Part shown: positions 1 through 64,000 of the stretch, piece by piece | How positions within the stretch are numbered: the first letter of the stretch is position 1 | Layout of the letters: each line of letters starts with the position of its first letter | Origin: Thermoanaerobaculia bacterium | Lineage (GTDB): Bacteria; Acidobacteriota; Thermoanaerobaculia; Gp7-AA8 | DNA: 64,000 nucleotides | Assembly: GCA_038230535.1 (NCBI GenBank) | Contig: JBBRNB010000006.1 | Coordinates: forward strand, 10,531 to 74,530 | Reading direction: 5' to 3' | Made by a program: the position numbers and the translations under genes | Notes under the pieces: model-generated | Told to the model about the DNA's origin: nothing | Database searches by the model: none | The model's input: the letters and a program-made list of their open reading frames with translations, nothing else

Positions 1-472
1 CAATGGCCGGCTCCACGGAGATCGTCTTGATGTTCGCGTCGCGCGAGACGAAGCGGCCGATCCAGGGATCCTGCCAGTTTGTGCGCAGTCCGAACGGAGT
101 GAACACACCGATGCCGGCCGTGAGGTTCGTGCCGATCGGTATGACGGCGTAGAAGTTGGGAGGCACGAAGGTGTGGCGCACGTAGTGGCCGGTGGCGCCG
201 CTGGTGAAGGCGTCCGTCGGGTCGCCGGTGAACTGGTTGCTGAAGTTGATGCCAGTACCGCCTGCGATTACCGTCATGCGGTGCTGCTGGGCGATGCCGG
301 CAACGTTGTAGAAGATGGCGCTCGGATCGTCCGCGGTTGCGGCGAAGGCGCCCCCCATGGCAGTTGCTTTGGCGCCCTGTTCGAAGAGCCCGAATCCGGC
401 TCCAAACGCCGTGCTGCTCACTACCAACAATGCTGCCGAAACCAATAGCCCGATTTTGTTGAAAGAACGCAA
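1..472 (-). CDS. FadL/OmpP1-family outer-membrane transport protein (partial; C-terminus lies beyond window start)
   Basis: Reverse-strand translation gives a signal peptide then GFGLFEQGAKATAMGGAFAATADDPSAIFYNVAG, typical of the FadL/TodX N-terminus. AGGAGG lies 7 nt upstream of a putative TTG start at 472-470. The ORF stays open to position 1. Confidence 0.55.
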   Translation of the reverse strand, partial: MRSFNKIGLLVSAALLVVSSTAFGAGFGLFEQGAKATAMGGAFAATADDPSAIFYNVAGIAQQHRMTVIAGGTGINFSNQFTGDPTDAFTSGATGHYVRHTFVPPNFYAVIPIGTNLTAGIGVFTPFGLRTNWQDPWIGRFVSRDANIKTISVEPAI

Positions 473-602
473 GCTGGACCTCCTAAAGTCACTCGAATTC
501 CGCTGGAAAGTAGGACCCCGGAAAACCGCCGGATCATAGCACAGGCATATCTCCACAACTTCTCTGTCGAGAGTGATTTCGCTCAGCGCGTCGGGACAAA
601 AG

Positions 603-1274
603 CTACCGGTACACTACGCAGCCGTTCGCTTCCAACTGTGCGGCCGTCGCCACCGGCATCGAGAAAGTCGTGATCCATCTCAGGTCGAGCTTTTCGAGCC
701 GGGGAAGATCCAGCAGGCTTGACGGCAGATCGGTAATAGGGTTACCGCGAAGGTCGAGTTGTCGAAGAGTCCGCAGCCGTCCGATCGATTCCGGAAGGGT
801 AATGAGATTGTTGTTCCTCAGATGCAGTTCCCGCAAGCTCGAGAGCGAGCCAATGCAGTCCGGCAGGGATCCGAGCTCGTTGTCCGAGGCGCGAAGCTCG
901 ATCAGGCCGGTCATCCTGCAGATCGCCGCAGGCAATGCTGTGAATTCGTTCTCGCTGAGGTTGAGATAGCGCAGCCGGGTCAGGTTTCCCAGGGAGTCGG
1001 GCAAGGTCGCGAGCTCGTTGTCGTGCAGGTAGAGAAAGTCGGTGAGGTTCACGAGGCCGCTGATCGTTTCAGGCACGGACGTCAGCTCGTTGTGTCCGAG
1101 GTCGAGCATGCGGAGCCGGGTAAGCGCTGTGAGCCTGGGAGAAACGACAGTCAGTCCGTTGTCTGCCAGTACCAATGTCTCGAGATCGTGCAGACCCCAG
1201 ACGTAATCAGGAACGGTGCCGAGTCGCTGCTTCCAGAGACTCAGATGCCTGATCGGTTCGTCCTGACCGCTCAC
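603..1274 (-). CDS. leucine-rich repeat (LRR) protein
   Basis: Repeated LxxLxLxxNxLxxLP units ([26 protein letters not shown] etc.). The GTG start overlaps the gatB stop (GTGA). Confidence 0.75.
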
Positions 1275-2668
1275 GATCCGAGCAACTCCCGGAGAACCTC
1301 ATTCGCCAACTCCGCTTTTGCTTTGCCACTCGTCTCTTTCATCAGTTGACCGACCAGAAATCCGAAGAGCTGCGCTTTGCCGGCACGGTACTGCCCGACC
1401 TGCACGGCATTGCGCTCGATCACGCGCCGCGCCGCTTCACGGATGACCTCGGGGTCGCTGATCTGCGACAGCCCTTTGCGTTCGACGATCTGCTCGGGCG
1501 CTTCACCGCTCACGGACATGTCGTCGAAGACTTCCCTGGCAGACTTGCCGCCGATGGCGCCGCTGTCGATGAGGCGGATCAGCCGTCCGAGCATGCCGGG
1601 GGTCACGCGATAGCCGCTGATGCCGGCCTTTTGCTCGTTGAGAACGCGCAGCACGTCGTTGCGCACCCAGTTCGCCGCGGCGCGAGGGTTGCCGCTGGCA
1701 TCAGCGACAGCTTCGAAGTATTCGGCGAGCTGCCTCGACGTGACGAGCGCCTCGGCGTCGACGGCGCTGAGGGCGAAGTCGCGCTGGTAGCGCTCCGCGC
1801 GGAGCTGTGGCAGCTCAGGGACGGAGCGTGCGATCTCGTCGATCCACGCTCGTTCGACAACGAGCGGCGGCAGGTCGGGATCGGGGAAGTAGCGGTAGTC
1901 GTGTGCCTCTTCCTTCGAGCGCATCGGACGCGTTTCACCCGAGGCCGGATCGTACAACCGCGTCTCCTGAGTGATCGCGCCGCCCGATTCGAGTACACCG
2001 GTCTGACGTGCGATCTCGAAGTCGATGGCGCTGCGAAGGTAACGGAAGGAGTTGAGGTTCTTGATCTCCGTGCGCGTCCCGAGCTCAGCTCCCGGCTGCC
2101 GCACGGACACGTTGGCATCGCAGCGCAGAGAGCCTTCCTCCATGTTGCCGTCGCAGACGCCGGTATACATGAGGATCTGCCTCAGACGCGTGAGGTACGC
2201 ATCCGCCTCTTCAGCGGAGCGGATGTCGGGCTCGGAGACGATCTCGACGAGCGGTGTCCCGGCGCGGTTGAGATCGACGTGCGAAACCTCGCCGTGATGG
2301 ATCGACTTCCCCGCGTCTTCCTCCATGTGGATGCGCAGGATGCGTACACGGCCAATGCTTCCTCCCGTCGCGAGCGGCCGGTCGAATTGCGAGATCTGAT
2401 ATCCCTTGGGCAGGTCTGGGTAGAAGTAGTTCTTCCGCGCGAAAACGGATCGTTCGTGGACGGTGCATCCCGAGGCGATCGCGGCGCGGATGGCCAGCTC
2501 TACAGCCCGCCGGTTCAGCACCGGTAATGCTCCCGGATATCCGAGACAGACAGGGCAGACCTGCGTGTTCGGTGGCGCACCAAAGGAGGTGGAACAGCCG
2601 CAGAAGATCTTCGTGGCGGTGGAGAGGTGCGCGTGGACTTCGAGGCCGATGACTGCTTCCCGCGACAT
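1271..2668 (-). CDS. gatB: aspartyl/glutamyl-tRNA(Asn/Gln) amidotransferase subunit B
   Basis: N-terminus [10 protein letters not shown]...KIFCGC...[19 protein letters not shown]...IHMEEDAGK and a C-terminal GatB/YqeY-like tail. ATG at 2668. Confidence 0.9.
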
Positions 2669-2685
2669 TTCCTCGATTATGACAT

Positions 2686-2790
2686 TGGGAGTAGGGAGTG
2701 GGGAGTGGGGAGTGGAGTGGGGGGTGGGGGGTGGTGGGGGAGGTTCTGTTATTTCCTTTACGACCCCCTACCCCCCACTCCCCACCCCCG
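2686..2790. repeat. G-tract/C-tract palindrome (GGGAGTAGGGAGTGGGGAGTGG...GGTGGGGG / CCCCTACCCCCCACTCCCCACCCCC) in the divergent gatB/GGDEF promoter region
   Basis: Read directly: a run of GGGAGT-type units is followed by its reverse complement. The same motif family recurs at about 22275-22330, 35165-35245, 52462-52500 and 60515-60610. Confidence 0.65.
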
Positions 2791-2812
2791 GGCATACAAT
2801 CCCCGGCAACCC

Positions 2813-5074
2813 ATGTCCCGCGCGTTACTCCTTCGTATCTATATACTTACAGCAATCACGATAGCCGTCGGGGCGGTGATGTGGACCTTCAGCGTGGCGT
2901 CGTTGACAACTGCCGAGGCCTTGTTCTATGCGGGGCTGGTCGCGGTTGCGGCGTGGGTGCGCATCGAAGAGGGGACGCCCGGTTTCGAGGCGGCGGTCGT
3001 ATTCGCGGCCATTCTCATACTGCATGACCCATCGGTCGCATTGATCGCTGTGTTTGCCGGCAGCGCGGTGTACCACGTGGGTCACGATGCCGGCCGCCGC
3101 GTCTTCAGGCTCGATTCGTTGTCCCAGGCTGCAGAACAGGCGCTTTCGTACTACATCGTTGCGCTGCTGTACTCGTCGGCGGTGGCGAAGGATGCGCTGC
3201 CGATGGCGAAGGTCTCGGGCTACATCCTTCTCGTCGTCGGCTATCTCGTCGTGCACTTGCTTTTCACGGCGGTCAGGTATGCGCTCGGGGGACGCGGGGA
3301 CGCTCTCGACGTTCGCCGCATTCTGGCCGTCCAGGGTCAGATGCTGTTCGTGATGACGCCGGTCGTCGCGGCGGAGGTACTCTGCCACTCCCTTTATGGG
3401 ATGCCTGGTTTCGCGCTGGCCTTCCTGCCGGCGCTCGTGATCGCGTACGCGATGCGCAACGAGTCGGACGCGGCGCGGCAGAATGCGGAACTGGTCCGGC
3501 GCAACCGAGATTTGTCCATCCTCACGGAGAGCGCTTCGCAGATCCTTTCAGCCGAGGGCGATCAGGAGACGCTTCGGCGAATGGTGTCACTCCTCGGCCG
3601 GCTGGCCCGGCTGAAGGCGTGCGCGGTCGTGACGTGGGGACCGAACCCTGACACTCCGGCCACGGTCTATCGCCACGGAGCCTGTCAACCGGCCGACCAG
3701 GGGATTCTCGCCTGGGTCGAATCAGCCGGCTTCGCCGAGTCGGCTCCGAGCCGTGCCTTCATCTTTCACAACGATCAGCGGCGCTTCCCGTTGTCCGAGG
3801 GGAACGCCATCCAGGTACTGATCGGCATTCAGACGGTGGAGGTCATCTACGGAGTCCTCATCTACGAGACCGAAGAGCAGTCGATCCTGAAGAGCGGCAG
3901 CATCAATCTCCTGACGTTGCTGGCCAGTCAGACGGGGCTATCGCTTCAGGATCAATTGCTGCGGCGTGAGATGGAAGAGAAGAGGACGCAGCTCGAGGCG
4001 CAGGCGGCGACGAAGTCACTGATCCTCGAGGTCGCCCACGATCTCATCGGCTCGTTTGACGTCGACGCCATGCTGACACGCATCGCTCAGGCAATCAGCA
4101 CGGCGCTCGGTTTCGAGAAGGTGGTCTTCGCGCTCTACGACGTGAAACGTGCGGAGTTCACACGCCGCGCGCACGCCGGACTCGATGATGTTTGGGAGGA
4201 GATGAAAAAGAAGACCGTGGCTTCGAGCGAGATCACGCCATTCTTCGCGGGCGAGTTCAGCGTCTCGAACTCGTTCTTCATCTCGCACACCGTGCTGCAG
4301 CAGAGTGAGCACGGGTTCTTCGTCAGACATGATGACGATCTCCTGCGGCGCCCCGACGAGTGGCATGACAACGACAACCTGATCGTGCCGCTGGTCAGCG
4401 CGGAGGAGATGCTCGGCTACCTGTCCGTACGCGACCCGCATGACCGGCGCGTGCCGAATCTGGAGATGGTGCAGACGCTGGAGATCTTCGCGTTCCAGGC
4501 TGTGTCTGCGCTGCGGTCGGCGAGGCAGTACGATGAGATCCGCCGCCTTACCTTCATCGACGGGCTGACCACCGCGTTCAACCATCGCTACTTTCAGGAC
4601 GCGCTGGCGAAGGAGCTCAATCGCAGCGTGCGCACCAGCCGCCAGTTCGCGCTGGCCATGCTCGACATCGATAATTTCAAACGGATCAACGACACCTTCG
4701 GCCATCCTGCCGGCGACGAGATCCTCAAAGGACTGGTCGACGAAATGATGACGAACGCGCGCGACAGCGATGTCGTGGCACGCTACGGCGGTGAGGAGTT
4801 CGCCATCATCTTCGCCGACACACCAGCAGCGTCGGCGCGCGACGCGGCAAACCGGATGCGTGAGCTGATCGCCAGGCGCGAGCTCACAGTGACATCGATC
4901 GGACGGACGTTGCGAGTGACTGTGAGCATCGGTGTCGCCGTCTATCCCCACGACGGCGCAACGACGGCCGATCTGGTCGCCCGCGCCGATTCCGCTCTCT
5001 ACTACGCCAAGAAGAACGGCAGGAATCAGGTGGCGATGGCAGGGGAGTTGCCGGCGGAGAGTGCGCTGGCTTGA
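2813..5074 (+). CDS. membrane-anchored sensor diguanylate cyclase (N-terminal TM segments, GAF-like region, GGDEF domain)
   Basis: C-terminal RYGGEEFAIIF GG(D/E)EF motif and FNHRYF...LAMLDIDNFKRINDTFGH. Hydrophobic N-terminus. The start was moved to the ATG at 2813 (MSRALLLRIY) because the upstream part of the ORF only translates the G/C-tract repeat. Confidence 0.85.
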   Translation: MSRALLLRIYILTAITIAVGAVMWTFSVASLTTAEALFYAGLVAVAAWVRIEEGTPGFEAAVVFAAILILHDPSVALIAVFAGSAVYHVGHDAGRRVFRLDSLSQAAEQALSYYIVALLYSSAVAKDALPMAKVSGYILLVVGYLVVHLLFTAVRYALGGRGDALDVRRILAVQGQMLFVMTPVVAAEVLCHSLYGMPGFALAFLPALVIAYAMRNESDAARQNAELVRRNRDLSILTESASQILSAEGDQETLRRMVSLLGRLARLKACAVVTWGPNPDTPATVYRHGACQPADQGILAWVESAGFAESAPSRAFIFHNDQRRFPLSEGNAIQVLIGIQTVEVIYGVLIYETEEQSILKSGSINLLTLLASQTGLSLQDQLLRREMEEKRTQLEAQAATKSLILEVAHDLIGSFDVDAMLTRIAQAISTALGFEKVVFALYDVKRAEFTRRAHAGLDDVWEEMKKKTVASSEITPFFAGEFSVSNSFFISHTVLQQSEHGFFVRHDDDLLRRPDEWHDNDNLIVPLVSAEEMLGYLSVRDPHDRRVPNLEMVQTLEIFAFQAVSALRSARQYDEIRRLTFIDGLTTAFNHRYFQDALAKELNRSVRTSRQFALAMLDIDNFKRINDTFGHPAGDEILKGLVDEMMTNARDSDVVARYGGEEFAIIFADTPAASARDAANRMRELIARRELTVTSIGRTLRVTVSIGVAVYPHDGATTADLVARADSALYYAKKNGRNQVAMAGELPAESALA

Positions 5075-5129
5075 TCGCGCGATTGCAAACGCGCTCGGAG
5101 TGTTGCCGCGCTCAGGTCATAATCTCCGC

Positions 5130-6440
5130 ATGAAGCGAATCGCAATCCTCATCCTGCTCATCACCTCATCCGCCTTCGCCCAGTCGCTCGATCAGATGAT
5201 CGACCGCGAGATTCCATCGCTTCTCACGACGTACAAGCAGCTTCATGCCGCTCCCGAGCTATCGATGCAGGAGAAGAACAGCTCGGCGCTCGTTGCCGCG
5301 CGGCTGCGCGAGCTTGGTTACGATGTGACCTATCCGGTTGGCCAGTACAGCGAGCCGGGCGCGACCTGCTACGGTGTCGTCGCCATCATGAAGAATGGCA
5401 ACGGTCCGGCCGTTCTGGTTCGCAGCGACATGGATGCGCTGCCGGTGCTGGAGCAGACCGGTTTGCCGTACGCGAGCAGCGTCCGCGCGAAGAGTCCGTC
5501 CGGAGACGACGTACCGGTGATGCACGCCTGCGGACACGACATCCACATGACCACGCTCCTCGGAACAGCGAAGATGCTGGCTCAACTCAAGTCTCAGTGG
5601 CACGGAACGGTGATACTGATCGGCCAGCCAGCCGAGGAAGTGGTCAAAGGGGCGGAGGGGATGATGCGCGACCGGCTGTACGAGCGATTCCCGAAGCCTG
5701 ACTTCGTCATCGCTCTCCACGACAACGCCAACCTCCCTGCGGGGCAGATCGGCTACACATCCGGCTACTTCATGGCCAGCGGAGACTCGGTCAACGTGAC
5801 GATCCGCGGCATGGGAGGTCACGGCGCAGCGCCGCAGGCGACGAAGGATCCGGTAGTGATGGCGGCGCAGTTCATTAATGCGCTGCAGACGATCGTGAGC
5901 CGCGAAGACTCGCCGCTGGACCCGGTGGTCGTCACGGTCGGCTCGATCCACGGCGGGACGAAGCGAAACATCATTCCCGACGAGGTTCAGCTCTTGATGA
6001 CCGTTCGAACGTACAAGCCCGAGGTGCGCAAACGCGTGCTGGCGTCAATCGAACGGATCGCGCGCGGCGTGGCGATGGCGGCGGGCGTACCGGAGGATCG
6101 TGCCCCGATCTTCGAGCTGGTGCCGGGTGAATCAGTCGAAGCGACGTACAACGATCCGGCGCTGACCGAGCGCCTGGCCGCGGCGTTGACGCGCGGGATG
6201 GGCGCCGCGAATGTGATCCGTATCGATCCGCTCATGGTCAGCGAAGACTTCGGCCGTTTCTCCCCCGACCACAAGATCCCCCTCACCATGCTCAACCTCG
6301 GCGCCGTCGACCCCGCAAAGATCGCCAGCGGCCAGCGCCTCCCCTCACTTCACTCGTCCGGCTTCGCGCCCCTTCCCGACCCGACGCTGCGTGGAGGGAT
6401 CAAGGCGATGACGCTGGCGGTGATGGAGTTGTTGCATTAG
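5130..6440 (+). CDS. secreted M20D-family amidohydrolase (hippurate hydrolase/aminoacylase-like)
   Basis: Signal peptide MKRIAILILLITSSAFA. MHACGHDIHMTTLLGTAKML metal-binding motif of the M20/M20D peptidase family. ATG at 5130. Confidence 0.85.
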   Translation: MKRIAILILLITSSAFAQSLDQMIDREIPSLLTTYKQLHAAPELSMQEKNSSALVAARLRELGYDVTYPVGQYSEPGATCYGVVAIMKNGNGPAVLVRSDMDALPVLEQTGLPYASSVRAKSPSGDDVPVMHACGHDIHMTTLLGTAKMLAQLKSQWHGTVILIGQPAEEVVKGAEGMMRDRLYERFPKPDFVIALHDNANLPAGQIGYTSGYFMASGDSVNVTIRGMGGHGAAPQATKDPVVMAAQFINALQTIVSREDSPLDPVVVTVGSIHGGTKRNIIPDEVQLLMTVRTYKPEVRKRVLASIERIARGVAMAAGVPEDRAPIFELVPGESVEATYNDPALTERLAAALTRGMGAANVIRIDPLMVSEDFGRFSPDHKIPLTMLNLGAVDPAKIASGQRLPSLHSSGFAPLPDPTLRGGIKAMTLAVMELLH

Positions 6441-6940
6441 GGCACGCCTTCGGCGTGCGTTTTCTGCGCTGCGCGCGTTGTCGGCGTTGCACGCGTTTTC
6501 TGCGCTGCGCGCGTTTTCTGCGCTACGCGCGTTGTCGGTTGTCGGTTGTCTGCGGCCTGCGGGCCGCGTTGGCGCGTACGCTCTCGATCCTGGACAAACT
6601 CGATCAGGCCTTGCAGAGGGGCGGCGACACGGCGAATCGAACTTCGGAGCCGCCTCCACGTATCGTCGTCGATGTACTCGAGCCGGTGGGCGGCGATCAT
6701 CTGCGCCTGAACCTCGTACAACGACCCGCGCGCATGGCTGAGAAACTGCCGCCATTCACCGGGAGACAACCGTCCTTGTCCTTCTGCGATGTTGCTGACC
6801 ACCGACACAACTGCCCGCCGAAGCTGCTGCGTCAAACCGAATCGCTCGTCTCGCGGAAAGGCCTTGGTTGTCTTGTAGATAGCTACCATCAGATCGAGAG
6901 AGCGCTTGAATGTATCGAGATCTTCAAATGACCTGGTCAT
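6437..6940 (-). CDS. four-helix-bundle protein ('23S rRNA intervening-sequence protein' family), with a C-terminal tail encoded by the flanking repeat arm
   Basis: MTRSFEDLDTFKRSLDLMVAIYKTTKAFPRDERFGLTQQLRRAVVSVVSNIAEGQGR... matches the PF05635/TIGR02436-type family. ATG at 6940. The last roughly 45 aa (QPTTRVAQKTRAAQKTRA...) are a translation of the GCGCGAAGCGCAGACAAC repeat. Confidence 0.8.
   Translation of the reverse strand: MTRSFEDLDTFKRSLDLMVAIYKTTKAFPRDERFGLTQQLRRAVVSVVSNIAEGQGRLSPGEWRQFLSHARGSLYEVQAQMIAAHRLEYIDDDTWRRLRSSIRRVAAPLQGLIEFVQDRERTRQRGPQAADNRQPTTRVAQKTRAAQKTRATPTTRAAQKTHAEGVP
6442..6470 (+). terminator. putative Rho-independent terminator of the amidohydrolase gene
   Basis: GCACGCC-TTCG-GCGTGC stem-loop followed by GTTTTCT. 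Confidence 0.5.
6458..6557. repeat. left arm of inverted tandem-repeat element (units like CGCGTTGTCGG / TTCTGCGCTGCGCG)
   Basis: Tandem copies that are the reverse complement of the 7028-7155 arm. The same family occurs at 8275-8345 and 49586-49945. Confidence 0.75.
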
Positions 6941-7027
6941 CGCGTTTTGCGGTGCTACGGAGAGGAACGAGAGCGATCGAAAACGCAAGAGGCGACCTGC
7001 CGGTCACTCGGTGGGAACCAAATCATA

Positions 7028-7155
7028 CCATCCCACCGCCACTGACAACGCGCGAAACCGCAGACAACGCGCGAAGCGCAGACAACGCGTGAAGCCGCAG
7101 ACAACGCGCAAAGCGCAGACAACGCGTGAAGCCGCAGACAACGCGCAAAGCGCAG
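7028..7155. repeat. right arm of inverted tandem-repeat element (CGCAGACAACGCG(C/T)GAAGC x about 6)
   Basis: Roughly 22-bp units in tandem, complementary to 6458-6557. Together the arms bracket the IVS-protein gene. Confidence 0.8.
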
Positions 7156-8259
7156 CTATCTCACCCCCTCCGCCATCCTCATCACCTCGGCTTCCATCTC
7201 GGGACCGAATTCTGTCTTGATTTCGTTGATCCAGCCGGAGAGGAGCTCGTTGAGGATCTTGCGGATGACAGTGGGGTAGTCGCTGGTGCCGGAGGCGATG
7301 ACGTTGTTGAGGAGCTGGTCGAAGTCGAGGCGGGCTTCGTTCACCAGGTTCATGCCGGAGAGGTGGGGCGTGGTGCCGGCCGGAAGGTGGAAGATCAGGC
7401 GGTCCATGAAGTCGTAGATGTGATCGCCGATGCGCTGAAAGACCAGACTGAAGATCGATTCGTACATCCGGTTGTAGCGCTCGACGACTTCTTCCAGCTC
7501 GTACTCCGTCTCGGCCGCCGCGCGCTGTTCATTGACCGCGCTGCTTTCCGTTTCCGCGACCAGATTCACGCTGAGCAGCGCCCAGAGCGTACGGCAGGTG
7601 ACGAAGTTCGAGAAATAGCTGCGCGAGCAGACTTCCTCGACCGTGCCGGGCTCGGTGAGGAGGCTCAGTACATGGCTCTCTTCGTCCGTCAGCTCCAGAG
7701 AATAGGTCCGTGTGCCGGCGTCGGATACCTGCTGCAGAATGCGGTCGGGCCGCGCCAGACCGCGAATGATCAGCGACCAGAACTCGATGCTCTGTACTCC
7801 GTCGAGGATGAGGCGTTCGGTGTTCAGGGGCAGGGAGATGATCTCCGGCGGAAACTCGCTCGTGAACTCCATGCTGTAACTGCCGGTGCGGTAGCTGACG
7901 GCGTTGAGCACGATCGTGCTCACCTGGCGCTCCACGGCGCGCAACAGCTCGTCAGGCTGCAGGTAGCCAAGCTCGCAGAGCAGTGCGCCGATGCGCCGGG
8001 CCACGACGATCCGGTCCATGGCGAGGTTGTATTGATGAAGCGACAACTCGCCGCTGCGGAGCAGAATCTCGCCAAGCCCCATGTCCGGATCGGAGCTCGA
8101 CGCGAAGATGATCTTCCCCTCGTTGAAGTAGATGACATCGTTCCGGCCGATCGCTTCCAGCGACACGATGCCGGTCTCACCACTCCGAAGCAGCGTCCGG
8201 AAGAGATCCGGAACAGTCGTCTCCGCAAGGGTTCCCTGGATACTCAGACCGTCGGACAT
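7156..8259 (-). CDS. DUF4388 (PatA-like N-terminal domain) protein
   Basis: N-terminus GTLAETTVPDLFRTLLRSGETGIVSLE is the DUF4388 signature. ATG at 8259. Lies 132 bp downstream of the 8392-9684 gene on the same strand. Confidence 0.7.
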   Translation of the reverse strand: MSDGLSIQGTLAETTVPDLFRTLLRSGETGIVSLEAIGRNDVIYFNEGKIIFASSSDPDMGLGEILLRSGELSLHQYNLAMDRIVVARRIGALLCELGYLQPDELLRAVERQVSTIVLNAVSYRTGSYSMEFTSEFPPEIISLPLNTERLILDGVQSIEFWSLIIRGLARPDRILQQVSDAGTRTYSLELTDEESHVLSLLTEPGTVEEVCSRSYFSNFVTCRTLWALLSVNLVAETESSAVNEQRAAAETEYELEEVVERYNRMYESIFSLVFQRIGDHIYDFMDRLIFHLPAGTTPHLSGMNLVNEARLDFDQLLNNVIASGTSDYPTVIRKILNELLSGWINEIKTEFGPEMEAEVMRMAEGVR

Positions 8260-8274
8260 GGCGCGATTATATTG

Positions 8275-8345
8275 CGCTGGCGTATTGCGCTTCGCGCGTT
8301 ATCGGTTGCCGGTTGGTTGCGCGGCTGGGCGCCGCGCGGGCGGTT
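8275..8345. repeat. solo arm of the GCGCTTCGCGCGTT...GGTTGCCGGTTG repeat family
   Basis: TGCGCTTCGCGCGTTATCGGTTGCCGGTTGGTTGCGCGG resembles the arms at 6458-6557 and 49590-49730. Confidence 0.5.
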
Positions 8346-8391
8346 GGACTTTACGGTGCAGCTTCCCGGCAAGAGCCGAAGTTTCGCCGTC

Positions 8392-9684
8392 CTACGGCGC
8401 CTTCGCCAGTAATTCGTCGAGTTTCTGGAGTTGGCCGGTCATCGAGTCCACCATCCACGATGGTGCCGTCCTGGCGATGTTCTCGCGCAATTTGTCCGCT
8501 TCGTCCTTCTGGCCGCTGCCGGCAAGTGCCTCGACGAGGGACGCCGTAACCCAGAAGGTCTCTTCCGGGTCATGTTTTCCGTCGTCAACTTTGATGCCGG
8601 AAGCGAGCATCGCCCGGGCGATGTCGATGACGCGGCGACGGATGCGCTCGGCCTGCACCACGTCCGCGTTCGCCTCCCGCGGATCGGCGGTATTGGCGGC
8701 GCGTACGTTGAGCATGAAGGCGAGATTGATCCCGTTGTAGTAGTCGTTCTTGACGTAGAAGCCTTTCTCGTAAGCCCAGATCGACTCCTCGAGGTCCGCG
8801 GCTTCGCCTCTCAGTTCGAACAGCCGCTTGTGAATCGCGCCCCAGAGGCCGAGCGTTTCGGGATCGGTGGTCGTGCGTGGGTGCAGCTCTTCGAGAATCT
8901 TGCGGGCCTCGAGGAGCGCCGTGACGGGATCCGGCTTCTTGCTTTTGTACGTCGCGAGCGCGAGTTGCTGCCGGAAGAATGCGTCGTTGGGACGCTTCTC
9001 GACCAGGCGTCTCAGAGAGCGCACGGCCGAGCTCCACTCCGAGTCCGCCTTTGCCTCGCGATACATGGTCATCAACTCGCTGATGCTGTCGTCCGGGACA
9101 GAGGCGGGGGTAGCGGCCGCCACAGCGAACGACTTGCCCGAGTCGGCCACCGCGGTAGCCTCGAGAACCGGCGCCACGCCCGCATTCCAGGCGCGCAGTC
9201 TCGGCAGGAACGTGTAGATGGGGCTGTCAATGTCGGGGTTCGCGAGTAATTTGTGGATCGCGTCCTTCAACTCCGCACGGACGGTCTCGGCATGCTCGGC
9301 ATCGATCCCTTTGCCGAGGTGCTCGTAAGGGCGGATCACGATATGCGAAAGGTCGAACGGAAACTTGAACTGCGATTCCGCCATGATGATGGTGGTGTGC
9401 GGGCGGAGCGCGTGGCGTACGCCGAGCTCATAGATCGCATTCGGATTGGCGGTGGAAATGTCGGCGACGACGATGTCGGCGGTGAGCAGCAACTCGTACA
9501 TCGGCACGTCGATCAGCCCGGAGTGCTTGATGTCGTCGGCCCGGATACATTCGAGTCCCGCCTCTTCGACCGCTTTCCTGATGATGATGCGATAGGTCTT
9601 ATCGAGATCGAGGGTGCGCCCGGTGGCGAGGTCCGTCTTCTCGCCGAACCCCATCACGACGAAGCATTTCTTTTTTTCATCCAT
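8392..9684 (-). CDS. hypothetical protein: N-terminal Rossmann-like domain resembling nucleoside 2-deoxyribosyltransferase/TIR-like folds, plus a C-terminal TPR-like helical region (tentatively DUF4071/ASK1-N-terminal-like)
   Basis: N-terminus KKKCFVVMGFG...ADIVVADISTANPNAIYELGVRHALRPHTTIIM parallels the D(S/T)G..FE.G.A.ALGKP core of nucleoside deoxyribosyltransferase-like domains. The C-terminal 250 aa are helical and repeat-like. The track ORF starts at a TTG at 9696; the first ATG is at 9684. Confidence 0.6.
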   Translation of the reverse strand: MDEKKKCFVVMGFGEKTDLATGRTLDLDKTYRIIIRKAVEEAGLECIRADDIKHSGLIDVPMYELLLTADIVVADISTANPNAIYELGVRHALRPHTTIIMAESQFKFPFDLSHIVIRPYEHLGKGIDAEHAETVRAELKDAIHKLLANPDIDSPIYTFLPRLRAWNAGVAPVLEATAVADSGKSFAVAAATPASVPDDSISELMTMYREAKADSEWSSAVRSLRRLVEKRPNDAFFRQQLALATYKSKKPDPVTALLEARKILEELHPRTTTDPETLGLWGAIHKRLFELRGEAADLEESIWAYEKGFYVKNDYYNGINLAFMLNVRAANTADPREANADVVQAERIRRRVIDIARAMLASGIKVDDGKHDPEETFWVTASLVEALAGSGQKDEADKLRENIARTAPSWMVDSMTGQLQKLDELLAKAP

Positions 9685-9795
9685 GTGATCCGGCAATGTA
9701 GCCTCAGGATGGAGTTAAGTCCAGCGACGGAGGTTGAGGAGAACGCTTCATTGATGACTGGCAAAAATTGCCGAACTGCGTTGTCAGCGGCAGAG

Positions 9796-10068
9796 GCGAT
9801 GCCTAAATGCTAGGGATCGATGCCTATTAACTAGGGATCGATGCCTAAGGATTAGGAATCGATGCCTATGAATTAGGGCTTGATGCCTGAAAGTTAGGAA
9901 TCGATGCCTAGTACTTAGAGATCGATGCCTAGGAGATAGGGATCGATGGCTAAAAGTCAGGGATCGATGCCTGTTAGATAGGAGTTGATCCCTAAAAGTT
10001 AGGGGTCGATGCCTAAGAGATAGACATCGATCTAGAAATCATGGATCGATCCCGGATCGATATTTGAG
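9796..10068. repeat. AT-rich tandem array, about 12 copies of a 21-bp period (16-bp core TAGGGATCGATGCCTA plus a roughly 5-nt variable spacer); iteron-like
   Basis: Read directly: TAGGGATCGATGCCTAttaac TAGGGATCGATGCCTAaggat TAGGAATCGATGCCTAtgaat ... The last copy is the perfect palindrome GGATCGATCC. Every unit contains GATC. Local GC is far below the window average. Lies 110-380 bp upstream of the start of the 8392-9684 gene. Confidence 0.85.
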
Positions 10069-10124
10069 ACTCACAGACGTGCGGCATCTCCTTCAGCCGT
10101 CTTGACCGGAGCGGTGGCCGCGTC

Positions 10125-10640
10125 GTGCCGCTCCGGCAGAACGCCGGCGATGATGGCGCGTTCATTTATGTTCCGAAGGCGCTGGATGCCAGCGTCGACA
10201 TGGAGCTGCGCGTGCGCGATCTTTCACGCGACAACAAAGGGCTCGGCAGCGAGGTCCCGATCGTGCCTGCGACGGCCTTCAGTAACCCCGTCCGGCTCAT
10301 CGACATCCCGAACGATCCGCGCTTCCGAGTCTCTCTCCGCGTCTACGGCGCTACGAGTACGAGTCCGGTCCCCATTCACTATCGAGTGCTGTCTGGCGGC
10401 TCAAACTCCATCGTGGCAGCAGGGGATGCGGCGCTGTCGATCTACCCGTTCGTCGGAGACCTGCCGGTGAATCCTTCGTATGCCCAGCTCGACCCGATGA
10501 GCAACGCGGTCCGGGCCTCGAGCGAGACCAGTCTCCGGATCGAAGTATCGACGCCAGGGTCGCAAACGCCACTCTGGGCGATGGCGTCGATCACGAACAG
10601 CGATACGCAACAGGTAACGATCATCTCGCCGCGACGGTAG
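10125..10640 (+). CDS. hypothetical protein (no recognisable domain)
   Basis: 171-aa ORF with host-like codon usage, beginning right after the AT-rich array. No signal peptide and no motif recognised. Confidence 0.4.
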   Translation: MPLRQNAGDDGAFIYVPKALDASVDMELRVRDLSRDNKGLGSEVPIVPATAFSNPVRLIDIPNDPRFRVSLRVYGATSTSPVPIHYRVLSGGSNSIVAAGDAALSIYPFVGDLPVNPSYAQLDPMSNAVRASSETSLRIEVSTPGSQTPLWAMASITNSDTQQVTIISPRR

Positions 10641-10723
10641 CCGAGAGACATCGATGATGGACAACCCTTGGAGACCGCCCTTCGAGGATCGACCTGTGCC
10701 AGAATCACACCCCGGAGGATGCC

Positions 10724-10921
10724 ATGGGCCAGGACGAAGAAGAAGACAAGACGATCTATAAGGCCGTGCTCAACCACGAGGAGCAGTACTCAATCTGGCC
10801 GGCGGATCGTGAGAATCCGCTCGGATGGACCGACGCCGGGAAGAGCGGTACCAAGGCCGAGGTCCTCGACTACATCAAGGAAGTGTGGACTGATATGCGT
10901 CCTCTGAGCGTTCGGAAATAG
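10724..10921 (+). CDS. MbtH-like protein
   Basis: [19 protein letters not shown]...[13 protein letters not shown] is the MbtH family signature. GGAGGA RBS before the ATG at 10724. Confidence 0.9.
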
Positions 10922-10924
10922 ATG

Positions 10925-11050
10925 AATGAGATGGGGTAGGCAGAAAGCAGAAAGCAGAAAGCAGAAAGCAGAAATGCTGCGCTACGCCCCACGTTTCGGC
11001 GTAGCGCAGCATTTCTGCCTTCTGCTTTCTGCCTTCTGCTTTCTGCTTTC
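10925..11050. repeat. hairpin element with (GCAGAAA)n / (TTTCTGC)n arms; convergent terminator between the MbtH gene and the 11051-11941 gene
   Basis: GCAGAAAGCAGAAAGCAGAAAGCAGAAAGCAGAAATGCTGCGCTACGCC-loop-GGCGTAGCGCAGCATTTCTGCCTTCTGCTTTCTGC... Confidence 0.8.
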
Positions 11051-11941
11051 TCAACCCCTCTCTAACTCCGCCCGATCCCAACCACCCGCGGCGGCGGCGG
11101 CGGCGTAGGTAGACTGGCAGAAGCGGAGGAGGGCATCCTCCGGGTCGGACGACATGCGGACGGCCTCATACGGGAGGACGTACTCGGAGAAGGCGTCGCT
11201 GTAGAAAGCTTCCGCCGGTTCGACGCGGGCGTCCTTGAAGCCGGCCGGCTGCGGGGCGGCGTAGGCGTAGAACGCCGGCGCGGGGAAGGCGCCGCCGCCG
11301 GGCCACCATCCGCAACTGCTGACCTCGTGTGAGTAAGCTTCGCGCGTGATCGGATCGGCGTTCGGATTGTCCGGGGCGCGGCGGCCGGAGAAGCGGGTGA
11401 CGGCCATGTCGAAGCTGCCCCAGAAGAAGTGTACGGGGCTGCTCTTGCCGATGAACGACGCGCGGAACTGGTTCAACAGGCGGTCGGTGAAAATCAGGAT
11501 GCGCCGGAAGCGTTCGACGGCGTCTCGGTCGTATGATGTGTGCTCATGGTCTTCGGCGAACGGAATCGGGTTGTCGATCTCGACCGGGACCGGCCAGATC
11601 TTGACGTCGATGCCGCACTCATGGAGACGCGCCATCGTCTCGGCGTAGAAATCGGCGACGGAGCGAGGGACGAGCGGCACCCGTCCGTGGCGGCCGTCGC
11701 TGCAGCGGATGACGAGTTGGTGATCGATGAAGTCGAATTCGCAGTCGAAGACGCGGCCGCGATACGGGATCGCCGATGTGGTCAGGCCCCTCGCGCTGAC
11801 GTAGAGCGCAGTGTCCCACCAGTGGTTCACCCGAGGAGCGAGAGCGAGGCGGACCTTGCCGGCGATCTGCGTCCACATGTGCAGAGTGTCGCAGGTCGGC
11901 TTCCAATCTGGCAGCGGCAGGGGATCAAGATCGTTGATCAT
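11051..11941 (-). CDS. conserved hypothetical protein (possibly DUF5996-like; family assignment uncertain)
   Basis: 296-aa ORF with ATG at 11941 (MINDLDPLPLPDWKPTCDTLHMWTQIAGKVRL...). No catalytic motif recognised. Confidence 0.65.
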   Translation of the reverse strand: MINDLDPLPLPDWKPTCDTLHMWTQIAGKVRLALAPRVNHWWDTALYVSARGLTTSAIPYRGRVFDCEFDFIDHQLVIRCSDGRHGRVPLVPRSVADFYAETMARLHECGIDVKIWPVPVEIDNPIPFAEDHEHTSYDRDAVERFRRILIFTDRLLNQFRASFIGKSSPVHFFWGSFDMAVTRFSGRRAPDNPNADPITREAYSHEVSSCGWWPGGGAFPAPAFYAYAAPQPAGFKDARVEPAEAFYSDAFSEYVLPYEAVRMSSDPEDALLRFCQSTYAAAAAAGGWDRAELERG

Positions 11942-12013
11942 GGGAAAGATTATGAACCTGGCAGAGCGATTGCGATGATAGGAGACAGCAGTGAACGGCC
12001 CAAAGGAGGCAAC

Positions 12014-13045
12014 ATGAACAGCACAAAGAGGTTAGCAGCGCAGATGGCCGGAGTGGTTGCGATTGCGACTCTCTTCGGAACGTCCGCTTTTGCGGACAGT
12101 CGTCACTCAGATGCGACGGAGCGCGATCGTTCCCACCATTCCGACAGGGGCGACAGCCGCGACAACGGCAGACATTCGAATGACCGGCGCGACAACAACA
12201 GCAATCAGTCGCAGACCTTTGAACGGCGCGATTTCCGGGGAAGTGCGCCGCAGACGTTCGAACGGCGCGATGTCCGGGGAAGTGCGCCGCAGACGTTCGA
12301 ACGGCGCGATTTCCGGGGAAGTGCGCCGCAGACCTTTGAACAGCGCGATATCCAGAGAAGCGCGACGCAGACGTTCGAGCGGCGCGATGTCCGCGATAAC
12401 GGGACGCGGTCGTTTGACCGCCGCGAACCCGCCAACAACTTCCGGAATGAGAGCCGCTCGCAGGCCGGGAACTTCCGCGGCAACGAGCGCTGGCAGGGTT
12501 CCCGGGATGACAACCGTTGGCAGGGTTCCCGGAATGACCGCCGGGAGGGCTCTCGAAATGAGCGTCCGTCGTTCGACGATCGTGGCCGCCGCAGCTCGTT
12601 CGTCGAGGGACGGGTCAAGCGCTTCGAACACGAACGGGGTGGTTTCCGCGTGTGGGTCGACGGCGGCCGTTTCCCGGTCTGGATTCCTGAAGCGCGCATC
12701 AATCTCTTCCCCCACCTGCGCGTCGGCGTGTCGCTCCGCTTTGGCGGCTACTACGATCCAGCCGGCTATCTCGATGCGTATGACTACTACGGCGGCCCGG
12801 CGTATGCCGGCGCGCCTGTCTACAGCTCCGGCTACCTGCGGGGAACCGTGGAGACTGTCGACTTTCGCCGCGGCACGCTGGTCATTCGCGATGAGACTTC
12901 CGGCGCCTTCGTAACGGCGGTCATCCGCGACCGCAGTCTGGAAACCCTGCGGCCCGGCGACTACGCCGAGATCGCCGGCGACTGGACCCGCAGCGGTCTC
13001 TTCGAAGGACTGCGTCTCGAAGATGTGCAAGGTGGGCGGTACTGA
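12014..13045 (+). CDS. secreted low-complexity protein with 5 tandem 13-aa repeats (QTFERRDFRGSAP) and a C-terminal globular domain
   Basis: AAAGGAGG RBS and ATG at 12014. Signal peptide MNSTKRLAAQMAGVVAIATLFGTSAFA. 39-bp nucleotide repeats at about 12200-12400. The upstream part of the track ORF is antisense to the neighbouring gene. Confidence 0.7.
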   Translation: MNSTKRLAAQMAGVVAIATLFGTSAFADSRHSDATERDRSHHSDRGDSRDNGRHSNDRRDNNSNQSQTFERRDFRGSAPQTFERRDVRGSAPQTFERRDFRGSAPQTFEQRDIQRSATQTFERRDVRDNGTRSFDRREPANNFRNESRSQAGNFRGNERWQGSRDDNRWQGSRNDRREGSRNERPSFDDRGRRSSFVEGRVKRFEHERGGFRVWVDGGRFPVWIPEARINLFPHLRVGVSLRFGGYYDPAGYLDAYDYYGGPAYAGAPVYSSGYLRGTVETVDFRRGTLVIRDETSGAFVTAVIRDRSLETLRPGDYAEIAGDWTRSGLFEGLRLEDVQGGRY

Positions 13046-13094
13046 GGGTAGTCGTATCGCTTAGATGCGAAGGCCGCCTGTGGTTTGGGCGGCC

Positions 13095-13230
13095 TTTGTG
13101 TTTTGCGGTCTCGCGGGGTGCTGGGTCTCGCGGTCTCGGGGTTGCCTGGTTGCTGGGTTGTAGGGTTGGTTCAACATCTCTCCGACAACCACGCAACCCT
13201 GCTACCGAGCAACTCCGCAACCTCGCAACC
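13095..13230. repeat. hairpin element of the GTTGCTGGGTTG / CAACCCAGCAAC family
   Basis: GGTCTCGCGG-containing loop flanked by CTGGGTTGC-type units and their complements (GCAACCCTGCTACCGAGCAACTCCGCAACC). Confidence 0.7.
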
Positions 13231-13305
13231 GCAACAGTGAGCACCATCACGCCCTCCCGTCGAAATTGCGGTAAAGTTGATTCCTTACACAACCCACAGG
13301 AGAAA

Positions 13306-14010
13306 ATGATGCGCAAAGTACTGTTCGTGATTGCTTCACTCACGTTGTTCGTCTCCTCAGCCTTCGCAGCGAAGCCTGTTCTCGCTGTCGCTGAGTTCCG
13401 GAACGACACTTCGGCTGGCTGGTGGTCGTCCGACGTTGGCAGTGATCTGGCCGGAATGCTCACCAATGAGCTGGCCGGTACCGAGAAGTTCAAGCTCGTG
13501 GAACGCCACAAGCTCAATTCAGTCCTCGACGAGCAGGATCTCGCCACCTCGGGACGCGTCAAGAAGTCGACCGGCGCCAAGCTCGGCCAGATGACCGGCG
13601 CGCAGTATGTCGTCGTGGCCACCGTCAGCGCCTTCGATTCGAAGACGCGCGACACCGGCGGTGGCATCAGCTTCCACGGGATCGGCCTCGGCGCCAAGCA
13701 GGAAGAGGCGTACATCGCCGTCGACCTGCGCGTCATCGACACCACCACCGGTGAGATCGAGTTCACGCGCACCGTCGAGGCCCGCTCCACCGGCGGCGGC
13801 GTCGGCGTCAGCGTCTACCGCGGTGGTTTCGGCGGCCACCTCTCGAACTACGAGAAGACCCCGACCGGCAAAGCCATCCGCGCCGTCATCATGGAGATCT
13901 CCGACTACCTCGGATGTGCCATGGTCGACAAGGACTCCTGCCTGGACGAGTACAAGGCCAAGGAACAGAACCGGCGGGCAAAGGACAAGAAGTCGATCAA
14001 GCTGGACTGA
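13306..14010 (+). CDS. CsgG-family lipoprotein (curli production assembly/transport component-like)
   Basis: Signal peptide. KFKLVERHKLNSVLDEQDL...GAQYVVVATVSAFDSKTRDTGGGISFHGIGLGAKQEEAYIAVDLRVIDTTTGEIE aligns with the CsgG core. ATG at 13306 with a GGAG RBS. Confidence 0.8.
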   Translation: MMRKVLFVIASLTLFVSSAFAAKPVLAVAEFRNDTSAGWWSSDVGSDLAGMLTNELAGTEKFKLVERHKLNSVLDEQDLATSGRVKKSTGAKLGQMTGAQYVVVATVSAFDSKTRDTGGGISFHGIGLGAKQEEAYIAVDLRVIDTTTGEIEFTRTVEARSTGGGVGVSVYRGGFGGHLSNYEKTPTGKAIRAVIMEISDYLGCAMVDKDSCLDEYKAKEQNRRAKDKKSIKLD

Positions 14011-14031
14011 TTCCAAGTCGACTGCCGACGT

Positions 14032-14064
14032 AAAAAGCGCCGCTGTTCGCAGCGGCGCTTTTGT
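14032..14064. terminator. bidirectional Rho-independent terminator
   Basis: AAAAAGCGCCGCTG-TTCG-CAGCGGCGCTTTTGTG: a perfect 10-bp GC-rich stem flanked by an A-tract and a T-tract. Confidence 0.85.
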
Positions 14065-14072
14065 GCGTGGCG

Positions 14073-14240
14073 TGTCAGTGGATCAGTAGGTCAGTGGATC
14101 AGTGGATCAGGAACATGCTGGTCGTTGGGTCCTGATCCTGATTCTCTGGTCAACTCATCAAGTCGTTGTTTCGATCAGAAACGAGAGGTCTTCTGATCCT
14201 GATCCACTGATCCACGAACCACCGATCCACTCACTGAATC
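14073..14240. repeat. hairpin element of the GATCAGTG / CACTGATC family
   Basis: GTCAGTGGATCAGTAGGTCAGTGGATCAGTGGATCAGG...loop...CTGATCCTGATCCACTGATCCACGAACCACCGATCCACTCACTG. Confidence 0.8.
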
Positions 14241-15673
14241 TCGATCCCGCCGTTCGTCGTCTGGAGTTGCATGCGGCAGGCGCCGTTGCCGATCGTCCCG
14301 GCGAGCGAGTGTTCGGACTTTGACGTCATCGTGATCGGAATGGCGGTCATGATCGAGCCGAAGCTGGTTCGGGCGTCGACCTGGTAGCCGCCGCTGCGCG
14401 GGACATCGAGCTTGATCGGGGCGAAGCTGGTCTTCAGGTTGATGCCGGCGCACGCGCCGCGAAGGTCGGAGACGGAGATCGAGCCGTTCGCATTCTCGAC
14501 CGTGACGCGGCCGGCGATCGTCTTCAGCAGGACCGGGGCGAAGGTGGTGTGTACGCGCACGCCGCCCGAGACGTCGGTGGCCGTGACGCCGCCGTTGGCG
14601 TTGTCGACGTCGAGTATGCCTTTGATCAATTCGGCGCGGACCAGGCCAAACCTCGCCTGGATGTTCAGATTGCCGCGGATGTCGAGAGCCGTCACGTTGC
14701 CGTTTGCGTTCGTGATCTTTGACGGCCCGCCAATGTCGTGTACGGAGATGGCATCGAAGCTCCCGGTGATCGTGGCGCTTCCGCCGACGTGCGAGCCTTC
14801 GATGCTTCCGTTCTGCACGATCACTATGAGATCGCGGCCGATATTGACGAACTGAGTAGAGGCGAAGGAGTTCTTGATCGAGGCGCGGCCTTTGATGTCT
14901 CGCACATCGACGCGGCCATTCTGGTTACTCAGATCGAGGTCGCCGGAGACGTTCGCGACGGTGACGCTGGCGAAGGTGTTTACGATCGAAGCGTTACCCG
15001 TCACGTCGCGCACATCGACCGAGCCGTTGCCGTTGTGGATGGTGAGGTTGTGCGCGTCGTTCACATTGACGGAGCCAAAGCGGTTCGTGATGCCGAGGTT
15101 GCCGTCTACGTTGACGGCGCTAACCGACCCGTTGGCGTTCTGTACGGTCGTGTCGCCCGCGCTGTTCTCGACCGTGATCGAGCCGAAGGAGTTCTCCACA
15201 GTCTGCGTTCCGCGGCTGTCCTTCAGTACGATCGAGCCCTGTGCATTCACGATCTCGCCCGCCGCGCGAGTGCCGGAGACGTCGATACTGCCGAAGCGGT
15301 TGTGAACGGTGAGGGGTGCGCTGGCAGGCATCGTCACGTCGATGTCGACGGAGTAGGAGAAGGAGAAGTGTCCGCGAAAGTGCATCTCCGGATATTCAGT
15401 CTTGATGGTGACGCCGTTCGCTGACGACTCGGAGACGGAGATGGTGATGGCCTTTCCGATCTCGGCATCCGAGGCGCGGATCAGCGCGCGCACGCGGACG
15501 TCATTGCCGCTCACTGCGTGTACCGTGACGGCACCGTAGGAATGGTCGATGGAGATGCGGCCGCCCTGATACGTCTGCGTTCGGCTGAACGTGCGCTCGA
15601 AGCGTTCGGTGCAGAGTGCCGGCGCCGCCACGAACAGCAGCGCCGCGGCAAGCCATTTATTGATTCGAAGCAT
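14231..15673 (-). CDS. DUF4097/DUF4098 beta-helical repeat protein (putative adhesin; LiaG-like envelope-stress module)
   Basis: Signal peptide followed by many G(S/N)(V/I)xVxxxxG repeat units (NGSVDVRDVTGNASIVNTFASVTV...). Last gene of the sigma/anti-sigma operon. Confidence 0.8.
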   Translation of the reverse strand: MLRINKWLAAALLFVAAPALCTERFERTFSRTQTYQGGRISIDHSYGAVTVHAVSGNDVRVRALIRASDAEIGKAITISVSESSANGVTIKTEYPEMHFRGHFSFSYSVDIDVTMPASAPLTVHNRFGSIDVSGTRAAGEIVNAQGSIVLKDSRGTQTVENSFGSITVENSAGDTTVQNANGSVSAVNVDGNLGITNRFGSVNVNDAHNLTIHNGNGSVDVRDVTGNASIVNTFASVTVANVSGDLDLSNQNGRVDVRDIKGRASIKNSFASTQFVNIGRDLIVIVQNGSIEGSHVGGSATITGSFDAISVHDIGGPSKITNANGNVTALDIRGNLNIQARFGLVRAELIKGILDVDNANGGVTATDVSGGVRVHTTFAPVLLKTIAGRVTVENANGSISVSDLRGACAGINLKTSFAPIKLDVPRSGGYQVDARTSFGSIMTAIPITMTSKSEHSLAGTIGNGACRMQLQTTNGGIEIQ

Positions 15674-16295
15674 GGTGGTTCTCCTCTCGCAGAACGTCCT
15701 GCAGCGTCCGCTGTTTTTCCGAGTACATGGTCAGCAGTTGCGCGCGGAGGTATGCGTTCTGGCGGTTTTTTTGAATAACGCTTTGGCACTCGGCGATGGC
15801 GTCGTCGAGCATCATCAGTTTCTCTTTGTAGCTGACCATTAGCGGTGTGGACGGCTGGCCGAGCTTCGGGGATGCGAGTGATTCCAGGTGGTCGATGGCA
15901 ACCATGTGCGCCTTCTCCGCGCGGTCGACCTCATCAATGGTGCTCTCCTTGATGAGGGCTTCGTCGAACGCCGTGGCGTGCATGCGTCGCTGGGCGATCC
16001 AGGCGGTCACACCTAGTGCGATGAGCAGGAAGAGGGCAGCGGCGATCTGCCACGCGCGCGTCCGCGTGTGGCGCTTTTCGTTCCGAATGGCCCGGATGCC
16101 GTTTTCGATGCGCGGCCACAGCAGGTCGTTGTTCCATGTCGTGCGAAGGTCGCGCGCCGTGGCCGAGATCTCATTCCACTCCGCGAGCTTCTGCATGCAT
16201 TCGTCGCACGACTGCGCATGCCGGGCGGCGAGCTCGAGCGAAAAGCGGCCGCCTTCGAGAAGGAGATCGTCGAGTTGATTGCAACTGATGTTCAT
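15657..16295 (-). CDS. anti-sigma factor (zf-HC2 type, single TM)
   Basis: N-terminal CNQLDDLL...HAQSCDECMQKL zinc-finger-like motif and a central hydrophobic helix. ATG at 16295 overlaps the sigma-factor stop (ATGA). The track ORF start is a GTG at 16343. Confidence 0.75.
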   Translation of the reverse strand: MNISCNQLDDLLLEGGRFSLELAARHAQSCDECMQKLAEWNEISATARDLRTTWNNDLLWPRIENGIRAIRNEKRHTRTRAWQIAAALFLLIALGVTAWIAQRRMHATAFDEALIKESTIDEVDRAEKAHMVAIDHLESLASPKLGQPSTPLMVSYKEKLMMLDDAIAECQSVIQKNRQNAYLRAQLLTMYSEKQRTLQDVLREENHHASNQ

Positions 16296-16816
16296 GATTT
16301 CCACTGCTCCTGGAGCTGTTTCCTGGTGGAGAAGAGAATCCACTTGGAGTTCCCTTCAGTGATGTCGAGGATCCCGGCGATCTCGGCGTGGCTGAGGCCC
16401 TCGATCTCGAAGAGGGCGAAGACGGTGCGGCGCTGTTCGGGAAGCTCGGCGAGCATTTTGCGCAGGGCCATGCGCTTGACGTCGTCGACCGCGTTCGCGG
16501 CGCGGCCGGCGGCCAGCAGGTCGTCGATCGGCGTCTCCCGGACCCTGCGGCTGCGCTTTCGCAGCATGTCGTAGCAGGTGTTGATGAGGATGCGGTACAG
16601 CCACGTGGTGAAGGCCGCCTCGCCGTTGTAGCTCGCCGCGGCCCGATGCACCTTGAGGAACGTCTCCTGCACGGCATCCTCGGCATCCGAGACGTTGCCG
16701 AGCTGGTTATACGCGATCGATTTCATCCGATCGCCATGCCGGGTGTAGATCGAGGCGAACACTTCCGAGTCGCCGGCGGCACAGGCGCGCGCCAGGCGAA
16801 GATCCTCTTCGCTCAT
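16292..16816 (-). CDS. ECF-type RNA polymerase sigma factor
   Basis: Sigma-70 region 2 (DAEDAVQETFLKVHR) and region 4 (LPEQRRTVFALFEIEGLSHAEIAGILDITEGNSK). Start taken at the ATG at 16816 (MSEEDLRLA). An alternative ATG at 16891 would add 25 aa. Confidence 0.8.
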   Translation of the reverse strand: MSEEDLRLARACAAGDSEVFASIYTRHGDRMKSIAYNQLGNVSDAEDAVQETFLKVHRAAASYNGEAAFTTWLYRILINTCYDMLRKRSRRVRETPIDDLLAAGRAANAVDDVKRMALRKMLAELPEQRRTVFALFEIEGLSHAEIAGILDITEGNSKWILFSTRKQLQEQWKS

Positions 16817-16990
16817 GCGCGGCGGCGGTTGCAGTGTGATCGTCAGGTTCACGTCCCGGGGCAAGTCTACGGCGAGGGGTGCGGCGTCCATCGGTCTGAG
16901 GGGATAGACGCCGGGGAGGAGGGGAAGTTAGAGCTCGTCGGTTCGGGTACACTGGCTTTAGATGGAAGGACCTCATGGTCGAACCCTGTA

Positions 16991-17260
16991 TTGGCGAACC
17001 GGGAACAGATACTCAGGCTTGCGCGACGGCATGGCGTTACGGGAATCCGCGTCTTCGGATCGATGGCCCGAGGCGACGCCGGCCCTGAGAGCGACGTCGA
17101 TCTGTTGATCGAAGTCGGGGCGGAGCCGAGCGCCTGGTTTCCGGGAGGACTCGTTGCCGAGTTGGAAGAACTTCTCGGCAGGCGAGTCCAGGTCATCACG
17201 GAGCGTGGCCTTGATGAACTACAACTCATCGATCGACTTCGGCCAGTCGCTATGCAGTAG
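16991..17260 (+). CDS. nucleotidyltransferase-domain protein (MNT/antitoxin-like, solo)
   Basis: GIRVFGSMARGDAGPESDVDLLIE is the GS...D.D minimal nucleotidyltransferase motif. Only a TTG start at 16991 is available in frame. No HEPN partner gene is adjacent. Confidence 0.6.
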   Translation: MANREQILRLARRHGVTGIRVFGSMARGDAGPESDVDLLIEVGAEPSAWFPGGLVAELEELLGRRVQVITERGLDELQLIDRLRPVAMQ

Positions 17261-18100
17261 CCGCGACAACGCCCGATCGGCGAGCAGCTTCCCACCCGTC
17301 TGACATCGAGCGCAGTAGTTCGTCTCGTTCTCGGAGTAGACGATGTGCTGCACGTGGGTGCCGCAGTCGGGGCAGGGTTTGCCGTAGCGGCCGTGGACGG
17401 CGAAGTCGGGGCGGAAGGCGGTGACTTTTTCCGGGAAGCGCTCGATGGCCTCGGCGCGGAGGCGTTCGGTCCAGCCGATGAGCGTCTGCCGCGTGGCGTC
17501 GTAGAGGCGGGAGATCTCCTCGTCGGAGAGGTTCGTCGTCATCTGTACGGGCGAGAGGCGGGCGCGATGCAGGATTTCATCGGAGTAGGCGTTGCCGATG
17601 CCGCTGAAGACGTGGGGATCGGTGAGTGTCCGCTTGAGTGTGTGACGCTCGTGGGTGAGCGCGGCGCGGAAGTCATCGAGCGATGCATCGAGAGGCTCGA
17701 TGCCGCCGGGATCGTGAGCACTGACCGACTCTTCGCCGCGTACGATGTGAATCGACGCTCTCCGCTTCGACCCGGCTTCCGTCAGCAGGAGCGTGCCGTT
17801 GGGGAAGTCGAAGGCGGCCAGCCCCATCTTTCCGGGGAGCTTCGCGCCGGACGGCAACCATTTGAACCGGCCGGCGATCATCAGGTGGATGACGATGAAG
17901 AGATCGCCCTCGGTGGCGATGACGATCCTCTTGCCGAGGCGGCGAACGCCGGTGGCGCGTTTGCCTGCGAGATCGGACGGCGGCGGATCGACGGTACGCA
18001 GGACGAAGGGGCTGCCGAGGCGGATCTTCAGCAGAGGCTGATCGACGATCCTACTCGCGATCGATTCGACGTACACGGTCACGTCCGGCAATTCAGGCAT
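17219..18100 (-). CDS. Fpg/Nei-family DNA glycosylase/AP lyase
   Basis: MPELPDV N-terminus with the catalytic Pro2, and a C-terminal zinc finger CPDCGTHV...YCARCQ. ATG at 18100. The upstream ORF extension was discarded. Confidence 0.85.
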   Translation of the reverse strand: MPELPDVTVYVESIASRIVDQPLLKIRLGSPFVLRTVDPPPSDLAGKRATGVRRLGKRIVIATEGDLFIVIHLMIAGRFKWLPSGAKLPGKMGLAAFDFPNGTLLLTEAGSKRRASIHIVRGEESVSAHDPGGIEPLDASLDDFRAALTHERHTLKRTLTDPHVFSGIGNAYSDEILHRARLSPVQMTTNLSDEEISRLYDATRQTLIGWTERLRAEAIERFPEKVTAFRPDFAVHGRYGKPCPDCGTHVQHIVYSENETNYCARCQTGGKLLADRALSRLLHSDWPKSIDEL

Positions 18101-18137
18101 ATCGGGATTATCGCGGCTCCGTTGCTTTTTATGGAGC

Positions 18138-18731
18138 GTGCCCATGCGCAACACCCTCAGGCTACTTGTAGCCGTCGCCGGCGTAGCTATATTCGTCACT
18201 GGGCGGATCACTCCGGTGGCGCGCGCGCAGACGACCGTTGCCGGCGTGACCGCCGTCGTTCCCTTCGGCGACGATGCCATCGTCATTCCCGTCGCCGGCG
18301 TCGCGAAGAAAACCTTGCGGGGCGACTTCGACGCCATTCACAACGGGCATCGGCATCACGCCATCGATATCCTCGCTCCACGCGGTACGCCGGTACTTGC
18401 GGCGGTCGGCGGGACGATCCGGAAACTGTGGGACAGCCGCGACGGCGGGCATACGATTTACGAGTTCGACCTGGCGGGGGAGCGGAGCTACTACTACGCG
18501 CATCTCGACGGGTATGCGGACGGCCTTGTCGAAGGGATGCGCGTGCGGCAGGGCGACGTCATCGGTTATGTCGGTACGACCGGCAATGCGCCGCCAGATA
18601 CGCCGCATCTGCACTTCGCCATCACGTTGTTACCGCCGAACAAGGCGTGGTCGAAGGGCGAACCGATCGATCCGTACCCGATCCTCGTCACGCGCGGTGT
18701 GACGAGAGTGGTCGAACTTGTGGACAAGTGA
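18138..18731 (+). CDS. M23-family (LytM-type) metallopeptidase
   Basis: HxxxD...HxH signature: GHRHHAIDI...TGNAPPDTPHLHFAI. Signal/TM N-terminus. Confidence 0.85.
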   Translation: MPMRNTLRLLVAVAGVAIFVTGRITPVARAQTTVAGVTAVVPFGDDAIVIPVAGVAKKTLRGDFDAIHNGHRHHAIDILAPRGTPVLAAVGGTIRKLWDSRDGGHTIYEFDLAGERSYYYAHLDGYADGLVEGMRVRQGDVIGYVGTTGNAPPDTPHLHFAITLLPPNKAWSKGEPIDPYPILVTRGVTRVVELVDK

Positions 18732-18739
18732 CCGTTGGT

Positions 18740-18835
18740 ATTGGTCGATCAGTGGATTTAGCAGGTCTGTGGTTCAGGATCAGAAGCCCGCGATTCGATT
18801 CTGAATCAACTGATCTACGGATCTATCGGCTGAGA
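18740..18835. repeat. degenerate GATCAGTG-family hairpin
   Basis: GATCAGTGGATTTAGCAGGTCTGTGGTTCAGGATCAG...CTGAATCAACTGATCTACGGATC. Confidence 0.5.
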
Positions 18836-18847
18836 CACTCCCCGACC

Positions 18848-19711
18848 CTACGACACCCTCTTCAACGCCTCGGCTACATCCTTCTGCTTCGGATTGAGTT
18901 TGAGCGAGAGTACGAAGCTCGCCTTTGCCTCGGCCTTTTTCCCTTGCTTCTCGAAGATCTGACCGAGCCAGTAGTGTGCGCGGGCGAGGGGAGGCTCGTC
19001 TTCCTTCGGTGTGTAGGCGATGTATTTGCGGAGCATCTCTTCGCCGTGAGGGAGGTTGGTGTTGGAGAGAACGGCGAGCTGTCCGATACGGAAGGTTGCC
19101 GGCATGTAGGTGGCGTCCACCTTGAGGGCGGTCTCGAGCTCTTCACCGGCGGCTTTGTAGTTCTTCTCGGTACTCGCGTAGTACAACCCCAGGTCCAGGT
19201 GCGCGCGAGCTGATTTCGGGAACTCCCTGACTTCGTCGATGTACTCCTTCCTAACGAGGTCGGGTTTCTTCTGATGCGAGTAGATGAACGCCGCGGAGCG
19301 GTGCGCCATCATCGGATCGCGCTTGCGGATCTCGTCAACCTGTGCGAAGGCTTTGTCGTAGCTGCCGCCCATGATGCCCGGTGCGATGGTGTAGTACTCG
19401 ATAAGGCTGGAGCGGGCTTCGAGAAGGTTCGGATCGAGGGCGACGGCCTGTTCGAATTCGGACTTGGTCTTCGACGCGAGGGAAGCCTGGCTGAAGATGT
19501 TCGCCTCCTCGGCCTGCGATCCGTATGCGTTGCCGAGCCAGAGATGCGCCTCGGCGCTCTTTGGACTCTGCGCTACAGCCTTCTCGAAAAGTGACGCGGC
19601 TGTCGCGTAGTCATTCCGAGCCATGGCGGCACGGCCCTGATCGAGCAGCGAGTTTTGTGCGAACAGAGGAAGAACGATCAGCCCGGTCAGGAGGGCGAAC
19701 ATGTGGCGCAT
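18848..19711 (-). CDS. secreted TPR-repeat protein (paralog 1)
   Basis: Signal peptide plus TPR-like repeats. 287 aa and colinear with its neighbour (AHLWLGNAY, AHLDLGLYY, AHYWLGQIFEKQGKKAEAKASF). Confidence 0.8.
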   Translation of the reverse strand: MRHMFALLTGLIVLPLFAQNSLLDQGRAAMARNDYATAASLFEKAVAQSPKSAEAHLWLGNAYGSQAEEANIFSQASLASKTKSEFEQAVALDPNLLEARSSLIEYYTIAPGIMGGSYDKAFAQVDEIRKRDPMMAHRSAAFIYSHQKKPDLVRKEYIDEVREFPKSARAHLDLGLYYASTEKNYKAAGEELETALKVDATYMPATFRIGQLAVLSNTNLPHGEEMLRKYIAYTPKEDEPPLARAHYWLGQIFEKQGKKAEAKASFVLSLKLNPKQKDVAEALKRVS

Positions 19712-19753
19712 GTGAACCTCTACGCGGTTCAGGCGCCGGAGGTTTCCTCTGCG

Positions 19754-20617
19754 CTACGACACTCTCTTCAACGCTTCCGCCACATCCTTCTGATTCGGAT
19801 TGAGCTTGAGTGACGCCGCGAAGCTCGCCTTTGCCTCAGCCTTCTTTCCCTGCTTCTCGTAGATCTGGCCGAGCCAGTAGTGGGCACGGGCGAGCGGAGG
19901 ATCGTCCCCCTTCGGTGTGTAGGTGAGGTACTTGCGGAGCACCTCCTCGCCACGGGGGAAGTTCGTGCCGCTGAGAGCGGCGAGCTGTCCGATGCGGAAG
20001 AATGCTGCCATGTAGGCCGCGTCGATCTTCAGAGCGGCATCGAACTCGTCGCCGGCGGCTTTGAAGTTCTTCTCACTGTTCATGTAGAACAACCCGAGGT
20101 CGAGGTGAGCCCGTTGCGATTTCGGATTCTCCTTGACCTCGTCGAGGTATTCCTTCTTCGCCAGGTCGGGTTTCTTCTCGGAGGAGTGGACGAACGCGGC
20201 GGCGCGATGCCCCATCAGCGGGTCGCGTTTCCTGATCTCTTCCGCCTGAGCGAGCGCCTTGTCGACGCTGCCTCCCATCATGGAGGGCATGTTCGCGTAG
20301 ATTTGAACGAGCGCGTATCGAGCGTCGAGCAAGTTCGGGTCGAGCGCGACGGCCTGCTCGAACGCGTCCTTCCCTTTCGAACCGATCGAGGCGGCGCTGA
20401 ACATGCCTGCACTCTCGATCTGCAGTGCGTATGCCTTGCCGAGCCAGTAGTGCGCCTGGGCGTTCTTTGGACTCTGAGCGACGGCTTTCTCGAGTAGCGC
20501 GACCGCGCCATCTCCATCGTTCCTGGTAATTGCGGCGCGTCCCTGGTCGACGAGGGAGCTCTGAGCGAGTAGAGGTAGGACGATCAGTCCCGTGAGGACA
20601 GCGATTATCGTGCGCAT
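19754..20617 (-). CDS. secreted TPR-repeat protein (paralog 2)
   Basis: 287 aa, clearly homologous to 18848-19711 along its whole length (AHYWLGKAY, AHLDLGLFY, AHYWLGQIYEKQGKKAEAKASF). Confidence 0.8.
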   Translation of the reverse strand: MRTIIAVLTGLIVLPLLAQSSLVDQGRAAITRNDGDGAVALLEKAVAQSPKNAQAHYWLGKAYALQIESAGMFSAASIGSKGKDAFEQAVALDPNLLDARYALVQIYANMPSMMGGSVDKALAQAEEIRKRDPLMGHRAAAFVHSSEKKPDLAKKEYLDEVKENPKSQRAHLDLGLFYMNSEKNFKAAGDEFDAALKIDAAYMAAFFRIGQLAALSGTNFPRGEEVLRKYLTYTPKGDDPPLARAHYWLGQIYEKQGKKAEAKASFAASLKLNPNQKDVAEALKRVS

Positions 20618-20682
20618 GAGGAAGATTGTACGGGATTTAGGTGTGGAAGGTTTTCTCTCGGCTAGAATGCCCGGACTTTTCG

Positions 20683-22674
20683 ATGACTGAAGCGATTACT
20701 CTCGACTCTCGCCCGACCATCCCGATCTTCGACGCCGCCGCGCTGGCAACGGCGTCCGAGCGCGTGCTCGCCGAAGCCCGGCGCCGGCTGGGAGTGATCG
20801 AGCGGCTACCGCTCGAAAAGATCACGGCGCAGTCCGTGCTCGAGGCATGGGACCGGATGGCCATGGTGCTCGAGGACGCATACGGCCCGATCTCGCTCCT
20901 CAACAGCGTCCATCCTGATGCCGAGGTGCGCGATGCGGGTGACCGCGCCCTCATCGAAGAGTCCGTCTTCATGACGGATCTCTTTCAGAACGAACAGCTC
21001 TACGAACGCGTGCGCCGTGTCGAGCCGCGGACGAGCGCACAGAAGCAGTTGAAGAAAGATCTGCTGGAAGCGTTCGAGGACAGCGGTGTGGCACTGCCGT
21101 CGGAAAAGCGCCAGCGTTTCAAGGCGATCTCGGAACGCCTCACAGAGCTCTCCCAGGAGTTCAGCAAGAACATCCGCGAGAACAGAACCGTCCTCACGTT
21201 TACCCCCGAGGAGTGCCAGGGTCTGCCGCAGTCCTATCTGGAGCGGGTGGCGCGCGACGAACAGGGGAACATCGTCGTCGGCTTCGACTATCCAGACTAT
21301 GTCCCGTTCATGGCGAACGCCGCGAACGAGCAGGCGAGAAGGCGCTACTACATCGCCAATACGAACCGTGGTACGGCGCGGAACCTCGAGATTCTCGATG
21401 AGATCGTGGCGCTGAGAAAAGAGACCGGTGATCTCTACGAGGTTCCCAGTTACGCGCACTACGTCACGAAGCGCCGGATGGCCGGAGACCCCGAAACGGT
21501 GACCCGTTTTCTCGATGAGGTGAGAAATGCGGTTACCGAGGCCGAGCTGAATGACCTGCGGCAGCTCGCTGAAACGAAGGCAGAGCTGACTGGCTTGCCG
21601 GTCGAGCAGGTGCCGATCGAGCGGTGGGACGTTGTCTATTACCGCGAGCGTCTTCGGGAGAAGCGCTACGCCGTCGACCAGGAAGCGCTGCGCGAATACT
21701 TCCCGACCCTGCCGGCCGTGCATTGGATGCTGGACATTACCGAACGCCTCTACGGCATCCGCTTCAGCATGGCCAGCGTTCCCGTGTGGCACGACGACGT
21801 CATTTACTACGACGTCGATGATGTCGTCTCCGGCGAACGGATCGGCGGTATTTATCTCGATCTCTTCCCTCGCCCGGACAAGTACAAGCACGCGGCAGCA
21901 TGGCCGGTTCGCGGCGTCTCGAGCAGGGCCGGCCGCAAGCCCATCAGTGCCCTGGTCACGAATTTCAACCGGCAGGGGCTGACCCATAGCGAGCTCGAGA
22001 CGCTGCTTCACGAATTCGGGCACGTCATGCACGGCATCCTCTCCCGGACCGAATACAACCAGCATTCCGGCACGAGCGTGGAACGTGACTTCGTCGAGGC
22101 TCCGTCGCAGATGTACGAGGAGTGGGCCAGCCGCATGGAGAGCCTGGCGCTCATGCGCAACCACTGTCCGAACTGCCCGCTCATCGACGAGTCGCTCGTG
22201 CAACGGATCCGGGCGGCTGGGAAGTTTGGCTCGGGAGTCGACTACGGAAGGCAGCTTCTTTACGCCAGCTACGACATGGAACTGTGTGGATCGGGAGTCG
22301 GGAGTGGGGTATCAGGTATCGGAGATGAGCACGGTGCTTCTTCGACCCCGGACTCGCACTCCTTGAAGATCTGGAAACGGATGGAGGCCTCCACCCCCAT
22401 GGGTCACGTCGAAGGGACGGCATTTCCCGCCACCTTCGAACACATCGCCAGTGGCTATGCGGCGGGGTATTACGGTTACATGTGGGCGAAGGTGATCGCG
22501 CTCGATCTGATCTCGGCGTTCGGTCCTGACGTAATGAACGAGGCGACCGGCCTTCGTTTCCGTGAGTTGATTCTCTCGCGAGGCAGCGAGGAGCCGGCCC
22601 GCGATCTCGTTGAGCGCTTCCTCGGGCGGCCAGTTTCCAGCGAAGCATTTTTCGCGGAGATCCGCGGCGAGTAG
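20683..22674 (+). CDS. M3-family zinc metallopeptidase (oligopeptidase A / peptidyl-dipeptidase Dcp-like)
   Basis: HEFGHVMH HExxH motif with a downstream E (EAPSQMYEEW). Size is typical of M3A. Start taken at the ATG at 20683; the track start is a GTG at 20641. Confidence 0.85.
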   Translation: MTEAITLDSRPTIPIFDAAALATASERVLAEARRRLGVIERLPLEKITAQSVLEAWDRMAMVLEDAYGPISLLNSVHPDAEVRDAGDRALIEESVFMTDLFQNEQLYERVRRVEPRTSAQKQLKKDLLEAFEDSGVALPSEKRQRFKAISERLTELSQEFSKNIRENRTVLTFTPEECQGLPQSYLERVARDEQGNIVVGFDYPDYVPFMANAANEQARRRYYIANTNRGTARNLEILDEIVALRKETGDLYEVPSYAHYVTKRRMAGDPETVTRFLDEVRNAVTEAELNDLRQLAETKAELTGLPVEQVPIERWDVVYYRERLREKRYAVDQEALREYFPTLPAVHWMLDITERLYGIRFSMASVPVWHDDVIYYDVDDVVSGERIGGIYLDLFPRPDKYKHAAAWPVRGVSSRAGRKPISALVTNFNRQGLTHSELETLLHEFGHVMHGILSRTEYNQHSGTSVERDFVEAPSQMYEEWASRMESLALMRNHCPNCPLIDESLVQRIRAAGKFGSGVDYGRQLLYASYDMELCGSGVGSGVSGIGDEHGASSTPDSHSLKIWKRMEASTPMGHVEGTAFPATFEHIASGYAAGYYGYMWAKVIALDLISAFGPDVMNEATGLRFRELILSRGSEEPARDLVERFLGRPVSSEAFFAEIRGE

Positions 22675-22835
22675 ACTTATTCGCAGAAAAAGCGTATGGT
22701 GTGGGCTCTTGAGGAACCTTCCTCAACCTTCAGGCCGCCTGAGCTGAGTCAGCGCTTCTGAACATCAATCTTCTTAGCAAACTACTTTTTTCAGGCTGCT
22801 CGAAGTGTGCGGCAGAAAGAACGGGAGTCCCTCTC

Positions 22836-23108
22836 ATGAAGGTCTATTTTGGAAACCTGCCCAAGGATATCGATGACACGAAGCTCGGCGAGATCGTGAA
22901 GCCGTATGGTACCGCCACGACCGCAGAAGTCGTCAAAGACCGTGTCACCGGATCATCCAAGGGTTTTGCTTTCGTCGAGTTCGCGAATGACGACGAAGCG
23001 CGCGCAACGATCACAGCCCTTGACGGCAAGGACATGAACGGGCAGGCGGTCGTGGTGAACGAAGCGAAATCGAAGAAAGACGCGCCGAAGGCTGCCGCCT
23101 CGGCCTGA
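22836..23108 (+). CDS. RRM-domain RNA-binding protein
   Basis: RNP-2 (VYFGNL) and RNP-1 (KGFAFVEF) motifs. Confidence 0.9.
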   Translation: MKVYFGNLPKDIDDTKLGEIVKPYGTATTAEVVKDRVTGSSKGFAFVEFANDDEARATITALDGKDMNGQAVVVNEAKSKKDAPKAAASA

Positions 23109-23129
23109 TCAGAAAAGGAGCTTGTACTG

Positions 23130-23348
23130 ATGACGAACGTGTTGAAACCGAAACGCGCCCCGAAGGTTACTGTCTCTGAGACCAACATCCGGAAAGCGGC
23201 CGCGCGCCTGATGCAGAAGCCACTCGTCTCACCCGAGGTGCAGTACATCCAGCGTGTCCTCGGTGCCACAGCAACGCAGGACGCGGTCGACGAAAAAGTC
23301 CTCGCGGTCCGCAAGATGCCGTGGTCAAGCATCGTCATACCGGAGTAG
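23130..23348 (+). CDS. small hypothetical protein (72 aa)
   Basis: AAAAGGAG RBS 9 nt before the ATG at 23130. Co-directional with, and 21 bp after, the RRM gene. Confidence 0.5.
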   Translation: MTNVLKPKRAPKVTVSETNIRKAAARLMQKPLVSPEVQYIQRVLGATATQDAVDEKVLAVRKMPWSSIVIPE

Positions 23349-23351
23349 GGG

Positions 23352-23378
23352 TCAGCGGATTGCGCTGACTTCTACCTC
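23352..23378. terminator. putative bidirectional terminator between convergent genes
   Basis: GGTCAGCG-GATT-GCGCTGAC stem-loop followed by TTCT. Confidence 0.45.
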
Positions 23379-24743
23379 CGCCCCTCCTGTCGCCAGCACG
23401 TGGAGGACGATTCCGCTCGCGTCGAGCATCAGCACGCCCGGCTCGATGGTGTCGACGTGGCCGCGCATCACCACGCCAGGTGCGAGCGGCCGTGTGATGG
23501 CGCGCTCGATCTCTTCGCGGATCGAGTCGATCTGTGGAGCGACGGACCAGTGCGCCGTACTCGCCAGGCTCGCGCGCAGCTTGTCATGAGACACACGGTC
23601 AGCGATGCGGAGGAACGGGTTTCTTCGCCGCGGATCGAGCGAGTAGTCGAGGTTCTGGAGTGAGATCGTTCGCGTAGCCGGATCGAAGAACGGCGTCCCT
23701 TCCAGGAAGACCAGACCGCTGTAATGCTTCAGGAATGAGGCGTGATAGTTGATGTTCAGCTCGATCGACACGCGGCCATCAGCCGCTGCGCCGAGGCGGA
23801 TTGAATCGACCGCGATGCCCTCGTACGTGCGTTTCGCGAAGTTCTCCGTCATCAGGCGGTTGGCCTCTTCGTAGGGCAGCTCGACGTCGAACGGGATGCG
23901 GATGCCGTCGTTCGCAGCTTGAGAAACCCGTAGCGCAGGTAGAGGCTTTGGCGTCACCGGCGGCCGTTCGCCGACGACGACGCGCGTGCGAGCGCGCAGG
24001 GTGAGAGCGCTGGTGAGCGAGAGCCCCGAGCCGGCGATCGGACCGAGCGCAATGTCGAGAGGTTCCATGACCAGCCACGTTCGCGGCGCGATCTCCGTGG
24101 GGGCCTGGAGCGCCGACCAGACCTGCACCGCGGCGGGGCGGATGTTCGTCAGTTTGGGTGTGTTGGCATCGATCGTCTTGACTGTCTGCCGCAACTGCTC
24201 ATTCACGATCGGAGCGATCTTCCAGTCGGTGATATCGATGTTGGCGAAGGTCACCTGACAGCGGTTCGACGAGAAGCCGGCCGGCGACGCCCGTGTCACG
24301 GAGCGGAGGCGCCAGTTGGCATCCCATTCCAGGTGAGAAGAGAACGAGATCCAGGCGTCGCGCATCGGCTCACCGAAGCCGCACGAGATGCAGGGCCACA
24401 TCACGACGTCCTCGCTGAACGGTTTCTTTGTCCGGCGGCAGCCTTCCAGCGCGTAGTGGACCGTGGTCATGGCGTGGATGCCGCTGCCCAGTACATTGAG
24501 CGCGATCGGATCGCGCACCACCCGGTACTTCATCCCGAATTGCTTCTGTGGATCGAGCTCATACGCATCCGTCTTCGCCAGACTCTTCGGCACCTGCGAC
24601 TCCAGTTGCGGAAGGAGTGGCGCGAGCGACGCACGGATCGGAATGACGATGGTCGAGAGCTCGGGGGGCGGTGGTGGTGCTGTGGGCGGAACCGGTGCGG
24701 TGGCCGTGGCGGCAGCGACGGCTAGGAGGAGGGTTGTGAGCAT
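23352..24743 (-). CDS. secreted hypothetical protein (possibly DUF4403-like; uncertain)
   Basis: ATG at 24743 (MLTTLLLAVAAATATAP, a signal peptide). 463 aa with no catalytic motif recognised. Confidence 0.65.
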   Translation of the reverse strand: MLTTLLLAVAAATATAPVPPTAPPPPPELSTIVIPIRASLAPLLPQLESQVPKSLAKTDAYELDPQKQFGMKYRVVRDPIALNVLGSGIHAMTTVHYALEGCRRTKKPFSEDVVMWPCISCGFGEPMRDAWISFSSHLEWDANWRLRSVTRASPAGFSSNRCQVTFANIDITDWKIAPIVNEQLRQTVKTIDANTPKLTNIRPAAVQVWSALQAPTEIAPRTWLVMEPLDIALGPIAGSGLSLTSALTLRARTRVVVGERPPVTPKPLPALRVSQAANDGIRIPFDVELPYEEANRLMTENFAKRTYEGIAVDSIRLGAAADGRVSIELNINYHASFLKHYSGLVFLEGTPFFDPATRTISLQNLDYSLDPRRRNPFLRIADRVSHDKLRASLASTAHWSVAPQIDSIREEIERAITRPLAPGVVMRGHVDTIEPGVLMLDASGIVLHVLATGGAEVEVSAIR

Positions 24744-24744
24744 G

Positions 24745-24920
24745 CGGTTGTTGGGTGGGTGGCTGGGTTTTCTGGTTGCTGAGTTGCTGGGCCGCCGCCG
24801 GATTCGTTGGCGGCGAATGATAAAGTCACTTGGCAACCTGGTAGCCGGGGAACTCGGCAACCGTCGAACCCGTCAACCTGGCAACCCTTAACCCAGCAAC
24901 CCGTAACCAGTAACCACACA
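24745..24920. repeat. hairpin element of the GTTGCTGGGTTG / CAACCCAGCAAC family
   Basis: GGCTGGGTTTTCTGGTTGCTGAGTTGCTGGG ... GGCAACCTGGTAGCC...CAACCTGGCAACCCTTAACCCAGCAACCCG. Confidence 0.7.
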
Positions 24921-24924
24921 ATCC

Positions 24925-25308
24925 ATGAGCGACACAACCACACGCGGCATCCGCATCCAGGTCGAGAGCATGTACGTCGAGGAGCGTAGCGATCCGCAGG
25001 AGAGCTACTTCTTTTTTGCGTACCACGTCGTGATCTCGAACGATGGCACCGAGACAGCGCAGCTCATCAGCCGCGAGTGGGTCATCACCGACTCCGACGG
25101 GAACGTTGAGCGGGTGCAGGGGGCAGGAGTGGTCGGCGAAACGCCGGCGCTGCAACCAGGAGCGTCATTCGAGTACACCAGTTTCTGCCCGCTGCGTACA
25201 TCGATGGGATCGATGCAGGGGGGGTACATGATGCGTCTGTCGAGCGGGGAGACGTTCCAGGCGGAAATCGAGCCCTTCACTCTCGCTGTTCCGGGCGTTG
25301 TCAACTAG
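24925..25308 (+). CDS. apaG: ApaG (DUF525) protein
   Basis: IQVESMYVEERSDPQESYFFFAYHVVISNDG...VQGAGVVGETPALQPG...MQGGYMM matches ApaG along its whole length. Confidence 0.85.
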   Translation: MSDTTTRGIRIQVESMYVEERSDPQESYFFFAYHVVISNDGTETAQLISREWVITDSDGNVERVQGAGVVGETPALQPGASFEYTSFCPLRTSMGSMQGGYMMRLSSGETFQAEIEPFTLAVPGVVN

Positions 25309-25318
25309 AGGTTCAGCC

Positions 25319-26899
25319 GTGCGCCGGCGAGTCCAGATCTCCTTTCTATCCGTTTTCCTGACGCTTCTGACCGTCGGATTTGCCGCGGCGCTGGTGGTGC
25401 GCGTCTATTCGTACTCTGAGAAGACGCCGGCTGGACCGGACGCGGTATCCACGGTACGGCGGCAGCCGCTGGTGGCGAAGGGGACGACTGTCGCCCCGCG
25501 AACGACCTATCTTCCCCTTCCGGCCGGCGAGGCATCCAATTCGGCGGTGAGTGGGACGACGGCAACATCGTCCTCATCTCCCGCCGCGAAGACACGTGCT
25601 CAGCGTTTCCGCGAATTGCTCGCCCTCGATGTGCCGAAACCGGTAGCCACGCCGCCGGTGTCCGCGAAGCCGCAGCCGAAGACCGCTTCCCCGGCCCCGC
25701 CGGTAAAGCCGCAGTCGGCGATCACGAAACTGCTGCAGCCGATCGTGAATGCGTTCAGCGGCTCGAGACCCGCGCCGGTCCCCTCGACGACGCAAACGCC
25801 GCAGCCGAATGGCAAGACGAACACCGGCACCGCCGATCCGCGCGACCCGAACTCCGACACAACGCCTCCGCAACTCCTCTCCGTCAACTTCGATCCGCCG
25901 CAAGTGCAGGACGGTGGTGATACCACGCTCATCATCGTCGCCACGGACGACCTCTCCGGGATCCGCGGCATCTCCGGCACGCTGACCAGCCCGAACGGCA
26001 AGGCGGTGCAGGGCTTTGCGCAGCAGCGGGACGGCGAGACGACGCGGTATGTGAGCCGAATCCATATTCCGGAGAAGGCGGAGGAGGGGATCTGGAAGGT
26101 GAGCTTCCTGACGATGAGCGACATGGCCACGAACTCAGTAACGCTCAGCTCCGCGCAAGGAAGCCTTCCCCCGACCGCGGTACTGAAAGTGATCTCCTCC
26201 GCATCCGACTCGACTCCCCCCACGCTGACCAACGTCTGGCTGGACCGGCGGGCCATGCGTGCCGGTGAGCACAACACGCTCTATGTCGATGCCACGGACG
26301 ACAAGTCGGGAGTTCATCTCATCGCTGCGGTCTTCCTCAGCCCCTCGAAGTTCGCGCGCATCGGCGTCGGGTGCCAGAAAGGGGCAAACGACGTCTGGCA
26401 GTGTGACCTCTTTCCCCCCACCTGCCTCGACTGTGGCGACTGGACGCTCGAACAGGTCCAACTCCAGGACAACGCCACCAACTTCAACACCGTGCGCAGC
26501 GAGAATCCGGCCGTGGCGGCCATCCGTCTCAATATCACCGCCAACAGTTGCGACAACACGCCGCCCGTGTTGCAGGGTCTGACTTTGAATCGTAACGAGC
26601 TGATCATGTCGCGTGAAGAGCCCGTCATCGAGTTCACGGCGCAGGTCACCGATGACAATTGCGGCGTCGGCGGCGTGAGCGGGCAGATCGTCGGACCGGG
26701 CAGCAGCTCAAGCGGGACATTCTTCTCGTTTACGAGGAGAGACGGGAACACGTACGCCGGCACAGTTCGCCTCGATGCTCACTCGGCACGTGGCGTATGG
26801 CGGCTGCAATCGCTCACCGTGAATGATGTCGGGCAGAATCTGAAGATCTACTACGGGACCGACCCGTTGCTGTCGCGGGCCATGTTCACGGTGAAGTAG
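25319..26899 (+). CDS. membrane-anchored protein with a Pro/Ser/Thr-rich linker and three homologous Ig-like repeat domains of about 100 aa
   Basis: The unit PP.L....DPP.V..G....L...ATDD.SG.......L.SP.GK... recurs three times. N-terminal TM helix. GTG start at 25319 preferred; the track start is a TTG at 25298. Confidence 0.7.
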   Translation: MRRRVQISFLSVFLTLLTVGFAAALVVRVYSYSEKTPAGPDAVSTVRRQPLVAKGTTVAPRTTYLPLPAGEASNSAVSGTTATSSSSPAAKTRAQRFRELLALDVPKPVATPPVSAKPQPKTASPAPPVKPQSAITKLLQPIVNAFSGSRPAPVPSTTQTPQPNGKTNTGTADPRDPNSDTTPPQLLSVNFDPPQVQDGGDTTLIIVATDDLSGIRGISGTLTSPNGKAVQGFAQQRDGETTRYVSRIHIPEKAEEGIWKVSFLTMSDMATNSVTLSSAQGSLPPTAVLKVISSASDSTPPTLTNVWLDRRAMRAGEHNTLYVDATDDKSGVHLIAAVFLSPSKFARIGVGCQKGANDVWQCDLFPPTCLDCGDWTLEQVQLQDNATNFNTVRSENPAVAAIRLNITANSCDNTPPVLQGLTLNRNELIMSREEPVIEFTAQVTDDNCGVGGVSGQIVGPGSSSSGTFFSFTRRDGNTYAGTVRLDAHSARGVWRLQSLTVNDVGQNLKIYYGTDPLLSRAMFTVK

Positions 26900-27569
26900 T
26901 ACCCTTCTCGTTCCACACCTTCGACAACCGGTTGGCCGGCACTCCGGGCACATCGCCGCAATAGTGAGACGTGTCGTTGAACAGCGTCAGACGTGGATGG
27001 GTGATGTCCTTGAAGTCGAGGATGTTGAGAGCACAGGGGCTCTGGTCGAGGCGATCGCGGTACTTGCGGGGATCGAAGCCGAGGAGAGAGCTGAGGAGGA
27101 GGCGGATCGTCGCTTTGTGCGAGACCACCACGATCCGCTGGCCGTCATGTTCTTCGACGATCTTCAGCAGTGCCGGCAACGCTCGCGCCGTAACCTGGAG
27201 GCCACTCTCTCCCTCGGTCGGCGCAAACGAGAACGGGTCGGTCTCATAGCGTGCGTATTCTTCAGGGAACTCGTGCTCGACCTCGGCACGCGTCTTCCGC
27301 TCCCATCGGCCGTGCGCGATCTCGCGCAGTCCGTCGACGGGTGCGACCGCGAGGCCATGTGGTGCGACGATGAGGCCGGCAGTATCCATTGTTCGGGTCA
27401 TCGGGCTGGCGAAGGCGACGCTGATCGGCTCCGTTGCCAGACGCTGCCCGAGTAGCCGGGCCTGCTCGCGGCCTTCGTCCGAGAGCTGAACGTCGATGGC
27501 GCCGGCGAAACGGTCTTCAGCACTCAGTTCCGTCGCCCCGTGGCGGACGAGATAGACGCGGGTAGTCAT
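26886..27569 (-). CDS. histidine phosphatase family protein (phosphoglycerate mutase-like)
   Basis: LVRHGATE catalytic RHG motif at the N-terminus and a conserved H near the C-terminal third (VVVSHKATIR). Confidence 0.85.
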   Translation of the reverse strand: MTTRVYLVRHGATELSAEDRFAGAIDVQLSDEGREQARLLGQRLATEPISVAFASPMTRTMDTAGLIVAPHGLAVAPVDGLREIAHGRWERKTRAEVEHEFPEEYARYETDPFSFAPTEGESGLQVTARALPALLKIVEEHDGQRIVVVSHKATIRLLLSSLLGFDPRKYRDRLDQSPCALNILDFKDITHPRLTLFNDTSHYCGDVPGVPANRLSKVWNEKGTTSP

Positions 27570-27599
27570 CGGTTCAGCATCGTAGCAGACGGGAAGAGT

Positions 27600-27676
27600 G
27601 AGTGTAGAGCCGCCGCCCTCGAGGGCCGGGTGCCTGCGCCACGACGATGGCCGCCGAGGGCGGCGGCTCTACACTC
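27600..27676. promoter_or_regulatory. perfect 22-bp inverted repeat (GAGTGTAGAGCCGCCGCCCTCG ... CGAGGGCGGCGGCTCTACACTC) with a 33-bp spacer
   Basis: Read directly. Lies 31 bp upstream of the phosphatase start, in the 550-bp divergent region shared with the S1-protein gene. Confidence 0.6.
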
Positions 27677-27734
27677 TTGAAGTGGAGCAAGAAAAGCAAG
27701 GGCTCGCGATCCCTGATCTCGCGAGCCCGTTCTC

Positions 27735-27915
27735 GATCCGTTGACAGCCACCAGGGGGCATCCGAACCGACTTTGGTTCCGACGTCCTTTGCCCGTCGCA
27801 ACCGCTCGCCACGCGTTGACAGCCGCAAGGAAGCATCCGCGTGGCAGTCCCGGCACCCATCGCGTTCCGGAACCACCCAACCCGCCGTTGACATCTGCGA
27901 TGAAGCGTCCGGCGC
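27735..27915 (+). promoter_or_regulatory. three direct repeats of about 73 bp, each with a TTGACA hexamer (CCGTTGACAGCCNC.AGG.AGCATCCG); candidate tandem promoters or operator sites in the long leader of the S1-protein gene
   Basis: TTGACA at 27741, 27816 and 27888 with similar flanks. No clear -10 hexamer was identified. Confidence 0.35.
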
Positions 27916-28121
27916 GTCAGGGATCACCAATCTAGGTCCGCATTTCACGGTTCGCAAGGGGGGTACGAAAATAGTTTTTCGATGTCGCGGACTCAGTCGG
28001 CGGAGCCTCAGGCAACCGTCGCCGCAGGCCTGTCGCCAGGTTTCCAACTTTCGAGTAAGATACGCTGCCCAGCCGATCTCGCCGACCTTGAGATCCATCC
28101 CACTGAAAGGCTTTACGATCC

Positions 28122-29534
28122 ATGACCCAGAGTAGAGAAGCCGCCGAAGCAACGTTTGCCGAGGCGTTTGAAGCGAGCCTGAATTTCAAGACCCCTGAGC
28201 AGGGCGAGTTGCTCAAAGGACAGATCGTCTCGATCTCCGGAGACGATGCTTTCGTCTCGTACGGCGGACCATCGGAAGCGGTCATGGCAGCCAACGAGCT
28301 CGACGGGCTCGATGTTGGCGACACGGTCGAAGGGACCGTGGTCAAGACTTCCCCCGAGATCCGCATCTCACGCAAGCTCGCCAAGGGGAAGGCTTCTCTC
28401 GATCTGCTCCGGCAGATGTACGAGAACCGTCTGCCGGTGGAAGCGAAGGTGGCAGCCCGTAACAAGGGCGGCTTCGACGTGAACATCGGCGGTTTGCGGG
28501 CGTTCTGTCCGCTCTCCCAGATCGCCCTCGGCAAGATCGACAATGCTGACCAGTTCATCGGCCAGTCGTACGAGTTCCGGGTGACGGAGCTGTCAGACGA
28601 TGGCCGCCGCATCGTTGTCTCCCGGGCCGCGTTGCTCAAGGAAGCCAACGCTTCCCGCGCCGAGGAGACGAGACGCAATATCGTGCCCGGCGCCGAGCTC
28701 ACCGGCTCGATCAAGACCATTACCCCTTTCGGCGCATTCGTCGACCTCGGTGGGATTGATGGCTTGCTCCATGTCTCGGAGATGAGCCGGCGACGCGTTA
28801 CCGACCCGAAGGAAGTGGTCACGGTTGGCCAGGAAGTCCGCGTCAAGGTCATCAAGGTCGAGAACGACGGCAAGCGCATCTCGCTGTCGATGAAAGACCA
28901 GGAGCCTGACCCGTGGAGCGACGTCGGCGATCGGTATCCGGCCGGCACGCAGTTCAGCGGACGTATCGTCCGCACCACCGACTTCGGTCTCTTCGTCGAA
29001 GTGGAGCCCGGCATCGACGGGCTTGTTCACTACTCGCAGCTTCCCTTCGGCGTGAAGCAGGGCGATGCCGACATCGCCATCGGTACCTCGGTTTCCGGCT
29101 GGGTGCGTGAAGTCGATCCGTCGAAGAAGCGCCTCTCGCTTTCGCTTCGCGAAGTGGCCACGCGCGATCCGTGGGAAGGTGCCTCGCAGCGCTACCCCGC
29201 GGGCAAAGTGGTCGAAGGGACCGTAGATCACGGCGGTGCCCCGGGCATCTTTGTACAGATCGAACCCGGTCTTACCGGCCTGATTCCAAACTCCGAGATA
29301 TCCGTCGCGCCAGGTGCTGATCCGTCACGCGCGCATGAGGCGGGTGAGAAGCTCATGGTCCGGATCATGAACATCGACCCGCAGCGCAAACGCATCTCTC
29401 TCTCTCACGAGGCGGCCAAGGCCGCAGCCGAGCGCGATGAGTATGTGAAGTTCGCGGAAGAGCGCGGCGACAACGAAGCGGGCGAGAGCGCGATGGCTCT
29501 GGCCTTCAAACGTGCCATGGAGAAGCGGAAGTAA
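28122..29534 (+). CDS. S1 RNA-binding domain protein (30S ribosomal protein S1-like, about 5 S1 repeats)
   Basis: Repeated S1 motifs (G.IV....FGAFVDLGGIDGLLHVSE etc.). Long 5' leader. The rpsA assignment is tentative because the protein is shorter than E. coli RpsA. Confidence 0.8.
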   Translation: MTQSREAAEATFAEAFEASLNFKTPEQGELLKGQIVSISGDDAFVSYGGPSEAVMAANELDGLDVGDTVEGTVVKTSPEIRISRKLAKGKASLDLLRQMYENRLPVEAKVAARNKGGFDVNIGGLRAFCPLSQIALGKIDNADQFIGQSYEFRVTELSDDGRRIVVSRAALLKEANASRAEETRRNIVPGAELTGSIKTITPFGAFVDLGGIDGLLHVSEMSRRRVTDPKEVVTVGQEVRVKVIKVENDGKRISLSMKDQEPDPWSDVGDRYPAGTQFSGRIVRTTDFGLFVEVEPGIDGLVHYSQLPFGVKQGDADIAIGTSVSGWVREVDPSKKRLSLSLREVATRDPWEGASQRYPAGKVVEGTVDHGGAPGIFVQIEPGLTGLIPNSEISVAPGADPSRAHEAGEKLMVRIMNIDPQRKRISLSHEAAKAAAERDEYVKFAEERGDNEAGESAMALAFKRAMEKRK

Positions 29535-30394
29535 TGCGGGTCTTCGTCACTGGTGCAACGGGATACATTGGCAGCGCGGTCGTGCCGGCGTTAGGCGATC
29601 ACGGACATGACGTGACGGCGCTCGTCCGGCCGCAGACCGACTCGAAGAGTCTTCGCGATCGCGGCGTCGCGATCGTCGACGGGGACCTTGCGTCGCTCCC
29701 GACGCTGGCCAGTTCACTCGGCGGCTACGACGCCTACCTGCACATCGCGCAAGCGAACACCCCGGACGCCGCGGCTCTGAACCGTACGGCGTTGGATGTG
29801 TTTACCGCGCAGCCAGGCTTCCTGATCTACACCTCGGGTGTCTGGGTCTGCGGCAACACGAACAACCAGATCGTCGATGAGTCGACGCCGCCCAATCCAC
29901 TCCCCATCGTGGCCTGGCGTCCGGAACAGGAACAGGCGGCGCTGGCGACAGGACGGAGCGCGGTCCTGCGTCCGGGCTGCGTCTACGGCGGGAAGCAGAG
30001 TCTCTGCCGCGGATGGTTCGAGGCCGCCGAGCAAAAGAAGCCCCTGTATCTCGTGGGCGACGGCAACAATCAGTGGGCGATGGTGAACCTGCACGATCTT
30101 GCCGATTGCTACGTTCTTGTGACCGAGCAGCGCGCCACCGGCATCCTTCACGCCGTCGATGACACGAATGAAACGCTTCTCGGATGTGCTCTGGCGGCCG
30201 CGCCGGGCTCGGTGATCGAAACGATTCCGGTCGAGACCGCACGTGAGAAATACGGCGCCTTTGCCGACGCCCTGAACATCGATCAGCGTGTCTCGAGCAC
30301 CGCCACGCGCCGAAAGATCGGTTGGAAACCTTCACGCGATTTCACGGACTCGCTGGACGAGCAGTGGGCGGAGTGGAAGAGTATCCGAGGTTAG
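29534..30394 (+). CDS. NAD(P)-dependent epimerase/dehydratase (atypical SDR/NmrA-like)
   Basis: N-terminal VTGATGYIGSAV Rossmann motif. TAATG overlap with the upstream S1 gene. Confidence 0.85.
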   Translation: MRVFVTGATGYIGSAVVPALGDHGHDVTALVRPQTDSKSLRDRGVAIVDGDLASLPTLASSLGGYDAYLHIAQANTPDAAALNRTALDVFTAQPGFLIYTSGVWVCGNTNNQIVDESTPPNPLPIVAWRPEQEQAALATGRSAVLRPGCVYGGKQSLCRGWFEAAEQKKPLYLVGDGNNQWAMVNLHDLADCYVLVTEQRATGILHAVDDTNETLLGCALAAAPGSVIETIPVETAREKYGAFADALNIDQRVSSTATRRKIGWKPSRDFTDSLDEQWAEWKSIRG

Positions 30395-30590
30395 TAGTCG
30401 ATCAGTGGGCTGGTCGATCAGTAGATTGGTCGATCAGTAGATCAGAAACATGAAACCTGATCCTGATCCACTGATCCACCGCGGTCCCTGATCCACTGAT
30501 CTACTGATCCACTGATCCACTGATCCACTGATCCACTGATCCACTGATCCACCGCGGTCCCTGATCCACCGATCACTGATCCACAGCATC
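30395..30590. repeat. large hairpin element of the GATCAGTG / CACTGATC family
   Basis: GTCGATCAGTGGGCTGGTCGATCAGTAGATTGGTCGATCAGTAGATCAG...loop...(CCACTGATC)x6. Confidence 0.85.
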
Positions 30591-31451
30591 CACCGCCTTC
30601 AAGAACCCAATCATCAACTCATTCACTTTCCCTGGCGCATCGGTCTGGACGAAGTGACCAGCGTCGGGGACGTGCTCGAGACGGAGGTCGGGGACGTACT
30701 CGCTGAAATCGCGCAGAGTCTCCTTCGTGAAAAACGGATCGAGATCGCCCCAGATCATCAAGGTCGGGATGTCGATGCGGCGAATCAAGCCGCGCATCGG
30801 TTTGCGGTGCCTCATGGCGCGGTAGTAGTTGGCCATGCCGGTGAGCGCGCCGGGCTTCGCCCATGCCTCGACATACCTCTCGATCTCCTCGGAGGTGAAG
30901 CAGCCGAGTCGTGACATGGCACGGCGCAGGACGGCGTAGCGGAAACGGCGCAGGACGAATTCCGCCAGCCATGGCAGATGGAAAAGGAGCTGATACTTGG
31001 CCCGCCACTTCTGCCGCGCCGACCGCCGCAGCTCGCGCAGGTATGTCACCGGATGCGGCGAATTGAGGATGATGAGACGGCTGACCAGCTCAGGATAGAG
31101 CATCGCCGTCAGCCAGGCCACGGCGCCACCCCAGTCATGGCCTGCCAGCGCGCACGGTGCGTCGCCACTCTGCGCGATCACGCCCGCGATGTCTTTGGCA
31201 AGCTCAGTAAGGCGGTAGGCGTCAATTTCCTGAGGCCTGGATGAGTCGTTGTAGCCCCGCAGGTCGACTGCGATGACGTGAAAGCCCGCCGCGGCGAGCA
31301 CCGGAATCTGATTCCTCCACGAATACCAGAACTCCGGGAAACCATGCAGCAGCACGATGAGCGGACCGCTCCCCGCCTCGACATAGTGGATGGTCATGCC
31401 GCCGACCTCGCACGTACGGTCGGTGACACTCAGTTCCGAAACCAGCTGCAT
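30573..31451 (-). CDS. alpha/beta hydrolase (epoxide hydrolase-like)
   Basis: HGFPEFWYSWR, GHDWGG nucleophile elbow and a C-terminal DAGHFV catalytic His. ATG at 31451 (MQLVSELS). The 162-codon upstream ORF extension translates the 21-bp repeat as heptads and was not annotated as coding. Confidence 0.85.
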   Translation of the reverse strand: MQLVSELSVTDRTCEVGGMTIHYVEAGSGPLIVLLHGFPEFWYSWRNQIPVLAAAGFHVIAVDLRGYNDSSRPQEIDAYRLTELAKDIAGVIAQSGDAPCALAGHDWGGAVAWLTAMLYPELVSRLIILNSPHPVTYLRELRRSARQKWRAKYQLLFHLPWLAEFVLRRFRYAVLRRAMSRLGCFTSEEIERYVEAWAKPGALTGMANYYRAMRHRKPMRGLIRRIDIPTLMIWGDLDPFFTKETLRDFSEYVPDLRLEHVPDAGHFVQTDAPGKVNELMIGFLKAVDAVDQ

Positions 31452-31611
31452 TGAGACATTGTATGGGAGCAGAGGAGGAGCCCACGCGAATGACTGTTGC
31501 CGGCCGAAGTCTGTGTCTGGGTTTGCGCGCGGGATCTCGCGAGCGAAGGTGCCGCTCCGCGGCACGCATTCGCCGTCTGTTTTGGGTTGGGGGGCACCAG
31601 CCCGCGCTGTG

Positions 31612-31905
31612 AAACGCCTGGCGCACACTGTCAGCCGGTGGCGCGCACTGTGAGCCGGGTGGCGCGCACTGTGAGCTGGGCGGCGCGCACTGTGAGCCGG
31701 GTGGCGCGCACTGTGAGCCGGGTGGCGCGCACTGTGAGCCGGGTGGCGCGCACTGTGAGCCGGGTGGCGCACACTGTCGGCCGGGCGGCGCACACTGTGA
31801 GCCGGGTGGCGCGCACTGTGAGCCGGGTGGCGCACACTGTCGGCCGGGCGGCGCACACTGTGAGCCGGGTGGCGCACACTGTGAGCCGGGCGGCGCACAC
31901 TGTGA
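31612..31905. repeat. 21-bp tandem repeat x about 14 (GGCGCGCACTGTGAGCCGGGT and variants)
   Basis: Read directly. The period is exactly 21 bp and sits in frame with the downstream hydrolase ORF, giving PAHS(V/A)R(H/R) heptads on the minus strand. Confidence 0.9.
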
Positions 31906-32248
31906 ATTGGGGTGATTGCCCTGCGGGCGGGATACACACCTTCGGCACCCTTCGACTCGCTGCGTTCGCTCAGGGCAGGCTCTTCTCCCCGCTGCGGAGG
32001 GGAGAAGGCGATCGATTGTAAGTTGTTGTTATAGCTGCACTTTCACATCGATGCCCCTCGCCCCACGAAGTGGGGAGAGGGAGACACGGACCCTGAGTGC
32101 AGCGAAGGGGGAGTGCGGGTGAGGGGCTGGAGTCAAGGCCTGAAGCCGGGGGGCTACGGATCTCATGCCGGCTCCGTCGGCGAAGACGAGCCAAAACATA
32201 CGCATGGCTCTTCGCACGACCGAATCGTCCGGACTCCAGTCCCTCTAC

Positions 32249-32575
32249 TCAATCCTTCTTCAGCGCCGCGTTGATCAACAGCCCCGCACCGACGGCGACG
32301 ACGGCAACACCGGCGGCTACTTTGCCCGGATTCTCCTTGGCGTACGTCGTCGCCTTCTCGCTGCCGGCCTTGAGGTAGTTGCGGACGGTGTTGAGGTACT
32401 CCTCAATATCGATTTCCTTGATCGACGTTTTGAGGTTGGCGATCATCTCTTCGCTGATGCCGAGGCGGCTGAGGAACTGGTCAAGCCCGCTGTTTGTCGC
32501 CGCGGCGCGTGACTGTCCGCAAGTCGGGCAGTATCCGGTCGTGTCCGGCGTCGATTCAGTCATCGGTGTGTCCAT
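32249..32575 (-). CDS. small membrane-anchored protein (N-terminal CxxC pair, C-terminal TM helix; YqjD/ElaB-like topology)
   Basis: CPTCGQ near the N-terminus and ENPGKVAAGVAVVAVGAGLLINAALKKD at the C-terminus. ATG start. Confidence 0.55.
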   Translation of the reverse strand: MDTPMTESTPDTTGYCPTCGQSRAAATNSGLDQFLSRLGISEEMIANLKTSIKEIDIEEYLNTVRNYLKAGSEKATTYAKENPGKVAAGVAVVAVGAGLLINAALKKD

Positions 32576-32639
32576 ACTCGTAATCTCCTGTTCGGAATCC
32601 AGTTGGGGAAAGACTACTGCAAGAGGGAAGCCGTGAATG

Positions 32640-32700
32640 AGTCGATCAGTGGATCAGACGGCGTGTTTCTGATCCACTGATCTACCAACCCACGGATCGA
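32640..32700. repeat. short GATCAGTG-family hairpin
   Basis: GTCGATCAGTGGATCAGACGGCGTGTTTCTGATCCACTGATCTAC. Confidence 0.6.
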
Positions 32701-32725
32701 CCGCAAGAACCACCCGACCCAACCC

Positions 32726-33922
32726 TCACTTCCGATACGTCACCCGCCAGATCTTTCCGGCTCCGTCATCGGAGATGAGAAGCGATCCGTCGCCGAGGAC
32801 GAGCAGACCTACGGGGCGGCCCCAGACATTGCGGCTCGTCTCGTCGGTCATCCAACCGGCGACGAAATCGTCGTAGCCACCGGTGGGGCGTCCGTTTTTG
32901 AACGGGATGCTGATGATTTTGTAGCCGGTGCGCCGCGAGCGGTTCCAGGAGCCGTGCAGGGCGACAAAGGCGCGGCCGCGGTATTCGGGCGGAAACATCG
33001 TCCCCTGATAGAAGGCGATACCGAGCGGTGCGGAGTGAGACTGGATCGGCACCGATGGGGGAATCGTTTTCCTGACCAGGTCGGGGCGCTCGCCGGCGCG
33101 GCGCGGATCCTCGTTTGCGCCAAGGTAGGCGTACGGCCAGCCGTAGAACGCGCCGGGCTGCACGCTGGTGGCGTAGTCAGGGACGAGATCGTCGCCGAGG
33201 CCGTCGCGCTCGTTCACCGCGGTCCAGAGAGCGCCGGTCACCGGCTCCCAGGCCATGCCGACCGGGTTGCGCAGGCCGGAGGCGAAAATCCGTTTGCCGC
33301 TGCCGTCCGGATTGAGCTCGAGGATGGCAGCGCGCTCGAGCTCTTCCCCCGAGTTGACGTTGGAGTGCGAGCCGACAGAGACGTACATCTTCGTCCCGGT
33401 CCGGTTGAACAGGACGCCACGCGTCGAATGACCGCCGGACGGCAGAGGGATGATCTGCTCCGGCTTCCCGTTTGCGGTTGTCTGGCCTGCCGCGTATGGA
33501 AAGCGGACGACGGCGTTTTCGTTGCCGGCGTAGAGCCAGCGGCCGTGAAAGGCGAGCCCGTAGGGATCGTCCAGACCGCTGGCGAATGTGAATCGCTGGT
33601 CAGCCACGCCGTGGTGGCCGGAGTCACGGAGGATGGTGATCTTCCCTTCGCCCGGTTCGGAGAGAATTACGTCCCCGTTCGGCGCTTGAAGCATTGCCCG
33701 CGGATTGCCGAGCTTCTCGGCAAAGAGGGTGATGCGGAACCCCGGCGGCAGGTGCAGCGTCGCATTGACGGGTTGTGCGCCGACGATTGGCGGATTCCCC
33801 GAGGAAGTCGTGGCGTACGGCTTCGGCAATTGATCGATGCGAATCTCATGATGCTGAAGTAGTGGATCGGATGGTGCGGTGACAGCGGCGGCGATGGCTG
33901 CGATGAGTAGAAGGCGTGTCAT
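32726..33922 (-). CDS. PQQ-dependent sugar dehydrogenase (soluble glucose/sorbosone dehydrogenase-like beta-propeller)
   Basis: Signal peptide. Motifs DPYGLAFH, GGHSTRGVLF, GLRNPVGMAW and HGSWNRS are typical of YliI/sGDH-family propellers. Confidence 0.8.
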   Translation of the reverse strand: MTRLLLIAAIAAAVTAPSDPLLQHHEIRIDQLPKPYATTSSGNPPIVGAQPVNATLHLPPGFRITLFAEKLGNPRAMLQAPNGDVILSEPGEGKITILRDSGHHGVADQRFTFASGLDDPYGLAFHGRWLYAGNENAVVRFPYAAGQTTANGKPEQIIPLPSGGHSTRGVLFNRTGTKMYVSVGSHSNVNSGEELERAAILELNPDGSGKRIFASGLRNPVGMAWEPVTGALWTAVNERDGLGDDLVPDYATSVQPGAFYGWPYAYLGANEDPRRAGERPDLVRKTIPPSVPIQSHSAPLGIAFYQGTMFPPEYRGRAFVALHGSWNRSRRTGYKIISIPFKNGRPTGGYDDFVAGWMTDETSRNVWGRPVGLLVLGDGSLLISDDGAGKIWRVTYRK

Positions 33923-33924
33923 TT

Positions 33925-34115
33925 TTGGTTAGGTTTGCTGGGTTGTGGGGGTCTCGCGGTCGTTGGTTACGGGGCACGAGGTTGCCAGAACGCGTAGCCT
34001 GAAGACAACGGAGCTTGAATACAAGTGAACATCCGGTAACTTGTACCCACTGATCGCGAATCACACACCCCGAGACCCAGAAACACCAGCACCCCAGCAA
34101 CCATACAATCCCCAG
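33925..34115. repeat. GTTGCTGGGTTG-family hairpin with a large loop; the right arm overlaps the DUF58 5' region
   Basis: GGTTTGCTGGGTTGTGGGGGTCTCGCGGTCGTTGGTTACGGGG ... CCCCAGCAACCATACAATCCCCAGCCC. Confidence 0.5.
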
Positions 34116-34118
34116 CCC

Positions 34119-35138
34119 ATGCCCCCCTCCCCACCCACCTGGCAATTCGAAGGCGTCGTAAGGCTGACGCGCATCGGCACCTCGTTTGTCGTCTTCACAG
34201 TCGTCATCGGGTTCGCGGCCATCAATACCGGCAACAACTCTCTCTACATCGGGCTCTCCTTCCTGCTCGGTTGTCTGCTCCTGTCGGGCATCGCTTCGAA
34301 GGGCGGTCTCGAGCATCTCGTCGTGGAGCTCGACGGCATCGACGAGGCGTGGGCGATGCGGACGGCGCACGGGCGGCTTCGCATCATCAATCGTTCGCGG
34401 ATCTGGAACGTGCGTGACGTGATTCTGACTTCTGACGACCTGGCCGCACCGCTCTCCCTCCCGCTGATCGAGCGCCGCGGCGAGGTCGTGGCACACGCGC
34501 AGTTCCGCTTTCGCCGCCGCGGCCTCGTGCAACCCAGCCGCGTCGGTCTTTACACCCGCTACCCGTTTGGCTTTTTCCTGAAGAAGCGCCGCGTGCGGCT
34601 GTCCGGCGATGTCGTCGTGTTTCCCCGGCTTCTCGACGAGGATGTTGTTCGCGATCGTTTTCGTGCGATCGAAGGGGAGTTGCATTCATCCAACCGCGTT
34701 GGCGGCGGTACCGAGCTTCACTCTTTTCGCGACTACGTCCGCGGCGACTCTCTCCGCCGGGTCCACTGGAAGAAGTCCGCATCCCTCGGGCGCTGGATCA
34801 TCAAGCAGACCGAGATCGAGGCCGGCCGATCGGTACACGTCGTCGTCGACCCGTACCGGCCGGGGGGTGTGAGCGAAGAGGAATTCGAAGAGATGATCAG
34901 CGAGGCCGCGACGTTCCTCGATGGCGCGCTGCGAGGGGAGCTCGAGATCGCCTTCTCCATCCCTGCGATGACCCTTCGTTCTGACCGTGATACCGAAGCG
35001 TCGATGTTCCGCGCTCTGGCGTTACTCGAAGCGACGCGTGAGCCGATTGCTCAGGTGGTCGATGGGGATAGCGTTGTGTTTAGCGTGTCGCAATACGCGC
35101 GTGTCGGGAGTCGGGTGCCGGGGGTCGGAGGTGGCTGA
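34119..35138 (+). CDS. DUF58 domain protein
   Basis: DSLRRVHWKKSASLGRW matches the D.R.IHW..SAR DUF58 motif. Two N-terminal TM helices. Start taken at the ATG at 34119; the track start is a TTG at 34041. Confidence 0.8.
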   Translation: MPPSPPTWQFEGVVRLTRIGTSFVVFTVVIGFAAINTGNNSLYIGLSFLLGCLLLSGIASKGGLEHLVVELDGIDEAWAMRTAHGRLRIINRSRIWNVRDVILTSDDLAAPLSLPLIERRGEVVAHAQFRFRRRGLVQPSRVGLYTRYPFGFFLKKRRVRLSGDVVVFPRLLDEDVVRDRFRAIEGELHSSNRVGGGTELHSFRDYVRGDSLRRVHWKKSASLGRWIIKQTEIEAGRSVHVVVDPYRPGGVSEEEFEEMISEAATFLDGALRGELEIAFSIPAMTLRSDRDTEASMFRALALLEATREPIAQVVDGDSVVFSVSQYARVGSRVPGVGGG

Positions 35139-35283
35139 CGTGGAGCGGCGCTTCTCGAGAGAGACAGAGGTCTTGTCTGCGGGAGTCGGGGGGCGGGCGT
35201 CGCGCGTCGGAGAAGCTGTCTCCGACCCCCGACCCCCGACAGCCGGCACCCGTCATCGCGACCTCGAGCTCCTCTTCTTCACA

Positions 35284-37191
35284 ATGTTTGCCGCGATCCC
35301 GCTGTACGCGACGCAGACGATCTCGGCGCCGTCGCTGCTGGCCTTTCACGCAATGATGCTGGCGATCGCGGTTCGTGTAGCGCGCGGGAAGGGACCGGAA
35401 GTCGTTCCGGCGATCGTCATGCGCGTTCTGGCGGCCGCGTACGTCCCGTTCTACATCATCGATGCGGCAGTGATCTCGCGCAGCGCCATCGCCGCGTCGA
35501 CGCATCTCATCCTCTTCATCGCCGCGTACCAGCCGATCGAATCGACGCGGACGCCCAACACCGCACAGCGCCTGCTCACGGCATCGCTCATCTTCACCGC
35601 CAGCGTGGCCACGTCGACACACATCGCCATCCTTCCGTTCGTCATCCTCTTCGGATTCCTCCTGCTGCGGCAGCTCATGCACGTCAGCCACGAAGAGACC
35701 GCGAAGATGACCGGTGTTCCGGCTCACGCACTGCCGTCCGGCCGTGCCGCTGCGTTCTACGTCTGTGGCGCGATGTTCATCGGCGTTCTTCTCTTTCCGA
35801 TGCTGCCGCGTGTCCGCAATCCGCTGCTCCCGGGGATGTCAGGGCCGCTCAACAACGCCGCGACGGGCCTCAGCGACTCGATCAACCTCAACGAGCCGCG
35901 GTCGATCAGCAGCGACGCCACCGTGGTCAGCCGCATCTGGATGGGGCCGGAGACGATCCCGTTCTTCACGCCGTTGCGGCTGAAAGGGACGATCTACGAG
36001 CGATTTACGAACAACACCTGGCTGCAGGGACGGCGTGACTTCTACCCCCTCGAAAGCAGCGACGGCGCGACGCGGGTGGCACTGCCGGAGGGATTCACCA
36101 GGAAGGCCAGCGTGCAGCAGCGCTTCATTCTCGGGAGCCGTCTGTTTCTGCCGGTCGGCACCTACGAGGTCAGCGGCGCCGGTCAGATCGCGGAAGGGCC
36201 GACGCGCGACATCTTCACGGTCTGGCAGTCGCATCGCGACGTCGTCACCTACGACGTGGCTTTGGCGCACGAGACCACTTCGCGGCGGCCGCGGAATGTA
36301 GCAGTCTCGAATTATCCGGTGACGCCTGCGGTCCTCGCGCTGGCGCAGCAGATCGCTGGGCGCGAGACCGATCCCATGCGGCAGGCCGCGGCGGTCGAGC
36401 GGTACCTCTCCACCCGCTTCCGCTACGTGCCCGACCCATCGAAGATCGGACACTCCATGACTGTCGACCAGTTCCTGCTGCAGGAACGCCGCGGGCATTG
36501 CGAGTACTTTGCGGCCGGGATGGTGGCGCTGATGACGGCGCTCAACACCCCGGCGCGCATCGTTGGCGGCTTCTACGGTGGGACGCTCAATCCGTTGGCG
36601 GGCTACTTCATCATCCGCCGCGAGGACGCTCATGCATGGGTGGAGGTGTGGGACGGAAGGTTGTGGCAGACCTTCGACCCGACTCCCGCATCGCTCCGTC
36701 CCGGCAATACGCAGGATGGCCTGCTGCACATGTACGCATCCGCACTGTCGGACTCGGTGAACTATTTCTGGGACCGCCATATCCTTACATTCGGCCTGGG
36801 TGACCAGATCGCACTGGTGCTCGACCTTTACGGCCGCGTCCGCGGCTTGACTGTAGCGTCGAACGTCGTGCTGCGCAGCCCGGTCACCCGCAACCTGGCC
36901 TCGCTCATCGCCGTTCTCCTCATCGCCGGTTGCGCCTTCTTCGTCCTCTCACGCCGCCGCCGCACGCTCTTCGACCTTCTCGCCGCGCACATGCGCCGCT
37001 TCGGCATTCAGGTAGGTCCGGCGATGACGATGGCTGAGGCGTTGGACCAGCTGCGGTCGTTACACCCTGCCGCCGCGCTGGAGCTTGCCCCGCTGATCGA
37101 GCTCTACGAAGCGGAACGGTTTTCAGGTAATCCCGAAAAGGAGAGAGTGAAAAAAATTCGCAGGCGCCTGTCCGAGATCACGACTTCTTGA
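35284..37191 (+). CDS. transglutaminase-like (TGc) membrane protein with an N-terminal multi-TM (DUF3488-like) region
   Basis: Cys protease-like core GHCEYFAAGMVALMTALNTPARIV ... DAHAWVEVWDGRLWQTFDPT (C/H/D triad). 6-7 N-terminal TM helices. ATG at 35284; an earlier GTG start near 35140 is possible. Confidence 0.8.
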   Translation: MFAAIPLYATQTISAPSLLAFHAMMLAIAVRVARGKGPEVVPAIVMRVLAAAYVPFYIIDAAVISRSAIAASTHLILFIAAYQPIESTRTPNTAQRLLTASLIFTASVATSTHIAILPFVILFGFLLLRQLMHVSHEETAKMTGVPAHALPSGRAAAFYVCGAMFIGVLLFPMLPRVRNPLLPGMSGPLNNAATGLSDSINLNEPRSISSDATVVSRIWMGPETIPFFTPLRLKGTIYERFTNNTWLQGRRDFYPLESSDGATRVALPEGFTRKASVQQRFILGSRLFLPVGTYEVSGAGQIAEGPTRDIFTVWQSHRDVVTYDVALAHETTSRRPRNVAVSNYPVTPAVLALAQQIAGRETDPMRQAAAVERYLSTRFRYVPDPSKIGHSMTVDQFLLQERRGHCEYFAAGMVALMTALNTPARIVGGFYGGTLNPLAGYFIIRREDAHAWVEVWDGRLWQTFDPTPASLRPGNTQDGLLHMYASALSDSVNYFWDRHILTFGLGDQIALVLDLYGRVRGLTVASNVVLRSPVTRNLASLIAVLLIAGCAFFVLSRRRRTLFDLLAAHMRRFGIQVGPAMTMAEALDQLRSLHPAAALELAPLIELYEAERFSGNPEKERVKKIRRRLSEITTS

Positions 37192-37214
37192 TCTGCGGAT
37201 CGAGTCTTCGAAAC

Positions 37215-37940
37215 TCATCTCCGGGGCGAAGACATCAAACCAATCATCTCCCGCACGGCCCGCTCCAACCCCACCAACGCCGCCCGTGCCACGATCGAAT
37301 GTCCGATGTTCAGCTCCTCGATGTCGCTGAGCGCCGCGATGCCGTCGATGTTGCGATAGTTCAGTCCATGTCCAGCCAGAACCACCAGCCCCATCTTCCG
37401 CGCCGCCTTCGCCGCCGTAGCGACCTTCTCCAGCTCCGCCGCCCAACCGCTCCCGCGCTTCCACGCCTGGGCGTACTTCCCGGTGTTGATCTCCACCTTC
37501 GGCGCCCGCAATTTCTGACACTGCCGCAACTGCTCCAGATCCGGATCGACGAAGATCGAGACGTCGATGCCGGCATCGATCAATTGCCGGACGGTCTTGT
37601 CGACATTGCCCGAGTGCAGGACGACGTCCAGCCCCCCCTCGGTGGTCAGCTCGTCGCGCCGCTCCGGCACCAGCGTCACCTGATGAGGCTTGATCGTCTG
37701 CGCGACGCGAGCCATCTCCACCGAGGCCGCCATCTCGACGTTGAGGTGCGTGGTCACCGTGCGCACCAGCAACTCGGTATCGCGGTCCTGGATGTGCCGC
37801 CGGTCGCCGCGCAGATGGACCGTAATCCCCTGCGCCCCCGCCAGCTCACAAATAGCCGCGGCCGTAACCGGATCAGGCTCGTCGCTCTTGCGAGCTTCAC
37901 GGATGGTGGCGATGTGATCGATGTTGACGGCCAGACGCAT
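37215..37940 (-). CDS. pdxJ: pyridoxine 5'-phosphate synthase
   Basis: LAVNIDHIATIREAR...VHLRGDRRHI...VEINTGKYA matches PdxJ over its full length. Confidence 0.9.
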   Translation of the reverse strand: MRLAVNIDHIATIREARKSDEPDPVTAAAICELAGAQGITVHLRGDRRHIQDRDTELLVRTVTTHLNVEMAASVEMARVAQTIKPHQVTLVPERRDELTTEGGLDVVLHSGNVDKTVRQLIDAGIDVSIFVDPDLEQLRQCQKLRAPKVEINTGKYAQAWKRGSGWAAELEKVATAAKAARKMGLVVLAGHGLNYRNIDGIAALSDIEELNIGHSIVARAALVGLERAVREMIGLMSSPRR

Positions 37941-37992
37941 GAGGGAAGGTTAGCAGATCACCCCGTAGCGCCGGCGCTACGATTGCCGCGTC

Positions 37993-38769
37993 TCACAACC
38001 GCCGCAGCGTCACGTACGTGATCGCAGCCATCGTGACGAGTACGAACCCCAGATAGATCGACACGATGGCAGCGGTCTTTACCGCCGTCAGCCAGCGACG
38101 CCCACCGTAGACGCGCTGTAACGCCATCCCGAGGTATGGAAACACCGTCAGAACCAGCAGCAGCCGGATCACTGTGAAGACACGGTTATGAATCGGACTG
38201 AGCGCTTCGAACAGCGCCAGCATCACGAACGCGAAGGCGTGATAATGCACGGCGAAGTAGAAGTGGGGGACATACATCCGTTCGGCGCGGAAGTAGAAGG
38301 CGAAGACGATCAACGCGAAGAGCGGCATGAGGATGAACATGGCCTTGGGGAACGCCGACTCCATGGCATGCGCGAGAATGGCCGGATCTTTGTTCACTCG
38401 ATCCGCTGCCTCGATCAACTGCGCGTCTCCCCCTTTTGTAATGTTCACATGCATCTTCGAAACGGGAAGGAGACCGAGGATTGCGAAGAAAAGAAGGCTG
38501 CAGAGCAGGTAGACGCGTACCGGCGTCACCGAACGGATTCGCTTCCCAGCCAGGAATTCGGCGGTCAACTGGCCGGGCCTGAGGAGCAGCAGCCCCGCCG
38601 TACGGATGAGCTTCCCGTCAACGTGCGCGAGCTCGTGCACCGCCTCGTGCAGCAACTCATGCATGGTCGGACGAACGTGAACGACTCGCTGCCCACACTG
38701 ACCACACCATTGCCCAGCCAGCGCCGCGCCGCAGTTCAAGCACGGTCCGGTGTATGTCGTCTCATCCAT
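37993..38769 (-). CDS. DUF3667-like zinc-ribbon membrane protein
   Basis: CLNCGAALAGQWCGQCGQ zinc ribbon and an HELLHEAVHEL motif, then 4-5 TM helices. ATG at 38769 (MDETTYT). Confidence 0.65.
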   Translation of the reverse strand: MDETTYTGPCLNCGAALAGQWCGQCGQRVVHVRPTMHELLHEAVHELAHVDGKLIRTAGLLLLRPGQLTAEFLAGKRIRSVTPVRVYLLCSLLFFAILGLLPVSKMHVNITKGGDAQLIEAADRVNKDPAILAHAMESAFPKAMFILMPLFALIVFAFYFRAERMYVPHFYFAVHYHAFAFVMLALFEALSPIHNRVFTVIRLLLVLTVFPYLGMALQRVYGGRRWLTAVKTAAIVSIYLGFVLVTMAAITYVTLRRL

Positions 38770-38879
38770 CGATAAAGGAATGATAGCAACTGGAACCCGC
38801 CGTCTCGACAGCCAGACGCTTGACTCGACGAAACGCCGGCGTCTCGCCGGCTGGCTCGGCGGCGTCCCGCCGCCGAACG

Positions 38880-38945
38880 CGAAGGTGAAAACCACTCACC
38901 CGAGGGTGAAAATAACTTGCGCGAGGGTGAGAACCAAATGCACGC
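38880..38945. promoter_or_regulatory. three direct repeats (GAGGGTGAAAA-like) at about 21-bp spacing upstream of the ABC-F gene
   Basis: AAGGTGAAAACCACTCACCC GAGGGTGAAAATAACTTGCGC GAGGGTGAGAACCAAATGCAC. Confidence 0.35.
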
Positions 38946-39044
38946 CCGCCTTCGGCCTGCTTTCGCTGAGATCCGAAACGTCCAAACTCGTTCCGCCCGA
39001 CTTCGTGGAAGGCCCGCGACCTCCGTTGCGTTGACGGCTCGGCA

Positions 39045-41006
39045 ATGCTCTATCGGTTTGACAATATTGAGAAATCCTACGGGCCCCACGACATCGTAAA
39101 AGGGGCGACGTGGCAGCACAATCCTGGCGAGAAGGTCGGTCTGGTCGGCCGTAACGGTGCGGGGAAGACGACGCTCTTCCGATTGCTGCTGAAACAGGAG
39201 GATACGGATCACGGCCAGATCCTGCGTGCCTCGGGGCTCACCATCGGCCACGTCGGCCAGCATCTCGATGCAGAGCCGGGGATGTCGCTCTTCGACTACG
39301 TCGAGACGGCGTTTGCTGACGTGCTGGCGATCGAGCGGAAGATGCGTGCCATCGAGCACGATCTGGCCGATTCCACGAAAAGCGCTGCCGAGCACGAGAA
39401 GTTGCTAGGGAAGTACGCCGGACTGCAGCACGACTACGAGCATGCGGATGGCTACACCCTGCACGCCGAGGTCGAGAGGGTACTGACGGGGGTCGGGTTT
39501 GCGAAAGAGGAGTGGGAACGTCCGATCGCGGAGTTCAGTGGCGGCCAGCAGAATCGGGCCATGCTCGCCCGCGTCCTCCTCACCGACGTCGACCTCCTGC
39601 TTCTTGACGAGCCCACCAACCATCTCGACCTGGCCGGCATCGAGTTCCTCGAGGAGTTCCTCCAGTCGTTCAAGGGTAGCTATCTCCTCATCTCTCATGA
39701 CCGGACGTTTCTCAACCGAACCGTCCAAAAGATCGTCGAGCTCGCCCATGGCAAGCTGATCGAGTACTCCGGCAACTACGAGCGCTTTCTCCAACTCCGT
39801 GGCGAGCGGATGGAGAAGATGGCCGCCGACTACGAGAGGCAGCAGGAGTACGTCGAGAAGACGCAGGACTTCATCCGCCGCAATATCGCCGGCCAGAAAA
39901 CGAAACAGGCCAAGTCGAGGCGCAAGATGCTGGCGAAGCTGGACGAGGTGGAGCGGCCGGAGACCGACGAGACGCTGGCGAACTTCAAGCTCGAAGCAGG
40001 CCCGCGCTCCGGCGCCGTGGCGCTGACGGCGGACCACATCACTGTCGGATACGGCGACAAAGCGGTGGTCAACGACCTGACCATGACCATCCGCCGCGGC
40101 GAGCGCTACGCCATCATTGGTCCGAATGGATCCGGCAAATCGACGTTGCTGAAGACGTTCGCCGGTAGGCTGGCAACACTGGACGGCGCTGTCACCTACG
40201 GACACAACGTCCAGGTTGGCTACTACGATCAGACCCTCGGCGACCTGAATCCGACGGGCAACGTCATCGACGAGGTATGGAACCTCGATCACTCGCAGTC
40301 CGAAGAAGAGGTGCGGAGCTATCTCGCCCAGTTCTCATTCTTCGACGATGACGTTTTCAAGAAGACGCGCGAGCTCTCCGGCGGTGAGAAGGGGCGGCTG
40401 GCGCTTGCGAAGATCATCTACACCGGAGGCAACGTCATGCTGCTTGACGAGCCGACGAACCATCTCGATGTCTACACCCGCGAAGCTCTGGAGGAGGCGT
40501 TGGAGCGCTTCACCGGAGCGCTGATCGTCGTCTCCCACGATCGCTATTTCATCGACCGGGTCGTCGAGCACGTGATCCTTGTCGAGGACGGGAGTGCGGA
40601 TGTTTTTGCCGGCAACTACAGCGATTACGCGGAAAGGGTGAAGACGGACGCTGCCATTCCGCGCAAACAGGAAGCCCTCGCGCAGCCGTCTCGACGTGTG
40701 GAGCCGGCGCCCTCGCCGGCCCGCGCCGCCGATCGAAAACAACAATCCCCTGAGCAGCGCGCCGAACAGAAGAAACGCGACAAACGCCTGAAGAAGATCG
40801 ACGAAGAGATTGCGGAAATCGAGTCGCGCATCGCCGCGGCGGAGCGCGAGCGCGAGCGCAACGATCTCCTGCTCTGTTCCGAAGAGGTCTTCCGCGACGG
40901 CGAGCGCAGCCGGAAGATCCAGGCTCAGAACGCCGATCTGAAGGCAATGGTGGAGCTGCTGTACGGCAAGTGGGAAGTGCTGACCAAGGGGAGGGAGGCG
41001 GAGTAA
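39045..41006 (+). CDS. ABC-F family ATPase (two ABC domains plus C-terminal coiled-coil; Uup/YheS-like translation or DNA-associated factor)
   Basis: Two Walker A motifs (GRNGAGKTT, GPNGSGKST) and two LSGG signatures (FSGGQQNR, LSGGEKGR). No TM domains. Lys/Glu-rich C-terminal helix. Confidence 0.9.
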   Translation: MLYRFDNIEKSYGPHDIVKGATWQHNPGEKVGLVGRNGAGKTTLFRLLLKQEDTDHGQILRASGLTIGHVGQHLDAEPGMSLFDYVETAFADVLAIERKMRAIEHDLADSTKSAAEHEKLLGKYAGLQHDYEHADGYTLHAEVERVLTGVGFAKEEWERPIAEFSGGQQNRAMLARVLLTDVDLLLLDEPTNHLDLAGIEFLEEFLQSFKGSYLLISHDRTFLNRTVQKIVELAHGKLIEYSGNYERFLQLRGERMEKMAADYERQQEYVEKTQDFIRRNIAGQKTKQAKSRRKMLAKLDEVERPETDETLANFKLEAGPRSGAVALTADHITVGYGDKAVVNDLTMTIRRGERYAIIGPNGSGKSTLLKTFAGRLATLDGAVTYGHNVQVGYYDQTLGDLNPTGNVIDEVWNLDHSQSEEEVRSYLAQFSFFDDDVFKKTRELSGGEKGRLALAKIIYTGGNVMLLDEPTNHLDVYTREALEEALERFTGALIVVSHDRYFIDRVVEHVILVEDGSADVFAGNYSDYAERVKTDAAIPRKQEALAQPSRRVEPAPSPARAADRKQQSPEQRAEQKKRDKRLKKIDEEIAEIESRIAAAERERERNDLLLCSEEVFRDGERSRKIQAQNADLKAMVELLYGKWEVLTKGREAE

Positions 41007-41135
41007 TTCTGGGTCTCGTGGTTGCCGAGCTGCTCGCATAGGTTGCCAGGTTGCTGGGTTGCTCGGTACGCTGCGCGGAATGGTTACTTCCAAGAACGGG
41101 CAACCTGGCAACTCAGCAACCCAGCAACCAACCAA
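41000..41135. repeat. GTTGCTGGGTTG / CAACCCAGCAAC-family hairpin; the right arm overlaps the cinA start region
   Basis: GGTTGCCAGGTTGCTGGGTTGCTCGG...GGCAACCTGGCAACTCAGCAACCCAGCAACCAACC. Confidence 0.7.
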
Positions 41136-42366
41136 TGCAGCATCGATCATCGCCATCGGCTCCGAGATGCTCGGGCCGGCTCGTGTCGACACCAACTCTC
41201 TCAAAGTCACGGCTGCTTTCGAGTCGTTCGGGATTGGCGTTATCCGCAAGAGCGTAGTTGGTGATACGCAAGGCGAATTGGTCGACGAGATCCGCTACTC
41301 GCTGGCGCACGCGGACATCCTCATCACCTCGGGCGGTCTCGGGCCAACCGAGGACGACATGACCCGCGAAGCGCTCGCCGAAGCGCTGGGACTGAAGATG
41401 GAGGTCGATACGGGGATCATCGAGCGGCTCGAGAAACGCTTCGCTGCTCGAGGCTGGAAGATGCCGGAAGTCAACAAGCGGCAGGCGAATGTCTTCATCG
41501 GCCAGAATACGCTCACGAACGAGCGGGGGACGGCGCCCGGCTTTCACATCGGGCAAGAGGGCAAGCATGTCTGGGTTTTCCCTGGCGTGCCGCACGAGCT
41601 GGAGTGGATGGTGGCCACGTACCTGACTCCGTGGCTGGCGTCGATCACGTCCGGACAGTCTCGCTTCCGCCGTGTCCTGAAGATCGCGGGGATGACAGAG
41701 TCGGGCGTCGAGGAGCACTTGAAGCCGTACTACACCGCCCATCCGGAGCCGCTGACGATCCTCTCCACCATGGGGCAGATCGAGTTGCACCTGGCCGCCG
41801 ACGGCGCCGAGGCCGAGGCACTGGCGCGGATCGGCGCGCTCGAGGGCGAACTGCGTGAGCTCTTCGGCGACAAGATCTTCGGCGCTGATGACGACACGCT
41901 GGAGGCAGTTGCCGGCCGGATACTGACGGAGCGTGCCGAGACCGTTGCCACTGCGGAGTCGTGTACCGGTGGTCTGATGGCATCGCGTATTACCGATGTA
42001 CCCGGCAGTTCGGCGTACTTCAAGGGTGGCGCCGTCTGCTATACGGCTGCCGCGAAGACGGCGCTGGCCGGTGTCGATCCGGTACTCATCGCGGAGCACG
42101 GCGAAGTTTCCGAGGCTGTAGCGATCGCTCTCGCTCGCGGTGCGCGCGAGAGGTTCGGTACAACGTACGGTGTCGGAATCACCGGCATCGCTGGGCCAGG
42201 CGGTGGCACCGAGGAGAAGCCGGTCGGTACCGTTCACATCGCGGTAGCCGGCCCCGAGGGGTACAAACATCGCAAGATGTTGTGGCCGCTGGAGCGCAGC
42301 CTCTTCAAACGCATCACCACACAATCGGCGATGGATCTGTTGCGGTTGTTCATCGTGCGCACGTGA
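41080..42366 (+). CDS. cinA: competence/damage-inducible protein CinA (MocF-like domain plus CinA C-terminal domain)
   Basis: IIAIGSEML...ILITSGGLGPTEDDMTREALAEAL and a C-terminal TAESCTGGLMA motif. First in-frame ATG is at 41080, so the first roughly 19 aa (MVTSKNGQPGNSATQQPTN) are encoded by the repeat arm. Confidence 0.8.
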   Translation: MVTSKNGQPGNSATQQPTNAASIIAIGSEMLGPARVDTNSLKVTAAFESFGIGVIRKSVVGDTQGELVDEIRYSLAHADILITSGGLGPTEDDMTREALAEALGLKMEVDTGIIERLEKRFAARGWKMPEVNKRQANVFIGQNTLTNERGTAPGFHIGQEGKHVWVFPGVPHELEWMVATYLTPWLASITSGQSRFRRVLKIAGMTESGVEEHLKPYYTAHPEPLTILSTMGQIELHLAADGAEAEALARIGALEGELRELFGDKIFGADDDTLEAVAGRILTERAETVATAESCTGGLMASRITDVPGSSAYFKGGAVCYTAAAKTALAGVDPVLIAEHGEVSEAVAIALARGARERFGTTYGVGITGIAGPGGGTEEKPVGTVHIAVAGPEGYKHRKMLWPLERSLFKRITTQSAMDLLRLFIVRT

Positions 42367-42376
42367 CATCCACCTT

Positions 42377-42559
42377 GTGTGTATGAAGCGGATGAACGGC
42401 ATCACAATCCGGTCGGCAAACGATTGTCTGATTGCAGCGAGTGCGATTCTCAACCGCATCGAGCTTCTGCATGCCGATCGCGATTTTGACTACATCGCAG
42501 GCATTACCAATCTGCAGGCACGCAACATCAAACCTTCCGTGCCGGCAGCGTGTTCGTGA
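42377..42559 (+). pseudogene. remnant of a PIN-domain (VapC-like) toxin gene, C-terminal third only
   Basis: A 60-aa ORF ending ...DCLIAASAILNRIELLHADRDFDYIAGI resembles the conserved C-terminal D-containing block of VapC. No N-terminal PIN residues and no antitoxin gene are present. Confidence 0.4.
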
Positions 42560-42575
42560 GCGGCGGGGAAACTGC

Positions 42576-45077
42576 CTATCGTTTCGTAAGCTCGGTGAGA
42601 AGGCCTTGTAGAGCCTCCGCGACGCGAGTCAGCGTTTCAGGACGTGGCATCGGAATGGCGAGAAAGAGATCACCGTTTTCGTCGCGTCGTGCTTCGATCG
42701 GGCGGCGTGGGCGAGTCTCTTCGCTGTTCGATTGTGTTGGTAGTGACGTGGTGAATTGTTGCAGGAGGGCGACTCCGCTCTCGATGAGTTGCGCGAGCGG
42801 TGAGGACGCCATCGCGGGTTCCGGGATTTCGAGTACGACAGGCGCGGTCTCTTCGAGGGGCACGGTGTCTTCCGGTGCGGGCATTTCGACAGGCTGTGGT
42901 TGCGGGACCGCCCTTGTCACGCTCTCGACATCTTCGAGGAGGCGTCCCAGACGGCTCTTGCCGAGGAAGACTTCCGTCTCGCCGCCGTCGAGGACACCGG
43001 CGAATAGCGACTTCTTGAAGCGGAGGACGGTCAGCATCCCCTGTTCGATCGTTCCCTGCGCGACTAGATTGATGACACGTACCGGACGAGCCTGACCGAT
43101 CCGGTGTACGCGTCCGATGCGCTGCTCCAGGACGGCCGGATTCCAGGGCACATCGACGTTCACCACGACGCTGGCGTTCTGGAGGTTGAGCCCCACGCCG
43201 CCTGCGTCGGTGGAGAGGAAGATGCGGCACTCGGATTCGGCGCGGAAGCGGTCGACGAGGTCCCTTCTCTGCCGTGTATCGATGCCGCCGTGAAAGAGAA
43301 CGTGCCCCCAGCCGCGTTCCGCAAAACTCCGCTTCAGAAGCTCGTGCATCCGCAGCCACTCGCTGAAGACGACGACCTTCACGCCTTCTTCCTGCAGTAC
43401 CTCGTCGAGGATGGTCATTAATTCACCAACCTTGGTGCCGTGATCCGCGCGTTCGTCAAGGAGGTATGTGCTGTCGCAAACCATGCGCATGTACTGCAGA
43501 GCCACCAGAAGCTGCCGCTGGTCGGCGTCGGAAAGGAAGTGATAGCGTTTCCATTTGGCGGCGATGCGGGCCACCGTCTCGCGATGCTCCGCGTGCAGGG
43601 AGGCCTGCTGCGGCGTAATCGGGATGAAGTAGTGCTTCTCGATGCGCTCCGGTAGCTGTTTCAGCACCTCGCTCTTCCGGCGGCGGATGACGACCGATTG
43701 CAGGCTCTTTGTAACCTTGCCGAGGTCGCGGTATCCGACCACGCGGCCCTCCTCGAGCACCTGGTGGTTCTCGAGGAAGCGGAACGTTGGACCGAGACGG
43801 AAAGGGTCGATGAACTCGACGATAGAGACGAGCTCCTCGATCCGGTTTTCCAGCGGCGTGCCGGTCAGCACGACGGCATATGGCGAAGCGATTTGCTTGA
43901 TGCTGCGGGCTGCGCGAGTGTTCCAGTTCTTGATCCGCTGGGCCTCGTCGAGAATGACGATGTCCGGCGCCAGGCGACGGATGAATGCGAGATCGTAGTG
44001 GACGGTGTCGTAGTTCGTGATCTTGAAGAAGGTGTCGGCGGCAAAGAGGTCATCACGCACACGCCGTCCCCCCTGGATGACGGTGACGCTACGTTCGGAG
44101 AAGGCGCCGATTTCCCGTTCCCACTGATGCTTGAGCGACGCCGGACAGATGATCAGGACCCTGGCGACGCCGAGGTTCCGAGCCATGATCTCCGCGGCGG
44201 CAATGGCCTGGATCGTCTTACCGAGCCCCATTTCGTCGCCAAGAAGACTCCTCCCGGCGCGGGCGGCAAAGAGGGCTCCTTCCTTCTGATAGTCATACAG
44301 AGGCTGCTTCAGGATGCCGTCGAGAGCGCGGCTGGCGATGCCATCCGGGAAGGCAGTGCGAATGGTCTCTTCCCGCCGTTTGACGTCTCGAACTTCGGCG
44401 ACGAACGGCAGCACGTCCTCATACATCCGCAGCTCGGGATCGATCGTCCGTGCCTCTGCCACAAAACGATCGAACGCTCCGAAACCGAACGGGGTAAGCC
44501 GGCTGTTGCGATCGAAGTGGCGCTCGGCCAGGCGGATGACTGCCCGCGGACACTTGCTGCCGGCGCGGAAGCGCACGTGGCGTTGCGGTCCGTACTCCAG
44601 GCTGATGCTGCTGTACTCCGGCTCGTAGCCCGCGGCGAGCGCCTGTTTCGCACCGCGCTTCGCCAGGACGTTCGCCAGTGTGAACTCGATGTGTTTGCAG
44701 GTGCCGAGATGGTTCGTCCGGAAGTCGGCGCAGGAGCAGTAGTTTCGACCGAGCTCCGTGTCGCGAATGGCGACGCGATAGGTGTTCTTACTGGCCGGAT
44801 TGGTGACACGAAAGTCCGAGAAGATAGGATGGTCGCCGAGGTTCTCCAGCTCGAATTTCTGCTCGCGTCCGAACTGACGCCTCAACTCGCGCTGCCACGC
44901 TTCGAGAGACAGCTCAGGCGGCTGGTGCAAACGCGAGACACGTTGCACATCCGGCTTTTTGCGGGGCGCTTTTGCAGCTCGTTTCATGTGAGGAGGAGAG
45001 TACACCGAGGGCGTACTCGAGGTAGCGCCGGCGGCTCGCCGGCTGGACCGCCGCCGGCCCGGCGGCGCCACACTCAA
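42576..45077 (-). CDS. SNF2-family helicase with an N-terminal SWIM zinc finger
   Basis: SWIM motif YRVAIRDTELGRNYCSCADFRTNHLGTCKHIEF. SNF2 motifs DEMGLGKT, DEAQRIKN and a C-terminal helicase domain. Confidence 0.9.
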   Translation of the reverse strand: MSVAPPGRRRSSRRAAGATSSTPSVYSPPHMKRAAKAPRKKPDVQRVSRLHQPPELSLEAWQRELRRQFGREQKFELENLGDHPIFSDFRVTNPASKNTYRVAIRDTELGRNYCSCADFRTNHLGTCKHIEFTLANVLAKRGAKQALAAGYEPEYSSISLEYGPQRHVRFRAGSKCPRAVIRLAERHFDRNSRLTPFGFGAFDRFVAEARTIDPELRMYEDVLPFVAEVRDVKRREETIRTAFPDGIASRALDGILKQPLYDYQKEGALFAARAGRSLLGDEMGLGKTIQAIAAAEIMARNLGVARVLIICPASLKHQWEREIGAFSERSVTVIQGGRRVRDDLFAADTFFKITNYDTVHYDLAFIRRLAPDIVILDEAQRIKNWNTRAARSIKQIASPYAVVLTGTPLENRIEELVSIVEFIDPFRLGPTFRFLENHQVLEEGRVVGYRDLGKVTKSLQSVVIRRRKSEVLKQLPERIEKHYFIPITPQQASLHAEHRETVARIAAKWKRYHFLSDADQRQLLVALQYMRMVCDSTYLLDERADHGTKVGELMTILDEVLQEEGVKVVVFSEWLRMHELLKRSFAERGWGHVLFHGGIDTRQRRDLVDRFRAESECRIFLSTDAGGVGLNLQNASVVVNVDVPWNPAVLEQRIGRVHRIGQARPVRVINLVAQGTIEQGMLTVLRFKKSLFAGVLDGGETEVFLGKSRLGRLLEDVESVTRAVPQPQPVEMPAPEDTVPLEETAPVVLEIPEPAMASSPLAQLIESGVALLQQFTTSLPTQSNSEETRPRRPIEARRDENGDLFLAIPMPRPETLTRVAEALQGLLTELTKR

Positions 45078-45113
45078 ACAGAATCGCCGGGCGTGGCCGC
45101 CGGCGCTACGGGC

Positions 45114-46430
45114 TCACCCCTTGCGCGTTGTTCGCAGCACATTCGAGATCACGTCGTTGTAGAGGACGACGATCATCAGTGCGGCGAGGACGGCGAAGCC
45201 GGCTTGCTGGATGCGCTCTTTGACGCGCAGGGAGAGCTCGCGGCGGGCCACGCCTTCGACGAGCAGCACCATGATGTGGCCGCCGTCGAGGACGGGGATG
45301 GGGAGGAGGTTCATGATGCCGAGCTGCAGCGAGATGGAGGCCATGAGGGCGATCACGGGCATCCATCCCCGGCGCAGCATTTCGCCGGAGATTCGCGCGA
45401 TCGAGATCGGCCCGCTCAACTCCTTGACGCTTCCTTCCGGGCGAAAGAGGCGCCGGAGGGCGAGGAAGGTGGTGCGCAGCATCTTCCAGTTCAGTTGGAC
45501 GCTCTCTTTGAGGGCGGGAAAGAGCGTGAGCTTGTGGATCTCGGTGGGCGGGAAGAAGCCGCGGTAAGGATCGTTCGGATCAAGTTTCATGGCCGCCAGA
45601 GTGGTGTGGAAGCGTGACGAGCCGCGAGCGACGTCGAGCGAGACAGCGGCTCCCTTGGCGGATTCGAGCGCGGTGTCGAACTCGGCGAGCTGCGTTGCCG
45701 GCTTCCCGTTCACGGAAAGGATGTGATCACCGGTCCGCAACCCGGCGATGCCGGCGGGCGAGCCGGGCCTGACGCGGCCAATCGTGGATTCGAAATACGG
45801 CCGGATACCGGCGCGGCCGACTGGGCCGAAGTCGCCGGACTCGCGGTCCGGCGTCATGATGGTCGACCGAAGCTGTCCGTTGCGAATGTAGTCGACGTGC
45901 AGGGCCGTACCGCCGTTCATGCCGATGGCGAGGTGCAGGTCATCGAAGTCCTCGATCTTCTCGCCTGCGATGGCGACGATGCGGTCACCGGGCAGCAGTC
46001 CCGCGCGCGCCGCCGGTTTGCCGGGCGTAACGTCGCCGACGACCGCATGCATGATGACTGACTCGGTACCGGCCATACTGATGATGGCCATGAAGATGAT
46101 GGCGATGGCCACGTTCATGAACGGGCCGGCCACGAGGATGAGGAAGCGCTGCCATTTCGGCTTGGAGAGGAACTCGTCGGAGTTCCCAGGCTGATTCTCT
46201 TCCGGTATGTCGCCGGCCATCCGGACGTAGCCGCCGAGGGGAACGAGCGAGACACGGTAGTCCGTCGAGCCCTTGCGAAAGCCGAAGAGCCGCTTTCCAA
46301 AACCGAGCGAGAAGACCAGAACGCGGACGCGGAAGAGCTTTGCGACGAAGAAGTGTCCTGACTCGTGCGCGAAGATCAGAAAGCCGAGGACGATGACGAT
46401 GCCGAGGATGTTGGTGGCGGCGTTTTGCAT
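45114..46430 (-). CDS. rseP: RIP metalloprotease RseP (site-2 protease, PDZ domains)
   Basis: HESGHFFVAKLF HExxH in TM1, two PDZ regions and a C-terminal LDGGH motif. Confidence 0.9.
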   Translation of the reverse strand: MQNAATNILGIVIVLGFLIFAHESGHFFVAKLFRVRVLVFSLGFGKRLFGFRKGSTDYRVSLVPLGGYVRMAGDIPEENQPGNSDEFLSKPKWQRFLILVAGPFMNVAIAIIFMAIISMAGTESVIMHAVVGDVTPGKPAARAGLLPGDRIVAIAGEKIEDFDDLHLAIGMNGGTALHVDYIRNGQLRSTIMTPDRESGDFGPVGRAGIRPYFESTIGRVRPGSPAGIAGLRTGDHILSVNGKPATQLAEFDTALESAKGAAVSLDVARGSSRFHTTLAAMKLDPNDPYRGFFPPTEIHKLTLFPALKESVQLNWKMLRTTFLALRRLFRPEGSVKELSGPISIARISGEMLRRGWMPVIALMASISLQLGIMNLLPIPVLDGGHIMVLLVEGVARRELSLRVKERIQQAGFAVLAALMIVVLYNDVISNVLRTTRKG

Positions 46431-46439
46431 GGTTGGTTT

Positions 46440-46590
46440 GTGTGAATCAGTGGGTCAGTGGATCAGTGGTCAGTGGTCAGTGGGTCAGTGGGTCAGTGGG
46501 TCAGTGGGTCAGTGGACGGACAGAAACAGCATTCTCCCGATCTACCGATCACGAATCGACTGATCCACTTGATTACTGCCTCATCGCAAC
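46440..46590. repeat. GTCAGTGG-family hairpin inserted between dxr and rseP
   Basis: (GGTCAGTGG)x8 ... GATCTACCGATCACGAATCGACTGATCCACTTGA. Confidence 0.8.
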
Positions 46591-47736
46591 ATCAATTCCT
46601 CGCGCTTCTTCCCGAGCCCATCGGTCCCATGCAAGCGCATCGCCGACCGACGAGATCGGAGCGATGCGGCCGGCATGCCGGTCGAGTACGCGGGACACCA
46701 TGTCTACGATTCCGGTGAACGGAAGTTCCCCAGCCAGGAAGCGCTCTACGGCCACCTCGTTTGCAGCGTTCAGTACCGCGGGCATCGAGCCGCCGGCGCG
46801 GCAGGCGGCGTAGGCCAGCTCGACGGCAGGGAAGCGCTGAGGATCGACGGCGGTGAATTCGAGCTTATGAATCTTCGCCAGATCGAGTCTCGCGAACGGT
46901 GCTGCTACGCGCTCGGGATAGAGCAGTGCGTACTGGATCGGGAACTTCATATCGGTCGTGGATAGCTGTGCGATGAACGAGCCGTCGACGTACTCGACCA
47001 TCGAATGGACGATCGACTGTGGGTGGATGAGGATGTCGATGGCTTCCGGCGGCATGGAGAAGAGGTGGTGCGCCTCGATTACTTCGAGGCCTTTGTTCAT
47101 CATGGTGGCGGAGTCGATGGAGATCTTGTTCCCCATCTTCCAGGTCGGATGAGCCAGAGCGTCGGCGATGGTGACGTTCGCGAAGGTGTCTAGATCGCGG
47201 CGGAGGAATGGTCCGCCCGAGGCGGTGAGCACGATGCGCTGGACCTCGGCGTGTACACCGCAGCGGAGAGCCTGGTGGACAGCGTTGTGCTCGGAGTCGA
47301 CAGGAAGGATCTCGCCGCCGTTCTCTGCGGCTGCACGCGTCATCAAATCGCCGGCGGCGACGAGGACTTCCTTGTTGGCGATTCCGACGCGCTTCCCTGC
47401 TTTCAGCGCCGCGTAAACGGGCGGGATGCCTGCCGCTCCGACGATCGCGGCGATGACGGCGTCGGCTTTGGGCAGCGAAGCGACTACCGAGGCTCCCTCC
47501 GCGCCGCAGACGATCTCCACGCGGCGCTTGACGCGCGTGCGCAACGCTGCGACGTCTTCGGGATTGCGAACCGATACGACTTCCGGTGCGTAGCGCTCGA
47601 TTTGCTCCGCGAGGAGATCAAGATTTCCGCCCGCGGCCAGGCCGATGACGCGCAGTGCCGCGGGGAACGCATCGACGACGTCGAGCGTCGATCGCCCGAC
47701 GGAACCGGTGGAGCCGAGGATTGTGATGTTGCGCAT
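46573..47736 (-). CDS. dxr: 1-deoxy-D-xylulose 5-phosphate reductoisomerase
   Basis: MRNITILGSTGSVGRSTLDVV N-terminus and full-length colinearity with Dxr. Confidence 0.9.
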   Translation of the reverse strand: MRNITILGSTGSVGRSTLDVVDAFPAALRVIGLAAGGNLDLLAEQIERYAPEVVSVRNPEDVAALRTRVKRRVEIVCGAEGASVVASLPKADAVIAAIVGAAGIPPVYAALKAGKRVGIANKEVLVAAGDLMTRAAAENGGEILPVDSEHNAVHQALRCGVHAEVQRIVLTASGGPFLRRDLDTFANVTIADALAHPTWKMGNKISIDSATMMNKGLEVIEAHHLFSMPPEAIDILIHPQSIVHSMVEYVDGSFIAQLSTTDMKFPIQYALLYPERVAAPFARLDLAKIHKLEFTAVDPQRFPAVELAYAACRAGGSMPAVLNAANEVAVERFLAGELPFTGIVDMVSRVLDRHAGRIAPISSVGDALAWDRWAREEARGIDVAMRQ

Positions 47737-47744
47737 GGGTTGTG

Positions 47745-47880
47745 GTGGATCGGTCGATCAGCGGCTGGTGGTTCAAAGCAGTGGATCGGTCGATCAGTCG
47801 GCCAGTGGATCTGGATCAGAATACCAAGTGTTCCTGATCCGCTAGTCTACCGATCCACTAGTCTGCTTATCCACTGATCC
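47745..47880. repeat. GATCAGTG-family hairpin (degenerate) between cdsA and dxr
   Basis: GATCGGTCGATCAGCGGCTGGTGG...CAGTGGATCGGTCGATCAGTCGGCCAGTGGATCTGGATCAG...CTGATCCGCTAGTCTACCGATCCACTAG. Confidence 0.65.
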
Positions 47881-47882
47881 TC

Positions 47883-48707
47883 TCACGCCGACATGATCTT
47901 GAAACTCCTGAAATCGTGCAGGATGAGGAACCAGTACACGTACAGGATCGGGGTTGTGTAGAAAATCGAGTCGAATCGATCGAGGAAGCCTCCGTGACCG
48001 GGGATCAGGGTCCCTGAGTCTTTCACGGCCGCAGAGCGTTTCCACATCGATTCCGCGAGATCGCCGATCACGCCGGCGAGCGAGAGAATCACGCCTGCGA
48101 TGATGGCGTGTACGAGCGGGAAGGTCTTGAAGAAGGTGAAGTGGATGATGACGGCGGTGGCGATTGCCGTGGCCACGCCGCCGATGAGTCCTTCCACGGT
48201 CTTCTTCGGGCTGATGCGCGGCGATAGCTTGTGACGGCCGAAGGTACGGCCGAAGTAGTAGGCGCCGCTGTCGCCGAGCCAGACCACGAGCAGCAGGAAG
48301 AACACCAGCTTCGCGCCATCGGCGAAGTCGTCGTGCAGACGGATCAGCGACCCGCCGAGCATTCCCACATAGAGCGTGGCCATCACGGCGATGGCACTCG
48401 ATGGCAGTGCCTCTTCGAGCTCCCCGTGCGAGAGGACATAGAAGCCTGGGATCACCAGCAACGCCACGAAGACGCCCATCTCGACGGAGATGGGCTCCAG
48501 GATGAATGCCGCGATGATGAAGAGCATCACCGCGATGCAGAGTGGAATGGGGAGGTGGTAGCCCTTCCTCTTGCCGAGGTCGAGGAGCTCGTAGAGGGCG
48601 AGCGCCGATATGAGGGCCATGGCCGCGTCGAAGACATACGGCTGCGCCCAACCGATCATCCAGATGGCGAAGGGAGCGGCGATGAGTGCGGTCAGCTCGC
48701 GCTTCAT
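47883..48707 (-). CDS. cdsA: phosphatidate cytidylyltransferase
   Basis: Multi-TM protein with a C-terminal DSGAYYFGRTFGRHKL...KTVEG signature. Confidence 0.85.
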   Translation of the reverse strand: MKRELTALIAAPFAIWMIGWAQPYVFDAAMALISALALYELLDLGKRKGYHLPIPLCIAVMLFIIAAFILEPISVEMGVFVALLVIPGFYVLSHGELEEALPSSAIAVMATLYVGMLGGSLIRLHDDFADGAKLVFFLLLVVWLGDSGAYYFGRTFGRHKLSPRISPKKTVEGLIGGVATAIATAVIIHFTFFKTFPLVHAIIAGVILSLAGVIGDLAESMWKRSAAVKDSGTLIPGHGGFLDRFDSIFYTTPILYVYWFLILHDFRSFKIMSA

Positions 48708-48749
48708 GAGATTGACATGGGACTGAACGGGCGGGGGCGGATGGTAGCG

Positions 48750-49565
48750 CTAAGACTGTTGATTATCCGCCTCGATGAACATCTGCGCGTCGGATTCATC
48801 GACGGCACCGTAGCGGCGCTCGCGCGACTGGAAGTCGATGATCGCTTCGAAGAGGTCGCGGCGGCGAAAATCGGGCCAGAGCACTTTCGTGACATGGATC
48901 TCCGCATAGGCGATCTGCCAGAGCAGGAAGTTCGAGACGCGGAGCTCGCCGCTGGTGCGGATGAGGAGATCCGGGTCGTCGATGTTGGCGGTATAGAGAT
49001 GATCGGCAAAGAACTGCTCGTCGATCTGGGCGTCGCTCATCTCCCGCTCGCGCAGGACGGCCATGATGCGGTTGACGGTGTCGACGATCTCGGCGCGGCC
49101 GCCGTAGTTGAGGGCGATCTGGAAGAGCAGACCGCTGTTCTTGGCGGTCTGGTCCTCGGCATACTTCAGCTCTCGCTGCACCGAGGGATCGAGCCCTTCC
49201 ACGCGGCCGATGGCGGTGAAACGAATGTTGTTTTCCATCAGCGTGGCCAGCTCTTTCCGCAGGTACTCCTTGAGCAGCATCATGAGCGTGGCCACTTCGA
49301 AGCGTGGGCGTTTCCAATTCTCCACGGAGAACGCGTAGAGCGTCATGACGCGCAGCTCGAGGCGGGCTGCCGTCTCGACGATCTCGCGCACCGAGGCGAT
49401 GCCGGCGCGGTGTCCTTCCACGCGGGGAAGGTTGCGGGCACGCGCCCAGCGCCCGTTCCCATCCATGATCACAGCGATGTGCCGCGGCAGCCTCTTGAAG
49501 TCGACGCGATCGAGGATTGTTTCCTCGATCGAGCCTGGTTCAGCGAGTTTGCGCAAGTCAATCAT
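48750..49565 (-). CDS. uppS: isoprenyl transferase (undecaprenyl diphosphate synthase)
   Basis: HIAVIMDGNGRWA and ...RTSGELRVSNFLLWQIAYAE motifs. Confidence 0.9.
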   Translation of the reverse strand: MIDLRKLAEPGSIEETILDRVDFKRLPRHIAVIMDGNGRWARARNLPRVEGHRAGIASVREIVETAARLELRVMTLYAFSVENWKRPRFEVATLMMLLKEYLRKELATLMENNIRFTAIGRVEGLDPSVQRELKYAEDQTAKNSGLLFQIALNYGGRAEIVDTVNRIMAVLREREMSDAQIDEQFFADHLYTANIDDPDLLIRTSGELRVSNFLLWQIAYAEIHVTKVLWPDFRRRDLFEAIIDFQSRERRYGAVDESDAQMFIEADNQQS

Positions 49566-49585
49566 GGAGCGAGGGATGTTATCGC

Positions 49586-49945
49586 AGCTTTGTGGTTAAT
49601 TGCACTTTGTTGTCTGCGCTTCGCGCGTTGTCGGTTGCCGGTTGTCTGCGCTTCGCGCGTTGCCGGTTGCCGGTTGTCTGCGCTTCGCGCGTTGCCGGTA
49701 GTCGGTTGTCTGCGCTTCACGCGTTGCCGCACCGAGAGGGGCGCGAAGGTGTAACCATCGCCCGACGGGCCGCTAACGCCCAAAGGGCAGACAACGTGCG
49801 AAGCGCAGACAACGCCCAAAGGGCAGACAACGCGCGAAGCGCAGACAACGCCCGAAGGGCAAACAACGCCCAAAGGGCAGACAACGCGTGAGCGCAGACA
49901 ACGCCCGAAGCGCAGATAACCGACAACGCGCGAAGCGCAGACTAC
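49586..49945. repeat. cargo-less palindromic element of the GCGCGAAGCGCAGACAAC family (tandem-repeat arms in inverted orientation around a roughly 50-bp centre)
   Basis: Left arm (GTTGTCTGCGCTTCGCGCGTTGCCGGTTGCCG)x4, right arm (GCAGACAACGCGCGAAGCGCAGACAACGCCCAAAGG)x4. Same family as the arms flanking the IVS-protein gene at 6458-7155. Confidence 0.85.
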
Positions 49946-49952
49946 GAAGGGC

Positions 49953-50660
49953 CTAGTACCCCACATCCCACAACGTCAGCCCTTTCGACGGGGCGGTCCA
50001 TCGCGCTTCGGTCCAGAGCGCTTCCGGTTCCAGCTTGCCGCGGCCGATCTCGATGAGGGAGCCGGCGATGCGGCGGACCATGTAGCGGAGGAAGCCGCCG
50101 GCGGTGACGGGGATGACGATCGCGGTGCCGTCGCGAATGACGTCGATCGACGTGATCGTCCGCTCCGTCGAGCTGACCTCGGGGCCGGCGACGGTGAAGA
50201 GCGCAAAGTCATGGCGGCCGGTCAGCTCCATGGCGACGGCGCGCATTCTGCCGGTATCGAGCGGCTGAGGGACATGCGCATGGGTCTGCCAGGCGAAAAC
50301 GTCTGCAGTCTCATCGTTCCAGATGCGGTAGATGTAGCTCTTCGAGCTCGCTGCGAAGCGGCAGTGGAAATCATCCGCCACGATCTCGACCGCGGTGACG
50401 CGGATGTCGTGTGGCAGCAGGTTGTTGATGCCCTGGCGGAACCCGCGAGGCTCGATGGCGAAGGGCACGTCGGCGTGCGCGCGTTGCGCCCGTGCGTGGA
50501 CGCCTGCGTCGGTGCGGCCGGCCCCTTCGATGCGGATGGGGCTGCTGAACATCGTCGTCAGCGCGGCCTCGATGACGTTCTGAATGCCCGTCGCGTTCGT
50601 CTGCGACTGCCAGCCGGCGTAGCGCGTGCCGAGGTATTGAAGCGTCAGGAGAACGCGCAC
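49953..50660 (-). CDS. truA: tRNA pseudouridine(38-40) synthase
   Basis: MRVLLTLQYLGTRYAGWQSQ...GRTDAGVHA (catalytic Asp) matches TruA. Confidence 0.9.
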   Translation of the reverse strand: MRVLLTLQYLGTRYAGWQSQTNATGIQNVIEAALTTMFSSPIRIEGAGRTDAGVHARAQRAHADVPFAIEPRGFRQGINNLLPHDIRVTAVEIVADDFHCRFAASSKSYIYRIWNDETADVFAWQTHAHVPQPLDTGRMRAVAMELTGRHDFALFTVAGPEVSSTERTITSIDVIRDGTAIVIPVTAGGFLRYMVRRIAGSLIEIGRGKLEPEALWTEARWTAPSKGLTLWDVGY

Positions 50661-50667
50661 GGCGGCG

Positions 50668-51417
50668 CTACTTCGTGCTTTCGATATTCACGATGGATGC
50701 GTCGGCGAAACGCCATTTGCCGCCTTCATTCGCATACACGAGAGTGGCATCGACGCGCACCGGCTTCGTGCGCTTTTCCGGGAGAAATCCGGCCATTCCG
50801 GAGGAGCTGTCATCGAGAGCCTCGCGAGCGATGTTGCAGGCATCGTGCGGCAGGAGCATCGACACGTCGTACTCGCGCTTGCCGTCGGATGCCGCCTTGA
50901 CCGCGGTGATGGCGAGCTCGAGGAAATCGTCCAGCGAAGTAATCGTCGCGTTGTTGAGAGCGACGCCGCTTTCGATCTTGACGATCATATGCTTCTTGAT
51001 CAGATCATCCTTCATCTGCGCGATGAGCGCCGGATCCTGCGCGACGAAAGGCCTGGACACCGGCGGATTGCCGACCAGGGACGCGTAGCGGCATAGCGCG
51101 GTCTTGCTGGCTGCGGCGGAGGAGCGGAAGGTCACGCGCGTGGCGCTGCCGGACGCTTCCGCGCTGACCTCGAGGCCGGCTGCTTTGAGGGTGCCCTTCT
51201 GCGGCTCAGTCCATTCCATCGATGCGCCTGCCGCGGCGAGCCGGGAAGGCAGCCGTTCGATCACCGCCTTCGGAGTCAGGCTGGTCATGACGAGTGTCTC
51301 CGCCGACTTGCCGTCGGAGTGATAGTTCGTCGCGCATTCCGGTTCCTGGCCCAGGACCGCGGTGGCGGCGAGGCAGACGGCGGCAGAGATGGCGATTCGG
51401 CGAAGGCGCATGGCCAC
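50668..51417 (-). CDS. secreted hypothetical protein
   Basis: Signal peptide MAMRLRRIAISAAVCLAATAVLG. No motif recognised. Only 8 bp upstream of truA on the same strand. Confidence 0.6.
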   Translation of the reverse strand: MAMRLRRIAISAAVCLAATAVLGQEPECATNYHSDGKSAETLVMTSLTPKAVIERLPSRLAAAGASMEWTEPQKGTLKAAGLEVSAEASGSATRVTFRSSAAASKTALCRYASLVGNPPVSRPFVAQDPALIAQMKDDLIKKHMIVKIESGVALNNATITSLDDFLELAITAVKAASDGKREYDVSMLLPHDACNIAREALDDSSSGMAGFLPEKRTKPVRVDATLVYANEGGKWRFADASIVNIESTK

Positions 51418-51465
51418 CGAAACCTGCTGGCGCGATGTCCTAATCCCAGCTTTACAATCGCAAAG

Positions 51466-51927
51466 ATGAACTACTGGTTAATGAAGTGCGAGCCGTCCGC
51501 CTATACGATCGATGACCTCAAACAAGACGGCAAGACGAGTTGGGAAGGGGTCCGCAACTATCAGGCGCGCAACTTCATGCGCGATGGGATGAAGCGTGGC
51601 GACCGCGTGCTCTTCTACGCCTCGAATGCCGATCCTTCCGGCGTCACGGGCGTGGCCGAGATCAGCCGCGAAGCCTACCCCGATCAGTTTGCCCTAAAGA
51701 AAGGGCACGAGTACTACGACGAGAAGTCGACCGCGGAGAACCCCATCTGGTACAGCGTCGACATCGGCTTCGTGGAGAGGTTCCCGCACATCGTGCCGCT
51801 GGATACGCTGAAGTCGGCGCGCGGTCTCGAAGAGATGGTGGTGACGAAGAAGGGGTCGCGTCTTTCGATCCAGCCGGTGACGAAGAGTGAGTTCGAGATC
51901 GTGGTGAAGCTGGGCCGTGCGAAGTGA
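51466..51927 (+). CDS. EVE (PUA-like) domain protein
   Basis: [18 protein letters not shown]...[26 protein letters not shown] is the canonical EVE N-terminus. ATG at 51466. Confidence 0.85.
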
Positions 51928-52433
51928 CACGTTTCGAAGTCGTTCGAGCCGACATCACAAAGCTCGCGGTCGATGCGATCGTGAACGCAGCGAACTCGTC
52001 GCTCCTTGGCGGAGGCGGCGTCGACGGCGCGATCCACCGCGCGGCCGGCCCTGATCTCGTCGCCGCTTGCCGGCTCCTCGGGGGCTGCGCCACCGGCGAC
52101 GCGAAGATCACCCCCGGCTTTCGTCTGCCTGCGAAGTACGTCATCCACACCGTCGGCCCGGTCTGGCGTGGAGGCACCAACGATGAGCCGGAGTTGCTGG
52201 CCTCCTGCTACCGGCGCAGTCTCGAGGTGGCGATCGCGAACGGCGTCCGCTCGATCGCATTCCCCGCCATCAGTTGCGGCATCTTCGGCTATCCCCTCGA
52301 TGCCGCCGCGGAGATCGCGGTAAACGAGACGCGACGAGTGCTCGGCGAGAGCGATGCCGTCGATCAGGTTCTCTTCGTCGCGTTTGGCGAGGAGGTTCGG
52401 TTTGTTCTGGAGCGTTCTTTGCGTTTGTTGTAG
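51924..52433 (+). CDS. macro domain protein (O-acetyl-ADP-ribose deacetylase/MacroD-like)
   Basis: [24 protein letters not shown] and ...[15 protein letters not shown] motifs. GTG start overlaps the EVE stop (GTGA). Confidence 0.85.
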
Positions 52434-52585
52434 GGCTGGCCGGCAGTCCGCTGTCGGGTTGTGTACTTTGTCTCCAACTCCCGACACCACGACCCCCGAC
52501 AGCCGAGAGCTGATAGCCGAGAGCCCACTGCCAACAGCCAATAACCAGCTCCCACGCACGCCCCCGGTGTTACTCTAGATAAGTC

Positions 52586-53311
52586 ATGCCGAAGTTCTTC
52601 TTCTATGCAGGCACCGGCTTCTGTCTTTTCGTCGCGCTTTGCGCGGCGGCAGGGTTGATGTCGCAGGCGGAAGGGGGGCCGTTGGCATTCGTGGCGGTGC
52701 ATGGGTCGGTCGTGTCGGCGAAGAACGCGGCGGGATGGGCGATCGTCGTCGCGCTCATCGCCGGGATCGCCACCACGGCCATGCTGATCCGGATGGCAGC
52801 GCTGCTGGCGGCGCGGAATGTCTTCGGTGCGCTCTTCGCGCTGTTGACGACGTCCGCCGCCGTGGTCTCGCTGGCCTGGACGCTGCTGTTGCAGACGCGG
52901 ATGGTGATGCTCGTCCGCCACGGCTACGGATACGGTGAGATCGGGCAGCTTCACTTCGCCGCGTTGATGATGCTCGGTTGCTTCCTCTCGCTCACGTTCC
53001 TGGCGCTGCGGCCTTACTTCTCAGTGCAGGCCAGCCGAGTGCTCTCCGCGCTGGTCTTTTTTCCATTTCCGCTCTACTGCCTGATCCTGACGCAGGAGCT
53101 CTTCGTTTCGACGCGGCTCTCGCCATTGCCGGCCGCATCTCCCGCGGCGCTCGTCTTCTTCGGTGTCGTAGCCATGCTGTTTTTCGCCATCGCCATTCAC
53201 TGCATCCGGCACCGGCACATGTTCATCGAGACGACGAACCTCCGCGAGCTGCTCGACACACGCGTCGACCGCTCCTCGCGCCCCATCGGCGGCGTGGCTT
53301 ACGACTCGTAG
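52586..53311 (+). CDS. hypothetical polytopic membrane protein
   Basis: 6-7 hydrophobic helices. No motif recognised. Confidence 0.55.
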   Translation: MPKFFFYAGTGFCLFVALCAAAGLMSQAEGGPLAFVAVHGSVVSAKNAAGWAIVVALIAGIATTAMLIRMAALLAARNVFGALFALLTTSAAVVSLAWTLLLQTRMVMLVRHGYGYGEIGQLHFAALMMLGCFLSLTFLALRPYFSVQASRVLSALVFFPFPLYCLILTQELFVSTRLSPLPAASPAALVFFGVVAMLFFAIAIHCIRHRHMFIETTNLRELLDTRVDRSSRPIGGVAYDS

Positions 53312-53320
53312 GGGCCGCGA

Positions 53321-54802
53321 TCATCGCTTTGGGCACAACGACGCCCATTGCCGGAGCTCCGAGGCGCGCGAGGTGACGATCGTATGCGCCAGCGAGCGCG
53401 AAGCGTTCCAGGTGCGTGGATCGCTTTCGAATTGCGCATCGCGATCGAGGAGACGTTTTGCGATGCACGGCCGTTCACCTGGTAGCGAGCTCAATCCCTG
53501 GACGAGCGCGGGGGTGGCGTCGCTGCTCAGCAGCAGTGCGTAAGAAGTGTCGAGCGCACGCCGGCCGCCGGCCGCTCGGGCCAGATTCGTGCGCGTGATG
53601 AGGTCGTCGGGGCTGAGGGTGTGCAGCGTCATCACGAGAATGAACCCCGCCGCGAGGGCGCCGATCATGAATTGGGGGCGACGGCCGCGGAGCACCGTCA
53701 GCGCGAACCAGAGGAGAAGCACGCCGAGCCAGATCATGAATGCCGTGGTGTAGAGACGCAGCTCCGTCATCCCGTACTCCTCCGTGTAGATCCGCATCCT
53801 CTTCATCGCCGAGACGATGATGACGAATACGAGCACGATCTGGAGCGCCGCCAGCGATCGGAACATTGCCAGCGCACGGGGGAAGCGTTTGTCGATCAGC
53901 CATTCGCTCCAGAGCAGGAGCGGTACGACGATGGCGGCAACGGTGACCAGCTCGAAGAATCCGCTCCGTGCGTAGTCGGCGTACGTCAGTTTCGGATCGA
54001 GTCTGATCAGCGCCGCGCCGCCGAAGAGGTAACGGAACTGCACGGCGACGAAGGCGGCGAAGAGCAGGTCGATGGCCGCGGTGGCGGTGTTCGTCTCGAT
54101 CGCGCCGAGGCGGAGGAAGTCGGGCTTCATGACCGAGGGGAGTGTCCTGCCGCGCACCAGGCTCCGCAGGAAGCCGCCGCAGACTCCGGCGATGGCGATC
54201 GCCAGAAAGATATGTCCGATCACCTTCGGGATATCGATGGCGAAGACATCGCGGATGATTGCGCTGAACGCGGCGTCAGCCGACATCAGCAGCGCTCCGA
54301 GGAGCAGCAACGCAGGCGTGGCGATGAGGAGACCACGGAAAATCGCCAGCCCGCGCCGGCTCAAACGTCCGAGGGGCACCTGCCGCCAGGAGATATCCAG
54401 CAGCGAGAACTGCACGGTACCCAGCAGTGACTCCACGAACGTATAGAGGAGCGCCGCGCAGTAGTGCAAGATCCCGGCCGCCCAGGCACGCACCTCTTTT
54501 GGTCCGAGAGCCAGAAGGCCGATGAAGGCGAAGAGAAGGATGATGTCGACAGCCGTGAACACGCTCGAGTCGCGCCACGCCAGTCCGGCCGCTGCCGCGA
54601 TTGCGCCGATCGCCGGAATCGCCAGAGACGCCTTCGGCTGCGGCCTGAACCGCTGCAACAACGGGATCGTGACCGCGAAGAGAAGCACCACCCAGATCGA
54701 GGCGTTGATCCCCCAGGGTCCCGCGTGCAGAAGCGCGTCCCCAAGGACGCCGAGAACGGCGGCGGTGATGAAGAGGCGGGAGGAGGAGGTTGTCTCTTGC
54801 AT
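53321..54802 (-). CDS. hypothetical large polytopic membrane protein (about 12 TM)
   Basis: 493-aa ORF with ATG at 54802, hydrophobic throughout. No motif recognised. Confidence 0.6.
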   Translation of the reverse strand: MQETTSSSRLFITAAVLGVLGDALLHAGPWGINASIWVVLLFAVTIPLLQRFRPQPKASLAIPAIGAIAAAAGLAWRDSSVFTAVDIILLFAFIGLLALGPKEVRAWAAGILHYCAALLYTFVESLLGTVQFSLLDISWRQVPLGRLSRRGLAIFRGLLIATPALLLLGALLMSADAAFSAIIRDVFAIDIPKVIGHIFLAIAIAGVCGGFLRSLVRGRTLPSVMKPDFLRLGAIETNTATAAIDLLFAAFVAVQFRYLFGGAALIRLDPKLTYADYARSGFFELVTVAAIVVPLLLWSEWLIDKRFPRALAMFRSLAALQIVLVFVIIVSAMKRMRIYTEEYGMTELRLYTTAFMIWLGVLLLWFALTVLRGRRPQFMIGALAAGFILVMTLHTLSPDDLITRTNLARAAGGRRALDTSYALLLSSDATPALVQGLSSLPGERPCIAKRLLDRDAQFESDPRTWNASRSLAHTIVTSRASELRQWASLCPKR

Positions 54803-54979
54803 ATGTGTAGAGTACTTTACGTAGAAGAGTTAGGTGGGTTTCTTTCTCCTCGGTGTTGATCTGCTGGCCATGTCCATGAACACGGCCATCGGCGGGCGCG
54901 GTCACGGATACCCCTCGAACCCGTCCGCCCGGGACAGAGGCCTGAGCACTACGACTCGTAGATTACAATCCGCTCACCC

Positions 54980-57004
54980 ATGAGAAAACAACGTCTCCTG
55001 TTCGCCGCGCTCGCTCTCTGCCTGCCCGTTTCACTATTCGCTGCCGCGCCCATGACCGACTTTGTCGCTGCCGCGAAGAACCTCAAGCTCGGTGAGTCTG
55101 CAAACGTCAGTAATGCCACCTGGACCGTCGGGCACATGACTCTGCATTTAGCCTCCGGATCGATGGCTCGAGTCCTGGCCGGCAGCGAGCAGGCCGGTGT
55201 CTATTTCAAAGGCAGCGGAACGTTTGATTACGAGACCGTTGAGGCGACAGAACTGCCGGTGGTCGACCACAACGTCAAGGCGGTTGCGCACGTGAAGATG
55301 ACCGCCGACGCGCAGCACGCCACGCTGAGCGGTGACTTCGCCGACATCCTGCTCCTCGGCGGCGGCGTGCCGATGCCTGAGGTGACCGGCAGCGGCGGCG
55401 CAGCGCTCGGCGACAGCTTCACGCAGCACGCCGCGCTCTTCGACCATTTGCGCATCACCCCGGCCGCGCACATTCTGGCTGTGCAGAAGTTCTCGTTTCC
55501 CGCCTCGAAGCGCGTATTCATGGAGCTCAGCGGCGGCCGGGACAACATGTTCTATGACTACGACGACGCCGAGGATCACGACGAGAGCCTCTCCGCCGTC
55601 ACAGGAGTCTCCTCGCCCAGCTCGGACAAGCGCATTCAGCAGTGGCTCTTCCTGAGGCTACTCTCAGATCAGCCTGTGGGGCATGACCATTGGACGGCTG
55701 CGAAGCCGCCGTTCGCGCTGACTGCCCTCGACTATTCGCTCACGGCCGACGGGGACAACGTCAAGGCGGAGGTCACAGAAACGCTTTCACGTCTGAGCCC
55801 CGGCCAGAACGTCCTCCGCTTCAATATGCTCAGCGAAGAGATCGTCAAGGCTAACGTCGCTGCCCGCGCGTTCAACGTTCGCAGCGTCACCGACGAGCAG
55901 GGTCATGCGCTGGCGTTCCATCACGAGAAGAACGATCTTGTCGTTGCGGTTGACGGGATCGCCTCCCCGGCGTTGAAGCTGAAGTTCGTCATCGACGGCG
56001 ACTTCCTCGTGCGGGAGGGGGGCGACAACGCCTGGCAACTTCGGCTTGGTCAACCGTGGTTTCCTCTGCCGCGCCAGCAATCAGGGCAGGCCTACACCAT
56101 TCACTCCGTTCTTCGAGTCAAGAAGCCGTTTATCGGCCTCGCGCCCGGCGACACGATCTCGCGCCGGGATGAGGGTGACTACAACATCGTGGAGAACGTC
56201 ATCGACAAACCGGTGGAGTTCACGATGGTCGAAGCGGGAAAGTACAACCTGTACGAGCAGAAGCGTGGCGAGCGGACCATTCGTGTCGCCACCTACGGTC
56301 TTCGCAACGAGCGTGCGGCGAAGCAGTTGACCGATCTGGCGGAGGGGATCATCGGCTACTACGAGTTTTTCCTTGGGCCCTTCCCCTGGAAGGAGTTCAA
56401 CATCATTCAGGTGAACACCTACGGTTACGGCCAGGCGCCTCCCGCGACCATGTTCATCACGAACGAGGCATTCAGCCCGTCGCTGGGCGACGAGGAAGCG
56501 AAGTTCTTCACACAGGGAATCAACGAACGCTTCGCCCATGAGATCGCCCATCAATATTGGGGATATGTGGTGCGGGATGCCAGCCCCGAAGAGACATGGC
56601 TTGCGGAATCGTTCGCCGAGTACTCTGCCGCTCTCGCGCTCAAGAAGCTGATGCCGAACGGCGATGGCGTCTACAACCGCCTCGTGTCGACCTGGAAGGG
56701 ACAGGCGGTGCTCGCAGCAAAAATTGCGCCGATCCCCTACGCGCGCCGTATCGAGGGCGATCCGAGGACTTCATTTGGTCAGTACTTCGGACTGGTGTAC
56801 AACAAAGGGCCCTATCTGCTATACACGCTGCACAAAGAGTTGGGCGATACTACCTTCCTCACATTCATGAAGTCGTATCAGAAGTCCTTTGCATGGAAGG
56901 CGGGTACTACCAAGGACGTTGCCGGTCTTCTCAGTTTCATGACCAAGAAAGATTACAAACCGTTCTTCGACCAGTACTTCTGGGGGACGGCGATGCCCCA
57001 GTAG
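54980..57004 (+). CDS. secreted M1-family zinc metallopeptidase (gluzincin)
   Basis: Signal peptide. HEIAHQYWG followed by WLAESFAEY about 20 aa later (HExxH...E). Confidence 0.8.
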   Translation: MRKQRLLFAALALCLPVSLFAAAPMTDFVAAAKNLKLGESANVSNATWTVGHMTLHLASGSMARVLAGSEQAGVYFKGSGTFDYETVEATELPVVDHNVKAVAHVKMTADAQHATLSGDFADILLLGGGVPMPEVTGSGGAALGDSFTQHAALFDHLRITPAAHILAVQKFSFPASKRVFMELSGGRDNMFYDYDDAEDHDESLSAVTGVSSPSSDKRIQQWLFLRLLSDQPVGHDHWTAAKPPFALTALDYSLTADGDNVKAEVTETLSRLSPGQNVLRFNMLSEEIVKANVAARAFNVRSVTDEQGHALAFHHEKNDLVVAVDGIASPALKLKFVIDGDFLVREGGDNAWQLRLGQPWFPLPRQQSGQAYTIHSVLRVKKPFIGLAPGDTISRRDEGDYNIVENVIDKPVEFTMVEAGKYNLYEQKRGERTIRVATYGLRNERAAKQLTDLAEGIIGYYEFFLGPFPWKEFNIIQVNTYGYGQAPPATMFITNEAFSPSLGDEEAKFFTQGINERFAHEIAHQYWGYVVRDASPEETWLAESFAEYSAALALKKLMPNGDGVYNRLVSTWKGQAVLAAKIAPIPYARRIEGDPRTSFGQYFGLVYNKGPYLLYTLHKELGDTTFLTFMKSYQKSFAWKAGTTKDVAGLLSFMTKKDYKPFFDQYFWGTAMPQ

Positions 57005-57075
57005 TTGTCGGTTGCTGGGTTAGGCGGTCTCCGAGTCGCGCGAGACCTCGAAACCAAGCAACCAGCAACTCAGCG
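57005..57075. repeat. GTTGCTGGGTT / AACCAGCAAC-family hairpin upstream of dnaE
   Basis: GTTGTCGGTTGCTGGGTTAGGCGGTCTCCGAGTCGCGCGAGACCTCGAAACCAAGCAACCAGCAACTCAGCG. Confidence 0.6.
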
Positions 57076-57126
57076 ATCCCGCATCCCCAGCGAACACCTC
57101 GGATAGAATGACCACCCCGAGGCCTG

Positions 57127-60100
57127 ATGTCCTTCGTTCACCTCCACCTTCACACTGAATTCTCCCTTCTCGACGGCGCCAGCAGGCCCGTGGAGTTGGC
57201 GAAGCGCGCTGCCAAGCTCGGTATGCCGGCCTGCGCCATCACCGACCACGGCAACATGTTCGGTGCGGTCGAGTTCTACGAGGCCATGAAGAAGGAGCAG
57301 GTGAAGCCGATCATCGGCTGCGAGATGTACGTCGCGTACGGCTCACGGTTCGACAAGGCGGGGGTCGAGGATGGGCAGGCCGACGCGGGCGCGAACAATC
57401 ACCTCATTGTCCTGGCGGCGAACAACGAGGGATACAAGAACCTTGTCAAGCTTGTCTCGGCTGGCTACACCGAGGGCTTCTACTACAAGCCGAGGATCGA
57501 CAAAGAGCTGCTGCGCGAGCATCGCAAAGGGCTGATCGTCCTCTCGTCGTGTCTCAAAGGCGAGGTTTCGCAGAGTCTCGCCGGCGGCAACCTCACGAAA
57601 GCCAAAGAGGCAGCGCTCCAATACAAAGACATCCTCGGCGCGGACAACTTCTTCCTGGAGATCCAGGACCACGGCATCCCCGACCAGCAGAAGATCGTTC
57701 CGATGATGGCGAAGCTCGGCGAGGAGACCGGCCTCCGCCTGGTGGCCACGAACGACTCGCACTACCTCTCGAAGGATGACGCCTTCGCGCACGAGGTCCT
57801 TCTCTGCATCGGCACCGGCAAGACGCTCGGCGACGAGAAACGGATGAAGTTCTACAGCGACGACTTCTACGTCAAGAGTCCGGACGAGATGCGGCGCATC
57901 TTCAGCGGTTACGGCGAGGCGCTCGACAACACGGTGAAGATCGCCGAGCGTATCAACGTTTCACTCGACGTCAGTGGCTATCACTTGCCGAATTTTCCGG
58001 TGCCGCCGGGGAAGGATCTGGCCGGATACTTCGCCGAGGTTGCGCGGGCGGGGCTGGAGCGGAGGCTGAAGGCAGCCGCCCCGCTCTTCGCGGCGAAGAA
58101 GAAAAAGCACGAGCCGCAGGAGTACCACGACCGGCTGCAGACCGAGATCGACATCATCATGTCGATGGGTTTCCCCGGCTACTTCCTGGTGGTCTGGGAC
58201 TTCATCAAGTACGCGAAGGACAACGGCATCCCGGTTGGACCGGGACGCGGCTCCGGCGCCGGATCGCTTGTGGCGTACTCGATGGGGATCACCGACATCG
58301 ACCCCCTCGACTACGACCTTCTCTTCGAGCGCTTCCTCAACCCCGAGCGCATCTCGATGCCTGATATCGACATCGACTTCTGCATGAACCGCCGTGGCGA
58401 GGTGATCGACTACGTCCGCCGCAAGTACGGCGCGGACAAAGTTGCGCAGATCATCACCTTCGGGACCATGGCTGCGAAGTCGGTGGTGCGCGACGTCGGC
58501 CGCGTTCTCGGGCTGCCGTACGGGCTGGTCGATAAAGTGGCCAAGACCATTCCGGCCGGGCCGGACGTCACGCTGCAGTCGGCGGCGAAAGACTCGCCGG
58601 CCCTCATCGAGGCGATGAAGAACGACCATGAGGTCGAGCGCATCGTGGAGATCGGCTCGAGGCTCGAAGGTCTTTCACGTCACGCCGGCATGCACGCAGC
58701 CGGGGTCGTCATCACGCCCGAGCCGGTCACGAATTACGTGCCGCTCTATCGCACGAACCGCGATGAAATCGTGACGCAGTACGACTGGCGCGTCGTCGAG
58801 AAGATGGGTCTTCTCAAGATGGACTTCCTCGGCCTGCGCACTCTGACGGTGATCGACGACGCCATCAAGTCAGCGAAGGCGGTGGAAGGTGTGTCGATCG
58901 ATATCGAGAACCTCCCGCTCGACGACCCCGAGGTCTTTCGCGTGTTTCAGGAAGGGCGAACCAAGGGTGTGTTCCAGTTTGAATCTGGCGGCATGGTTGA
59001 CGTCCTGCGCAAGTCGCGGCCGACTCAGTTCGAGGATCTGGCCGCGCTCAACGCCCTCTACCGGCCGGGCGCGCTGGATGCCGGCATGGTCGATGTCTAC
59101 GTGAGAGTCAAGAGTGGTGCGCAGAAGCCGAAGTACCTCGTACCGTTGATGAAGGAGTTGCTGGAAGAGACGTGTGGCGTCATCGTCTACCAGGAGCAGA
59201 TCCTGCTGATCGCGCAGCAAGTGGCCGGGTACTCACTCGGCCAGGCCGATCTGCTGCGTAAGGCCATGGGCAAGAAGGACGCCGTGATCATGGCCGCGGA
59301 GCGCGGCAGGTTCGTCGATGGCGCCGCCGCCAAGGGGTACGACAAGAAGAAGGCCAACGAGATCTTCGACTACATCGAGCCGTTCGCCCGCTACGGCTTC
59401 AACAAGGCGCACTCGGTGGCCTACGCGCTGGTGGCGTACCAGACGGCGTGGCTCAAGGTGTACTACCCGAGACACTTCATGGCCGCGCTCATGACCTCGG
59501 AGATGGACCGCACCGACTTCGTGGTGAAGTTCATCAACGAATCGTCGCAGATGGGCATCCGGATCCTGCCGCCGGATATCAACGAGTCGAATTTCGCCTT
59601 TACCGTGGTCGGTCCGAACATCCGTTTCGGTCTCGGTGCCGTGAAGGGAGTCGGCGAAGGCGCCATCGAGTCGATCCTCGAAGCGCGGCAGAAGAAGGGG
59701 AGGTTCACCTCACTCCTCGACTTCTGCGAGGCGGTCGATCTCCGCGCCTGCAACAAGAAGGTCATCGAAGCGCTGATCAAGTCGGGCTCGTTCGATTTCC
59801 TCGGCGTACCGCGCAAGGTGTTGTTCGAGACGCTCGAGGTCACCGCCGATTCCGCCCAGCGAGCCAGGGAGGAGAAGGAGCGGGGCCAGTCGTCCCTCTT
59901 TGGCGGGATGATGTCGAGTGTAGCGCCCTCGCCGGCGAAGGCCGCCGAGGCGGCGGCCATACACAAGCTTCGCAACGCCGAATGGCCCGACGAAGAGAAG
60001 CTCCGCTTCGAGAAAGAGACCCTCGGCTTCTACATCACCGGCCATCCCTTGAACCGATACTCCGACGAGCTGCAGCTCTTCGCAAACGCCACCACCGCCA

Positions 60101-60978
60101 CACTTCATCAACATATTGACGAGATCGTGAACATCGGCGGCATCGTCTCGCAACTCAAGAAGTCGAAGATCAAAAAGGGCCCGAACGAAGGAAAGCAGAT
60201 GGCGAAGTTCATCCTCGACGACCAGACCGGCTCCGTCGACGTGGTGGTCTTCTCCGATCTCTATTCGAAGTACACCAAATGGCTGGAGAACGGGATCGCC
60301 GTCCTGCTCACCGCCGCGGTCAAAGACACTGGCGGCATGCAGACCGGCCGGAGCGCCGCGCTGCAGTCGGCTGAACAGAACGCACAACGCGCAGACGACG
60401 AGTATGCGCAGGTGTCGGGTTATGACGTGAGCGAAGACGATGTCGACGATGACCGGGATCCGAAAGAGATCGAAGAGGAGAAGTATGGAGATCGAACGGC
60501 CAACCTCGGACTGTTTGCGGGGGTCGGGAGTAGGGAGTCGGAGGTCGTAGAGGATCTTCAGTCTGATGACGACGGATCCACGACCCTCGATCCCCCACTC
60601 CCGATTCCCGGCGAAGACACCTCCTTCTCATCCCATTCCGCCGCGTTTCATGAAGCTCCCATCACTCCCGAGCTCAACGCGCTGGAGATCATTCCGCTCG
60701 AAGGGATCCGCGACAAGAAAGTGAAGGAGATCGCGCTGGAGGTGGCGTATCCGCGTATGTCGGAAGACACCGTGCGCCGAATCCGCGAGATCGTCGATGA
60801 GCACGTTGGGGAAGTGCCGTTGACGATCACGATCGTCGATCTCCCGCAACAGCTCGCCGACAGCTCCAATCGAGGCGAAGTGCGGCTGAGAGTGAACCAG
60901 CACTTCCGCGTTCAGCCTGGCGCCGCACTCAGCGCGAAATTGCTGCAGGTGCATGCGACGGCCAAATACGTTTTCTGA
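57127..60978 (+). CDS. dnaE: DNA polymerase III alpha subunit with a roughly 120-aa acidic C-terminal extension
   Basis: PHP domain MSFVHLHLHTEFSLLDG, a polymerase core with GPGRGSGAGS and a C-terminal OB region. At 1283 aa it is longer than the E. coli protein (about 1160 aa). Confidence 0.95.
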   Translation: MSFVHLHLHTEFSLLDGASRPVELAKRAAKLGMPACAITDHGNMFGAVEFYEAMKKEQVKPIIGCEMYVAYGSRFDKAGVEDGQADAGANNHLIVLAANNEGYKNLVKLVSAGYTEGFYYKPRIDKELLREHRKGLIVLSSCLKGEVSQSLAGGNLTKAKEAALQYKDILGADNFFLEIQDHGIPDQQKIVPMMAKLGEETGLRLVATNDSHYLSKDDAFAHEVLLCIGTGKTLGDEKRMKFYSDDFYVKSPDEMRRIFSGYGEALDNTVKIAERINVSLDVSGYHLPNFPVPPGKDLAGYFAEVARAGLERRLKAAAPLFAAKKKKHEPQEYHDRLQTEIDIIMSMGFPGYFLVVWDFIKYAKDNGIPVGPGRGSGAGSLVAYSMGITDIDPLDYDLLFERFLNPERISMPDIDIDFCMNRRGEVIDYVRRKYGADKVAQIITFGTMAAKSVVRDVGRVLGLPYGLVDKVAKTIPAGPDVTLQSAAKDSPALIEAMKNDHEVERIVEIGSRLEGLSRHAGMHAAGVVITPEPVTNYVPLYRTNRDEIVTQYDWRVVEKMGLLKMDFLGLRTLTVIDDAIKSAKAVEGVSIDIENLPLDDPEVFRVFQEGRTKGVFQFESGGMVDVLRKSRPTQFEDLAALNALYRPGALDAGMVDVYVRVKSGAQKPKYLVPLMKELLEETCGVIVYQEQILLIAQQVAGYSLGQADLLRKAMGKKDAVIMAAERGRFVDGAAAKGYDKKKANEIFDYIEPFARYGFNKAHSVAYALVAYQTAWLKVYYPRHFMAALMTSEMDRTDFVVKFINESSQMGIRILPPDINESNFAFTVVGPNIRFGLGAVKGVGEGAIESILEARQKKGRFTSLLDFCEAVDLRACNKKVIEALIKSGSFDFLGVPRKVLFETLEVTADSAQRAREEKERGQSSLFGGMMSSVAPSPAKAAEAAAIHKLRNAEWPDEEKLRFEKETLGFYITGHPLNRYSDELQLFANATTATLHQHIDEIVNIGGIVSQLKKSKIKKGPNEGKQMAKFILDDQTGSVDVVVFSDLYSKYTKWLENGIAVLLTAAVKDTGGMQTGRSAALQSAEQNAQRADDEYAQVSGYDVSEDDVDDDRDPKEIEEEKYGDRTANLGLFAGVGSRESEVVEDLQSDDDGSTTLDPPLPIPGEDTSFSSHSAAFHEAPITPELNALEIIPLEGIRDKKVKEIALEVAYPRMSEDTVRRIREIVDEHVGEVPLTITIVDLPQQLADSSNRGEVRLRVNQHFRVQPGAALSAKLLQVHATAKYVF

Positions 60979-60981
60979 CCG

Positions 60982-62700
60982 ATGCGTCTCCGGATCATCG
61001 TGCCGCTTCTCATCGCGCTGCTCGGCTCTCCGCAGCTCGCGCGCGGTTTCAGCGGCCCGTGCTGCGATTTCTGCACCGATCAATACCAGCAGGAAGGACA
61101 GTTCCCTTACTTCGAGGTGATCCGCACACGCCGGTTGATCATCAACGGAGACATCGTTGGTGGTCAGGGGTGGAAGCGCGTCTTCGAGAGTTGCGAGCAG
61201 GCGGGGCGGGTCAACATCACCGCATCGACCGAGGTCACTGTTGTCGCACGCGCCTACCTCGAGATTGCTGAGCCGAGCACGCCGGGCGCCGGCATCGAGT
61301 ACCGTTGGCTGCTCGACGACGTGCCCGTCGGTCCGACGTTTCATTTTCTTGCTGGCCGGGCCGGGTTCCCGCAGGGGGATGACATCAACATCGTTCTCCC
61401 GCAAGTACCTGCCGGACAACATCGCGTGGCCATCGACGGGCGCGTGACCGGCGACGGCCGTATCAGTTTCCGGCTCCTCTTCATCACCGCGCAAGGGTTT
61501 CCATCCGCCGCGTTTCCGAGTGATTCGCTGATCGTCTCGAGCAGCAGGACGATTGGCAGCGATTGGACCGAAGTGAGTCCTTCGCTCGGCCTTTCTCTGC
61601 CGCAGTCAGCGCACCTCTACTTCCAGGGGTATGTCGAATTCGCAGGCGGCGAGACAGTCAATTTCCGTTACGTGGTCGATGGTATTCCTCTGACGCCCTT
61701 GCGCGTCGTCATCCCGCCTGGTGGTGGCCTCAGCCTCTGGGATCACCTCGGCGACCCCATCGCGGCCGGCGCGCACAGCGTCCGGCTGGAGGGGCGCGCG
61801 GACTCTCCGGCGGTGATGACGCTCGCGCAGGTCGAAGCCGCGACGGGACCGGCGACGATCCAGAACAAGCCGTTGCCAGTGTTCAATGCCGATGTGAACG
61901 GCTCGCTCGGTACGGATCATCAGCCGCTCAACTGCCTCATCCTCGCCGAGGGGGCTTCCGGAGGGACGGGTGGGTTGGGCGGGACGCCCGCGTGCGGTAA
62001 GTACGACCTGCTATTCGATGCCCAACTGCCGGCGGCACCGCTCACATCGTCGGGGAGCGCCTTCGATGATTACACCGCGTTTGGCGACGGCTTTGTCGAG
62101 ATCGAAAACCGGAGCGGCACGAACGGAGTGGTCACGCTGACCGTCGAAGCGATCTACGAGGATGCGAGGGCGGGCGCCTGCAACGCGCTCGTCGAAGCGG
62201 CAGATACGGCATGCGCGAATCCGAGTGCCTGTTCGACGGCCGACTTCACGCTCGTCGAGTTCGCTGTACCGCCCGGCCGCACGCAGAAGTTCTTCTATGT
62301 CGATCCGATTCACTGGGGCTCTTTGGCGCCGAATCGCATTCGTCTCTGGGCGCGCTCGCAGAACGGCTGCGGCTCGGCTCCTGTCGGCCTGACATTCGGC
62401 CGCAGCCGCCTGGGCATGCAGCTCGTTCCAGCCGGCAACGGATCCTGTTTCTCCGCGCACGCGACGGGGCGCGCCGCGGCACCAGCGGTATCGGTATCGG
62501 CAGCGGGCTCGAAGGTTCCGCTCCGACCCCATCAGCGTGACCGTGCCACCGATCGCGCCGCGACGGCGAAGTGCGGGGAATTGATGCTGTCGGTCGATCA
62601 GTGGATTGGTGGATCAGTGGATCAGTGGATCAGTGGATCAGTGGATCAGTTGATCAGTGGGGCAGTGGTCAATGGTCAGTGGGGTCAACGACCCAGTTGA
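60982..62700 (+). CDS. secreted Cys-containing hypothetical protein whose C-terminus is encoded by GATCAGTG repeats
   Basis: Signal peptide MRLRIIVPLLIALLGSPQLARG. ATG 4 bp after the dnaE stop. The last roughly 35 aa (SVDQWIGGSVDQWISGSVDQLISG...) translate the hairpin arm. Confidence 0.6.
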   Translation: MRLRIIVPLLIALLGSPQLARGFSGPCCDFCTDQYQQEGQFPYFEVIRTRRLIINGDIVGGQGWKRVFESCEQAGRVNITASTEVTVVARAYLEIAEPSTPGAGIEYRWLLDDVPVGPTFHFLAGRAGFPQGDDINIVLPQVPAGQHRVAIDGRVTGDGRISFRLLFITAQGFPSAAFPSDSLIVSSSRTIGSDWTEVSPSLGLSLPQSAHLYFQGYVEFAGGETVNFRYVVDGIPLTPLRVVIPPGGGLSLWDHLGDPIAAGAHSVRLEGRADSPAVMTLAQVEAATGPATIQNKPLPVFNADVNGSLGTDHQPLNCLILAEGASGGTGGLGGTPACGKYDLLFDAQLPAAPLTSSGSAFDDYTAFGDGFVEIENRSGTNGVVTLTVEAIYEDARAGACNALVEAADTACANPSACSTADFTLVEFAVPPGRTQKFFYVDPIHWGSLAPNRIRLWARSQNGCGSAPVGLTFGRSRLGMQLVPAGNGSCFSAHATGRAAAPAVSVSAAGSKVPLRPHQRDRATDRAATAKCGELMLSVDQWIGGSVDQWISGSVDQLISGAVVNGQWGQRPS

Positions 62701-62820
62701 TCAGTTGACCTGATCCACCGATAACCGATCCACTGATCACCGATCACCGATCCACCGATCCACCGATCACCGATCCACTGATCGACTGACCCACTGATCC
62801 ACTGATCCACCGATCGACAT
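62590..62820. repeat. large GATCAGTG / CACTGATC-family hairpin
   Basis: (GGATCAGTG)x6 ... loop ... (CCGATCACCGATCCAC)-type units and CCACTGATCC copies. Confidence 0.85.
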
Positions 62821-62823
62821 ACC

Positions 62824-63300
62824 TTGCGATATCCTGACGGAAAAGAGGAGGGTCTCATGGCCGACGCAACCCAGACCTACGCCACCCACCGCCGGTACTT
62901 CCCCCTGTTTCACTTCATCTCAATTCCACTGCTTGTCATCAATGTGATCGTCCGCCTTATCTACGCCTGGATGCACAGGGGCGCAAGGCTGGTGTGGTGG
63001 GAGGTCGTGTTCGCCATCGCGCTGGTCTGCCTGGCGTTTGCCGCACGGCTCATGGCTCTCGCCGTGCAGGATCGTCTGATCCGGCTCGAAGAGACTCTCC
63101 GCCTTCAGCGCTGCCTGCCGGATGACCTGCGCGCACGTATAGGCGAGCTCTCGACCGGGAAATTGATCGCTCTCCGCTTCTGTGGCGATGAAGCCGAGCT
63201 TGTCGGGTTGACGCGTTCCATTCTGAATGGCGAGCTCAAGACCCGCGACGACATCAAGAAGGGCATCAAGACGTGGAGGGCGGACACGATGCGGGCATAG
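62824..63300 (+). CDS. hypothetical membrane protein (2 TM)
   Basis: Two hydrophobic helices after an N-terminal basic stretch. An alternative ATG at 62857 (MADATQ) is possible. Confidence 0.5.
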   Translation: MRYPDGKEEGLMADATQTYATHRRYFPLFHFISIPLLVINVIVRLIYAWMHRGARLVWWEVVFAIALVCLAFAARLMALAVQDRLIRLEETLRLQRCLPDDLRARIGELSTGKLIALRFCGDEAELVGLTRSILNGELKTRDDIKKGIKTWRADTMRA

Positions 63301-63943
63301 CCGCCCGCAACGCCTCGGCAAAGCCGCTGTCGTCGTCGGCGAGCATCGCCACCGCGTCGATCGTTCGTGTCATCCCTGCCAGACCGTGGGCTGTATGGGG
63401 TGTCTTCAAACGAATGATGAGGCACGGGTCGTCCAGCATCGCCACCTTCAGCACGTTCTTGCGTTTCCACTCATCCTCGTTGAGTACAGGATCGATCGAT
63501 GCGATGGCGGCGAGCGGGATCGTGATGCGCCAGCGCATGCCGTAGTTGACGACGAGGGTGTCGCCACCGATCCGTGTCGGCCGCAGCCGGAGCGCCTGGT
63601 AATCGCCGAGGAGCCAGAGGACGCCGTAGACATCGAGCGCGGTGACGATCCACGCCGCCTTCACGCTCCAGAGCTGCACGATCAGGTGCGCCGCCACCGA
63701 CTCGATGCCGATGAGGAAAACGAACACGCCGGCGATCGCCGGCCAGCCGCTTCGCTGGTGTACGGTGAAGCCTTCCGGTGCCCGTTTGCGCCAGCCGAAG
63801 AAGGCGTAGTAGAGCGTAGCGATCTCGAACGCCACCACGCGCGCGGCACGGCCGCCGCCAAACAGCTCCGCGCACGCGCGCTCGATCCGGTCGAGCGGAT
63901 CGTCGCCGCCGAGGCCGCGGATTCGCGCCACCCGCCGCGCCAC
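63266..63943 (-). CDS. hypothetical membrane protein
   Basis: 225-aa ORF with 3 predicted TM helices. Its 3' end overlaps the convergent 62824-63300 ORF. Confidence 0.5.
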   Translation of the reverse strand: MARRVARIRGLGGDDPLDRIERACAELFGGGRAARVVAFEIATLYYAFFGWRKRAPEGFTVHQRSGWPAIAGVFVFLIGIESVAAHLIVQLWSVKAAWIVTALDVYGVLWLLGDYQALRLRPTRIGGDTLVVNYGMRWRITIPLAAIASIDPVLNEDEWKRKNVLKVAMLDDPCLIIRLKTPHTAHGLAGMTRTIDAVAMLADDDSGFAEALRAAMPASCPPSTS

Positions 63944-64000
63944 GAGCGCGATTGTGAGGAGGTCGAGCGGAGCAGCGATATAGCGAAGCTGGTCGACGAA

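Follow-up and report, generated by a model that had tools for sequence, protein, structure and literature searches.

A pair of adjacent genes lies on the forward (+) strand of the window, as the whole analyzed stretch of 64,000 nucleotides from a Thermoanaerobaculia bacterium is called here. The first gene encodes an EVE (PUA-like) protein, whose N-terminus is [10 protein letters not shown], and the second encodes a macrodomain hydrolase of the MacroD/YmdB type (Table 1). The letters at the junction, ...GCG AAG TGA / GTG ACA..., constitute a 4-nt stop/start overlap. On a public contig (L089) that encodes proteins identical to those of the window, an independent gene caller also predicted both genes, again with this overlap. 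The original prediction had placed an EVE/PUA-like and a MacroD-like domain protein at these coordinates, joined by a GTGA overlap. The domain calls are borne out by the matches to Pfam and NCBIfam, and the overlap by the reading of the sequence and the independent gene call. The start codon of the macrodomain gene is backed by two relatives (L027 and L088), because they carry ATG at the equivalent position. GC3 is 0.83 for the EVE gene and 0.78 for the macrodomain gene, and the codon-position GC is typical for coding DNA. An antisense ORF of 281 aa (51714-52559) is a shadow ORF.

Table 1. Features of the EVE-macrodomain locus, in positions of the window.
Feature	Position	Strand	Description	Basis
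TACAAT hexamer, -10-box-like	51453..51458	+		alignment of relatives
EVE (PUA-like) gene	51466..51927	+	153 aa, ATG start	Pfam EVE (PF01878), E = 2.8e-52
GTGA overlap	51924..51927	+	EVE stop TGA and macrodomain start GTG	sequence read
MacroD/YmdB-type macrodomain hydrolase gene	51924..52433	+	169 aa, GTG start	Pfam Macro (PF01661), E = 3.7e-49
Spacer downstream of the macrodomain gene	52434..52585		152 nt	sequence read

Junction, putative promoter and flanking genes

The TACAAT hexamer ends 7 nt upstream of the EVE ATG, with no Shine-Dalgarno sequence between them. It is invariant in all seven aligned loci, including one (L007) whose remaining upstream flank is unrelated. A generic sigma-70 promoter scan called no promoter at this position, and the box was recognized only through the alignment of relatives. 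The resemblance to a -10 box and the position suggest that TACAAT is a promoter element and that the EVE-macrodomain transcript is leaderless or nearly so. The 4-nt overlap is also present in L001, L004, L007, L027, L088, and L089, the last of which encodes the window's own proteins, and it is probably a translational coupling junction. Besides the window, at least six loci of distinct sequence retain this overlap. The locus L017 differs in having a spacer of ~70 nt, and the loci from Rifleibacteriota have a 1-nt spacer. In the spacer downstream of the macrodomain gene, no convincing intrinsic terminator was found; the pattern matches were weak and the RNA fold was not significant (z = -1.44). 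Over 44-60 kb, all matches to Rfam families were below the gathering score.

Upstream of the pair, truA and a gene for a 249-aa protein without a family match are in divergent orientation. Downstream are the genes for a 241-aa membrane protein and then a DUF4153 protein. The gene calls and family matches agree with the description in the original prediction of a compact, isolated operon between the upstream gene of truA and membrane-protein genes. The surrounding genes are housekeeping genes, and the locus is part of the syntenic core rather than an island. Transferase, nuclease, and methyltransferase domains were absent from the genes scanned over ~34.9-63.9 kb, which are part of the window's genes; to that extent, the predicted lack of a nearby nuclease, methyltransferase, or ADP-ribosyltransferase holds. 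The scanned neighbors of the syntenic relatives contained no transferase domain either. No nuclease gene is adjacent to the EVE gene, whose product is a single-domain protein. PADLOC returned no match for the EVE protein, the macrodomain protein, or the products of the immediate neighbors. Across the whole window, no second copy of the EVE or macrodomain gene was found, nor any rof gene.

Classification of the two proteins

EVE proteins that evolve slowly and stand alone occur widely, from bacteria to humans (THYN1). To our knowledge, neither a ligand nor a role has been defined by experiment for any bacterial member of this group, and therefore any conserved operon partner is a possible clue.

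The match of the window EVE protein to the Pfam EVE domain scores 177 bits (cutoff 23) and covers profile positions 1-144 of 145. Its closest relatives of solved structure are PSPTO5229, PP5205, and THYN1, with e-values of 2.6e-39 for 2eve (PSPTO5229) and 7e-31 for 3eop (THYN1). Besides the window's own protein, 119 relatives were listed, with 77-92% identity; 117 of them are 148-159 aa long, and the remaining two have 174 and 205 aa. The window EVE is of the slow-evolving THYN1/PSPTO5229 type: standalone, single-domain, and in a non-defence context. The pocket aromatic residues W26 and Y83 are aligned to W26 and Y82 of 2eve, which are named as pocket residues for the flipped base (PMC7897488). 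The window EVE thus resembles PSPTO5229 (PDB 2eve), PP5205, and human THYN1 in its full-length single EVE domain and in the conserved W26 and pocket Tyr, but it differs from them in having Ala where the FYHS motif has an almost invariant His. This residue, Ala52, is shared by all sampled EVE proteins from Acidobacteriota. The substitution from His52 to Ala was considered as a pair-specific change and rejected, as it is also seen in unpaired EVE proteins from Acidobacteriota. No residue change specific to the paired EVE proteins was observed, and there was no sign of co-adaptation. Relatives of the L017/L027 type are without the loop bearing the pocket Tyr. The window protein is predicted to be a PUA-like reader that would accommodate a flipped modified nucleotide in its aromatic pocket, most probably in RNA or DNA.

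With 239.3 bits, the macrodomain protein passes the 200-bit cutoff of the NCBIfam equivalog NF001664 'O-acetyl-ADP-ribose deacetylase', and it stays under the respective cutoffs of the remaining YmdB-subtype equivalog models. It is similar to the solved structures of MACROD2 (1e-51) and E. coli YmdB (1.3e-51). The MacroD signature consists of Nx(6)GG[V/L/I]D and G[V/I/A][Y/F]G, with a catalytic Asn/Asp pair and His (PMC8120803). The corresponding motifs are intact in the window protein: N24-x6-GGVD (31-34), H38, and GIFG (119-122). Judged from its sequence, the protein is a plain YmdB/MacroD orthologue with the full set of catalytic motifs. The original prediction had named a plain housekeeping orthologue with no functional link to the EVE protein as an outcome that would count against its proposal; a plain orthologue is what the equivalog score, the e-values near 1e-51 for YmdB and MACROD2, and the motifs indicate.

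Compared with E. coli YmdB, human MACROD1 and MACROD2, and Streptomyces coelicolor SCO6450, the window protein has the same single-domain architecture, size, motifs, and Asn/Asp/His residues. Its second motif, GIFG, has Phe where YmdB has Tyr126, a substitution permitted by the motif definition. Unlike these proteins, for which the cited literature reports no such arrangement, it is coupled to an upstream EVE gene. As a member of this family, it may deacetylate O-acetyl-ADP-ribose, the sirtuin product. Family membership also predicts that it could strip mono-ADP-ribose from Asp/Glu esters and phosphate-linked ADP-ribose from RNA or DNA ends. Bacterial MacroD homologues reverse the KptA-made ADP-ribosylation of RNA ends (PMC6582358; PMC8120803). 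In human cells, the removal of thymidine-linked ADP-ribose needs TARG1, for which other hydrolases are no substitute (PMC8501950). The window protein matches the MacroD/YmdB models and motifs, not the TARG1/DarG class with its Lys-based catalytic set.

These class assignments bear on a possible role in defence or counter-defence, in which the pair would reverse base ADP-ribosylation of DNA or RNA in a DarTG-like manner and the EVE protein would sense modified foreign nucleic acid. Some type IV restriction and toxin-antitoxin modules do contain fast-evolving EVE domains (PMC7641849), and macrodomains such as DarG act as antitoxins (PMC8120803). However, the window EVE belongs to the slow-evolving housekeeping type, and the macrodomain is of the MacroD type, while the removal of thymidine-linked ADP-ribose is specific to TARG1/DarG (PMC8501950). 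In addition, no ADP-ribosyltransferase, nuclease, or toxin was found among the scanned neighbors, PADLOC gave no match for either protein, and the locus is core and syntenic. The defence role is largely refuted and very improbable. The reversal of base ADP-ribosylation, which the original prediction had offered as an example, fails on the same point of macrodomain class; TARG1/DarG-type enzymes remove thymidine-linked ADP-ribose and are not redundant with MacroD types (PMC8501950).

Distribution and conservation of the gene pair

In a set of 80 EVE loci at species level, drawn from more than 20 phyla, three (L008, L017, and L027) have a macrodomain gene within 5 kb of the EVE gene. All three are from Acidobacteriota, and eight other Acidobacteriota loci in the same set have no macrodomain partner. 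The genes downstream of EVE in the 80 loci belong to 70 different Pfam families. Other partners are lineage-specific as well: Dus in five Bdellovibrionota loci and a PLP enzyme in two Nitrospiraceae loci. Enzymes of tRNA modification are seen near this type of EVE gene, with Dus as a recurrent partner and with truA in divergent orientation near the pair in the window.

Metagenomes were screened with a junction-spanning DNA pattern, which was used in reverse-complement form starting CCGTC and in which a one-letter separator stands between variable gaps. This screen revealed 102 true EVE-macrodomain pairs, 97 of the Acidobacteriota type and five from Rifleibacteriota. The weak EVE half of the pattern gave six random matches, and therefore ~10,000 MacroD genes are roughly estimated to have been screened, with pairs at ~1%.

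The L017-type pairs from Acidobacteriota show identities of about 56-67% for EVE and about 62-75% for the macrodomain protein. The flanks of the pair are partly rearranged between relatives. In one NJ tree, the pair-bearing EVE proteins cluster together. In a second, larger tree, those from Acidobacteriota fall in one Acidobacteriota clade, and the L017-type group is sister to all other Acidobacteriota EVE proteins. Within Acidobacteriota, the pair may have been gained once and then lost in part, or gained twice; both fit the trees. The pair from Rifleibacteriota has the same gene order and is built from unrelated EVE and macrodomain lineages. As the sequence comparisons indicate, the pair is conserved in one Acidobacteriota (Thermoanaerobaculia-like) clade of soil bacteria and has a separate second origin in Candidatus Rifleibacteriota. 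The original prediction had proposed neighborhood conservation as its test, and the adjacency is kept beyond this genome in both groups.

Genes downstream of the Acidobacteriota pairs are rof, or genes for a receiver domain and a DUF4349 protein. The rof gene follows the macrodomain gene in L001, L004, and L088 and in 32 of 71 metagenome pair loci, and overlaps it in L001. It is missing at the corresponding site of the window, though present in many close relatives. The Rifleibacteriota pair has other neighbors and no rof; its EVE gene is preceded by an Smr gene and a hypothetical gene. No third gene common to the pairs of the two phyla was found.

The frequent third gene encodes Rof, an inhibitor of Rho. 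In one view, the operon groups small stress regulators of RNA metabolism by shared conditions: the macrodomain protein would bind and dampen RNase III, as in E. coli, and a regulatory RNA would be the ligand of the EVE protein. In E. coli, YmdB regulates RNase III in response to stress (PMC8120803; PMC4329070; PMC4222554), and EVE genes of this cluster in beta- and gamma-proteobacteria are linked with 6S RNA (Bell et al., PMC7641849). On the other hand, rof is absent from the window and from the Rifleibacteriota pair, and neither rnc nor rho is linked. The control of RNase III by YmdB has been demonstrated in E. coli only, and the window macrodomain retains the full catalytic motifs, which that role does not need. 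A stress-regulatory operon of this kind is decidedly unlikely.

A chimeric consensus query was compared with 5.8 billion protein clusters, and no genuine EVE-macrodomain fusion was found among the best matches. The sole two-domain match (P0272) was rejected; it comes from the contig L088, where a frameshift or deletion joins adjacent genes with an ATGA overlap. Ten long EVE representatives contain an M64 peptidase, DUF5655, PurK, or no extra domain, and none contains a macrodomain.

Possible function of the pair and known systems

The best explanation (probability about 0.6) is a self-contained two-gene operon that unites two ordinary, independently acting proteins, with lineage-specific co-expression for RNA/NAD housekeeping. 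Transcription would start at the conserved TACAAT box and yield a leaderless message. The macrodomain protein would be translated by termination-reinitiation at the GTGA overlap, and both proteins would therefore be made together in fixed proportion. The pairing would have arisen in the ancestor of the Acidobacteriota clade, followed by vertical inheritance, and independently in Rifleibacteriota. In our judgement, the two genes would be linked because small genes for RNA/NAD housekeeping or stress are regulated together, and not as a dedicated read-and-erase machine, and we infer that the EVE and macrodomain proteins do not cooperate directly. Retention of the pair over this divergence, the usual 4-nt overlap, and the second assembly in another phylum are hints of selection for co-expression, and possibly of joint function. 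Rarity and the absence of fusions do not disprove cooperation between the two proteins.

A cooperative function would be conceivable on RNA: the EVE protein would recognize a modified or ADP-ribose-tagged RNA and hand it to MacroD, which would remove the ADP-ribose. Examples of such a substrate would be a 5'-phosphate-linked ADP-ribose left by a KptA/Tpt1-type enzyme, or a modified tRNA, and equimolar coupled translation would aid complex formation. The conservation of the pair with its 4-nt overlap through a deep clade and the independent assembly of the same order in Rifleibacteriota are consistent with this function. So is the reversal of KptA-made RNA-end ADP-ribosylation by bacterial MacroD homologues (PMC6582358; PMC8120803), and so is the fact that, in other lineages, EVE genes of this type are paired with Dus, which encodes a tRNA enzyme. 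The two proteins could conceivably share an RNA substrate, since genes for tRNA enzymes (Dus and truA) lie near EVE genes and MacroD acts on RNA ends that carry ADP-ribose (PMC6582358).

Against this handover stand the lack of a fusion among the best database matches, of a writer gene in the genes scanned nearby, and of a pair-specific sequence signature. Of the 80 EVE loci, 77 lack the pair, as do ~99% of MacroD loci, and a large subclade keeps the macrodomain gene though its EVE protein has lost the pocket-tyrosine loop. Moreover, two independent juxtapositions are roughly what chance would give among thousands of independent EVE contexts (rough estimate). Reading and erasing on RNA by the pair is rather unlikely. 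That EVE-MacroD, often with rof, is a genuine module, in which a THYN1-type EVE protein reads an ADP-ribose-derived or other RNA mark and MacroD erases it, is likewise unlikely and a little more so. The independent action of two co-expressed proteins is the preferred reading, and a link of the pair to RNA or NAD metabolism is possible.

Literature searches joining EVE and macrodomain terms found no description of the pair, in line with the original prediction, whose author knew of no such described system. The main EVE census (PMC7641849) and its searchable supplements nowhere mention macro, macrodomains, or ADP-ribose, and a survey of NAD/ADP-ribose systems nowhere mentions EVE or PUA. In that census, Bell, Wolf and Koonin (2020) described alpha-proteobacterial EVE operons associated with cytochrome c biogenesis, and beta- and gamma-proteobacterial contexts associated with cell division and 6S RNA (PMC7641849). 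The window locus is similar in that a slow-evolving EVE gene lies in a lineage-specific conserved housekeeping operon (PMC7641849); it differs in the partner, a macrodomain, and in the hosts, Acidobacteriota and Rifleibacteriota. The DarT-DarG and SirTM-macrodomain systems are likewise operons of two genes, one of them a macrodomain gene that is tightly coupled to the other (PMC8120803). Their partner is an ADP-ribosyltransferase or a sirtuin, whereas that of the window is a reader-type EVE protein. The window macrodomain is also of the MacroD class, neither DarG/TARG1 nor SirTM-associated, and its context is not that of toxin-antitoxin or defence systems.

Being rare, bound to certain lineages, and unsupported by signatures, the association should be regarded as a weak lead rather than as a new system. 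If they did cooperate, the EVE and macrodomain proteins would form a link by which the reading of modified bases is tied to reversible RNA ADP-ribosylation, a field without established physiological substrates in bacteria. If the pair reads and erases an RNA mark as a module, this would be the first biochemical role for the widespread slow-evolving bacterial EVE proteins. A MacroD partner of EVE is now seen in two phyla.

Gene pair, flanks, and putative promoter

The EVE gene and the macro-domain gene were read in the sequence exactly where the original prediction placed them, with the GTGA stop/start overlap it described. On a public contig that encodes identical proteins (L089), the two genes and their overlap were called independently in the same way. 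The start codon position of the macro gene is ATG in relatives. A 281-aa antisense ORF was rejected as a gene, being a shadow ORF of the GC-rich coding region.

Table. Coordinates of the EVE-macro pair and of features in the window and in fetched DNA loci (L-numbers).
Feature	Locus	Position	Strand	Description
EVE gene	window	51466-51927	+	153 aa, starts [10 protein letters not shown]; Pfam EVE E=2.8e-52, whole profile
Macro gene	window	51924-52433	+	GTG start, 169 aa; Pfam Macro E=3.7e-49
Stop/start overlap	window	51924-51927	+	GTGA, 4 bases common to EVE stop codon and macro start codon
TACAAT box	window	51453-51458		ends 7 nt before EVE ATG
EVE residue A52	window	51619-51621		FYHS -> FYAS
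Spacer after macro	window	52434-52585		152 nt
Tandem repeat array	window	49609-49729		uppS-truA intergenic; 32-nt unit x3.8, 95% identity
Tandem repeat array	window	49759-49920		uppS-truA intergenic; 18-nt unit x9.1, 79% identity
CinA gene	window	41059-42366	+	MoCF_biosynth, CinA_KH, CinA domains
SNF2 helicase gene	window	42576-45077	-	833 aa, adjoins cinA
DUF4153 gene	window	53321-54802	-	membrane protein
rof	L001	6983-7225		PF07073; overlaps macro by 4 nt
rof	L004	6983-7225		PF07073
rof	L088	1419-1655		PF07073
Joined pair (P0272)	L088	191-1069		artefact, 1.8-kb contig
Loop-deleted EVE	L017	5001-5408
Loop-deleted EVE	L027	2-391
EVE before Dus	L020, L034, L043, L053, L056	~5001-5450		next gene starts at 5443-5492
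Smr-domain gene	L158	4164-4667	-	small protein
Gene without family match	L158	3129-3977	-	282 aa
Schlafen AlbA_2 / Fic-like C-terminal gene	L158	8610-10097	+

One flank consists of core genes (TgpA-like, pdxJ, ABC-F ATPase, cinA, SNF2 helicase, rseP, dxr, cdsA, uppS, and truA) and a gene for a secreted-looking 249-aa protein, and the opposite flank includes genes for a 241-aa membrane protein, a DUF4153 protein, an M1 peptidase, and dnaE. A scan of genes around the pair gave no ADP-ribosyltransferase, sirtuin, nuclease, or methyltransferase domain, and for the scanned genes the earlier statement that such partners are lacking (a nuclease, methyltransferase, or ADP-ribosyltransferase) is correct. 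No PADLOC defence model was matched by EVE, macro, or their immediate neighbours. A role in defence or base de-ADP-ribosylation is highly improbable. No Rfam family was detected at the locus.

In an alignment of 85 nt around the EVE start, the TACAAT box is invariant, and it is kept in a relative whose upstream flank is otherwise unrelated (L007). There is no Shine-Dalgarno sequence between this box and the EVE ATG. Because of these two features, the pair is probably transcribed from a promoter of its own, as a message with little or no leader.

Several other features of the region were recorded. Two tandem repeat arrays lie between uppS and truA. The DUF4153 gene is present in the window and L089, and is absent from the otherwise syntenic loci L001 and L004; thus, it represents a local insertion or loss. 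CinA, encoded ~9 kb from the pair, is associated with NAD salvage and the metabolism of ADP-ribose. The core of the SNF2 helicase matches PADLOC models generically (ZorD, DpdE). Neither CinA nor the helicase is linked to the EVE-macro operon.

Protein families of EVE and macro

Both family assignments of the original prediction were supported, and both proteins fall clearly within known families. The EVE protein, matching the Pfam profile over its whole length, belongs to a slow-evolving standalone EVE class with many environmental relatives at 77-92% identity, whose source names point to Thermoanaerobaculia (Acidobacteriota) as the host group. Its closest solved structures are Pseudomonas PSPTO5229 (2eve, 2.6e-39), PP5205, and human THYN1. 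W26 and Y82, singled out as pocket residues of 2eve (PMC7897488), correspond to W26 and Y83 in the window protein. Residue 52 is Ala in all sampled Acidobacteriota EVEs, macro-paired or not, and His in 68 of the 79 other EVEs of the same alignment.

By sequence, the macro protein is classified as a MacroD/YmdB-type enzyme. It scores 239 bits with the NCBIfam equivalog model for O-acetyl-ADP-ribose deacetylase, above the curated cutoff of 200, and matches human MACROD2 and E. coli YmdB with E-values of ~1e-51. Both signature motifs of the class as defined in PMC8120803 are present (N24-x6-GGVD34 and GIFG119-122), as is H38. MacroD-class substrates are O-acetyl-ADP-ribose, Asp/Glu-linked mono-ADP-ribose, and phosphate-linked ADP-ribose at RNA and DNA ends, the last activity being common to bacterial homologues (PMC8120803, PMC6582358). 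Thymidine-linked ADP-ribose is removed by TARG1/DarG-type macrodomains, for which other types do not substitute (PMC8501950), and therefore the proposed reversal of base ADP-ribosylation fits a different class from that of the window protein. The database protein P0271 is an artefact, an E. coli YmdB carrying an internal duplication.

Distribution of the pair

Full synteny and the 4-nt overlap are conserved in the close relatives L001-L006 and L008 (EVE 85-87% identical). The pair is kept in more distant members of the lineage while the flanks change: L007 (EVE 80%, macro 68%) has a different upstream flank, L027 (64%, 67%) has an ATGA overlap, and L017 (66%, 64%) has a spacer of ~70 nt. A pair-bearing EVE subclade (L017, L027, L105, L129, and L155) has a ~16-residue deletion, which removes the loop with the pocket tyrosine (2eve Y82, window Y83). 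The neighbour-joining trees, built on ~150 residues, disagree on a single origin of the Acidobacteriota pairs.

Using an alignment of diverse EVEs, 80 species-level loci from >20 phyla were fetched. Only L008, L017, and L027, all from Acidobacteriota, have a macro gene within 5 kb of EVE; eight other Acidobacteriota loci (Vicinamibacteria, other Thermoanaerobaculia, and Blastocatellia) and the remaining loci had none within this distance. The genes directly downstream of EVE, taken from 80 of the fetched loci, represent 70 different Pfam families. Other partners are recurrent: Dus (tRNA dihydrouridine synthase) beside EVE in five Bdellovibrionota loci, and a PLP-dependent enzyme in two Nitrospiraceae loci (L037 and L044). 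Thus, EVE swaps operon partners freely. In the Bdellovibrionota loci, Dus is on the same strand, ~2-36 nt downstream. The Dus pairing and the proximity of truA to the window EVE suggest that this EVE class may be connected with tRNA.

Metagenomes were searched with a degenerate DNA pattern joining an EVE C-terminal motif, a 75-135-nt gap, and MacroD N-terminal motifs. Among the loci in hand it matched seven pair-bearing loci and no non-pair locus, and missed L004, L005, L008, L017, and L088; further lineages may be missed because it needs a GAC codon, limited spacing, and strict motifs. In the metagenomes it matched 108 stretches, 102 with EVE directly upstream of macro. In the six that lack EVE, the low-information EVE half of the pattern matched at random; judging from their number, ~10,000 MacroD genes were effectively screened. 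A tightly coupled EVE is thus roughly estimated for ~1% of MacroD genes; the collection is rich in soil samples, which favours Acidobacteriota.

Pair-bearing Acidobacteriota references were nearest to 97 of the 102 pairs, and the loop-deleted L017 type was the best match for 36 of the 102. The other five, with GC ~0.51, came mainly from anaerobic digesters; their identical or near-identical NCBI proteins are labelled Candidatus Rifleibacterium or Ozemobacteraceae, with consecutive accessions for the two genes. In Rifleibacteriota, EVE retains the usual His and falls outside the Acidobacteriota EVE clade in the tree, and the macro has no specific kinship with Acidobacteriota macros. The Rifleibacteriota pair, spaced by 1 nt, was therefore assembled independently, a second time, with the two genes in the same order. 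The adjacency is accordingly conserved outside this genome, within the Acidobacteriota lineage and in Rifleibacteriota, but not across bacteria (3/80 EVE loci); a lack of conservation beyond this genome had been named as a refuting outcome in the original prediction. In the Rifleibacteriota locus L158, the small Smr-domain protein and the 282-aa protein are encoded on the same strand ahead of the pair, and the Schlafen AlbA_2 / Fic-like protein is encoded nearby.

Cooperation or independent action

Real cooperation of EVE and macro on RNA is doubtful. The overlap kept through a deep clade and the pair's second origin leave some room for it. No genuine fusion, no pair-specific EVE residue, and no common accessory gene were found. 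For fusions, a chimeric consensus EVE+macro query, against which two-domain proteins should rank top, was compared with 5.8 billion protein clusters. The only two-domain match, P0272, is an artefact of a frameshift or deletion joining the adjacent pair. Long EVE representatives carry other domains and no macro domain. No residue separates paired from unpaired EVEs. Co-adaptation is further opposed by the large L017-type subclade, which keeps the macro partner though its EVE is without the pocket-tyrosine loop.

No accessory gene is common to both lineages. The Rho-termination modulator gene rof lies downstream of macro in many close relatives, and follows it in 32 of the 71 metagenome pair loci with enough sequence; the alternative in Acidobacteriota pairs is a receiver-only response regulator plus DUF4349. 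In Rifleibacteriota, a gene without family match is directly upstream of EVE, with the Smr-domain gene beyond. The overlap retention and the second origin likewise leave some room for a grouping of small RNA-metabolism regulators that includes rof, but rof is absent from the whole window, where only the spacer remains after macro, and this explanation is less likely still.

The best-supported reading, with a probability of about 0.6, is a lineage-specific, translationally coupled operon of two independently acting proteins. Its own promoter would drive the operon, translational coupling would ensure co-expression, and the proteins would act separately as a modified-nucleotide reader and an ordinary MacroD hydrolase. 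Two independent juxtaposition events were detected; by a rough estimate, a few would be expected by chance, since the genes around EVE vary extremely and both EVE and MacroD commonly occur in single copy in very many lineages.

The EVE-macro pairing is not mentioned in the EVE census (Bell, Wolf and Koonin 2020, PMC7641849) and its searchable supplements or in a wide-ranging survey of NAD/ADP-ribose systems, and literature searches joining EVE with macro-domain terms returned no paper on it. The operon context is thus undescribed, in agreement with the original prediction, and similar in kind to the lineage-specific EVE operons known from earlier work.
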